DNA from: Isurus oxyrinchus
Lineage: Eukaryota
Direction: 5' to 3'
Assembly (NCBI GenBank): GCA_026770705.1
Contig: JANJGN010000002.1
Span: forward strand, 128,650,001 to 128,714,000
DNA: 64,000 bases
In this document: piece by piece, positions 1 through 64,000 of the stretch
How positions within the stretch are numbered: position 1 is the stretch's first letter
Layout of the letters: each line of letters opens with the position of its first letter
Notes under the pieces: model-generated
Told to the model about the DNA's origin: nothing
Database searches by the model: none
What the model saw: the letters and a program-made list of their open reading frames with translations, nothing else
Position numbers and translations under genes: made by a program

Positions 1-128
1 CAGTATGGCTCATTTACCTATGCTAGAAGCACAGGTATATTCACACCCAGGGCCCTGCCCTTTGCAGACAGAAGGAACATGATCACACATTGTGCTTTTT
101 TCAACTGAACAAAAGCTTGCAGGACAAC

Positions 129-357
129 CATTCCCTGGTTCATTCCCCATGACAATGCTTTGGCCAATCAGAGTCTAAATTTGAATGAAAGCTTGGCAGT
201 TAACCGTTCCCTGGTGAATTTTCCATGGCAATGCCTCTAACCATCAGAGCCCATTTGCCAACCAATCAGCACTCATCTCAGGCAGTATAAATTGTTGTTC
301 CCTTTGCTGTTGGTAAACTTGGAAATTGTCCTGATAAGTACAAACAAAAAGCTTCGA
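129..357 (+). mobile_element. Short CCAAT/TATA/hammerhead repeat module, degenerate copy
   Basis: Aligns by eye with 29630-29873: ccaatcag repeats, gtataaattgttgttccctttg, then ttgtc-ctgataa-gtacaaac-aaaa-agct-tc-ga. Confidence 0.65.
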
Positions 358-589
358 TTTCCTTAATAGGGGTGAAATAGAATCAGAATTGTAGTACAGA
401 TTAAAAGGTTACTGTTTGAGGGATTGGTTAGAATTTATTTAATACTGTGATGCTCACTCAAATCATTTACTAACAGAAAATGTTAAAAGTTGGCATAAAA
501 TTAGCCAATTTATGCATTTTGCCCAAAATTGGTTTTACAATGTATATGTTTGAAAAATAATGTTGAAACCCAGAAGTTGAAATCATGAC

Positions 590-810
590 ATTAAGACAAG
601 GGTTCACAAGTTCAAACTGCTAAAAGGCAAATTTAGGAAAGATGTTGGGGAGTTCTTCTGAAAAAAATTGTCAATGTATGAAATCACTCTCCAGTTGGGG
701 TAATAGATGTAAAGACCCTGCAATTGTTTAAAAAGAAAAGCTGGATATTGTATTGGAGGTCTTTAAAATGAGTGGAACAGGATGGGCTGAATGGCCTTTC
801 TCATCCAAAT
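590..810 (+). mobile_element. CR1 LINE 3' fragment, degraded
   Basis: acaaggggttcacaagttcaaact-like TRGH-K region and a tail gggctgaatggcct shared with the other CR1 copies. Confidence 0.55.
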
Positions 811-1743
811 TAATGTTGCAATATTTAAGTTAAAACATCGATCACCATTTTCTACTTGTCAGGCAGCCATTTTGTAAAGTGTGGAACGTGAAACCAAAGA
901 GGAGTCAATGTTTCCCAAATACTTATTGCTGCTGAAGAGCCTCCAAGATGGCCAAGTAGATTTTGAGCTGCAACACCAGTTTAGTCCACATTTAGCACAA
1001 GACACGATTTTGCCAAAGGAGGTGTAGAAACAGCCACCCAAAGGATCACTAAGCAATTGTTTGTCACTTAAATTTCCTGCTAGTGCTCATTAAAGGAGCT
1101 GCAATTTTGGTATTTTGGTGGCCACTTGAATTAACGCCCTCTCCCAACAGATACCTGCTTAAAAGGAGTAAAACAATCTATCCCTGAGGATTTCATACCC
1201 TTCTTAAAAGCATGCTCAGCTTTCACTTCATTTGCTGCTAAATGTTTGAAAAGGACTTTTGAAACGCATCAGGAGACTTCTTGGGGCAGTTTATCAAGAG
1301 TTCATCAGCACTCATTAGCATTTCTTTAGAGGACTTCACCGGTATATCCAACAGCAAGTTGTGGACACAAATAGCTTGTGAACTTTGTCACAAAGATTAA
1401 GATCCTCCATTCAGATGCTCTTTCCCTTTTCAAATAAGCCAGGCTTCCCCCACAATATGCATGATTCTATACCTTTTGCTCATTTCTCCCTTCTTGCCTT
1501 CTCCACACTCATCTTGTTCATTGTCTCTTAACTCTATTCGCACTAAACTGATGATCACCAATCTGTCCTGGTGCGCATGCAATTCACTGCAGAGAAATTT
1601 GAAGGAATGTATTGTGTTTTAAATGAATAGAGAAGGAATACCTATCCTAAACAATGAGACTTACCAGAGTGACAGAGCAAAGAGCTCCAGGTGAGCAGAC
1701 ATTTAGAGATGGGAGTGCAGGCAAAAGAAACCATAAGAGCAAA

Positions 1744-2151
1744 GACTTGCATTTATAAAGCACTTACCACAACCACCAGACCCCTCAAAGTGATTTATAG
1801 CCAGTGAAGTAGTCTTGAAATGCTATCATGGTTGTAATGTAGGACACAGCCCATTTGCAGCAATGTGACAATGACCATATAATCTGTTTTGGGGGTAAAT
1901 ATTGACCAAGACACTGGGCATGACTCCCCTGCTCTTTTTCAACATAGTGTCATGGAATCTTGTACATCCACCCAAGCAGGCAGATGGTGCTCGGTTAAAC
2001 ATCTCATCTGAAAGACTGCACCTCTGACAGTGCAACACTCCCCCAGTACTGCACTGGACTGTCAACCTTGGTTTTGGGCGCTCAAGCCCTGGAGTGGGAC
2101 TTGAACCTTGTGACTCAAGGTGAGATTGCTACCAAGTGAGCCACAGCTGAC
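1744..2151 (-). mobile_element. tRNA-headed Deu-domain SINE (SacSINE1/AmnSINE1 superfamily)
   Basis: Minus strand has A/B boxes (tggctcacttgg, ggttcaagtc) and the Deu-type core gaggtgcagtctttcagatgagatgtttaaccgag. Related copies at about 6750-7185, 12735-12935, 23345-23550, 38820-40390 and 41240-41570. Confidence 0.75.
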
Positions 2152-2978
2152 GCACCATAAAAACACAAATGAAATTCTGAGTTTCATCCCTAAAGATATT
2201 GAATGTAGCTGTACCACTGAGTGTCGTGTCCACAGCTGTATGGGGACTGACATAGCTTGATTGTTGCTTTGTGAGGGGGATGCAGCCTTCTGAAACAATA
2301 CCAAGGAAAACAGTGAAGTTTTCCCACCAGATCTTACAGACAGGGACATGTAGGTGGTAGAATAGATGTCCCAAAGGCCACTTGCTCAGTGTTTGTCGAG
2401 CCTGGTTTCTCGGTGATGATCTACTGATCCTTTTTTCCTCACTCAAAGCAGAATAACAGAAGGAAGTGTAAGGTCGATCCCCATTGCATATCAAAGCTTA
2501 AAAATATTTTTAACTTGAAAGACACTCCCAACAACTTGCCAAAGTTAATTTAAAATAAAACTTTAAATATTCTGATTTTAAACATACTTGCGCATCGCCC
2601 TCCAATGTAGAATGCTTCTAGCCCACCATAAGCAGGCCCCACTGCTGATTTCCCTCAGACATGGGTTTCCACTTGTAGCTAGTAGGTAAGGAAGGAAGGA
2701 AATGGGGTCCTGCAATGGAGCCTAGCCACTTGGTTTAACTTACATTCAACTATTAAAGATGTCACCCTCCTAGTGGGAGCAGAGTAACTTTGAGCAGCAG
2801 TTACTTCTTGGCAGTCAGAGATTTAGTGATAGGTGCCGCTGTCCCATTGACCTTGATGTATCCGACTCGGAAGCACTGGTCAAGGTTTAAAGTGAGGGGA
2901 CCCACCCCAACATCCTGTAACTCATCCTCAGCAATGCCACAGGAAATACACTAGTAAATCAGTTGGGACAGATTTCTT

Positions 2979-3067
2979 AGATAAAAGCAAAAAACTGCGG
3001 ATGCTGGAAATCCAAAACAAAAATAAAAATACCTGGAAAAACTCAGCAGGTCTGACAGACCTTCTTT
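2979..3067 (-). mobile_element. Penelope-like tail-only insertion with 12-bp TSD
   Basis: Matches the PLE terminal sequence (acctggaaaaactcagcaggtc); GACAGATTTCTT flanks it at 2967-2978 and 3068-3079. Confidence 0.75.
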
Positions 3068-4457
3068 GACAGATTTCTTCTTTGCACCCTGGTTTAAGGG
3101 CTTGGTCAGACAGAAGCAAAGATTCAGATGCAACCTGCCATAATTTCCCATCCATTAAGGTTGATAAGACCATGAGAGGTTTGCAGGTCGCATTTACAGC
3201 AGTGCTTCTCACCCCACAAAGCTCATAAATCCAGGCTGTGAAGAGAAAAATCTTCCCTGCTATGTCTGATTTCATGTATCAGACACGGCCCCTTTGTTAC
3301 ATATATAAACAGTCCTAACAAAGCAGCCCACTGCAGTGCCATCAACAACGGTAAAGTGTATTTATATTGTAACATTGAGGTGCAAGAGCTTAGGGCATTG
3401 ATGCAAATTAAAAGATTTTGAATATATTATAGATGATTTCGACCGCTTTGTGTCTGCATTTAGCTTACAACTTACTACCGGAGCTCAAGTTTGTAACGTA
3501 ATATATCAATACAACAAAATTTCCATTAAAAATTATTCAATTTATTTTTAGAATGGCACTTTTTGTGTTCAAAATATTTCTGTTTTTTAATCGGAGGCTG
3601 TGCTCTTCTGAGAAGCTAGTGTCTACAATTCCTGAAGACCCCAGAGTCATCTCTCTACATACAATCAACAATTATTAGGAATTCTTTCTTACACTTAAGG
3701 AGTGAGACTGGCTGTTCACAGGTATTGCTGCTTTTAGGCCCCTCACTTCTACTTCTTCCATTTCCAGGTGCTGGAGAATTACTGGCATCACAATATGAGA
3801 AAAAAGCATTTTTGGACCTTCTGAAAATAAATAATCCCTAACAATGCATGAGTGTTCTGGCCTACTCCGCTAGCAGGGCACCCGACATGGTCCCCTACCC
3901 TACTGGGAACAAGGAATCCCTATGCCAGTAGTTGCCCACTTCCCCATGCTCAGTGTGAGGTGGTCTAAGTGTGAGGGCAGGTATGCCCAGAAAGGTGCAA
4001 ATGAGCTCCACCAGAGGGGCAACTCTCCTTTTTCCCCAGCCAAGTGACAGCACGTACCAGAATACCTGACGTGTAGGCTGACAAGCACAGAGGCCTCACA
4101 CTAAGTGCTTGCAAGCCATAGGCTTGTCCTATTCACTTGCCTGCCCCAAGTACTTGCCAACAAGCATGCTTACTCAGCTAGTTGTATACAGAGCAAAATC
4201 TCGCTGACTATTCTTGGACTTCAATGCTCCTCCATGTATCCCTTAGGGAGTAGTGCAAAAATAATTGTAGAACGACAAAATAAGTTAGAGGGAGAATAGT
4301 TTTCTTCATGGGAGATGAACAATATTGCACATTGTATTTTAAATGCTTAACCTTATAATAGTTAAAAATCAAAAGCTGGTACAGCTCCTATCACATTTAA
4401 ATCATTGAAATCAGCCACAAAATGCTAAGCTTTTTCCATTGCTACCGTACCCCTAAT

Positions 4458-4840
4458 GTAGTATAATGGTTAGTAGTTGTGTTGCTGGACTAATAATCCA
4501 GAGGCCTGGACAAATGACCTGGAGACGTGAGTTTAAATCCCACTGCAGCAGCTGGAGAACTTAAATTCAATTAAATAAATCTGGAATAAAACACTAGTAT
4601 CTGTAATGGTAACCATGAAGCTACAGGATTCTTGTTCATGAATGCCTCAGGATTCTTGTTCATGAATGCCATTCTTATGTGGTCTGGCCTATATGTGACA
4701 ATGTGGTAAACTCTTAACTGATCTCTGAAATGGTGCAGCAAGCACTCAATTGTATTCAAGAAGGTGACTCACCATCATTTTCTCAAGGGCAATTGCTGAT
4801 GAGCGATATGAGCAGTGATGCTGACACCCTCATGAAAGGG
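4458..4840 (+). mobile_element. tRNA-derived SINE sharing its 3' tail with the LINE at 7278-8415
   Basis: gagtttaaatccc B-box, body aaattcaattaaataaatctgg, tail ctcaccatcattttctcaagggcaatt. Related copies at about 11515-11935 (+), 18030-18390 (-) and 33070-33435 (+). Confidence 0.7.
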
Positions 4841-4897
4841 AAAAACTCGCCACTATAGACAATTACAAAGTCACCGTTTCAAGTATTTAAAACAGAT

Positions 4898-6124
4898 ATA
4901 AAAACAAAAAACAAAAAACTGCGGATGCTGCAAATACAAAACAAAAACAGATTTACCTGGAAAAACTCAGCAGGTCAGGCAGCATCGGCGGAGAAGAAAA
5001 GAGTTGACGTTTCAAGTCCTCATGACCCTTCGACAGAACTAGGTGAATCCAAGGAAGGGGTGAAATATAAGCTGGTTTAAGGTGGTGGTGGTGGCGGGGG
5101 GGGGGGGGGGGGGGGAGAGAAGTGGAAGGGGGGGGTGTGGTTGTAGGCAAAAGCAGTGATAGAAGCAGATCATCAAAAGATGTCACAGACAGCAGGACAA
5201 AAGAACACATAGGTGTCGAAGTTGGTGATATTATCTAAACGAATGTGCTAATTAAGAATGGATGGCAGGGCACTCAAGGTATAGCTCTAGTGGGGGTGGG
5301 GGGGAGCATAAAAGATTTAAAAATATTTTAAAATAATGGAAATAGGTGGGAAAAAGAAAAATCTATATAATTTATTGGAAAAAACAAAAGGAAGGGGGAA
5401 GAAACAGAAAGGGGGGTTGGGGATGGAGGGGGGAGGTCAAGACCTAAAGTTGTTGAATTCAATATTCAGTCCGGAAGGCTGTAAAGTGCCTAGTGCTCTC
5501 TTGCCCACATGTCTGTCCTTGGCTTGCTGCATTGTTCCAGTGAAGCCCAATGCAAACTGGAGGAACAACACCTCATCTTCCGACTAGGCACTTTACAGCC
5601 TTCCGGACTGAATATTGAATTCAACAACTTTAGGTCTTGACCTCCCCCCTCCATCTCCACCCCCCCTTTCTGTTTCTTTCCCCCTTCCTTTTTTTTCCAA
5701 TAAATTATATAGATTTTTCTTTTTCCCACCTATTTCCGTTATTTTAAAATATTTTAAAATCTTTTATGGACCCCCCACCCCCACTAGAGCTATACCTTGA
5801 GTGCCCTGCCATCCATTCTTAATTAGCACATTCGTTTAGATAATATCACCAACTTCGACACCAATGTGTTCTTTTGTCCTGCTGTCTGTGACATCTTTTG
5901 ATGATCTGCTTCTATCACTGCTTTTGCCCACAACCACACCACCCCCCTCCACTTCTCTCCCCCCACCCCCCACCACCACCACCACCTTAAACCAGCTTAT
6001 ATTTCAACCCTCCCTGGGATTCACTAAGTTCTGTCGAAGGGTCATGAGGACTCGAAACGTCAACTCTTTTCTTCTCCGCTGATGCTGCCAGACCTGCTGA
6101 GTTTTTCCAGGTAATTCTGTTTTT
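4898..6124. mobile_element. Penelope-like element 3' ends in inverted arrangement, one insertion with 15-bp TSD
   Basis: Minus arm 4898-5494 and plus arm 5494-6124 both match the 3' end of the PLE at 36538-38175. GTATTTAAAACAGAT occurs at 4883-4897 and 6125-6139. Confidence 0.9.
6027..6065 (+). ncRNA. Minimal type I hammerhead ribozyme motif (variant core CUGUCGA) in PLE terminal repeat
   Basis: AGTT-CTGTCGA-A-GGGTC-ATGAG-GACTC-GAAACGTC-AACT: stem I AGTT/AACT, stem II GGGTC/GACTC, palindromic ACGT in place of stem III, GUC site. Mirror copy on the - strand at 5002-5040. Confidence 0.7.
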
Positions 6125-6325
6125 GTATTTAAAACAGATGTTCAGCCATTCACACATTGTTAATGTGCAATTCACTGTATACTTAATTGCCTCCATCTGA
6201 TGTTGGGTTGTGCAGCTCAAACCTGACTGCAATAACAAGCGTGGTCAGTGAGTAAATAACACCTCAGGTTCATTTATCTTGTGTAGAATATCCCCTCTAA
6301 ATGGCGTGGGGTTACATGCTATACT

Positions 6326-6556
6326 AGCTTGGCCTAAATAGCCAAGTGGTTATGGTACTGGGCTTGTAACCCCAAGATCAAGAGTTCAAATCTCACAATG
6401 GCAAACAATGTAACTTCATCTGAAACAGATGGAAACGGGTTTGTACTCGAAAGAGTTACATCAAGAGTTCAAATCTCACAATGGCAAACTATGAAACAAT
6501 GTAACTTCATCTGTATAGGAACAGATGGAAACGTATTTGTACTCAAAAGAGTTACA
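6326..6556 (+). mobile_element. Dimeric tRNA-Thr(TGT)-derived SINE
   Basis: A-box TAGCCAAGTGG, anticodon loop CTTGTAA, B-box GAGTTCAAATC; the B-box + tail unit is present twice; direct repeat GTTACATGCTATACT at 6311-6325 and 6551-6565. Confidence 0.8.
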
Positions 6557-6749
6557 TGCTATACTACTCAACACTGACTGCAGCAGCAAACATGCTTTGG
6601 AACCTTTTCCCATCGGCTTGTGGTATACCATGCAAAGTAGACCACCTGGATAAATGCAGGCTTTTTTCTGAATGGGTATGCCTCTTGGATCACAAAAGGA
6701 GGGGTTGCAAATTTGTCTTGAAAATAATATGTCATAGAAAGAAAAAAGA

Positions 6750-7185
6750 CTTGTGTTTATGTGGTGCTTTGCACAACTACTGGACATCTTAAAATGCTTT
6801 ACAGTCAAGTACTTTTTTTTTGAGGTGTCACTATTGGAACGTAGGAAATGTGGCAGCTAATTTGTGTTTAGTAAACTCCTGCAAACAGCAATGTGATAAT
6901 GACTAATTAATCTTTTTTTTGTGATGTTGATTGAGGGATTGGCCAGGACACCGGGGATAATTCCTCTGCTCTTCCTTGAAATAGTACCAGGGGATCCTTT
7001 ACTTCCACCCAAGCGGACCTTGGTTTAATATTTCATCTGAAAGATGGCACTTGTGACAGTGCAATGTTCCCTCAGTACTGCAGTGGAGTATCAGCCTTGA
7101 TTATTGTGCTCAAGCCCTGGAGTGGGACTTGTGTCCGGAACCTTGTTTCAGAGGTGAGTGTGCTGTCAACTGTGCTGAGGCTGAC
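6750..7185 (-). mobile_element. Deu-domain SINE copy
   Basis: Collinear with 1744-2151 (tcatctgaaagatggcac...cagtactgca...ctcaagccctggagtgggacttg). Confidence 0.75.
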
Positions 7186-7277
7186 ACTATGCTGCAAAAA
7201 GTCCTGTTTCATTTATTCACTAGTAATTTTCTGCACTCGTATTCAATAGTAATTGCGTGCGGGCGCGCACACGCACA

Positions 7278-8415
7278 TGAGGTGAGACTGACTGCCCTTG
7301 ACATCAAGGCAGCATTTGACCGAGTATGGCATCAAGGAGTCCTAGCAAAACTGGAATCAATGGGAATCAGGAGGAAAACTCTGCACTGGTTGGAGTCATA
7401 CTTAGCACAAAGCAAGATGGCTGTGGTTGTTGAGGTCAATCGTCTCAGTTCCAGGACATCACTGCAGGAGCTCCTCAGGACAGTGTCTTAGGCCCGACCA
7501 TCTTCAGCTTCTTCAGTGACCTTCCTTCCATCATAAGGTCAGAAGTGGCATTGTGCAATCGTCAGCAAACAACGTTCACCATTCGCAACTCCTCAGATAT
7601 TGAAGCAGTCCATGATCAAATGCCGCACGACCTAGACAATATCCAGGCTTGGGCTGACAAGTGGCAAGTAACATAAGTGCCAGGCAATGACTATCTCCAA
7701 CAAGAGAGAATCTAACCATCACCCCTTGACACTCACTGGCATTACCATCACTGAATCCCCCACTATCAACATCCTGGGGGTTATTATTGACCAGAAAATG
7801 AACTGGACTAGCCATATAAATACTGTGGCTATGAGAGCAGGTCAGAAGCTAAGAATCCTATGGCGAGTAACTCATCTCCTGACTCCCCAAAGCCCGTCTA
7901 CCATCTACAAAGCACAAGTCAGGAGTGCAATGGAGTACTCTCCACTCGGCTAGATGAGTTCAGCTCTAATAACACTTGAAGCTTGGCACCATCCAGGACA
8001 AAGCAGCCCCCTTGATTGGCACCCTATCCACAAACATTCACTCCCTCCATCACTGATGCACAGTGGCAGCAGTGTGTACCACCTACTAGATACACTGCAG
8101 GAACTCGCCAAGGGTCCTTAGCACCTTACAAACCCACGACCGCTACCATCAAGAAGGACAAGGGCAGCTGACACTTGGGAACACCACCACCTGGAAGTTC
8201 TCCAAGCTACTCACCACCCTGACTTGGAAATATATCGCCTATCCTTCACTGTCGCTGGATCAAAATCCTGGAACTCCCTCCCTAATAGCACTGTGAGTGT
8301 GCCTATCCACATGGACTGCAGCACTTCAAGAAGGCAGCTCACCATCACCTTCTCAAAGGCAATTAGGGATGGGTGATGGCTTAGCCAGTTACGCCCACAT
8401 TCCATGAATGAATAG
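7278..8415 (+). mobile_element. 5'-truncated non-LTR retrotransposon (CR1/L2 supergroup), RT remnant plus 3' tail
   Basis: EVRLTALDIKAAFDRVWHQG..AKLESMGI..KTLHWLESYL, ILGVIIDQKMNWTSHI, IYKAQVRSAMEYS; frameshifted; ends ccatgaatgaata. Tail fragments at about 12040-12205 and 13870-14140. Confidence 0.85.
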
Positions 8416-11008
8416 AAACAAACACACACACAGCAGGAAAATCAGCTTAGTACCACTGTGGCTATCCAAAGTGGTGGGGGCTGTATCAGTAAAGGTGTCC
8501 AAGATGCTGATTGTTGTACAAACCTGCTAAGCCCCACACCAATGTAGTTGACTTCTTTACTGCTCTCTGAAATGGCTTAGCAAGTCACTCAGTTGCACCA
8601 AATTGCTACTGTGGTTTAGGAATAAGGTTCACCACCGGCTTCTTAGGGTAACTAGGGATGAGCAATTAATATTGGCCTTGCCACTGATGCCAACATGGCA
8701 AGAATGAATTTTATAGAAAGCATACACACTACCTCACTGAGCAGTGGCACAGGAGATCTGTTTTTATTTTTAAGTACTTCTCTCTGTTCAGATGTACACT
8801 GGATCTTCATTTGTGAGTCGGGTTTGCAGAGTCGGGAAAATTCCCATTTTAAAAATGGCTGTGTGGACTTCAGATTTTTGGACCTGGGGGTGAGAGAGCA
8901 TGTTGAGGAGGTGACCCTAGAAATAATGAGGATGATGCCGGGCCTGGAGTTGGGTAGGGTGGAAGGCCTGCTTCGGGGCTCGCTCTAGCACAGTGTCCAA
9001 AATTTTAAAAAAATGAATACATGAAACTTCTCTACAGCCCTGACCGCCTCGCCCCTTCGCTCATGATGCACTCCCCGTGCCCATCCATGCTAGCCCATTC
9101 CACCTCATGCCCTGTACCCAACCCATAACCCATCATACCCTCCATACCAACCTATGTCCCGTACCTACCTCCTGGTCCCGCACATGCTCCATGCCAATTT
9201 ATATCCCTGGCCCTTTATAGCCCTTATTTCAACTTAGTACCAACCCATGTGCCCATCCACCAACTTTTGCCCTTACTTACCATGCCAACCCTCCCAGTGT
9301 CCACCATGGGCAGACCTCAGGACTCACGCAGAGCTGAGGTAAAATAAAATAGTGTCAACTGCAGACTTCATTACATTGAAAAAAATGCATTTATTATATT
9401 TGCATTCCTTCAACCACGTAAAGCCTTATAATAACAACAAACATTTCATTCAGTTGCACAATCCCTTACAACAACAAGCATTGGAAATAATAGTTCTAAT
9501 TCAAAGAGTCTCTAACGACTTGTAGCTGTCAATTGAACTGTTAAATGGCAGGCTATGACAATGGATGGTTATGAAATCAGTCATGCAGCAGTAATCCAGA
9601 AATGGAAGCCCCCAGACTTATGTCAACAGTGAAATAGCAAGCAATGTATTTTTTAACACCACAGATTTTTTTTTCAGTGTTTCAAAGGGCAGGAGTTTTA
9701 AATACCTTGATAACTTAACAGCTGTCTTTGACATGTTTTTGACAAGTCTTCTTGATGTTATTGACAGGTCCTCTTGAAAGTTGCTTTTGACAGTTGATTT
9801 TGATAAGTCTGTTGACAATTCCAATCAACTTTACAGTTAATGAGTTTATGCATTTTTACACACATTCATGCCTAATTCTAAAAATTCCAAAGGGCACCTG
9901 ACCTCCCCCAAAGGGTACCTGTCCCCAAGGTGTCCCGGGACCAGACCCAAAGGCAAACCTTATCTCTCCAAAAGTATACCCTACTCTACTCTGCACATTT
10001 CAGGTTTCATACTCCTGGGCTACCAAAATCTGACTTGAGTGGAGGCAGCTGATGATTTAAATGACCAGCTTGCATCCATGAATCATGCATGCGCGAAGCA
10101 CGAACCGCCCCCACTCCCGCCCCCGCAAAAATGGGACGTGCCATGTCGGGAACAGAACTTGCAATTTCCAGGCTGTATCGTGGCAAAAATTTGGGCCTTA
10201 CTACCAGACCTGCTGAGTTCTTCCAGCATTTTCTGTTTTATATCACTGTCTACAATACTATTTCACAAGTTTCGATTGCATATCATTTAGTTTTTTTTTA
10301 ATGTGCAGGAAGGATATAACCAGTGTATATTTGTTAAAATATTAATACTGAGTTTTAATAATTTTTTTTCAAATTGCTATTTGTGGTAAACCTTTGTTTG
10401 AATGCATGTAGTTTGTGTTCATGCAACTGAAGTTCAGAAGCAATACTGATAGTGAAACATATATTGATGCACTAAAGTGTACCATTACTGAGTGGATTGT
10501 ATTTCATGCATTGTGGAATAGTACACATTTTTAAAGATTAGGTGAATACTTCAAGCTATGACAGCCATGCACAACATTTAAAACCTTCAGCTAGGTTATA
10601 TTTAACTACTGTTAAGGATTCTGCAGAGAAAGCAGACCTTTACTGATAGCTCTTGCTGATTCCTCTTTGTACTGCAGTTTGTTTAATTATGCATTAATGA
10701 TTTACTCCAACAGTCTATGCCTTTGTGTTGTACAATTCTGTCCATTTTTAATGTCTCCCTTGAGTCTTAGATCAATAATAACAATCTGTACTTCCATTGA
10801 AATAAGCTCCATGTATCTATTACCACTTGATCTAAATGCAGTCTGGCTTAGTCTTCAATCGCATAGGCTGATTCACATGTAAATTTCAAAAGTATTATCG
10901 CTACAAAGAGCGTGTAATTGCTGCAACTTTTTACCTTTTATAAACTGGATTAATCTATTCTTCTAGGACTTGCATTGAGCAATTAAGCAGGTTATCAATG
11001 TATACAAT

Positions 11009-11127
11009 AAAAGCAAAACACTGCAGAAGTTGGAAATCTGAAATAAAAACAGAAAATGCTGGAAAAACTAAGCAGGTCTGGCAGCATGTCTAGACCTGCT
11101 GAGTTCTTCCAGCATTTTCTGCTTTTA
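11009..11127. mobile_element. Miniature palindrome of PLE tail with 16-bp TSD
   Basis: cagaaaatgctggaaaaactaagcaggtct is inverted against agacctgctgagttcttccagcattttctg; TATCAATGT(A/C)TACAAT at 10993-11008 and 11128-11143. Confidence 0.7.
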
Positions 11128-13186
11128 TATCAATGTCTACAATGCTATTTCACAAGTTTGGATTGCATATCATTTTGTTTTTTTGATATGCAGGAAGGAT
11201 ATAAACGATGTTATTGAATACTGAGTTTTAATTTTTTTTTCAAATTGCTATTTATGGTAAACCTTTGTGTGAATGCATGTAGTTTACATGTAACCTGATA
11301 AAAAACACACACACACACAATGCACTTGGAGATGGGTTGACTTGATTGCCCTGTTGACATTTTGATTTTGTGGCGATCAGACCTTTATTTCTATCCTTAC
11401 CTTTGATACCTGGACCCTTCAATGAGGTTGAAAGTTTATCTACTAAAATAGAGCCATAGAATCATAGAGTTTGCAGCACAGAAACAGGCCCTTAGGCCCA
11501 TCGTAAATACATGTAGGGTGCAGTAGCATATGGGTTACGTTAATGGCATGGAATTCTAGAGGCCTGGACTAATGATCCAGGACATGGGTCCAAATCCCGC
11601 CAAGGCAGCTGGAGGAATTTAAATTCAGTTAATTAGATAAAACTGCAGTAAGAAGCTACAATCAGTAGTGGTGACCATGAAGCTATTAGATTGTCTGGTT
11701 CACTAATGCCCTTTTGTGAAATAAGAAATTGGTTGTCCTTGCCCGATCTGGCCAATATGCGACTCCAGACCCAGAGTGATGTGATTGACTCTGAACTACA
11801 GCCGAAATGGCCTAGCAAGCTGGTCACCGTTGTTTTTAAGAAGGAGGCTTACCACCTCGTTTTCAAGGGCAGTCACGGATGGTTAATAAAATGCTGGCTT
11901 TGTTAGCCACACCCACAATCCATGAATGAATTAAAAAATATATAGACTGGCAATTTCATATGGAACGAAGTGGTGATATTCGGGTTCCTTATGAAGAGAA
12001 GCTGAAATACGTTTTGTAAATCAGTGCATAGAATTTGGGTCAAAATCCTGGAACTCCCTCCCTAACAGCACTGTAGGTGTACATACACCGCATGGACTGC
12101 AGCGGTTCAAGAAGGCAGCTCGCCACCACCTTTTCATAGGCAACTAGGGATAGGTAATAAATGCTGGCCCAGCCAGTGAAGCCCACATCCCATGAATGAA
12201 TAAAGAAAATTGTAGATCAATGTACAAGGCTTATTTAAATTTAATTTTTTTAAAAGTCGAATATGTTAATCAGTTTGAGAAACAATAACTGTTCAAGATG
12301 AGAAATGGCTAATTTGACATCTCCATTGCTCTTTCAATCCATGTATAGAACTGACAGGCATCATTTTATCACCTATCTACCTTAATGTGCTCATATCCCT
12401 CTGCCGTTGATTTGGGAAACAGACAGTAGCCTTCATGAATATATTGAATGGGACAACAACGACGGCTTTTTCTGGCAGGTTATTTTATAATTGCAAGTGA
12501 AATTGATGCATTTTTATTTATTTTATGCTCTTTGAAAATGTTTACCTAACTTATACCTCAAAATGTAGAATGAAAAAGCACTCTGACCTTTACAGTACTG
12601 AATGAACTTTAAATTTGTTCTGTAATTGTAGCAGTGTTGTAATCCCATTAAATCAAGTATTGAATTACAGCATTGTACCAGATCAAACAGGTTCCATTAA
12701 TTATGCATGTTATTGTGTATCAAAACATCAGTTCAGTTATAGTTCTCTCACTTCTCAGTCAGAAGGTTTTAGATTTATACCTCATTAAGTCTTGAATATA
12801 TAAACGCAAATGACATTCCAGTGCAGAATGGAGGTGGTGACTTTCACTTGAGGCAATAAAACTAAGTTCACTGCTCAGTTAAATGTAAAATGTCCCATGC
12901 CATGAGTATAAGAGGAGCAGGGAGATACTTAATGTGCATCCAGTCTGCTCATCATGTCTGACTTGATACATCAAGTATTACCATGTATCTTAGACATTAA
13001 TCTTGCAGAATGGGGATGTAATGGCAAATGATCTTCAATATAGGTAAGTATAAGGTAGTACATTTTGCAGGAAGAATAAGGAGAGATTCCTTGGAAAATA
13101 AGCATCGAAATGGGGTAGAGGGATGTGGAGGTACAGATACACAACATAGACACAGGTTAAAAAGATCATTAACAAAAATGGCAAAC

Positions 13187-13770
13187 ATAAGACCATAAGA
13201 TATAGGAGCAGAAGTAGGCCATTCGGCTCATCAAGTCTCCTCCACCATTCAATGAGATCATGGCTGATCTAATAATCCTCAACTCCACTTTCCTCCCTTC
13301 TCCCTATAGCCCTTGATTTCTTTACTGATTAAAAATCTGTCTGTCTCAGCCTTGAATATGCTTAATGACCCAGCCTCTACAGCCTTCTATGGTAAATAAT
13401 TCCACAGATTGACTACCCTCAGAGAAGAAATCCCTCTTCATCTCTGTTTTAAATGGCATCCCCTTACTCTGAGATTATGCCCTCTGGTCCTAGACTCTTC
13501 CACAAGGAGAAACAACCTCTCAGCATCTACCCTGTCAAGCCCCCTAAGAATCTTATATGTTCCAACAAGGTCGCCTCTCATTCTTCTAAACTCCAATGAG
13601 TACAGGCCCAACCTACTCAACCTCTCCTCATAAGAAAATCCCTCCATCCCCAGGATCAACCGAGTGAACTTTCTCTGGCCTCCAATGCCAGTATATCTTT
13701 CCTTAGATAAGGGGACCAAAACTGTTCACAGCATTCTAGGTGTGGTCTAACTAGTGCCTTGTGTAGTTTC
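13187..13770 (-). mobile_element. CR1 LINE 3' portion
   Basis: [47 protein letters not shown]......SRTRGH plus the cataagaccataaga tail repeat. Confidence 0.9.
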
Positions 13771-14559
13771 ACAAGCTTCACAAGCCCACCTGCTTCCCTT
13801 AACTGGACAGAAAACCTGTCTCTATGTCAAATAAGGAGGTGCCCCAGTCAAAATTCCAAGGAGTGTGGAACCCACGACCTCTACCACTTAGAAGGATAAG
13901 AACAGCACATGCTTGGAAACGCCGCCACCTGCAAGTCTCACACCATCCTGATGTGGAACTATATTGCCATTTCTTCACTGTCCCTGGGTCAAAAATCCTG
14001 GAACTCTCTCCCTAACAGCACTCTATGTGTACTGCTGTGTGTGCAGTGGTTCAAGAAGGCAGCTCACCATCACCATCTCAAGTGGAATTAGAAATGGACA
14101 ATAAGTGCGGGCCTAGCCAATGGTGCCCATATCTCATGAGCAAATAATTTTTTTTTAAAATGTGTCATGCATTAACTGTGGCCAATCTCTACCCTCTTCT
14201 GAGACTTTTGAACAAGTTTCCTGCCTATCATCTTCCAAATTCTCCATTTAAAATATGGTTATTCAGGTGATGGACTAATCACTGTAATTAAAAATGTGTT
14301 TTATTAATGTTTATTATTTAATGTTTTAATGTTTAATTATTTATTAACCCATTTTCAGCTGTTTTAATCAAATTTCACCAAGTTCCTGCTCTTGAATGTA
14401 TCAAAGAATGTATTTTAAAGCAAACTTATTTTAAAAAGTACACTTTAAAATGCAGCCAATTGTGCTGGTTCATGAAAGATTTTACATTTGATGATATGCA
14501 AGGAAAATTGAGAAAAGAAACATTTCATAAATCTAACACAATTACGTGCACACTTTATA

Positions 14560-15310
14560 CCTGGATCACCGATTGTGCCTGTAGTGGAAACTCTAGCCCC
14601 TTTGAAGACACCTGATCCTACTTTCTACCGTTTCTCTAGAATGCACAGCTTAATCAGTGCTGTCAGATTGCATGTTTGGTGGTTAGTCATGATGTGTCAC
14701 AACTTCCTCTATACGAACATCAAGAAAATGGAAACAATTTCTTTCAGCTATCACTTTGCCCCTTTGCCTCCTTGGCTGCTCACTAAGGTTGAACCAGGTC
14801 TTGAGAAACATTGGCATCCTGGTAGATCCTGAGCTGAGCTTCACACTTATCCTATCACCTCTGTCCACCGGTCCAACAGTGCCCAATCTACTCTTACTTT
14901 CATTCCACACCCACCTATATGCATGCTTTTGTCACTTTGACTTGATATTCCAATTCTCTCTCTCCTTCACTAACTTCAACTTGTTTACGATGTTGCTGAC
15001 CTTATTCTGTCTCTCACTAAGCCCTGCTTGCCATGATCCCTATTCTACCTGATCTACATTGGCTCCTGTCCTATGGTATATTATTATGATCAAAGCTGCT
15101 CATCAATTTCTTCAAATCCCCCCTCCCATTGCTTTCACCTCCCATAGCTTTGCAACATTCTTCAGTCTTGTTTCACCTTCCTCACTTTCCACCTCCCCAC
15201 ACCACTAGGACCCTTTGATCTTCTAACTGTAGCCTTATGTACGCCTTTCTTACCTTCAACAACATCATTGATGGCAGAGCTTACAACCACCATAGCGTCA
15301 TTCTCTGGAA
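14560..15310 (+). mobile_element. Degraded L2-like LINE fragment
   Basis: RNIGILVDPELSF motif and tacattggctcctgtc (LHWLPV-like) segment. Confidence 0.5.
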
Positions 15311-16168
15311 CTCTTTTTCTTCACTTTTTTTCTCCTTTTTGTGCCTCTCCCTTTCTCTTTTGCTTTTTATCTCTTCTATCTGTCATGCCCAGTAAAAGGC
15401 ATGTCATATTCTTAAATCAGTGTGGAATCTTCTGGTACTGACTTTTCTTTTAAAAAGGGACATTAAAGTGCTGCAAAAGATGGTTGCCAAGAGTCACCTG
15501 ACTTGATCTGTGAATTCAAACTGCCACACTGTCTTGAGAGGACAAAATGACACATTCCAAGCTAAGAAGGTGCCATTAAACATCTCCTGAGACCATCCAC
15601 AAGAGAATTTCTGACTTGCAAGGGTCTTTTCAGCAACAAAGATGGAAATCGTCTCAAACCCTCCAGGGTGAATGTCTGCACACACAGACTCAGGTTGTGC
15701 TATTCAGCTGAGCCCAACACCATATTCAGAAAGGGGAACTGTGGGGAAAAAAAAACACATAGTAAGGCAGCCATATTGGCCTTCATAATGAATTTTTAAG
15801 GGCTGTCTGCAAGAGGCACAACAGTGGCAGCAGAAAGGGCAATAGCATTTACTCCTTTAAGAACTGGAGACTACAACATTGAAAGGTCTCCAGGCCTGTT
15901 CCTTTTCAAGTCCACCAGCACAGAAAGCCAACCTACTGGAACAAAATTTGTGACCTTTAGAAAGTACATCTTTTCAAGAGAATCCTACAGTGACTCTGGT
16001 ATACAACTTTGGCTATTGAACTCACCTAACTACACTTCAGGAGTGAAAAACCTCTTCATGAGACCTGCACCATGTTTTTTTTCTAAGATAAGCCAATCAC
16101 ATGAACAAAAGAATAGTTCGTAATTCATAACTTGTAAAAGTGCACTTTTTTTAACTGTATTTTGCTTG

Positions 16169-16197
16169 AGTGTGTGTGTGTGTGTGTGTGAGAGAGA
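16169..16197. repeat. (GT)n(GA)n microsatellite
   Basis: Directly visible gtgtgt...gagaga run. Confidence 0.9.
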
Positions 16198-16723
16198 AAG
16201 TGGCTGAGTGAGTGACGTAGCTTTAGATTTTCAGGATAAACACGTGAGTAAGTAATCCTGTTCATATAAACCCACAAAAAGCTTTGTTTAAATTGTCCAC
16301 ACACTTGGGAATTAAGAAATGCACACACTGACTATGGACAGTAAGAGAAGGGAACAGGGGTTTCTGTTCTCTCTCATCCTATCCTTAGCATACCGCTTTC
16401 TCTTACCCTTTTCTCACTTCTTTCCTGCCCATTGCCTCCCTCCCCTTTCCTTTATTTCACCCTCTTTCTCTTCACTCTCCTTTCCTCTCTCCAGTCTTTC
16501 CCCTCTGTTCTACTTTCTATTTATCTCTCCTTAAAAGCTTTCTCAAGCCCACCTGTTTGTCTAGACCTTCAACCACTTCTTTAATGGATCCCTCCTTGCC
16601 ATCTGTTTCCTTTTCTATTTGCATTTATTAGGTGCAATTGGGAATTTTAAAACATTAAAGACATTATATAAATGTAAATTATTCACGTGGCCTTCATTCC
16701 CCTCTGAACCAACACCACCACAT

Positions 16724-17414
16724 GGGATGGAATTTAACGTCCTCTTACAAAGGCCATTTTGGAGGCAGGGGGCATTTAATTGGGTGGGTGGGGATCCGAC
16801 TGCTTTCTCAATCTGCCTCAATTATGCCTGGGATGGGAAGGCTTATGAACACCCTGCCCCTCCATGGCAATTAATGCCCACTTAAGGGTCTCATCCCCAA
16901 TGATAGCTGGGACAGTCACCAAGCAGGAAGCCCGAAAAGCAAATCTTGACCTGTTTGCTTGCAGGCTACCCGGGGGGAGTGGGGGGGTGTCCCTTGTTCA
17001 CAGGTGTTCAGTGTTTGATTGAGGGGCTCAGCATCAGGAAGTGTGGTGGGGGGAAGGGAGGGGGACCTGCTGAGAGCCACCCCACTATCCTTGCTGCTGA
17101 ACCCCTCCCATCCCTGTCTCTTGCAACTCCCTCTTAACCTCACTTGCCTGTGGCCTGGAGCTTTTTTCCTGGGTACATTGCTGGCAGCTGCCATCACCCT
17201 CACTAATGCTGTCTGCAGTGAACACCTGCTGGCCTCTGATTGACCAGCAGCACTTGCGGGTTGGGATTTCCGCCCCCGGGATCATGTTCCTAGGGAAGGC
17301 CTGCTGCTGGTCACTTAAGTGACTAAGAGGCCTACCCCAAAGGAGGCAACGCAAGGGTCTTGCCTGCTCTCTAGTGGTAGGTGAGACCACAGTTGCCTGC
17401 ATTAAATACTGCCC
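16724..17414. mobile_element. GC-rich non-autonomous TIR element (MITE-like, possibly PIF/Harbinger)
   Basis: Ends GGGATGGAATTTAA...TTAAATACTGCCC; internal ggcaattaatgcccacttaaggg shared with 36394-38672. Superfamily is inferred only from the GGG-starting TIRs. Confidence 0.55.
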
Positions 17415-20400
17415 TTATTTGTGAATAATTTATTCTGCTGTTTGTGAAGGCTTGTTCTGCACAATTTGAGTGTCACACTTAGCATAACAATGGTGGCTGC
17501 ACTTCAGAATGAATCTGTTGATTATAAAGCAATTTGGGGTGTCCTGAAACTGAGCAATGCTATATAAATGTGAGAATTTTTCTCAAATCGGGAAGGTGAC
17601 TAATTTAAAATATAGAAATAAGTAAAATTTATCTCATAAAACTTTTCTCCTAATGGAGATTTTCATCTTGACAGATTATGCTAGGAGCCTTTTCAGAGAT
17701 AATGATGATTCTGTCATCAGTTGCACTGCTAATGCAAGTAATGACTGGGTGAGTAGGGTTTTGTAGAATCTGACAAGTGGGCCTAAGATCATTGGGTAGA
17801 ACTAATCTTCATCCGACGAGTGGGGACAGGAATTCTGGAGAGCAGCGTTTAAGTATGCTTCTCCTTGGTTTCTCCATGCAGTTTTGCCTCCACTTAGCCC
17901 AGAGGAGTTGCACATTTTATCCACTGTCATCATTATAAGGCCCCAGAAGTCGTTCAAACCCACTTAAATTACCTTGACATGCTGTTCCCTAGATTGTTTT
18001 GTCAGAAGTATGTTGTGTCTTTTTAAAAATTTATTCCTTCATGTGGGCATCACCAGCAAGGCTAGCGTTTGTTGCCCCATCCCTAATTGCCCTTGAACTG
18101 ACTGGCTTGCTAGGCCATTTCAGAGGGCATTTAAGAGCCAACCACATTGCTGTGGGTCTGGAGTCACATGTAGGCCAGACCAGGTAAGGAAGGCAGATTT
18201 CCTTCCCTAAAGGACATTTGTGAACCAGATGGGTTTCTTTGGTTATAGTTCATGGTCACCGTTCAATTCCAGATTTTTCATTAATTGAATTCAAATTCCA
18301 CCAGCTGCTATGGTGGGATTTGAATCTTTGTTCCCAGAACATTAGCCTGGGCCTCTGACAAGTGACATTACCACTACGCCACTGTCTCCTCCTAAAGGTA
18401 AAAATTGTACTGGAGAGAAGTAGCAGTCAGCCATTTTGAGAGTGCACTTTTGAAGATAAGTGTCATTATTATATTTGTAAATTGGTTTTCCTGCAGTAAT
18501 TAGTATATAGTATGATTTTGTTCTTTAATGCCCAGGCTTCTGGTGGGTTTGCCCTTTTACAGTATATTTATTTATTTTTGCTCCGTATTTTACACGTGAC
18601 TTAATTGCCGACAGTCACCACCAAATTTAGAAGATGGGCTTCCCAAAGGTCATGGGAAGAAATAATAAATACCCATTTAAAAATAAAGCAGGAGTTATAA
18701 GAGGCAAGAACGTTGGCCCAGATTGTCTTGCCACATTAATATGATGCACCGCAGTCCCTTCAGTACTGTAGCACGTCCAGATAATATGCCATGATATCCA
18801 ATTGGTAATTAATTAAATAACAAATGAACATTATTTTGGATCCAAGCAGCAGCTATATATTGTATCTCAAGGACACACCGTAGGTCCAGATGAAAATGCC
18901 ATCCAGCCCATTGGATTTCATCTTTCCAAAATACCAAGACCTACCATTTTCCCACTATAGTATACCTCAGGAAAGTCTTGGACGAGGAGTTCAGCCACAG
19001 ATGAACTGAGGCGGGGCAGAATTGGTGATCTTATGGAGGTGGAAATATGCAGTTTTAGAAACGTAGTCAGAAGTGCATCTTGTCAAATATGACACCAAGG
19101 TTGCAAAACATTTTGCTTCAGCTTTAGACAATTGCCAGGGCAAAGGTTGGGGTTGTTGGGATTCAAGTTTGCAGTGATAATGGCTCCTGTGTTCCTAATA
19201 TTTAACTAGGGGAAATATCTGCTCATCCAATACTGACAGTTTAGAAATGATGGAAGGATTGAGAGATGTGCTTATAGCACGTCATGCTGACGAGAACATG
19301 TTTGCGCCTTGTTGCCTCTTGGTGGTTAAATCTTTGAGGACTGTGCGTAACCATTACACCTACTGCCATAACTAGTAAAGCCCTTTTATGGGGAAAAAGC
19401 AGGGGAGTGGGAGAAATTGTCTAACGCTTTTTCAAACTATCAAAACGTACAGGCATGATAAGCCAAATGGACTCCCCCCACCCCCCATGCTGTAAGATTC
19501 ATTGATTCTACTCCTATTTGATTGCTTGAAAATTACATAGAATTTATGGTACAGAAACAAATCAGTCCACACAAGAAATGCTAATTGAAGGGCAAAATGG
19601 AAAATTATGTTATAAAATGCATCTTTAATTCCATGAGTCACTTTAACATAGCCTTTCCAGATTTTCTTTTTTGGTAAGCATGACGATGAAGTATGATTGT
19701 AGTTTAGTGAAAAGAAATGCTTATTGATTTTGCATCTAACAGAAATTAATAAAACTTGATAGCGCTGAAATTCAGGTAAAGTGATTAAAAGTAAAAGTAG
19801 TATCTTAGATAATTTACAATCTAAATGAAGAAAGTATTGAAAATGACAGTTGGAAACAGTTGTGTGTTAATTTAGAATTACGACAGCATAACTTTGTGCA
19901 TTGGGTGGTTGAACTTGCGCAATGCAATAGATGAGAGGCATTAAAAGAGTAGGGTTATTAATTATACACTCTGCTATTTATCATAGTTAATTTGGTTTGT
20001 CTGGGTCTTATTCTGCTGCTGAGAGGAAGCAAGTCTTTCTGCAACCAGAAAATATTTTCCCATTGCAGCTTATCATCAAAGAACAGGCTGTGCAAGGGGC
20101 CTCATGAAAAATGGCCACTGTCACTGAATAGAACAAACCCCCAGAACAGTTCCCAAAGGCAATAAAATTGAAATGGAAGGCAGGCACTTGAAAACACGAC
20201 TTTAATTTGTATATATGGGATTGCTTTGTGAAACACTGATATTTAAAACTAGATCATCTTTGATGATTAGAACATCCCCTTTTCCCTTGCATCTTGTATC
20301 ATTTCAATGTGCTTTATGCCGATAAATGTGCTTGGGACTAATAAATGTATTTTTATAATAAACAGTGATTATGGATATTAACATTGGTAACTTTGTTGAG

Positions 20401-20629
20401 GTTAAAAGTTTACTCATACAAAGTTGGAGCTGTAATCATATTATCCGTACTCAAGTAGTTGGTTGTAAAGAGTTCAATACGTGAAAATCCATGACCTGGT
20501 AAAATATTGGGTTCACTAAAGCTGATGAGGTAACTGTTCCTGTTGCATGAATAATTTTGAAATAAAGCTACAGCTGATTGGTCTGTCAGTGTTTGCAAGC
20601 AAAATTATTGGATGCTTTTTCAATGCGTG

Positions 20630-21399
20630 GGGCAGGATTTTATTATCGGCGAGTGGGGGCGGGGCCCGCTCGCCTGCGCGTAAAATGATGCGGGATAACG
20701 TCGGGCGAAACTCCTGACGTCACCCCACCCCATTTAAATTTTCAGGAAGGCGCGGGCGCTGCAAAATCAGCTGCGTGCCCGCCAACCTGTCAGTGGCCAC
20801 TTAACGTGCAGTTTCTTAGTTATGTGAAATGCAACTTTTTAAACTGCTTATAAGTGAATGAATGAATGTGAATCAGGGTAGTCAGTGGCCAATTGAGGCC
20901 ATTGACAGATCAATTAAAGTAATTAGTGGACCTGCCCGTCCAACCTTAACGTTGGTGGACAGGCCAGGAGCCCCGGTGGGAAGTAGAAAAAACATGAAAC
21001 CTCATCCACAGGCGAGATAAGGTTTCGTGTAGGGTTTTAAAAATTTTAATAAAGTTTTGTTGGAAATTATGAGCATGCCGCAACTCGTGACATTGTCACA
21101 TGAGACATGTAAGGGAAATTTTATTTTTCTATTTTTGATATTTTTGCACGTGGAGCTGATCTCCCTGAGGCTGCACTTAGCCTCAAGGAGATTAGTTTGC
21201 TCTTCCGTGTGCATGTGTGAAAGAGCGCACTCTCGATTTTAGGAATTCCCCCCGCCTGCACAGGGAGCACCCACGTAAAATGGCGCCGCACCTCCAATCG
21301 TGGGCGCCGATCGGAAGTGTGCCTGCACGCACACACCCACCCATCAACTCTTCTCTCCCCCCCACCCACCCCCCAGAAAACGGGGGGGAAATTCAGCCC
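20630..21399. mobile_element. CpG-rich non-autonomous TIR element (MITE-like)
   Basis: Termini GGGCAGGATTT...AAATTCAGCCC; internal hairpin gaaacctcatc...gataaggtttc; related copy at about 30836-31452. Confidence 0.65.
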
Positions 21400-23586
21400 A
21401 TGGAGTGAGGTTACATTTCTTGATTGAAGCTAAAGAGAAACCCCTTATGCATAAAATATGAAATAACTTCCACAGTGAAGACAACATTTTACCTTCAAAA
21501 TGTGATGCATTTAGAAAGTGTAATTTCGTCTTAAAGCTAGTTGTCGAATTGAAAAATGACATTCCTGATATTTTTGGTTGTTCATCTCTCAGCATAATCA
21601 CCAAATAATTTTTTAAAAAAACAAGTTAGCATTTAACCTTTAATGTGTAGTCAGCACCAGAGAATTCTGCACTTCTGGGGGCAGCCATTTTGTTTTCAGC
21701 TTCCCCACCATAAGGCTGAAAATAAATTTTTAAAATTTAATACTGCTGAGATGTCAGGCATACATCAGCTTTATAGCTTTAATTCTACTGTAATGCCAGG
21801 AGAGTATACTTTCATCTGTTAAAAGAACTTAAAATCTTGTTTTAATTTTCCTGTTCTCCTCTTCTCTATCTATTCCACATTACCAATTGCTTTTTTTTTC
21901 ATATTTATTTGATAGCTGTTACCATAATGTGGGGGGGCGGTGGGAGGAACAGATCTTTTCCTATTATTTCCATCGACTACCCTGATTCACATTCATTCAT
22001 TCACTTATAAGCAGTTTAAAAAGTTGCATTTCACAAAGCTAAGAAACTGCACGTTAAGTTTGTTTTTTCCACCGATTGCCTGTGAGAAGCTTTGGCACCC
22101 TGTTTATGCAGGTATCAGATGTCTAGATTGTTGGACTGTGACCTAAGAGAGCGACTGTACTGAAACAAATTGCTTTGTCAGCAGCAATGTGGGTTTTTAA
22201 AAAAAAATGAGGCAGGAAATTCAAGTCAGCAAGAAAAAAAGATAAAAGGGATTGCTAGATGTACAATACTGCTCTGAGGATACCAGCTGGTTAATAGGAA
22301 CAGAGAATAGGTGTTGGCCATTCTATGTCTCTGGCCCGTCCCACCATACAGTATCATAACACCATCCACCTGTTTTTGTTCCAGATCCTTTTGTATGCTT
22401 CCCTAGCAAAAAATTATTGATTTTGAGTTTTAAATTATTAATTGAGCTAACACGCACAATTTTTATGGGAAAGAGTTCCACGCTTCTACTACCTTTTGCA
22501 TGAAGAATTCTTTCCTAGTTTCTCTCCTGGATGGACTGGCTCTGCTTTTAATGTTGTTTCCCCTTGTCCTAGGCTTCCCCGCCAGTGGAACAAGTATTTT
22601 GCTGTCATTTTTAGGAGGGAATATTTTGTACTTTGGACATCAAGGGGGATGGAACATTTTCCAAATTTTGTACCTGTGTCCATGCCTACATCAGTAATAC
22701 AACATTGGGTAGGATACACACTGTGGCTATCCCAGCGCTATACCAACAGATTATCTTGACTGCAACTGCATAGACTGACTAAGCTCATTTCTCTTAAGAA
22801 CATAACAGCCTTCAGAGAGAAAAGGTTTTCTTGCCATCAATCTGGATTTGAGCTTAAGCCTATATTTCAGAGGCTAGAGGACAATATTATAACTCACTGC
22901 ACTACAACTTGACATTCAGTTTGTAAAATAGCAATAGAGAGCACAAGAAGCTGAGACTGGTTTGTCGGATAATATTGAATTCTTCAATTAAATTGAATCT
23001 GAAATCCAGTAAAGTACATTAAGGACAATATAAACCTGTGAAAATTAATTAAATTGTTATTGATTAAGGGGCCACAGTTCATTAAGTAAAATTAAGTAGA
23101 CTTTTTCCCTGTGGCCTTTGCACCTCAGATTAGTTTCATAAAATGAAAAAGAATTTAATAATCGATATTACTACTGTTTGTATAGTCCCAGATCAGTAAC
23201 ATGCATAATAGCATTATGTTTTGTGACAAGTGTTTTTCCAACTCCCTTCATATCTGCCCAGTAACTGTCAACTACAACTGTGAAAGGTTTTGCATGTTTT
23301 CTAGTGGTTTCCAACCTTTCCCAGTTTAATACTTAACCTGTGCAGTGCACTGAAGAAGAGCTGCACTGTCTGAGGGGTTGCTCTTAGATAAGATGTTAAG
23401 CCAAGATTCCCGCTGACCTCTCCAGTGGATATGAAAGAGCCTCAAAGAGGAGCAAAGGAATTCTTCCAGTTGGGGCCAAAGCCTTTATCTCAATCAGCGT
23501 CATAAAAGCAGGTTAACTGATCATGATCTCAGTGGTGTTTGTAAGATCTGTGACAAACTAACAAATTAGGAAGAAAAATAATGAAA

Positions 23587-24040
23587 TATCATAAATCACG
23601 GTGTATAAGCCGACCCAGCATTTAAGACAATCCCATTTTTCCAGCCCCAAATATATTTTTGCATATACTCTGTAGTTAAGTCAGCCCCCCACGCTTTTCA
23701 GCCAGGACTAGCTATTCTTGTGTTAGTAGTCAGCCTCAATTTTTCTCCCCACAAATGCACATCTTACCAGTATCTTATAACAGAGCATAAGGGATGACGC
23801 AGGCAAAACAGAGGGGTTGGGGGGTTTTGGGGGGCGGGGGGGGGGGGTTTGCAAAGGTGTTCAGGAGTTGAAGAAGCATCCACTCTTTGCGTCGGAAGCA
23901 AATGACATTTCAAAATGGCCACCACCCATGTCCACGCTGGCATTTCACGTTTATACCAGGTGTATAAGTCGACCCCTGTTTTTGGAGGGATTCTTTGAGA
24001 CTTCAAAGAAGTTTGACTTATATGCTGACATTCCCGGTAT
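23587..24040. mobile_element. Degenerate Tc1/mariner-pogo type MITE
   Basis: Repeated gtataag(c/t)cgaccc motifs and inverted end gacttatatgctgacattcccggta with TA flanks. Confidence 0.45.
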
Positions 24041-26523
24041 TTTTACTTACAAATACTAGCTAATCTCAGATGGTATTGCACAGGGTTAGTCTGACATCTG
24101 AGAGCATGGTTATCATCTTTCGTGTGGCCTCTTGTGCCAGTTGAAATGTTGCTCCTTGGGGATTGCAATTCCATAAGAATATGGTATAAGTATTTCAGCT
24201 GACTAATTCTGCAGAGGGCACAGAGTATACTCTGTACCTCTGCCGGATTTGTCAGCTGCAGCTTGAAATCCCAGGGTTGGTTGAAGGATCCTTTCCCACT
24301 GGGTTCTTAGTCTCTCTCAGTATTATTTTCCACAGCAACATTATCGAAAACTAGAACGGCTACCCTTCTTTCCTCGCGCTTGTTTTCTTCCTCTTGCCTC
24401 TCCACCTCAGAACTTACTTACTGCTCAATGATTTTGGTTTTGTACGTTTCTCATATTGTCAATGTTAGTCATATGACTGCATATTCAACTGGGTCAGAAA
24501 TCAAAGTGGTGCTAGGATTTAATTGGATAGCCTGATTGGTTGAAATTGCAGCATTTGAATTAGCTGCTTTTCTCCGGAATTTTTCCTGATCGTATTTTAA
24601 CATAAGCATTTCAGCTCATGAGAAAAAACTTGATTCTTTTTCATGTTGCAGGCATTTTTAATGTGCCATCATAAGCATTTAATGTGCAATATCTTACACA
24701 CGAGACTTTTAATGAATGCAGATTTTTGCATCAGTCATAAGGAATCATCTCCATTCAAAGATGAGTTTTCCCTAATAGAACCACATTTATATCAGGTTGT
24801 TGGCTAGAAATGTAACTACTATGATCAATCAAATTTGATGTGATATTCTTCAAATGTAGTACCTAATATAGAACGCAATGCAGAACAACTACACCCATTG
24901 CCTTTGGTGATGTGGTTTAGCTGCAAATTTTATGCAAATGCTGACAAATGTTCAGAGGAAAATGAATTATAGCAGACCAGCTTTAGCATTACTATGCAAT
25001 CACCAAAGTTGCAATGGCAAATGTTTGGTTCAGGGCCATTCATTGCAGTCTAGACAGGAAAGATCAGTCTAATAGCCTTTCTTCCAATATGGGGGGTCAA
25101 AGCTTCTGAAAACTAAATTTTCCTTTTATTGTTTGAAGACAAGGATATGAAGTGCTCTTACTGCAGCATTCTCATTACTAAATTTTATACAGTGAAATTA
25201 ATTTGAAAACCTTGGAGGGAGGACTCATAGGGAGGTGGGAAACCAAGTAGGTTTGGAATAAAAGCCCAGAAAATTGAAATGCATCCCATTGTTTCTCAGG
25301 GTTGTGTTAGAAAGCTAATTTGTATGTGCTCTACATCTTCATTTGAAAAATGACTAACAGGCAACTTTATATTTGTTGATAGATTGAGCAAAAATAATTT
25401 TAAAAAGTAATAAAAATAAGGCATGTTATAAATAAGTTATGCTTGAGAGCCTGAATGGCCTACTTCTGCCCCTATTTCATATGTTTGTATGTGCATTTCC
25501 AGTTCTTGTGATGAGTATAACACCGAATATTACAGAGCAACAGTTTGGAAAAAAAAAGTTTTAAAATTAAAATACTGATGGTATTGTAGCATGGCATTGA
25601 AAAAATATATATTTAATGCTGCCCTAATGTTGACATTTTAAACTGTCAGTGGCTACTGGATTTTGATGTAAGCTGAGAGATCTATGCCATTCTTCCTATA
25701 TCACTTCTGATAATTCAGTCATTTTCTGTGGTGAAAATTGAATGATCTAACAACTTAAATTAAGTAATGTGAATAACACAAGGTAATGATTTTATGCTAA
25801 ATATTTTCAAATTATCTAGTAATTTGACTTCAGTAACTGTGAATTACCATCAAAATTATTTTGAACATTTCATTGATATTATCCAACAGAAAATATTTGA
25901 CAAGTAGAATATTTTATAAGAACAGAAACTGTGAGAAGTACATAAATCCATGATAAAGTTTGCAGACTCCAAGCATTACATGATCACTTGGTTTTTCAGA
26001 TGATGTGCTGTGGATTTCCAACAGTTTTGTTTGTTTCTTCAAATTTTCAGCATTTTCAGTTTCATTTCCACGTTTGAAGAATGGGGCCCAAAACAAAGGA
26101 AAGAACAATGTAGAGAGAAGTTCATCACTGAGAGTACCACCGTTACTCTGAAAATTAAATCCATTGTGTTCCTAACCTTCCTGATCCACCCGTCACTCAA
26201 ACCCCCATCCCAGTTGATCAGAGTTGTGTCGCATCTACCACCTCATTGGCAGTTCTCAGCGAAATATTTGAGACCAAGTGGAAAGGATTGGATTGACAGT
26301 CCAATCAGACCATACAAAGCAGATGGACCAACACAGGCCAACACCAGATAGACGTTTTAAAATAAGTGTAAATATTTGTAATTGTTTGCAATTTTTCTCT
26401 GTGTAACTAGATTGTTCTAAACAAAGGATTACATTGAGCTTTAAAGCATTGACTTCTATGTTTTGATATTAAGCATGATTGTGTATCCTCCATCTATATT
26501 AACTGATTTATTTTTTGTTACAG

Positions 26524-27330
26524 ACTATAGTCAGAGGAAACAGAGCATGGAAAGACACCTCTTTGAATGGCCTTTTGGAAGAATTCAATGATATTTCTGT
26601 AACTCGCTCAAACTCTCTACGTAGGGAGAGTCCTCCTGCTCCACCACAGAAAAATTCCAACCATAGCCTGTGCAGTCCTGAAGAAAATGGTTACAGCCAT
26701 TATTATCTCAGACACTCATATGATATAGAACCTTCAAAAGATTTTACAGCAGGGAAATGCAAAGAACAGAGCAATCCTGCTGAAGACTGGGACAGACATC
26801 TCAAATATAACAAAGCTGCTCAACAAAATGGCCAGGATTCTAACAGAGTTCGGTCTGTAGAAACATATTACTTAGAAGACAACGTACACAAGGCAGATTT
26901 TGGTAGATTGCCACCAGACTACTATACATATTTGGTGTCAAAAATTAGGCCAACAGACCACATTGTGGCAAGCAGGGACTCCCCAAGAGTTCACAGGTCA
27001 CCACCAGTTCACAGGAGACACCTACAAAGTACGCCTTCTAGAAATGTTCAAAGAGAAATTCCTAGGGAAAAATTGGAATACAAAGAGAAAGACTGGGGCC
27101 CAGAACCCCAAAAGGAAGACTTGGACAAACGACCAAAGTCATCCTATGTCATACAGACAAGTCCTCAACCAACTATGAGACAGAGATCAAAATCAGGATC
27201 TGGACTGCAGGAACCAAGTGTGCCATATGCTGCCAGTGCATTTAAGTCAACACATCCCACTGGACATGCATATAGTTCATACACATATCCAAGGCTGTCC
27301 GAGTCGACGGCTGTATCATGCATTCCGAAG
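26524..27330 (+). CDS. PAK5: PAK5/PAK7 internal coding exon (post-CRIB regulatory linker), 269 codons, phase 0/0
   Basis: Acceptor ttttttgttacag| and donor AAG|gtaaat. Translation TIVRGN...ISVTRSNSLRRESPP...RPKSSY..QTSPQPTMRQRSKSGSGLQEP...YTYPRLSE...CIPK matches vertebrate PAK5 as I recall it. Confidence 0.95.
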
Positions 27331-28249
27331 GTAAATGCCACTTTCATATTCAAACCTTCAACACTTGTATGCACATCTGCATTCCATCACTGTGTGACAC
27401 TGTGTGGTTTGATTTCGTTGGATCTCCATCGTTGCTAGTTGCAATATAACACCCCCCCCCTTTTTATTAGCTAATTCAAATGTAATTGTACTCTTTGAAT
27501 TTTAAAACAAATGCTTTCTTCTAAAAGCTCTCAATGGGTTTGAAGAGTCAACAAGAAAAGCACGGTTATGAACTTTTTTTTATGAAACCTTGATAAGTAG
27601 GGAAATTATTATATATTACAAATATAATTAAGTGAAGAGGTAGAGTACCTATCAAATCTGTGAACAATTGTCCCTCCTACTGATTATTCTGAAGATACTT
27701 CATTTATGTCATGGAGATCAATATTGGCATTATATAGTTAGTGTGCTGTACATTCCACTAATCGTTCTTGAGTTTTAGCAAATCACAGAACCATTTTATA
27801 TTTCTATTCTGACTTTGCACATTCATCAATCAATGCTGCTGTAAACTGCATACAAGGAAATGCATGAGTGGCAACAGATCCTCCAGTTTTTCCTGCATCT
27901 TTCAGAAGTGCATTCCTAAATAGAATCAGATTGAGAACTGATGTTGTAGGAAATTATGGAGCAGAAGCCCTATACTGCCTCTCTATTGTAATGCATGTAA
28001 CACTGTTTAGCTTTTTTAAAAGATATTTTGACTGGTGTCCCCATAAATTTTTTTTGCTGGGAATAAAGATCAATCAGTTGTTCCCAGCTGTGTCACCTGA
28101 GATCCATTTGTACTGCAGTTAAGAGGATGGATTGGCAGCTCTCATCTCGGCCTCCAGCAGGACCGCTCTGAAATTGAAACCTCGCTGTAATGACACTCTT
28201 TGGCAATACACCTCCCTGCATGTTGCCCATTTCTCCTTTTTACTTCAAA

Positions 28250-29130
28250 TTGCGTTTATATAGCAGCTTTAAAACAGTTAAAATGCCTCAAAGTGTAGCA
28301 CAGGAGCATTATGAAACAACTGAGCCACATGGGATATTAGGAGAGGCAACCAAAAGCTTGGTTAAAGAGGTTGGTATTAATGAGCATCTTAAAGGAGAGA
28401 GAGGCTGAGAGGTTTATAGAGGGAATTCTGGAGCTTGGGGCCTGGGAAGCTGAAGGCTGCCAGTGTTGGAACAATAAAAATCAGGAATGTGCAAGAGACC
28501 AGAATTGTTGGGATACAGAGATCTTGGAGGATTGTGGGGCTGGAGGAGATTACAGAAATAGGAGAGGCGATGCCACGGAAGAATTTTCAAACAAGAATGA
28601 GGATTTTAAAATCAAAATATTGCCGGAGTGAGCTGGGCAGTGAATATACAAGGTGATGGGCGAACGGGTCTTGGTGTGAGTTACGATATTGGCAACAGAG
28701 TTTCGGATAAGCTGAAGTTTACAGTGGGTTCAAGGAGTGACACCAATCAGGAGAGCATTAGAATAGCTGAGTCTAGAGGTGTCAAAGGCAGTGATGAGGA
28801 TTTCAGCAGCAATTGAGCTGAGGCAGGGGCAGGGACAGGGACAGATGTGTTATATAGCTGAAAGGAGGTCCAGTGGTGAAGAGGAGGATATAGGGTCAGA
28901 AATCAGACCAGGGCCAAAATGGCGCCAAGGTTCTAAAAGATCTACTTCTCCTGAGATAGTGGCCAGGGTAAGGGGTGGAGTTGGTCACTAAGGAATGAAG
29001 TTTGTGGGCAATAGCTTCTATTTTTCCAATATTTAGTTGGTGGAAATTTCTGCTGTGGCAATACTGTGTTTGATGAGCTTCATGACAAATCAGAGGCAGT
29101 GGAGGATTGAGTGAGGTATTGGGAGATAGA
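28250..29130 (-). mobile_element. Degraded L2-like LINE
   Basis: Purine-rich + strand; minus strand reads NFHQLNIGKIEAI; tail ttgcgtttatatagcagc. Confidence 0.55.
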
Positions 29131-29407
29131 GACTTAAATAATGCTTTAGTATAGTATAGATGTCCAGATTTGCACACTAACTCATAAGGGCCACATAAAT
29201 ATTGTACTTAGAAAGCCCTTCTGTCTTCTCTATCTGTTATGAATGATTAGTTCAGCAAGCGATTAGTTTTGTCTGGTTTGACAGAATTCAGTGTTATACT
29301 AAAATTAACTATGATAATCTGTAACAGAAGAAAAAGCTAATTTTTTTAGCTATTAAAGGAGCAGTATTCTTTATAGAGACCTTTGGTAGTACAGAACTTG
29401 AGTAATA

Positions 29408-29873
29408 CTGGACAAAGAGACATGTTGTCAAAGCTTTTTGTCATGCACTCTTCAGGGCAAGCACAAGAATATCAAATTTCAAAGGGAACAACAATTTATA
29501 CTGCAGGTGAAAAGGGTGCTGATTGATTGGCAAGTTAACTCTGGTTGAGGAGGTGCCATGGAGAGTGACAGTTATTTCCCCAAGCTGTTGTTTAAATTCA
29601 AAAAAAGATAACTTGACTCTGATTGAGGCGTTGCCATGGGGAATGCACCAGGGAACAGTTGTCTCCCATGCATTTGTTCAATTGAAATAGGTGCAATGCC
29701 TGAACTTGTTTTGTTCCCTGGTGCAGTCTCCATGGCAAAGCCTCAACCAATCATCCACTTGCCAACAAATCAGCACCCTATTCTCATGCAGTATAAATTG
29801 TTGTTCCCTTTGAAATTTGGTACTCTTGCATCTGTCCTGATGAGTGCAAGATGTAAATCTTCGACAGCATGTC
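29408..29873. mobile_element. Two divergent copies of the CCAAT/TATA/hammerhead module
   Basis: aatttcaaagggaacaacaatttatactgca (about 29475-29505) is the reverse complement of tgcagtataaattgttgttccctttgaaatt (about 29787-29817); a hammerhead-like core sits at each outer end. Confidence 0.75.
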
Positions 29874-30786
29874 AGCTGTCGAGTTGTGGTCAACAACTGA
29901 GTTATGTTATCAAGGATATTGCAACTCTCACTAATTGTATGCACAGACTTTTTTTTAAACTGTTCGATATGTAGCATTTTTTCAAACTAAAGTATGAGTT
30001 GTATGAGTATCACACCAGATATGCACAAGGAAAAGATGCAGCTGGAGTTCCTCCCCTGTGAAAATTGGAGTTAATGGGATATCACCACATGGAGAATATT
30101 AGAAGCTATCACTGCCATTTATTTTTATTCTCTAATGAGATCTTTTTTTGCTTTCTTAAAATACCAACTGTAAGGATTACCAGAGCATAGAACAAGGTAA
30201 CAGTAGAGAAGTAGGGTGATTATAATATTTGGAAACAATAGCGATTGCATTTTCCTCTGGCCACTGATGTGATCAAAGCATCAGCCCAAGTATAAAATGG
30301 GGAAACATTTTGTGTTTGCCTTAATTTTTTTTTGAATTATAAGACTGCCAGTGGCATCAGTAGAATAAAGAAACAATTGGGCCCAGTAACTAATCTAAAG
30401 CTTAAAGCATATGTGCAGGTCTGTCCAGCCATTTCCCTTACACAATTAAACTTTCCCTTGTAGATTTTTGAATATTCTTCTGTATAGCTACACTTCAATG
30501 TCCTTTTTAATTCCACCCCTTCCCACCAACCCCACCAACAAACAACTCTTCATGGAGTAATGGATCCACAGATATCAATATCCTTACTTTACTCAGTGCC
30601 AAATCTAAATGGTCACCTATCATGTGTGATTTAGACATGAAATGACTGTGGCAGGTACCATAGCTGAGTTCGATTCACTCTTTATCTTATATAGCCATAT
30701 GCCCACTTTCTAGTGGAGTTATTGTTTGGCACTAGGTAAACAGGAACCCTTTGTTTCTTTTTTCCTCCCTGTACTCTCTTATCTGG

Positions 30787-31680
30787 AGGGCTTATGGTGC
30801 AGTGGTAACCGCCCTACCTCTGGGCCAGAAGCTCAGGAGCAGAATTTTGCCCTCGTCAGGTGGGCTCGGTAGGAGAGAGACCGGGAGCTGTCAGGAAGTT
30901 GACTGCTGCCCGCAGTCAGGGCCCGACCACAATTTCATGTTGGTGGGGCAGTTAATGTCCGCCCAGTATGAAACACGTGCTGCAGTGCTTAGCACTGCCT
31001 GTGTTGGTGGGGGAGGGGTTGGGGGGGCGGGGGAATGAGGGCGAGCGAGCAAGGTCTCAGGGAGATGAAGATTTCGGGAAAAAAATAATTTAAAAATGTT
31101 TATAACATGTCCCCTCGTGACTCTGTCACATGAGCGGGGACATAGTAGAAATTATTTTGAAATTTTTTTTTAAATCACTGAATGAAACCTCATTCTTCCC
31201 ATGGATGAGATTTCGCAAAAACTTGGCCTTTTTGCCTGCCCACCAACCATAAGGTCGGACGGGAAGCAAAAGAATTAATTCAATTGGTACTTTAATGACC
31301 GTAATAACCATGTTAGTTGTCAACTGGCTTGCCCGCTGACCGAAATATCACACGAGTGCGCAATGATGTCGGGACGCTAACCCGATGTCATCGTGCATCA
31401 TTTTATGCTTATTCGGTTCGGGCACCTGCCTGACGAGTGCAATATGCTGTTTCTGGTTTCAAGTCCCACTCTGGGACTTGGTGGCCATTGAATGTATGTT
31501 CATAACTGGCTGACCAGGTTGATTATCAGGCTGTAAATCCATCCAATACTCTTGATGGCGCGCGGTAGCAACAGGAGAGCTTCCTGGTCAGCCGTACTGC
31601 AAAAGGCAATGGCAAACCACTGCAGTACTTTGCCGAGCATAATCATGGATCAATCCAATGGCAGTCCATGGTCACCAATC
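30787..31680 (+). mobile_element. tRNA-headed SINE with RTE-type tail, interrupted by a TIR element at about 30836-31452
   Basis: A-box tggtgcagtgg near 30795, B-box ggtttcaagtccc resuming near 31455, tail aggcaatggcaaaccactgcagtactttgcc resembling RTE/BovB 3' ends. Confidence 0.6.
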
Positions 31681-34600
31681 CCCTAAAGGGGGAGGATCCC
31701 TTATCCTCTCTTTCCCCATTTCCCCCCCCTCCTCACCCAACCCAAAACCCAAACTTGGGTTGGAGATGGGCCACAGCCAATTATACCAACCCTGATCCCA
31801 CACCAGCTGAGAAATGTGGAATAGGCTTGTGGGATTAAATGTCCTACTGCTGTTCCTGTTACCTAATTCGGAATGCACAAGGAATCCAACCCGTTCCTTC
31901 CTGGTCCTTGTGGTTTAACTGCAAAATTTCAAAAATCATCATTTGTTAAGTGTCCTAGAAACTTCATCTATCATTTAATTTGAATTTAGATACAGCTCTA
32001 CAGATTTTGGAATGCTAGGATGTGTTTTGAAAATCAGGCAAAGTAACAAGAGCTGCCCCCAAAAAACGGGTCACTCAGCAGGTTTTATGTTTCCTTTCTT
32101 GCCTCCAACTAAATTGGCTTCTCAGCACAGGAACCTTGAACTCCATTGACAATAAAGTGAAGATAACGTAGAGATTAAACTGTATTCGCAGTAAGTAATT
32201 ATTCCTCTGGCATGGTCAAGTTAAATTGTGCATGGGATCATTTATCTAATGCAGTCATTATTTTCCCAAACCTTTTCATTTCCTTTTTATACATGCTGAT
32301 TTTACTCTGTGGAGTGTTTTGTCAGGGAATGGATACGAAAAGTTGCTGAAACAGTGTTTTAGTTCATTTACAGTGCACCAGTGCATAAAATACTTATCTC
32401 TGTAGGGAAAACAAAAGTGATTCTAATTGACTAATAATTACTTTGAAACATTTTGTAGTAATACATTTATTTTAGTCACAGTCCTAATTAATTTTTAAAA
32501 TTTTAAATGTTGATTCAGAATGAAAATGTAAAACTATGTATTAAGACCATCTAGTGTGCATTTTAAAATGTAACATTAATGCTTTATTCCAAAGTGTTAC
32601 ATTTAGCAGCGCCCTAATTCAGTCACCTCTAGTTGCTGGTGAGACTTAGATTTAATTTTTGTGTTTCTAAACAATGATTAACATGCATTGTCTTAATCTA
32701 CAGAATGGGATGATTAGTTCAGTTCTTAATTTTTAAAGGGACTGAATGGTGCTTCACTGCTATGATGGAAAATATTCCCCTTTTACATGGAACATAGATC
32801 AAATCTGACTTGGACTAACAGGCATAAATTCTCCTCTTTCTGCCAGCTGAGACTGTGCAAACATCTCCATAATTTGACAAAAATTACAGACTAAGAGCTG
32901 AAAGGGGATACTAGACTGGATATCTTTTTTTCAGCTGGCATAGACACAATGGGCCAAATGGCCTCCTTCTGTGCAGTAAATCTTTCTATGTTTCAAATTG
33001 ACACTAAGTTGACCTTCTCATTGAAGTCAGAGAAGTAGCTGAAGATGAAAAATAGAATGCCGGCAACAGAAGCCTAGTGATTATCTTGCTGGACTAATGA
33101 GTGAGAGATGTGAGCTCAAATCTCACCATGGCAGCTGGGGAGTTTAAATTCAGTTAATTAATAAATCTGGAACAAAAAGTTAGTATCAGTAATGGTGACC
33201 ATGTAACTACCAGATTGTCATAAAAACCCATCTGGTTCACTGTCTCTTTAGGGAAGAAAGTCTGCCATCCTTACCAGGTCTTATGACTCCAGACCCTCAA
33301 TAATGTGATTGACTCTTAACTGTCTTCTGAAATGGCCTAGCAAGCCAATCAGTTGTTAAGGTGGCTCAGCACTACCAAGGGATGGACTATAAATTCTGGC
33401 ATTGCCAGTGACACGCTCATCCCATGAACGAATAAATGCTCGGGGCAGATTATAAAGAGCAGTATTTCACAAGTAGTGATGTATTGTTTGCTCTAGTTGA
33501 TGCTACCACTGGATTCCAAAAGCAGAAAAGTACATTATTCACTGGCAATGATATCAACCCAATTACAAAAAAATCCGTGTTGGGAGTTTTCCACTGTTGA
33601 GATTTTTTTTCCCTTCCTTGCCTCCTCGTTTGGAGATTACATAGGAAGCTTAACCAGTATTAAGCAGGAACAGCAATGTAGTCATTTCACAAATACGTGC
33701 CCATTTGAAAGACTTTCAAATGCTGCTACATAATGCACTGCCTGAAACACTTACAATGAGCTAGCTGCCAGCACCAGTTCAATTGGTTCTTGCCCCTATG
33801 AGCCTGTTTTTGAGCACGGTCAAATTTCTAAGACCACTTGCCTACTTGTAAAGGGAGGCACATCAGTGGGAATGTTGGAATAATAGAGCTGCATTTGAGT
33901 GTTAATCAATTAAGCATTGGTTAAACATGAAATCAAGACTAAACTGAATCAATTCAATTAAATATTAATATTCTGCTGTGTTTGATTGTAACTGAATTTT
34001 AATCACAATAATTGGGAACTCCATGAGCTACAGAAAAGAAACAACCATTTTAATGATAAGTTAGTCAGTCTACAATATAAAAAAAACAAAAGGACTGGGA
34101 TATGAAACTGCACCCAAATACAACAAAAATCAAATAAGTAACCTTATGCTGCTTACAATAAGATGTGTGTACTGTAGGTTCTGAATTCAGAAATTTTAAG
34201 TTTCGTATCTTGTAAAATTTTTAATCCACCACTCCTACTCTCTCATTGCTGCTGAAAGTAGGATGCTGTAAATTCACACTGGACCTTTGATGTCTTTCCA
34301 TTTGTGAATTTTAGCTTTCAGTAACTTTAAAAAAAAAACATTACTTTCCTAAACCTGGTATGAAACTTCCACTCAGCAGATACTGGATCACTTTCAAAAA
34401 TGGACAATGTCCGTAAGCCCCATATTTATACATATACCATCACTTTAGTAACTTTATAAGTGTCATGTGGAAGAAAACTTGTATGCGGAAGCTGCAGAAT
34501 ACTTATAACCACTTTGTTCTTGAACATTTGCTTTGGATTACTACAAATGTACTAATTAGTCATACTACTATATATGGTTCATTAAGTGGAGGAATTGAAG

Positions 34601-36537
34601 TTATAATTTTAAGGAGCATTGGCATTAAATAATATCATTAATTGGGTAAAGTTTGTTAGATTGTAATTGTGTAGTACTTAGAGTGGACAAAGAACAAACT
34701 GCAGATAAGTGTTGACTTATAAAACAAATGATCAAATAATATTGAGGAGACATAATGCATGTATATTCACATAGTGTGATCAGAACATGTGAACAATATA
34801 GCTTTGAACAGAGGCTTTGACTTTAACCCTCTGGATTGGAATAACAGTAAAATTCAGTGCAAGTTACTTAGTAATTTCGCACATTAAATTTCAATATTGG
34901 TGTTCTAACCTTTGCAACTGAGGCCGGTGAAACTTTTGGGGCAGGATTTTTATTCCCTTATGGGAGTGAGTACACAAGCAGCCAGGCATGAAAATTCTTG
35001 CAGCCATCCAGTGTTCCACTTTGTCAACACTGTCCTGCCCAAGGGTCATTTTGCCAGAGGTCTTTGCTGGTTGGCAGCGCTACCCATCTGTGAGCAGTGG
35101 GTAGCCAATTAAGGGGATTAAATGGCCACTTCAGAACTGTTGTCATAGACTGGCATTTTCTAGGTGGCCTACAGGACCCCCACTCTCCTCCCCCGAGGCA
35201 TCAGGTACTATGCCAGATTCCTGGAGGTGGCCTCCCAGTAGCAGACCAGGAAGCCAGTGCTCCAAGCAGGCTTTGAAGCCTTCCCCGCCTGCCTGACCAC
35301 AGGTTTCCCCTCCACAATGGTGGCCTGGCTGCTGAGGGCATTTTCTCTGTTTCCAGCACCAAAACTTAGCAGGTGAGGATTGGTGACTTTGGACTCTATA
35401 AATTTTAAAAGTGGTACATGACAGACTGCTGTGCCTCGCTCTTAGACAAAAATGCTGGGCCATAATTTGATGTAGCAAGGCAACTCAAAGTTTTTGCCCT
35501 ACATTAGACTTGCCCTTGCATGTTTAGGCCTTTGCATTTTTTGCCTGACAAGTTTCTGAAAGTCCGAGTTGGTAATGATGCAATGAGAAGGAAACTGGGA
35601 CCCAAGTAAACTGTGTTTTTCATTAATCAAATTGAAGGTTTATGAAGTTAACAGCGTAAGGACTGAGAAGGAAGGGTAAGTTAGAGTGGGTGAATTCAAT
35701 GTCAAAGCAGATATGGAAAATGAAAAAAAGGGGGGAAGGGAAGAGTAATAAAAATGCTTTAAACGTTAAATCCCTTGTGACTGTGTTAATCCAGCTTCTC
35801 TCGTTTTCTCAAATTTTATAAAATCTCCAACAACAATTGAAACCTGAAGGAATGAGACTCCATAGCTGTAATAGTTAATTTTCAGTGCTAAAGAGGTTGA
35901 TTGACAGTACGAACACTTTCACATCTTTAAAAGGGTGCTCAAAATGAAAACGATGAGACAACTTTTTGCGGTGAGTCTTGTTCATATATAGCTTGCAAAT
36001 ACAGGAACTTAAGGCCATTCAATGCATCTAAGTGGGGAACCAGAGGATGGATCCCATTGTTGTGAAGCTAATGTCAGAATGGTACAATTCAGATTGCAAC
36101 TTCTGAATTTTTGGATTTATCTGCACCTCTTTCACTCACCTGAAATAGCTATACCATTTGTGAATAAATAAAAATGAGTGCATCTAAACTCACCATTGTT
36201 TTGACATCAGGTTATTGTCCATTAGGTTGTAATGGTGAACTCCCCCCAAGATGGCATTTATATGCAAAGGCACACTTTTTATTTAGCTGGAGGACAGTTC
36301 TGATGGTGGTTTTGCTTATATTGCCTCACTGAAAGGAGGAAGCACTACAGTGGGGGAAGATACTCAGGATGTAAGGAGAATTATTAAAACGATGGGTGGA
36401 ATTTAATGCGCTCTCCCATGGTGAGTTTGGTGATGGGGGGGTGGCATTTAATCAGGCAGAAGAGTGGGGACCCTGCCGCCTTCCCACCTCCACCCCAATT
36501 AAGTCTGTGATGGAAAGACCCATGAGAGGCAATTAAT

Positions 36538-38175
36538 CTGTCTCTTTATGGGGTATGTGGAATATTCCTTGTTACAGTCCTACTCCGGCCCCCTTCCACA
36601 ACTCTTTCTCCGGTACATCGATGATTACTTCGGTGCCGCTTCATGCTCTCGTCGGGACTTGGAAAAATTTATTAATTTTGCTTCCAATCTCCACCCCTCC
36701 ATCATTTTCACGTGGTCCATCTCTGACACTTCCCTTCCCTTCCTTGACCTCTCTGTCTCAATCTCTGGTGATAGACTGTCCACCAATATCCATTACAAAC
36801 CCACCGACTCCCACAGCTACCTCGACTACAGCTCCTCACACCCCGCTTCCTGTAAGGACTCCATCCCATTCACCCAGTTCCTTCGCCTCCGTCGCATCTG
36901 ATGATGCTACCTTCAAAAACAGTTCCTCTGACATGTCCTCCTTCTTCCTTAACCGAGGTTTTCCACCCACGGTCGTTGACAGGGCCCTCAACCGTGTCTG
37001 GCACATCTCCCGCGCATCCGCCCTCACGCCTTCTCCTCCCTCCCAGAAACATGATAGGGTCCCCCTTGTCCTCACTTATCACCCCACCAGCCTCCGCATT
37101 CAAAGGATCATCCTCCGCCATTTCCGCCAACTCCAGCATGATGCCACCACCGAACACATCTTCCCTTCACCCCCCTTATCGGCATTCCGTAGGGATCGCT
37201 CCCTCCGGGACACCCTGGTCCACTCCTCCATCACCCCCTACTCCTCAACCCCCTCCTATGGCATCACCCCATGCCCACGAAAAAAGATGTAACACCTGCC
37301 CCTTCACTTCCTCTCTCCTCACCGTCCAAGGGCCCAAACACTCCTTTCAAGTGAAGCAGCATTTCACTTGCATTTCCCCCAACTTAGTTTACTGCATTCG
37401 TTGCTCCCAATGTGGTCTCCTCTACATTGGAGAGACCAAACGTAAACTGGGCGACCGCTTTGCAGAACACCTGCGGTCTGTCTGCAAGAATGACCCAAAC
37501 CTCCCTGTCGCTTGCCATTTTAACACTCCACCCTGCTCTCTTGCCCACATGTCTGTCCTTGGCTTGCTGCATTGTTCCATTGAAGCCCAACGCAAACTGG
37601 AGGAACAACACCTCATCTTCCGACTAGGCACCTTACAGCCTTCCGGACTGAATATTGAATTCAACAACTTTAGGTCGTGAGCTCCCTCCCCCATCCCCAC
37701 CCCCTTTCTGTTTCCCCCTTCCCCTTTTTTTCCAATAAATTATAAAGATTTTCCTTTTCCCACCTATTTCCATTATATAAAAAAAATAAAGAAAACCCCA
37801 CTAGAGCTATACCTTGAGTGCCCTACCATCCATTCTTAATTAGCACATTCGTTTAGATAATATCACCAACTTTAGCTTTAACACCTATGTGTTCTATTGT
37901 ACCATTGTTGTTGACATCTTTTGATGATCTGCTTCTATCACTGCTTGTTTGTCCACACAACCACATCCCCCCCCCCCAACCCCAACCTCTCTCTCTCTCT
38001 CTATCTCTCCGCCCCCCACACACACACCTTAAACCAGCTTATATTTCAACTCTTTCTTGGACTCGACGTCAAGTTCTGTCGAAGGGTCATGAGGACTCGA
38101 AACGTCAACTCTTTTCTTCTCCGTTGATGCTGCCGGACCTGCTGAGTTTTTCCAGGTAATTCTGTTTTGGTTTGT
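36538..38175 (+). mobile_element. 5'-truncated Penelope-like retroelement (RT C-terminus + GIY-YIG endonuclease + 3' repeat), probably Neptune-type
   Basis: FLRYIDDYF, LPFLDL, HYKPTDSHSYLDYSSSHP, Cys linker CPRKxCNTC, NLVYCIRCSQCGLLYIGET..LGDRFAEH; two frameshifts (about 36900 and 37285); stop at 37680; TSD AGAGGCAATTAAT at 36525-36537 and 38176-38188. Confidence 0.93.
38072..38110 (+). ncRNA. Minimal hammerhead ribozyme motif (variant core CUGUCGA)
   Basis: Identical to 6027-6065. Confidence 0.7.
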
Positions 38176-39015
38176 AGAGGCAATTAATGCCCACTTAAGG
38201 GCCTTATTCCAGTGCTGCTGGTATAAAGCCAATGGCACGTGGGGAGCTCTACAAGTAAGCCCTTTTGGGGTTTGCTTCTGTACTTCTGTGGGACTTCCTC
38301 ATTCAAAGGTACTCTGCCTGATTGAGGAACTGGCATCGGGAAGGGGGGCTGCCTGCTGGGAGCCAATCCCCTCCCCCATGACCTTCCTCACGTCATAACT
38401 CATCTGTGGCCTGGGATCCAGCAACGATACCTGGCCTTGTGTTGTCGTATCGGCAGCTGCCACCACCTCCTCAGTGATGCTGCCTTCAATAGAGCTACTG
38501 GCTTCTGGTAGGCAGCTCATGGTAGGCTGGACTTCCGCCCCCAGGATTCTTGACCCCAGGGAAGGCTGGCCACTGTCCAATTAAGGGCCTTCCCTAAAAG
38601 AGGCACTGTGAGGCTCTTGCCATCTCTCCAGCCAGCAGGTGAGACTCCCATCGCCTCCATTGAATACCCCCCAAAGTTTAATTAGGCTTTTCCCATACTT
38701 AACAGGGGACAATCTTTCAACAGCTTCTGGATATCTTAAAAACTAAGCATGCAGGAAATCATGATTATAGTGCATACATCCCTAGAAACACACTGGGTCG
38801 AATATTTTTCTTAAAAGAAAGAGCTTACATTTATATAGAACTTTTCACCTTCTCAGAATTGATGAATTATTTTTTGAAGTACAGACACTGTTATGCAGCT
38901 AAAAGTGATGGCCAGTTTCAGAATAGCAAGGTCCCACAAACAGCAATGAAATGAATGATCTGATCATTTTTTTTCAAGTTGGCTCTGATATAAATGCCTG
39001 CCACAACAACAAGAA

Positions 39016-40204
39016 CACTTATCACCCCACCAGCCTCCGCATTCAAAGGATCATCCTCCGCCATTTCCGCCAACTCCAGCATGATGCCACCACCAAACAC
39101 ATCTTCCCTTCACCCCCCTTATCGGCATTCCGTAGGGATCGCTCCCTCCGGGACACCCTGGTCCACTCCTCCATCACCCCCTACTCCTCAACCCCCTCCT
39201 ATGGCACCACCCCATGCCCACGCAAAAGATGTAACACCTGCCCCTTCACTTCCTCTCTCCTCACCGTCCAAGGGCCCAAACATTCCTTTCAAGTGAAGCA
39301 GCATTTCACTTGCATTTCCCCCAACTTAGTCTACTGCATTCGTTGCTCCCAATGTGGTCTCCTCTACATTGGAGAGACCAAACGTAAACTGGGCGACCGC
39401 TTTGCAGAACACCTGTGGTCTGTCTGCAAGAATGACCCAAACCTCCCTGTCGCTTGCCATTTTAACACTCCACCCTGTTCTCTTGCCCACATGTCTGTCC
39501 TTGGCTTGCTGCATTGTTCCAGTGAAGCCCAACGCAAACTGGAGGAACAACACCTCATCTTCCGACTAGGCACCTTACAGCCTTCCGGTCTGAATATTGA
39601 GTTCAACAACTTTAGGTCGTGAGCTCCCTCCCCCATCCCCACCCCCTTTCTGTTTCCCCCTTTTTCCTTTTTTTTTCCCTATAAATTATATAGATTTTTC
39701 TTTTCCCACCTATTTCCATTATTTTTAAATATTTTAAAATCTTTTATGCTCCCCCCACTCCCACTAGAGCTGTACCTTGAGTGTCCTACCATCCATTCTT
39801 AATTAGCACATTCGTTTAGATAATATCACCAACTTTAACTTTAACACCTATGTGTTCTTTTGTACCATTGTCGCTGACATCTTTTGATGATCTGCTTCTA
39901 TCACTGCTTGTTTGTCTACACAACCACCTCTCTCTCTCTCTATCTCTCCACCCCCCACACACACACCTTAAACCAGCTTATATTTCAACTCTTTCTTGGA
40001 CTCGAAATCAAGTTCTGTCGAAGGGTCAACTCTTTTCTTCTCCGCCGATGCTGCCAGACCTGCTGAGTTTTTCCAGGTAATTCTGTTTTTGTTTTGGATT
40101 TCCAGCATCCGCAGTTTTTTTTGTTTTTATCTCTGTGTTTAATTGACTGCCACTGCTCTTCAAGAAATGCCTACCTCCTTGAAGAAGTTCTGTTCCTCTC
40201 TGCG
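39016..40204 (+). mobile_element. Second 5'-truncated Penelope-like copy with open GIY-YIG frame, nested in a Deu SINE
   Basis: Near-identical to 37073-38170; uninterrupted frame to the stop at 39622; ACAAGAA at 39009-39015 and 40205-40211; host SINE resumes on both sides. Confidence 0.9.
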
Positions 40205-42587
40205 ACAAGAAAACTTTCTGCTCATCTTCGAATAGTGCAATGTGATGTTTATGTGCTTCTCAACAAGCAGATGGCGCCTCAGTTTAACCATTCTGTCAGT
40301 ACTGCAGCGAAGTGTCATGTTCATGTAGGTTATGTTCTCAAGTCCTCTCTGACTCGGGGGCTGAATGTTATGACTAAGCCATGCTGACAAAGTGTTTATA
40401 TTGTCATCATGTCAGATGACTGACAGGTTTAGGTGATAGTAAAAAGAATTGGGGCGATAAGATAATATGGATGTTACTTCCTTGAATTGGTGGAGCAACA
40501 TTAAAAGAGAGAAGGTTTAACCATCACAAATATCTTTAAAAAGCTCTAACCCACCGAGTCAAATATATGCATGTAAAATCAGATTCCCCTTTTACTTTCC
40601 AAAATAAAATGTAATTTTTTTACTGCCCAAGTGAAGGCACATTTTCTTGCTTATCTGAGGCCTTGATCTTTTGAACATTGTACAACTTGCCTTGCATTAT
40701 CAGAACTGTTACATATTGTAAAATATTTGGACTTGAACATGTTCATGAGTGGGGCATGTATGATTTAAATACATCTAAAGGGGATTTAACCTCTCACATC
40801 TTCATATCAGAATTCGCACCTGTCACAGATTTGCAAACCAGCAGATCATCTCAATTAATTGTTGCTATAAGTAATGTGACATTATTAATATTGCAGCTTC
40901 TGCACGAGTGCCAAGGGCCGATATAAACTTAAGCATATTCAAACCTTTCCTTGTGTGCAATACTGTTGATTTGACAGGACCTTAATACATCTGTCAGCGG
41001 CACGACTTGTCGCAGTATTGTAGGATGGTGAATACTGTGGCATTTCTGCCAATTTTCCTAATTGGACTTGATAAGTTCATAATTTTCCCTGCATTATCAG
41101 GTCAGTTTTTACATATTGTAAAATACTTGGACTGGAACATGCCCAAGATTGGGGTGTATGTGATTTTAAAACACCATAGTGTGCATCTGTTTGACCACAA
41201 AACATGAATCAATTATCAGCTGAATCAAGGCTGCCACACTCATGCAGTCCTGAGGGAGTGCTGCACTGTTGGAGGTACCATGTTTTGGATGAGGCTTTAA
41301 ACCAAGGCCCTGTCCGCCTTCTAAGGTGGGTGTGAAAGATTCCATGGCACTATTTTAAAGAGCAAGGGAGATACCCTGGTTGTCCTAGCCAATATTTAAC
41401 CCTCAATCAACATTTAAAAAAAAAAACAGGTTATCTGGGCATTATCACAATGCTGCTTTTAGGTGCTTACTGTGTACAAATTGGCAGCCATGTTTCCTTT
41501 AGAACAATACCTTTCAAAAGTACTTCATTGGCTGTAAAGTGATTTGGGACGTCCAGTGGTGGTGAAAGTCTTAATTGCAGTGGCCATGAGCAGCTCTACA
41601 TGCTTTATATGGGCTTAGACTAAACTGTGCAATGTGTTGTTTTGTTGCTTTTACAGTTGACTGCCACAAACCCTTTTTAAATATAGAGCAGTAAACTATG
41701 GCCAGCTACGCCTGCAGTGATTCCACTCTTAGAACTCATTCATTCTGGTTTTAAGATGCAAATTATATCCATGAGGAACACAAACCACTGTGTTACGCAT
41801 ATCAGTTCTTTAAGCTGAGACATGTGGAAAAGCTTAACATTTGTTCAAGCTCAGTGGATGGATTTTGTTTTAATAAAGCAGGATGAGAATACTTTCATGT
41901 TACCCCTAATTGTAATCTCACTCTGTGACCACTGGGAGCAAAATAACATGGTCTGCCTGTAATTTTTATTATTATTCACATACACAAGCAGTCTCAGCTG
42001 TAGAGCATCTATCAGTGACTAGGTTTATTATCAAGTATAGATCCTCATCCATGGCAGTCCTCAATACAGACATAAATCAAAAGCTGAGTGCAGGTACAGC
42101 CTCTGCCACTTACAATGTCCACGGTTATTACAGACAGCTGCCTATACAGAGCGAGTAGCACAAACTATTTGCCAGTATCATAGGTGTCACTTATAACATA
42201 CTGAACTTGCTGGTTATTTTGGCAGTGGTGACTCTAACAGTGGTTATCATTGATAAGAAATCAGACAAGGTGACTTAAGATTTAGCTGCTAATTAGCTTC
42301 ATGTTCTCTCAGACTTTGTTGCAGTCACTTTCAATTTTTAACTGATTATTTCCTAACTAATGGGAGGGAGGGGGAATATTTTAAACATTTTTGTTCTTCA
42401 AGAAGAAAATTATGACCAAATTTGGAAGTTTGTGATCACTTAGTAATCTGTGTTGACTGGGTGAGTTTTATGAATGACCCTCAACAGTTTATAATTTTAT
42501 TTATCCAGTTTTCTCTTTCCTCCTTCCTTTTCACCATGAAACATTCTATTCAAATTAGCACCCCTAAGCAGGATAGGCTTTAGGTTT

Positions 42588-44119
42588 AAGCTAAAAGCAA
42601 ATTACTGTGGATGCTGGAAATCTGAAAAATACCTGGAAAAACTCAGCAGGTTTGACAGCATCTATGGAGAGAGACAGAGTTAACGTTCCGAATCCATATG
42701 ACTCTTCTAAAGAGAAGTAAAAATGTGGTGAAATATATACGGTTTAAGGGGGGTTGGGACAGGTGAAGCTGGATAGAAGGATAGGTGGAGGCAAAGGAGA
42801 GATTGCAAAAGATGTCATAAACAAAAGGTCGAAGGGGTGTTAATGGTGATGATACTGGCTAAAGGAGGTGCTAATGGTCACATTAAGAGTAGAAAGCAGG
42901 ATGAGCAAGTTGGGGGGAGGGGTCAGTATGGGAGAAAAGATCGAAATAGGCTAAGGTAGGGATAAAACAACGAGTAGAAATAAATTTAAATAATAATAGA
43001 AGTAGGTGGGGAAAAATATATATATATATATAAAAAAAATTTAAAAATTAATATTTGAAAAAAGGGATCAAAAAGGGGTGAGGATGGAGGAGAGAGTTCA
43101 TGATGTGAAGTTGTTGAACTCAATGTTAAGTCCGGAAGGCTGTAAAATGCCTAATTGGAAGATGAGGTGCTGTTCCTCTCAGTTTGCATTGAGCTTCACT
43201 GGAACATTGCAGCAGGCCAAGGACGGACATGTGGGCATGAAAGCAGGGTGATGTGTTGAAATGGCAAGTGACAGGGATGTCTGGATTATGTTTGCAGACA
43301 GACCGAAGGTATTCCACAAAGTGGATACCCAGTGTACGTTTGGTGTCTCCAATGTAAAGGAGATCACATTGGGAGCAGTGAATGCTGTAGATCAAATCGA
43401 GGGAAGTGCAACTTGAAAGGAGTCCTGGGACGGTGAGGGGGTCAGGGGGGTGGCTAGTAAAGGGGCAGGTGTTGCACCGTCTGTGGTTGCATGGGAAGGT
43501 GCCGTGGGAGGGGGTTGAGGTGTTGGGTGTGATGTAGTGGACCGGGGTGTCCCGGAGGGAATGGTCCCTACTGAATGCCGATAGGGCGGTGAAGGGAAGA
43601 TGTGTTTGGTGGTGGCATCATGCTGGAAATGGCGGAGGATAATCCTTTGAATGTAGAATTAGGTACTTTACAGCCTTCTGGACTTAATATTGAGTTCAAC
43701 AACTTCGGATCATGAACTTCCTCCATCCTCACCCCTTTTTGATCCCCCTTTTTTCAAATATTTATTTGTAATTTTTAGATATGTATTTTTCCCCACCTAT
43801 TTCTATTATTATTATTTTTAAAATTTACTTCCACTCATTATTTTATCCCAGCCTTTTAACCTATTTCGATATTTTCTCCCACACCGTCCCTTCCCCCACC
43901 CCATCCCATTAGGGCCATCCGTCACTTGCTCATCCTGCTTTCTACTCTTAACTTCACCACTAGCACCTCCATTAGCCAGTATGACCACCACCAACATCCC
44001 TTTGACCTTTTGTTTATAACATCCTTTGGAATCTCCTTTGCCTCCACCTATCACTGGCCTTCTATCCAGCTCCATCTTTCCCACCACCACCCCTTAAAAA
44101 GCGATTTTTGTTTTTGTTT
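42588..44119. mobile_element. Older Penelope-like subfamily in inverted arrangement with 14-bp TSD
   Basis: Minus arm to about 43660 encodes IYSIHCSQCDLLYIGDTKR; plus arm about 43660-44119 repeats the 3' end; TAGGCTTTAGGTTT at 42574-42587 and 44120-44133. Confidence 0.85.
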
Positions 44120-44179
44120 TAGGCTTTAGGTTTCCCTACTTTGGCCTGGGCACAACTGTAAGTGGAGTCCCAGGAAATG

Positions 44180-45090
44180 ATCTGCTTTTATCTACCCAAC
44201 CCTATCTCATCATAATTTTAAAAACCAAAAGCAAACCAGCTTGTGTTCTGATGAAGGGTCGTACGGATTCGAAACGTCAACTATAACCCTCTCTGCAGCT
44301 GCTGTCAGACCTGCTGAGTTTTTCCAGGTATTTTTGTTTTTGTTCCAGCTTGTAATCTCTTCAGTTCCAACAAAAGTAGCCTCAAATTGCCAAGCTTCTC
44401 TTTTTACTTATATTTTCTCATGCCAGACAGCATTTTAATGAATCTGTTGTAATGTCTGGTGAATTAAACAACTTTCCTATACCATTTGGTCTAATAACTG
44501 CATACAGTACTCTTAACTGTAGGCTTAATTACAAAGGTTTTGTATAGGTTCACCTTGAATTTCGAGTTTTATATTCTATACTACTTGCCATAAAAATTAA
44601 TTTTCTGTTTGCCGTTTTTTTTATGAGCTGTCATTTATGGTGTTTTCTTAATGTCTTGCGAACCTAAACATCTCTGCACTCATATTACCCAACCTTCCTC
44701 CATTTAAAGTATAATCCTTATCAATATCCCCTCTGTAGCTTCTTTTGGTCCACACAATTATTTATTCCTATTTTAGTATTATCTGAGAATTTGGACACCA
44801 CTCCGTCTAGTCCTAAATCTAACTCTGATGTACATGGTGATTAGAAGTAATTCCAGAACACAACACTTCCAACAATTCTGATAAACTGTCTTAACTCCTA
44901 TTTTTTTTTTCACTAATTGTGACTGTGTTAATCGAGTTTGCCTCCTGTTCTTTAACTTCATACTCCATGACTATCTTCAATAATCTCCTATGGTAACTTG
45001 TCAAAGGCCTTTTAAAAGCTGAATGTAAATTTTTTTTAGGCTTGATAAGTATCAGACCAAAATGATTAACATTGAGTGCATAGCAGCCAA
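44180..45090 (-). mobile_element. Highly degraded CR1 LINE hosting the 100-bp insert
   Basis: Minus-strand remnants of KAFDK (aaggcctttgacaag) and EYCMQ (gagtactgtatgcag). Confidence 0.55.
44245..44344 (+). mobile_element. 100-bp PLE insert: canonical-core hammerhead plus tail, 9-bp TSD
   Basis: GTT-CTGATGA-A-GGGTC-GTACG-GATTC-GAAACGTC-AAC followed by the PLE tail; CCAGCTTGT at 44236-44244 and 44345-44353. Confidence 0.8.
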
Positions 45091-46215
45091 AGGTGCCGGG
45101 GATTGTTATTTTAGTGAAAGGGTGAAAAAAAGGTGCTGAAAGGGTTTTAGCGCACAGCTTTGGTCCCAATGGCTGATTACTATAATTTGAATTTGAGTGG
45201 AGAGGCTAAAACAGAAAGCTTCAAAGTTTAGCATTTGTGCTGATCTGGTAAAAATTTTTGTGGAGCAGTATATGTGGGCTGCACTTACCTGCTTCTATTG
45301 AAGGTGTGCAGTGGGCTGGCCAACACAGGTTTCAGGATGGCTCAGGGACCAAGCAAGAGGGCAGACTGATTCTCCGATACAACAATGGAGATCCAAAAAG
45401 AGCAGGGATGTATAGGAGTCTAGTCAGGAAGGGGTCCACTTTGCTGTCCTTGTCTGTCTCTCTCCTGAAGCAGCTCTGCCTGGCCTTATCTCCTTCACCC
45501 ATTCCTCTTGCAGACCAAGGAGGACTCTTAGCAAGATGCTGATGACCAAGTACTCATTTTCCCTTGGTGACTGCTATAAATATGTCAAATGAGGTAGCGT
45601 AACACAACACTCACTCTCACTGAGGAGTCCTCAGAGAATTTCCAGAATAAATGTTGATCGAGTGTTGCTTAAGTCTTGACAAAGGGCCCCAGAGCACCAC
45701 CTAAAGTATTTCAAAAGACCTCTTCCACCCTCGAGCAGCAAGTGAATGGTAAAGGGTGATATAACTTTAAGTAGCCTCTGCAATGAATAGTTTACTCCGG
45801 ATCATCTGGTGGTTTTTAGGAGAGTGTGTTAGGTCAAGAGAAAGCTACTAAAATGTTGTTTACCATGCTTAATGAGTTCAAGCAGGCAATTTAAGCGGCA
45901 GTCAGCTGCTTAGCGATCCTCCAGGGAACCATGCCTGACCCAAGCTTCAACTCCTCTATCAAGATGTCACTCTGCACTAAACGCGAGCTAAACTGGCATT
46001 TCAAATATAGCCCCATTAGCCTACGCAGAAGCTCTTTTGCTCCTAGTATCCAGGGAACCCTTTTTTGTATGCAATTTTTCTTAGCCAACTCAACAAGGAG
46101 GAAACTTAATGTGAGGACAGAAAATAAGCTTTTGATAAAATCTAAGCACTGCACCCAGCTCTCTGCTGACCTGGATATTGAGAATCCAGTTCCCTATTGC
46201 CCTGTAGTTGTGCAG

Positions 46216-46963
46216 TGTTATGACACAGCAGTTTGTAAAGGCTGAGTTATTTAAAATCCCAGAGGGAAACTTTAAACAACTGTCATAACCTATATTTTTA
46301 TTTGGTATGTTTTGAATTGCAGCTCTAAATTCGGGAATAAGACCACCAGTTCTCGAGGTTTTTATATCACATGATATATAATGAAACGTTTATTAAGTTA
46401 CAACAAATTAAACACATACACGTAGCTACAAATCACTACTGTCACAACGTTTAACAACTTCCCAAATTAATCTCTATTAAGGCAACAATAACCAATAGAC
46501 TTAATCAGTCACCAGGCAAAGCATTTTCACCTTACAAATTCAAAATGAGGTTCCTTTCAATTTGGTCCCTTTGCAGACAGTTGTAGACTTACAGGCTTAG
46601 ATCTTACGTGCCTCTGACTTCCGCACAGAAAACCCTCTCAGGTTATACCCAGCCTTTCCCTTTGTATGTAAAATTTCGTTGCATCACCAGGCCCTTTGAC
46701 CACTTTTCATAGCACTAATTTTATTAGTAATATAAACATTGCTTGGTATCTCCTAGCTAGATGCAAGATTTCACTCCCACCCTTGAATGCTCTTTTCAAC
46801 AAAATGCAAATGTACCCTCTACCTCTGTTTACATCTCAAAATTACTATATGTCAAAGCCCCCAGACTAGCTGGCTTTAATCCACTTAACACACATACAGA
46901 CTAAATCTCTATTTAAAAAGAAAATTCCAATAACATTAAATACATTAATATCTCTTCCTGACA
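46216..46963 (-). repeat. 3' LTR (748 bp)
   Basis: TGTTATGAC...TCCTGACA on the + strand; adjacent polypurine tract (minus strand GGAAGGGGGA, 46964-46973). Confidence 0.92.
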
Positions 46964-49900
46964 TCCCCCTTCCTATCAAAAAATGAACCGTCATAATTCT
47001 AAAAGATGATTTCATTTTTTAATAACCCATCTCACACTATCTCCAATACTTATTATGCTATTACATTACCCGATGCATGCATTAACATAAGACATACAAG
47101 TCCTTGGTATCAACAGAAATCACTCCAGTTAAGCGTCCTGGTTTTTTTTAAATGTCCAATTTTCCTTTAAGCTTCAAACTCTTGATAACGCATCAGCGAA
47201 CAGATTCTCTCTTCCAGCATCACAATCCATCGATTAAATGGTTGTAATAATAGACTCCATTTGAAAAGTCTTGCACTTTTATCTCGAAATTTGTCCAGAA
47301 ACTTTAAAGGATTATGGTCTGTATAACAATTGTTTTTGCTGAGTTATTTGCAACATAAATTTCAAAATGCTGCAATGCTAACACCAAACCCAAATTCTCT
47401 TTTTGATCGTTGAATATCCTCATTATTGTACATTTAGCTTCTGTGAAAAATACCCTATCGGTTTTTCAAGTCCAGCGTCATCTTCTTGTAACAGTACAGC
47501 CCCAATGCCAATATTGCTTGCGTCAACAGCCAACTTGAATTGCTTGGCATAATTGGGTACTGCCAAAACTGGTGGTGTCATTAATACAGCTTTCAAACTA
47601 TCAAATGACTTCTGACGCTCCGGTGCCCATTCAAACCTCTTGTTCCTTTTTCATAGTTCAGTTAATGGAGCCACCACTTGGCTAAAATTTGGTACAAATT
47701 TCTGGTAAAACACACTCATGCCCAGAAATCTCAAAACTTCTTGTTTTGTTGTAGACACTGGGAAACCCATGATAGCCTTGACTTTCGCATCTCTCAGAGC
47801 CACTTTACCATATCCAGTGGTATGGCCTAGATACGTAACTTGCGCTTTTACAAATTCACTTTTAGCCAAGTTCATCACCAAATTAGCTCCTTGTATTTGA
47901 GTAAATAATTCTTCCAGATGCTGACGCCTGACTGAAAAATCTTAGATGATCAATAGAAACAGCACAATTGCTTAGACCTGCAATTACTTTGTTTGTCAGT
48001 CCTTGAAATGTCACAGGTGCATTCTTCATACCAAATGACATGATTTTAAACTGACATAGTCCACTTGGGCATTACAAAAGCTGATATCTAAAAGCTGATA
48101 TCTCCTTTGCTCTATCCAACAACGGTACCTGCCAATATCCTTTTCTCAAGTCAATCTTTGTGATAAATTTAGATGATCCCACTTTCTCAATGCAAACTTC
48201 CAACTGTGGTATAGGATATGAATCTGCTTTTGTCACTGCATTCACCTTTCGATAGTCCACACACAGTCTTTGTGTTCCATCCAGTTTCGGTACCAGTACA
48301 ATAGGCGAACTCCAGTTGCTGCAACTAGACTCAATGATATCATTTTGAAGTATGAAATCAATTTCTTTTTGTACTTGTGATAACTGTGCCGGATTTAATC
48401 TAAGGATGTGGCGTTATGAAGATAAAACCTGTACTGAGGCATCATGTATAACTAAATGTGTCTTTCCCAACTAATTTCCACAAATAGGTTTGTGTGACTG
48501 CAATAGCTTATCCAAATCACATTGATTTAATTAAATCAAAAGGTTTGGAAAATAACTCAATATTTCATTTAAATTTTCAAGCACCTCTTCATTATCCAAT
48601 TTGATTAGTGGGAAATCAGTTTGAGTCCTCTTTCTCATCCACCATAACTAATACCTCTTTTTGTTTCTCTTCCCTGTCAAAGCACGTTTTACATATTTAC
48701 ATGACACACCCTCTGCTTCTTTCTTCTATCTAAAGTATTTATTAAAAAAGTTACTTCGCTCAATTTATTTTCAATCCTGTAAGGCCTACTAAATCTTGCA
48801 TTCAATGAATCACTAGTACTGGTTACAAAACTAATACTTTCTCTCCAGAAACAAAACTGCGAGTTTTAGCTTTCTTATCTGCCTTCACTTTCCCCATTTG
48901 CTGTGATGTCTTTAAATGTTCCCTAGCCAACTCTCATGCTCTGTTCAATCTTTCCCTGAAATTTGATACGTAATCCAGGAGAATAGTTTCTGAATTCTGA
49001 CCCACCAATTTCTCATGAATCAATTTCAATGGTCCCCTTATCTCATGACCATAAACTAGTTCAAAAGGGCTAAAACCAGTTGATGCACTAGGAGCGTCTC
49101 CAATACCAAATAACAAAAATGGAATTCCTGTCTCCTCATCCTATGGATAATCCTGACAGTGTGCTCTCATCGTAGATTTTAAAAGTTTGATGCCATCTTT
49201 CCAAAGCTCTTTGTGACTCTAGATGATAAGCCGTTGACTTAAAATGTTTTATCCCTAAACTGTTCATTACTTCCTTAAACAGCTGTGATATGAGATTTGA
49301 TCCCTGATCTGATTGTATTTCCTTAGGTAAACCATACTTTGAAAAAAATTTAATTAACTCCTCACAATCCTCTTAGTTGTGATATTTCTTAAAGGTATGC
49401 CTTCAGGAACCCTGGTAGACACATCCTTTACTGTCAGTAAATATTGATTTCCACTTTTAGTCTTAGGGAGGGGCCCTACACAATCAATCATGACCCTGGT
49501 AAAAGGTTCTTCAAATGCTAGTATTGGGATTAAAGATGCTGCCTTAATCACTGCTTGTAGTTTTCGTGTTATTTGACATGTATAACAGGTTCTACAGAAT
49601 TTGACTACAGCCCTATGCAATCCTAGCCGAAAAAAATACCTCTATCTTTTCCTGTTTTCCTAATTCCTAAATGTCCCCCCATTGGAATTTCATGAGCAAT
49701 TCTCAGAATCTCATTTCTATACCCTAATGGGATAACAATCTGATGCACCTCCCTCCAGTTTTCATTTGCTGAGACATGATCCAACCTCCATTTTCTCATT
49801 AGAATATCTCCCTGAAGGTAATAACATACCGGAATACATTTTGCTTCTGTTTCTGAATAAACTTTCTGATATAACTGTTTTAATTGCAAAATCATTTTTA

Positions 49901-51976
49901 TGTAACCCCACTAACCTCCTTGAGTTAAACACTTCAGCTGAATTGTCTTGTATTCTTTCTTCTTGAACAATATTATCAAACAAAGTGCCAGCTAATTGGA
50001 CTTCTTGCCTTTCAAGTGGCTGCCCTTCTTGTTTATCTTGTTCTTCACTATGAGCCTTTGATCTCATTACAACACAATCAGGAAACAATACAAGATGTTC
50101 CTTCTGAAACACTTGTGTTGAAAACACTTCTACAGGCTGCTCAACTACCAAAGGCATCATCTATATTAGCGATCCAGCTATATCATTGCCTAGAATAAAT
50201 TGAACTCCTGCAATGGGCAATTTTTCCAGCGTTCCAACTGTAACTTCACCTGCCTTCCATTTACTCTTTAAATTTACCTTCAACAATGGAATAGATTTAG
50301 CATCTCCATGAATCCCACTTATTATTACCTGTTCCTGCAATACTCCCTTTGAACAACAAATATCACTATCCCACATTAAGGATTGACTAGCCCCTGTGTC
50401 TCTTAAAGTTTCAACATCTTTACCTACTCCACTCTGTACACATGGAAAGACTTTCCCTTACACACAAAATCTTTAAACATTTCTGCAACCTGCTCCTCGG
50501 AATGCCCTTGGATAAACTGTGAACACTTTCCCACTTCTTCACCTATCACTGATTCTCCCTGTTTCACCTCTACATAAACCCTTGGTTTCTCCTGTGCCTG
50601 AACCTCAAAACCCACAGTACTTTTACTTTCAGAGCTTTTCTGTACCTCAATAATTCCAACAGATTTTTCCTGCAATTTCCAATTGACTTCATGTGCCCCA
50701 TTTTATTACATTGACAACACCTCAATTTTCAAATGTCACTTCTACCTTCAGCACTTTCCTGTTTATTCTGAGAAAAAGCTTCCTGGGAACTTCCAGCTAC
50801 TACTCCTCTTCCCTGATTACTTACCTTCCTTTCACCTTCACACTTTTTAACCTTTTCCAATTTGAACGGGTAATGAAAAGAAGGTTTATCTCTAACTCAT
50901 AATCATCAGCTGTCTCAGCTGCTTGTCTTTACAGTATCAACCCTCTGTTCCTCCATATGGGTTCTCAGTACCCAAGGGATTCAATCTTTAAATTCTTCCA
51001 AAAGAATTACTTCCCTAAGAGCTGCACACTCTGTTTTTAATGCCCATATCCACCAGTCAAAATTACTGTGTTTTACTCTTCAAACTCGATAAGTTTTCCC
51101 AGGCTATTTTCTCATATTACTAAATTTCTGCCTGTATGCTTCAGGAACCGTCTCATGCACTCAAAATAGCCCTTTTCACCACATCATAATTCACCAACGT
51201 TTCTTCTGATAGCGAAGCATATACCTCATGCACATTACCCACCAACTTAAACTAACAATAATGTCCAGCTTTTCTGTGGCCATTTCGTCTGTTTAGCTAG
51301 CTTCTCAAATGAAATAAAGAATGCTTGGATATCTTTTTCCCCAAACTTTGGAAGAGCTTGTTTAAATTTGCACATCTCCCTACTGGGTTCTACTCTGGAA
51401 ATAAGTCCTTCCTCACCTCCTGGCATCTCTTTTTTAACTGCCAACATTTTCAGTTGGAATTCTCTTTTTCTCTTTCCTCTCTCTCTACCTTCACAATTTC
51501 TAATTCCTTTTCCTGTTTTCTTTCTTTCTCCTGCCATTCTACCTCTTCCCTTTTAAAAGCCATTTCTCTGTGCTTTGCTTCTAATTCAAGTTTTTTCAGT
51601 TCTTTTGCTTGTTCAAATTCAAGCATCTTCATTTGTAACTGAAGTCTCACTACCTCCAGCTGTGACTCACTAATGTCAAGTTTCACTTCCAACTGTAGAG
51701 GCTGTGCTATACTTTTTAATTATATCTGATGTTCTAGTACCCACAGGTAACCCCAATTTTAACAGCTGCCAACTCTGTTAACTTACTCTTGGTTATTTGT
51801 TGCAACCCAATCAGAGTTTTGTCTTCTACTCCCAGACAAGTCTTAGCAATTGCCAAAGCCATCTTGCAGTCTCACCACTTCTAAAATACCTCACCAATTC
51901 CAGAATTCAAAGTACTTCTTGTACTCATAACCTTAAGATTCACCAATTCCAAACCAATCAAGGAATTATAAATATT

Positions 51977-51995
51977 ATCTTGCCAAGAGCCCCCA
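51977..51995 (-). promoter_or_regulatory. Primer-binding site, tRNA-Pro-like (degenerate)
   Basis: Minus strand TGGGGGCTCttggcaaGAT, 2 nt from the LTR; the tRNA-Pro PBS is TGGGGGCTCGTCCGGGAT. Confidence 0.7.
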
Positions 51996-51997
51996 AT

Positions 51998-52748
51998 TGT
52001 TATGACAAAGCAGTTTCTAAAGGCTGAGTTATTTAAAATCCCAGAGGAAAACTTTAAACAACTGTTAAAACCTATATTTTCAATTGGTATGTTTTGAATT
52101 GCAGCTCTAAATTCGGAAATAAGACCACCAGTTCTCGAGAGGTTTTTATATTAAACTAAATGAAACATTTGTTAAGTTACAACAAATTAAACACATACAC
52201 ATGGCTACAAATTACTACCATCATAATTTTTAACAAATTCCCAAATTAATCTCTGTTAAGGCAATAGACTTAACCAGACACCAGGCAAAGCATTTTCACC
52301 TTACAAATTCAAAATGAGGTTCCTTTCAATTTGGTTCTTTTGCAGACAGCTGTAGGCTTACAGGCTTAGATCTTACGTGCCTCTGACTTCCACACAGAAA
52401 ACCCTCTCAGGTTATACCCAGCCTTCCCCTTTGTATGTAAAGTTTCAATGTATCACCAGGCCCTTTGAACCCCTTTTCATAGCACCAATTTTATTAGTAA
52501 TATAAACATTTCTTGGTGTCTCCTAGCCAGGTGCAAGATTTCACTCCCACTCTTGAATGCTCTATTCAACAAAATGCAAGTGTACCCTCTACCTCTGTTT
52601 ACATCTTAAAACTACTATACAGCAAAGCCCCCAGACTAGCTGGCTTTAATCCAATTAACACACACACAGACTAGAGCATTAAAAATCATTAATCATTAAA
52701 AAAAATGATTTCCAATAATATTAAATACATTAATATCCCTTCCTGACA
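51998..52748 (-). repeat. 5' LTR (751 bp)
   Basis: Collinear with 46216-46963, with scattered substitutions and small indels. Confidence 0.92.
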
Positions 52749-54487
52749 GCAGCTATTGGTGGCTTCATGATGGCTGTAGTCATTTGGGCTCTGCTGGCTG
52801 TTGATACTGCTGGACCACTTTCGTTCACCATCTAGAGCATGCAATATTGTAATCAGAGTGATTCCAGCCTTAGGACTAGCCAGACTGTAGCACATTACAA
52901 TCATTCCATCATGTTTGTTGTCATCTTCCCTTGGGCGTTGGAGTTTCTGCATTTTTAATCCACTGAAAAGGTGCGTTCCTCTGTTCCCCTGTGGATGTGA
53001 ATGTGAGAGCACTCAGGGCAGCAGCAGAGCATCTGTACTGCCTGCTTTAATTAATTGGCAGTCTTCCTCCAATTGGATGACTCCCAGTGGAAAACCCATG
53101 TGGACACTGTTGTTCTTATTGCCAAAAAAATAGCTGTGCAACAGCCATTCCCACAGTGGTTCCAAACCACAAGTCAGAACAGAAAGAAAAAAAGATGAAA
53201 ATGTTGCAAAATTGCTCGGTAATCTTTCTTGAAATCCACCTCCAATTCTGCCCACCTGGTTTTTCCTGAATGGGAACATTGGGAAACCACATTTCTGAAA
53301 AAATGGCTGAGGAATTCCCTGCTTTTCCTGCAGCCATGTAACCCTGAATCCTCCGTTTTCGAACTGCCTTTCTTTCTCTGATTGGTTATACCTATTAAAA
53401 TTCAACGTTACCAATTAGAAAATCTAGCTTGCTGCGTCTCTCTTAAAGTCAGAAATATTTTTACTCTACCGGGGACTGCAACCTTCCCCACTGAATGGAA
53501 AGGCCCACTAAATTGTAACGGTTTTGCTGGGTTAAACAGAACTGGCATGGGCACTTCAGCCTTCTGTAGTTTTTAAAAAACATGGGTGTTGCTTCTGTAG
53601 GAGAGCCACCTTTCTGTAGAGTGCACCTTTCTTAAATGGTTCTGTAATTTCTTCATTTACTGGGCCATTTTACCGGCAACTTTGGGGCCTATACTGCCAG
53701 GAAAATAGCTGAAGAAATATGGTATAACACAACAGCAGCAGTTGTCAACTCGAAGAGATCCCTCAACAACCCGGGCTGAAATTGGAAATCTCAAAGCAGG
53801 CAATTGTACACTTAGATTAATGTCTGCTGTCACTCTAACTACATCTTGTTATTGTCTTTCTCTTTAAAACTATACATCAGCCTTTTCTGCTTAGTGCACA
53901 AATATATCTAAAGGATTTTTGAAGTGAAGCACATAGAGGGAAATTGGGTGGAATATTGCTCACACATAAGAGGCCGCCTGATTTTTCTATCCAAATAGAT
54001 TACAATTGAGTGGGCTTCATTACAAGCATGCAGTTCTCTTGATGATTTTTTACTGGATGCTGGTTTCTTTATACTTATATGTAATTGTAGCCTGGTTTTG
54101 GTCCATTTAACAAAATTCTGTCCCAGACCCCCTGGCGGCACTGCAGCAGTTTTTTCTCTTTTTTCTCCTAAGGTCATCCAAAAGCCAGTTACTATGGTGA
54201 CATCTAGCAAAAATGAATTGTTGAGTGTGGGCTTTTCCATCTAATGTTAATTTGCTGGGATGGTTTTCTGGGGTGCAACCTATCTGGTGTCATAGTCCAC
54301 TCACCATTTTGCAACCTGGCGTTTGGTTCTGTGGCAAAAGGGGCATGCTGTTCCTTTAATAGGGGAGGATTGGGGACAAAAAGATCCCTTGGAGTCACTC
54401 CATGGCATCAAGTTGTTCTGTTTTCCTGAGCTTTCTGTGATAGATTTCATTTAAGAAAGCTATCCTGGAAACTATATAGTTCGGAGT

Positions 54488-55790
54488 AAAATCAACAATC
54501 ACTTAGATAAGTGCAGGATAATTGAGAAAAGCCAGCATTGATTCATCAAGGGAAAATCATGTTTAACTAACTTGCTGGAGTTTTTTGAGGAGGGAACAGA
54601 GAAGGTTGATAAAGGAAACACTGTTAGTGTGTATATGGATTTTCAAAAGGCATTTGATACAGTGCCACACAACAGAATTGTGAGCAAAATTCTAGGTCAC
54701 GGAATAAAAGGGAAAGTCAGCGCCTGGATAAGAAATTGACAGGAAGCAGAGTGTTGTGATAAATGGTTGTTTTTCAGATTGAAGGAAGATTTGTAGTGGA
54801 GTTCCTCGGGTCAATGTTGGGACCCTTGCTCTTCCTGATATTTATTAATAACCTAGACTGGCATGCAGGGCATGATTTCAAAATTTTCGGATGATGTGAA
54901 GATTGAAAATGTTGTTAACTGTGGTGGGGATAGTCTTGAACTTCAAAAGGACATTGACATTTTGGTGGATTGGGCAGATCAGTGGCAGATGAAGTTCAAT
55001 GCAGAGAAGTGTGAGGTGATTCGCTTTGGCAGAAAAGATATGGTGAGACTGTATAAAATAAAAGGAGAGCCTCTAAAGGAGGTGCAAGAACAGAGAGACT
55101 TCAGTGTATACGTACATAGGTAAGTGAAGATCTAAGGGCATGTTGAGAGAGCAATTAATAAAGCATATAGTATCTTAGGCTTTATTAATAGGGGCATTGA
55201 GTACAAGAGTAAGGAGGTCATGTTGAACTTGTATAGGACACTAGTTAGGCCTCATCTGGAGTACTGTGCCTAGTTCTGTGTGCCAGATTTGAGGAAGGAT
55301 GTGAAGGCATTGGAGAGAATTACAAAGGAGATTCACAAAAATGATTCCTGGGATGAAGAACTGTAGCTATGAGGATAGATTGGAAAGGTTGGGACTGTGT
55401 TCCTTGGAGAAATGAAGGCTGAGAGGAGACTTGATGGAGGTATTCAAGATACTGAGGGGTATGGACAGGGTAAATAGTGAGAAACTGTTCCCACTTAAGA
55501 GAACATCAAGAACTAGAGGACATAGATTCAAAATAATTGGCAAAAGGAGTAAATGTGATGTGAGGAAAAATTTTCTCACACAATGGGTGGAGTCTGGAAC
55601 AAACTTCCTGAAAGGGTGGTGGAGGCAGGTTCACTGAGGTATTCAGAAGGGAATTGGGTTGCTACCTGAAGAGAGAGAATGTGCAAGGTTACAGGGATAA
55701 GGCAGGAGAGTGGGACTAGGTGGAATGTTCTTTCAGAGAGTCAGTGCTTACTCAATGGGCCACATGGCCTCCTTCTGCACTGTAAAGATC
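54488..55790 (+). mobile_element. CR1 LINE, RT domain to 3' end, degraded
   Basis: KGKSCLTNLLEFFEE, YMDFQKAFDTVPH, ISKFSDD, WQMKFNAEKCEV, SRTRGHRFK, tail gggccacatggcctccttctgcactgtaa. Confidence 0.92.
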
Positions 55791-58440
55791 CTGCGACAGA
55801 ACATAATCTGCACTGTTGACATGATCTTGAATGCAGGCTGAACTTACAAGCTGTGAAAGGTTTTCCTTGGGTTGTGAATCAGTCTCAGCAATGCACAAAC
55901 ACTATTAATGGAACGTGAGCAGGAATGTAGTGAAGTAGAGTCAGAAAACACGTTGCATATTTTCCCTATACAGGTCTGAAGTGGCATTCTAATACAGCAG
56001 TTAACCAAATCAGTGATGGCTTTTGTTGTGGTGCAATAGGACCATTTGCAAGTTCTCTGGTAATAGCTGTAAAACATTTATTTTCTCAAATACCTTCTTA
56101 ATAGAAATGGGGCAAATGCTTTATACTTTGTGTATATATAGATATATGTTTGTGTATGTGTTGTGAATACCTATATCTATATAAAATAATTTCTATTTTA
56201 GAAATGTTAAATGCACAGTAGGAAGGTTTAATTTGTTTTAATCTACTTTTTGTCTAAATAATACAACTGATTGTGAAAAGTACCCAAGCATGCTCACTGA
56301 CAATAGCAGACTCTCTTGCAGAATGGAAAGATTCAAACATTGATCATTGTTGTGCCTTGTTTTACAGTTTCTGTGGAATACAAATTTAGCAAATATAAAT
56401 TTATTTCAGTTGTTTTTTTTAGAAGTTTATAAGTTACAGGTGGAAAGGGAGGGAAGCACCATTTTGTTCTACCTCCTTAGTATATGATTATTAGGAGAAA
56501 CAAATTGAATAAATGTTAAATACTAATTCCAAATTCTATCAGCTACAACATTTTCAATTTGTTACACTTCATTCATCTTGGCACATCTTAGCTACTTCTC
56601 ACCTCATCACATTGCAATGACAAGACAATGGAAAGGCAGCCTGTTCCCAGCTTTTATAATGTTTCTGGGGAACCTCAGAGGTTTTTACATAGGAACAGCC
56701 CAGGTAATTTGGACGTCCAGCTTTTATGGCTTTATCATGGAGAATTGCCCTTCATCCACTTAGCAACATTGTTAGGAAGCTGTGCTAGGGTCCTGAATTC
56801 CAACTGTGGGCAATTGCGCACTCAAATCTGTATCTTGCCACATTAGAGCAGAATATATTACAGCAGAATATATTACAGAATATATTATAAATCTCCACAC
56901 AACATTGCCAATTAGTGAGAAATCCTGAACATTTTCTTTCAGATCAAAAATTACACATTATATGCCATTGAGCCATGGTGCTTGACAGTCTAAATTATTT
57001 TTGTGACTTAAGCATTTCTAATCCAATAATGGAAAGCAGTTATAGTTAATTTTTCCAAAAATTGTGTGTATTTATGTTTATTCTCCATCCCATTTTCTTG
57101 TTGACCCTAAGCTGCACACTATCCATGCCAAGGGAACTGGGTGACTGACTTTAAAGACCACACCAATGCTGCAATGAAAACAGCTGCTTGTGTGTGTAAA
57201 CGAGCAGCCTGCTGATTGTTTACCCTCCTTCTGTTCTTGACTGGCCTCCAGTTGTTACCTCATTATAGCAACACAGCTTAGCATGTGATGGCAGGGTGCC
57301 CAAGCTTTTGGTATCGGGCCCATAGATATGTCTAATGGACTTTTGAAGGCCATGCATCAAGTTTTAAATCCATGTTCCCATTAACTGGCATACATTTCAA
57401 ACCACAGACCCATCATTCCATCAATGACAAAGTCACGATAAGAACGACCCTGTTCAAATTTTCAAATCCATTAAATTCAAACAGGACAAATCAACAAATA
57501 TCAATTATAAACACAAGGAAAAATGAGTTACATGAACACCACTGAACAGATTGCAAAGTTTGGATGCCACAGTTTGGATACCACTGATATAGAGGGTCAG
57601 GTGCAATGAGCTTGCAATGCATGAGAGTGTGGTGCAGCATGTTGGTGCCCAGTTTGCTGTGCTGCCTCCTCGCAGTACTATATCAGTTTTTTTTAACCAC
57701 TTTTTTAACACAGGGTTAATATGAATACTATTTTAGTGAGGAATACTGTTATTTATCTTACCAGCAATGGCATGTCTCTGTTAAGAAAGGGAATCATTCA
57801 AGGAGGCACGATTTTTAAAATATGCAAATTTCTATCAAATTTTCCATTTTGCAATGGACAATGAATTTCTCCTTCAAATGCTGATCTTTTATCAATAATG
57901 GTTCTGTTCCCAGTTAGCTCCCAAATATAGTGTAATCTAAAGGTATTCGATAGTCAGTCCTCTCCACCTTAACAGCAGATAGCAGTGACAAATTGATGCC
58001 ATAGTATTTCTCTCCCGCTGTCTTAGCATAAAGTGGGCAAATGATGTTCCACTGCAGAATTCAATTTCACAGTTCAGTTGGGTCCTTGATTACTCTGCCA
58101 AATTCAGATTAATGTGCATTTAACTAACATGGATCAGGGGACTCTTGGCAGGCAGCCAGTAGTGGTGCTGGCAATTGATAGCAGTGTTGCGTTTTATGTC
58201 CTGTCCATCCCCGAGCACCGCTGGTGAAAGTGATTGATTAAATGAATCAGTGGCTGTAATTATTTGCAATTGTGATACATCACGAGGCAGTGTCTAAGGC
58301 CTTCCATTGAGACTCTGTACATTTTGTCATAAAGAGGTTACACCACGTCGGTAGGGATTATTGGGTTTGCAGCAAGCTGTAAGGTTTTAGAAAGAACATG
58401 AGCATAATTGGATTATCCGTTAGTTTTTTTTGTGTTATAG

Positions 58441-58947
<507 letters not shown>

Positions 58948-60089
58948 TGAAATAATTTTCAAAATTTGATTGAGCCAGTGAGATTGATTAAAATTATTTC
59001 TCTTTGGGATTATCTGACTGGATTTTTCCCCATCAAGACATAGGTGCTAATGCAAATTGAAAGTGTTATAGTACTTTGTTGTTTCACTCTTTCCCTTATG
59101 GTTCATGATTAATTACTAAATGTTTCGAGCTCTCAGAACCAGAAGCCACCCTGTTTTTATTTTTATGTGACTATTAAATTGCCAAAGCTATGACAATGGG
59201 TTCTGAGGTTAGGATTGTGCAATTCTTAGACTTAATTAAAATATTCTATATTGTCATTCAATCGGTAATTGAACTGACAGAACCAAAATTATTTCAAGTG
59301 CTATAGGTGCCCTTTTGTGTTAATGTAGAAAGCTTAAAATCTACCAGCACAGAACTGGTAAGATTAAAAATGGAAGAACTGCAAGTGGGGTAAATCTTGA
59401 GAAAAAGCTGAGAGTGCACAGTAGATCTGTCAGCTTCTGGAAACAGCAAAAATATTAAAACGTTAGACAAACCTGTGCCCTCAATGTTAACTTTTCTCCC
59501 TCTCTTGTCAGTTAACATACTTTCAGTGTGTTTGCAGCACTTAAATGTTCAAGCAAAAAATAATTTTTTCTGGACGTCTATCCACCAAGGTAACCCTCCA
59601 CCACTCTGACCTTCCTCCTTGGTCCCTATTCTGTGGCCTTCTCAGTGGACATTGTTAATATTGTCTTCCAAGGTTTAACTTAGATAAAGGGATTTTTTTT
59701 AAAGAACAGGGTTAGGCTCAGTGTTTCAAGGTAAATTTCCACCCCTGCATCATCTTGCCCCACCTTATCTCAGCAAATACTTTAAACTTATATCCCCACC
59801 CACACCCTTTGGTCCTTTGCACTGGACTTTCATACATATCACCATTCTTTCAGCCCACCATTGGTGACAGAACCTTCAGTTCCATTTTCTGAAATTTTGA
59901 CCCTACCTGTCTCCACTTCGCCGTGCACCTTCAATGACCTTCTGAAAGCCCATCACTTCAATCTAGCCTCAGCCGCTTCACCTTCTAATCTCTCCCTGCA
60001 TGGCTCAGTGTCCACTTCCTTATCTTTTTTTGTGTGTGTGCGATCACCTTGGGACATTTTTTTTAACCTAAAGAAATGAAAGCATTAAA

Positions 60090-61210
60090 TTGTCGTTCTC
60101 CAAGAGTCAGTCCGGCATCCTGCAATTTTTATAAATGACCTAGAATCGTGTGCTGGGATTCTCAAGTTTGTAACTCTTTCGAGTACAAACATGTTTCCAT
60201 CTGTTCCTATTCAGATGAAGTTACATTGTTTCATAGTTTGCCATTGTGAGATTTGAACTCTTGATACTCTTTCAAGCACAAACCCATTTCCATCTGTTTC
60301 AGATGAAGTTACATTGTTTCATAGTTTGCCATTGTGAGATTTGAACTCTTGATCTTGGGGTTACAAGCCCAGTACCATAACGATGAAGCGAAACTTGGTA
60401 AGGCTTCAGGATGACATAGATAGGATGGTGAAATGGACAGAAGCATGGCAGATGCAGGCAAATGTGAAGTGATGCACTTTGGGAGGGCCAATATGGAAAG
60501 ACAATATACTACAAATGGCACAATTTTGAGAAGTATAGATGAGCAGTGTGTTCTTATACACAGTTTCTTAAAGATGGAAGGACAAGTTGATAACACGATT
60601 TTTGAAAAAAATGTGCAAATCACTCAGCTTTACAAACAGGGGAATAGAATATACGAGGTAACGCTAGAGCTTTATAAATCACAGATTAGGCTTCAGCTTG
60701 AGTATGATGGATATTTCCTGGCATCACACTTCAGGAAATATGTAAAGACCTTCGAAATGGTACAGAGGATGTTTACAAGATGTTTCCAACAATGAGGAAG
60801 TTCAGTTTGGGGGGGAAGTTTGGAAAGTTCGGACTGTTCTTGGAGAAGAGAAGGTTAAGAGCTGACCTCATTGAAGTTCCAATATGAGAGGGTTTATAGA
60901 ATAAATGAAGAAGAGTTATTCCTCTGGCTAAGTAACTAGAGGTCAAAGATTCAAATTAATTGGCAAAACACCCAGAGCAGAACTGAGGAGAAATGTTTTC
61001 ACTCAGAGTTGCAACACTTTTACCTAAAATGGTGGTGAAAAGTGATTCCAGAAATAATTTGAAAAGGGAGTTGGTTACTTGACAATAGCAGCTTAATAGG
61101 GTTATGGACAAAAATAGGGTATTTGGGACTAAGCATGACTGCTGCTTCATAGAGCCAGTACAGGTATGATGAGCTGAATGGCCACCTCCTGTGCTGTAAG
61201 CTTCTATGAT
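60090..61210 (+). mobile_element. Degraded CR1 LINE interrupted by a SINE
   Basis: FINDL, KF|D split by the insert, GKCEVMHFGR, LELYK..IRLQLEY, tail gctgaatggccacctcctgtgctgtaa. Confidence 0.8.
60169..60381 (-). mobile_element. Second copy of the dimeric tRNA-Thr SINE, 5'-truncated
   Basis: Reverse complement of about 6348-6556, with the same two-unit structure. Confidence 0.85.
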
Positions 61211-63844
61211 TTTATGAAGTAAATGCAGTTATTACTGCAATCTTACCAGCTAATACCTTACATTAAATGCACAAAAATAAAACTGACAGCATGCTGAGGG
61301 CAAGGTATAACTAACTTTCATATCTATTAACGTAGAATAAAATTCACAATACTGTTTCTCAGGTTTAATTTCTTTGCGCTCAATGGAGTGTTTAAAAAGA
61401 ATTTGATTTTCTAAAAGTATTTTTCATTTTTCTTTTTCCAATCCACAAATGCCATTATTATGGACCAAACTGCCACCCAAAAGATAGGAGGTAGTGACAT
61501 CATGTAATCAGGACTCTGAATAAATCAACTGCATTATTTCCCACAGAGATTCTGTTTTCCTTGGAATATAAGCCAGTTGATTTATTCTGTGCCTGGAGTT
61601 GTATTTATGTAATACAAAATATACTTTCTTGCTCCTTCATTTATTTTGTTTCCTGGGGTTCACAGGGGACATTACACTCTTCACCTTTTTATTTACCTTG
61701 CCTTGTCTGTCCTTCACCCAGCTTCCCTGTTGTAGGAAATAACTTTAAGAATGTATTTAGCATTTTCATAATGCAACCTTCTCTCTGCCTGTTAGACATC
61801 ACAAAAACTTTTCACCTTTTTAATCACTGAGTATTTTTAAAAAATAGGCAAAGCCTATCAACTAACTGATACAAAGCTTGGAATATTGATCAAACAGGCT
61901 TATGCTTTAGAGTAAAAAGGTTTTTAACTGAGAAGTTGGCAAAGCCATTAAGAATTTTGATAGTATTAATCTTGGAAGCATGCACTGCCACAGACAGCCC
62001 AGAAACCACAGTTTTGTTTAATTTTCTGCCGTGTGTCATGAGGCAAGTCTTCCAACTCCCATCAGATCATCCCAGGTTGAAGAGGAACTACCATAAATGT
62101 TCATGGACATTGCCAGACAGTGATAAGATTTTTCCAACCTTTCTGCCTCTACCTCACTCTTACTCTAGCAGTTGAATCACAGGCCTGTATTTTCCCCCAG
62201 AAAATATTTTTTGGAGTTTTCCATTGGGTATAGGAAACAGTCAGCATTTCTTTCTAACCAGGTCCAGAATAAAGGAAGGCACTCTAGCAGGAGATCAGTC
62301 ACCTGCTGGATCTTAAAATAATGAACCCATTTTATCTCTGAGAGAGTTTTTTCCCCAGGTTTCATCATATTGCATCCTGGATTAAAGGAAATTAAACAGA
62401 ATTTTAAAACATTTCCAAATGAAAACTTATACCCTACTGTCAAATCTGGCGTTCTGCAAACTAATTATGCTATGTCAAGCTCAGAGATGTGGAAATATGC
62501 TGCAGGGATTTTCACACCTATTCCTTAGCTGCCAAATGATGCCAGAGGCCCCATATATGCCAGGATCTACTTGGAGATAATAAGTAGAAAGAGTTGCATA
62601 GATTTAAGAAACATGCCTAAGCTTAAAGTGTCTTGGTGCATCCTTAGTTTTTTTTCTGCCTAATAATTCCTTGAAATAACATGGTTAGCTAGGAAAAGTA
62701 TGGAAAATGTCTAAGCCGAACATCCCACTAGCCATTTTTTGCAGAGATTAAAATTAAATCCATTTTGTGTTCTCTGTTACAACCTGGTAAAATCATGTAT
62801 TAATGTGAGAATGTTGGTTTGTTTATGTTGGCTGGAGACACGAGGAGAATAGACTTGGGAGGGAGGGGAGGACAGTGAGCCAAAAGAGGTGTCTACACAC
62901 ATTTTTTTTACCCAAAGTGATTACAGAGCAAGTGAAACTGTTGAATAAAATGTTTGCTCACAATATATCCATCTCCAATGAACTTGGCATAGCCAGGAAT
63001 AGCATGTGGCCAGTGCTGGGAAGGAAGGACTGCACATATAAACCTATTATAAATTGCCTAACCTTAGGAGTCCATTATCTGACGTTAATTTGCTTCCAGA
63101 AACCAACTATTATAGAACAAATATTAACAGTAATGGTCTTTAATTGAATTGCATATGAGACAGGTGGAATATTGAGATGTAGCTAGCTCACTTGAAAAAC
63201 CTATTCAAAAGATATTTCCTTTACAGCCACAAAATGTAAATCTGTTTGGGAATCTCTTGCTCTCTCATACACACTCTCATACATGATTTCTTTCTTTTCT
63301 TCAACTTGCAACCCATATGGAAAACGAGTTTCATTTTTATTAGAGATTTTATTGGGAACATTTCCTCCGAATCTAGAAGCTTCAGTTTTTGCCCACTGGT
63401 GCCACTGGATAATTCCTTTTGCCTTGTTACTTTAGTCTTGATTTACACTGTATCCTGAAGGGCATGCCTGACTAATTGGGCTGTCTGCAATATGCTTTGG
63501 GGAATGATCAGGTGTGCCCCTTCTCTCATTTAAAATAGAACTCGGTACTCTAAGCTTTTTTTGTAACTGCACAGCTATGGAATAAAGATCTCTTCTTTGT
63601 TACCAGATGTTAAGTTGGTGAATTACAGTTGTTTTATGGTGGGGCTCTCTCTAGTGTCCTCATTTATTATATTACTATCTTATGCATTCTGACTGTTGTT
63701 GTAACATTAAATCCACAGTAGTAATGCCCATAAAGAAAAATGCAATTACACAATTTTAAAATGGACATCCTGTTTGATTACATTATTTATAATTTGCTTC
63801 AGAAATCTATGATTTTCTGATTTTGTTTTTTTTTTAACATATAG

Positions 63845-64000
<156 letters not shown>

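Follow-up and report, generated by a model that had tools for sequence, protein, structure and literature searches.

A hammerhead-like motif with U at core position 6 in the pseudo-LTR of an abundant Penelope-like element

Why Penelope-like elements (PLEs) keep hammerheads is treated as an open question in two studies of these elements (PMC8557442, PMC4209133). A 64,000-nt stretch of genomic DNA, referred to here as the window, raises this question in a particular form: its young PLE copies carry a hammerhead-like motif in which core position 6, an A in the canonical core, is U. Is this a functional natural variant of the hammerhead core, or has a family of retroelements amplified with a weakened ribozyme? 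Both answers were offered by the original prediction, which was made from the window alone.

The motif at 6027-6065 on the forward strand reads AGTT CTGTCGA A GGGTC ATGAG GACTC GAAA CG T C AACT. Its layout is that of a minimal type I hammerhead with U replacing A6: stem I is AGTT/AACT, the core CTGTCGA lies at 6031-6037 (C3 being 6031) and is followed by an extra A, stem II is GGGTC/GACTC, and GAAA and a palindromic ACGT complete the motif, with a predicted cut after 6061. When we compared it with the hammerhead core, we found C3, U4, G5, G8, A9, G12, A13, A14, A15.1, U16.1 and H17 all in place, and U where A6 is expected. A 4-bp stem I and a 5-bp stem II with a G10.1-C11.1 pair are present, while helix III is possible only as an ACGU/ACGU dimer. 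As in the definition of PLE minimal hammerheads (PMC4209133), the motif lies in the pseudo-LTR (pLTR), has an extra nucleotide after A9 and is palindromic at 15.2-16.2. The predicted probability of stem II is 0.98 in the 39-mer and 0.08 in a 143-nt context. Because the A6 feature fails and cleavage is only predicted, we do not file the motif as a proven ribozyme. No Rfam hammerhead match was obtained in the window at E<=10, which is uninformative about U6, since the A6 relative at 44248 was missed too.

CTGTCGA had been noted in all four young copies of the window, and it is indeed there in each, at 6031(+), 5036(-), 38076(+) and 40015(+) (Table 1). The stems had been described as intact in the three complete copies; this holds at 6027 and 38072, but the copy at 5002-5040 has GACTT, so that its G10.1-C11.1 pair is a G-U wobble (CpG decay). 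The relative at 44248(+) has the canonical CTGATGA, as had been stated, and a stem I of only 3 bp. The 18 nt missing from the copy at 40011-40031(+) lay between two GTC microhomologies, and this form, with only 7 exact copies genome-wide, is sporadic.

Table 1. Coordinates in the window of the hammerhead-like motifs and of the insertions that carry them
Feature	Position	Strand	Details
Minimal type I hammerhead-like motif, U6 core	6027..6065	+	Core at 6031(+), predicted cut after 6061
U6 motif on inverted arm, C11.1 decayed to T	5002..5040	-	Core at 5036(-)
Complete U6 hammerhead-like motif	38072..38110	+	Core at 38076(+), predicted cut after 38106
U6 core with 18-nt deletion, loop II to C17	40011..40031	+	Core at 40015(+)
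Older relative, canonical CTGATGA at 44248(+)	44244..44282	+	Right arm of decayed head-to-head insertion ~42600-44343
Single head-to-head PLE insertion	4898..6124	.	EN end, 3' UTR, hammerhead, tail
15-bp target-site duplication of the 4898-6124 insertion	left 4883..4897, right 6125-6139	+	
5'-truncated PLE copy	36538..38175	+	RT part, linker, GIY-YIG, 3' UTR, tail
5'-truncated PLE copy	39016..40210	+	Continues into ORF start

Throughout, signed positions are numbered from C3, which places the predicted cut site at +31 and the first base of stem I at -4. In the head-to-head insertion at 4898-6124, the inverted arm (~4908-5494) ends at the +130 tail site and the direct arm (5494-6124) near +94. 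Target-site duplications were sought for four window insertions and were clear for two, this one (15 bp) and the copy at 36538-38175 (13 bp, at 36525-36537 and 38176-38188), with none for the other two, including that at 39016-40210. An old palindromic remnant at 11017-11133 consists of two PLE tails without a hammerhead and is the source of a spurious mir-750 Rfam match. The window also contains weak tRNA-like matches at the heads of repeated elements (4457-4551 and 6332-6403), which are probably tRNA-derived SINEs, and probable exons of a kinase gene at 26503-27438 and 58441-58950 (Pkinase match, E=8e-6), which we take to be of the PAK type.

What kind of element carries the motif is indicated by a tandem array elsewhere in the genome (L061, G000:C1:460500-470400). 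Its units of 3,353 and 3,340 nt are 99.5% identical, and all three of its hammerheads have U6. The second unit has an open frame of 926 codons, with the first Met of the long ORF at +170, and the first unit has a frameshift. The 926-aa protein matches RVT_1 above the cut-off (E=7e-8) and GIY-YIG weakly, below the Pfam cut-off (E=9e-4). It has the motifs RYIDD, DKG and VY..YIG, a CX4CXXC linker (CPRKRCNTC at 792), and a CCHH in EN (a C835/C838-type CXXC, H857 and H873). A CX2-5CXXC linker and CCHH mark the Neptune and Nematis clades (PMC8557442). With a single ORF that joins RT to a C-terminal GIY-YIG, tandem or partial-tandem and inverted insertions, and a 30-40-bp tail, the host is, judged by its sequence, an autonomous Penelope-like element of the RT + GIY-YIG kind, whose linker is of the Neptune/Nematis type. 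Exact ORF-start junctions number 3,792 genome-wide. Between old-U6 and young-U6 copies, fixed differences in the ORF fall at 13/339, 7/342 and 28/325 sites at codon positions 1, 2 and 3, and 20/182 sites differ in the 3' UTR. Because of this codon-position pattern, we infer that purifying selection acted on the element protein after A6U had arisen, in a lineage that already had U6.

Several further features of these elements were observed. Another U6 tandem array, of at least 3 units at 3,325-nt spacing, lies at G000:C1:12159804-12166488. In the young family, a new ATG in loop II opens an 18-codon upstream ORF (window 6044-6100 and L061:5077-5133) that is absent in older subfamilies. Immediately upstream of stem I, the youngest subfamily has GGACTCGAAATC, which is like the 3' half of its own hammerhead (L061:5045-5063); no other part of the lineage has changed as fast as this region (8/39 differences).

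We asked how common U6 is across the 4.98 Gb of the genome searched. A 35-nt pattern that held the context around the core exact gave 73,787 matches, against 0 for the reversed pattern used as a control. CTGTCGA accounts for 57,585 of these, C or G at position 6 for 1,556, and A6 for 112 (0.15%); by subtraction, 14,534 have other U6 cores, mostly with TT at positions 6 and 7 among the matches listed. This tabulation of core letters thus finds the canonical core to be rare, and not the majority form among genomic copies. In an unbiased sample of 120 evenly placed 10-kb stretches (1.2 Mb in total), a relaxed minimal-hammerhead descriptor returned 38 matches, 28 with U6 and 9 with A6, against 1 in the reversed control. 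U6 also appears to be common to at least two species labels, because in run contigs of organisms A and B the sole T>A difference tallied, among the matches listed, falls outside the core. A separate repeat (L100:7393(+), L174 and L081) with CTGATGA ... GAAAC, a long spacer and a stem II of only 3 bp is possibly another hammerhead-bearing family.

The change had been placed in the active master of the youngest family. To order the core changes, we constructed a tree from 68 of 222 distinct copies, those with at least 300 nt of upstream homology, leaving out the hammerhead columns and rooting on an AA copy. This flank-only tree formed a ladder, CUGAAGA > CUGAUGA > CUGUUGA > CUGUCGA, and the order was unchanged when the tree was enlarged to 81 copies by 13 of 30 C/G6 loci. 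The first 100 of 6,852 older-type copies comprised 54 TT, 23 AT, 19 AA, 4 other and 0 TC. Since the ladder puts CUGUUGA before CUGUCGA, A6U predates the youngest family; read from the flanks, it is a single step from CUGAUGA to CUGUUGA, with C7 arising later. CpG decay does explain CUGUUGA in part of the young copies, but was rejected as its origin in the older subfamily, where there is 0 TC among those first 100 copies and two other CpGs are intact. The A6 copies of the exact 35-nt context that were placed in the tree are scattered tips inside the U6 part; with only 112 such copies, a young A6 master of this context was rejected as well. Tip lengths in the 81-copy tree are 0.05-0.12 for the A6 subfamilies versus 0-0.005 for the youngest U6 clade. 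That an active master carried the change is therefore borne out, by the tally of 112/73,787, by the scatter of the treed A6 copies and by the U6 of the intact ORF in the 99.5%-identical array, while its date has to be moved back to an older subfamily. Successive subfamilies with intact ORFs have U6 as a fixed letter.

Position 6 did not stay U throughout. One upstream variant is shared by 1,400 copies; the first 100 of them comprise 39 with CTGCTGA, 57 TT, 3 TC and 1 TG, and all 8 copies with a further upstream variant have CTGCTGA. These counts indicate that a side branch was amplified from a C6 master, position 6 having changed again.

Ends directly after GUC had been proposed as a signature of cleavage. 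The unbiased sample contained 85 tail-anchored copies, whose ends lie at ~+95 to +105 or ~+130, 3' of the cut site. The same sample gave 57 5' boundaries within -100..+45, of which 39 lie at -9..+12 and 0 at +26..+36, and the pattern holds for A6-type (21/27 and 0) and U6-type (18/30 and 0) boundaries. Over all loci analysed, among which overlapping loci may count twice, 0/217 boundaries lie at +26..+36 and the mode is -4; likewise, 0/30 copies retrieved by their ORF start begin at +31. Genome-wide, 276 copies of the 33-nt tail are without both bases before the cut site. Inspection of 30 of them revealed 9 internal changes, 19 head-to-head junctions (one of them classed as "other" by the script) and 2 plain flanks, so that 21/30 begin at the cut site; several of the head-to-head junctions there show microhomology. 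Cut-site starts amount to ~0.2-0.4% of ~91,000 tail copies (22 in 1.2 Mb, scaled, with chance matches allowed for), near background. Inserted copies thus show no sign of origin from RNA cut at GUC, and the proposed signature is absent from them. No +31 starts are seen in the A6 subfamilies either, and the absence therefore means that cleavage is not needed for insertion, rather than that U6 cuts less. It may also be that cleaved RNA is not copied at all, and no boundary would be expected from a circle that had been cut and religated. As for other sources of the 5' edge, there is no support for splicing to the AG that precedes stem I, as happens in D. virilis: solo copies often include the AG, and no common upstream exon was seen by eye. 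Cutting at -5 by an upstream GACTCGAAATC half-site was rejected, given that older subfamilies without the half-site have the same edge.

Is the rest of the motif constrained? Taking the 57,585 CTGTCGA copies as a reference, we counted the extra copies gained on freeing given sites. In the youngest family, freeing 8 core sites added 2,776 copies (0.60% per site), 8 stem II sites added 3,254 (0.71% per site) and 7 free sites added 9,402 (2.3% per site). The free-site excess counts as one or two events, because it is seemingly mostly one amplified loop variant present in both arms of inverted pairs. Where the core is concerned, per-position letter counts in old-U6 and young-U6 copies are circular, its letters having served to define the groups. 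After A6U, the lineage underwent ~8 changes, at N7, 10.2 (to a G-U wobble), four sites in loop II, H17 (U to C) and position 6. None fell in the 12 invariant bases (P ~0.05), and no stem was broken, all changes being fold-compatible or at position 6 (P ~2e-4, a rough and post hoc value); limited to the five trunk changes, the core test shows no significance (P 0.16). These patterns moderately suggest constraint on RNA shape, and do not demonstrate catalysis. The stem II deletion form, with only 7 copies, was rejected as an amplified ribozyme-less subfamily. Folding predicts that A6 can pair with GUC in an inactive UGACG/CGUCA helix, which U6 would break (-11.3 kcal/mol for A6C7, -7.3 kcal/mol for U6C7). 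The predicted double-hammerhead fold is at -10.1 versus -18.2 for the cofold minimum, and A6 versions are likewise far above the minimum.

The explanation that we favor, with a probability of about 0.58, is that A6U became fixed in the pLTR hammerhead of an autonomous PLE lineage at the stage of an older subfamily, and that amplification went on, with self-cleavage likely weaker and likely not required for insertion. Between the two answers offered by the original prediction, the copies without cut-site ends and the further change of position 6 to C in an amplified side branch favor the weakened ribozyme. By analogy, A6U likely weakens cleavage: single and double mutants of the CUGA box had low activity and no rescue in a type III hammerhead (PMC9901934), and the natural A6C is slow in Mg2+ (PMC3088659), though it retains good activity in Mn2+ (PMC7151607). 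In the Anolis PLE, hammerhead mutants do not affect insertion in vitro, no RNA-seq reads were reported to end at the cut site, and the hammerhead cleaves only with protein (PMC11167929); Naiads, which are without hammerheads, proliferate (PMC8557442).

Such a lineage could work as follows. The RNA would start at about -4 to -8 from the upstream pLTR, as estimated from DNA copies alone, and the hammerhead would be its first folded element. With uncut RNA as template, the element protein would prime reverse transcription at an internal site, the tail, using one DNA end or both. Copying from the first tail to the RNA 5' end would give 100-135-nt solo copies and head-to-head pairs, and copying from the second tail would give long 5'-truncated copies. 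Since a cut in the first hammerhead would take off the capped 5' end of the RNA, and one in the second its tail, weak cleavage would be harmless or useful, and a slow ribozyme would cost the element little. The stems and the other core bases may be constrained as a structural leader or for residual protein-assisted cleavage.

Alternatively, U6 could be a functional natural core variant that cleaves usefully when dimerised and protein-bound, or with Mn2+, and that regulates or circularises the RNA, a possibility that we hold only tentatively. The low per-site rates in the core and stem II (0.60% and 0.71%, versus 2.3% at free sites), an H17 that stayed within H (U to C), the seamless tandem arrays, and the predicted breaking by U6 of the inactive helix that A6 allows (-11.3 versus -7.3 kcal/mol) would all fit it, as would the protein dependence of the Anolis hammerhead (PMC11167929) and the activity of A6C in Mn2+ (PMC7151607). 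Against this stand the lack of a cut-site boundary in copies, amplified masters that tolerated U and C at position 6, the low activity of CUGA-box mutants in the type III hammerhead (PMC9901934), and a double-hammerhead fold far above the cofold minimum, as is also true of A6 versions. Slightly more doubtful is the idea that the element protein took over the role of A6, freeing position 6 to become U and then C, with the core still selected for protein-assisted cleavage at the transcript 5' end. If true, this would be a natural RNP switch built on a hammerhead, which disposes of surplus RNA or produces circles and which all CUGANGA-based searches missed.

Less probable again is a dead relic, whose remaining core bases would have survived by chance, little time having passed, or because a promoter or protein-binding sequence overlaps them. 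The 3' UTR has diverged at only 20/182 sites since old-U6, 12 unchanged sites are not improbable (P ~0.16 with five trunk changes), the motif lies directly behind the inferred RNA start, and Penelope promoters are internal (PMC2377424); however, the changes avoid stems and core in favor of loop II, N7 and H17, and the stem II deletion form never amplified (7 copies). Finally, such hammerheads have been proposed to work as dimers (PMC4209133), and A6 subfamilies are present in the genome; it is nevertheless very unlikely that a partner with canonical A6 mobilises U6 copies, or cuts them in trans, as mere passengers, because U6 elements encode an intact ORF of their own that is under selection, the branches of A6 subfamilies are older and longer (tips of 0.05-0.12 versus 0-0.005) and same-context A6 copies are scattered and make up 0.15%.

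Descriptors built on CUGANGA overlook the commonest hammerhead-like motif in this genome. The genome also holds a natural allelic series within one lineage (A6A7, A6U7, U6U7, C6U7 and U6C7) together with an intact young ORF, which makes the roles of cleavage, of the fold alone, or of neither directly testable. That short copies have a fixed 5' edge is evidence, at the level of the genome, for insertion from uncut RNA, in line with the in vitro result from a different clade. We found no report of a natural U6 hammerhead core in the literature searched, which is weak evidence of absence.

The element resembles Neptune and Nematis EN+ PLEs in its RT with C-terminal GIY-YIG, DKG, CX2-5CXXC linker and CCHH, and in its tandem and inverted insertions and 30-40-bp tail (PMC8557442); it differs in its non-canonical core, and the likeness is one of motifs and insertion form. 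In it, as in the Poseidon element PAc of Anolis (PMC11167929), reverse transcription would start at two internal sites that define a tail 3' of the hammerhead, with uncut RNA as template and extension from both DNA strands. In contrast, PAc has a canonical-type core that cleaves with protein and an ORF that starts in stem II (PMC11167929), whereas here the long ORF has its first Met at +170 and the linker of the protein is CX4CXXC. The motif shares with metazoan PLE minimal hammerheads (Cervera and de la Pena 2014, PMC4209133) its pLTR position, the 4-bp stem I, the extra nucleotide between 9 and 10.1, G10.1-C11.1, a palindromic 15.2-16.2 without loop 3, and tens of thousands of mostly solo copies. 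It departs from them at position 6, which is U here (C in the side branch) and A in every representative of Fig. S3 of that study compared here; the sole core variant given in the available text of that study is a U3-A8 covariation (PMC4209133). A parallel in the core is the A6C hammerhead of phage Bcep176, a natural position-6 substitution with the rest of the core intact (PMC3088659, PMC7151607). The phage hammerhead is a single sequence with C at this position and has been assayed (kobs <0.1 per min, Mn2+ preferred), whereas here U, known from sequence alone, is fixed in a large and long-amplifying eukaryotic retroelement lineage.
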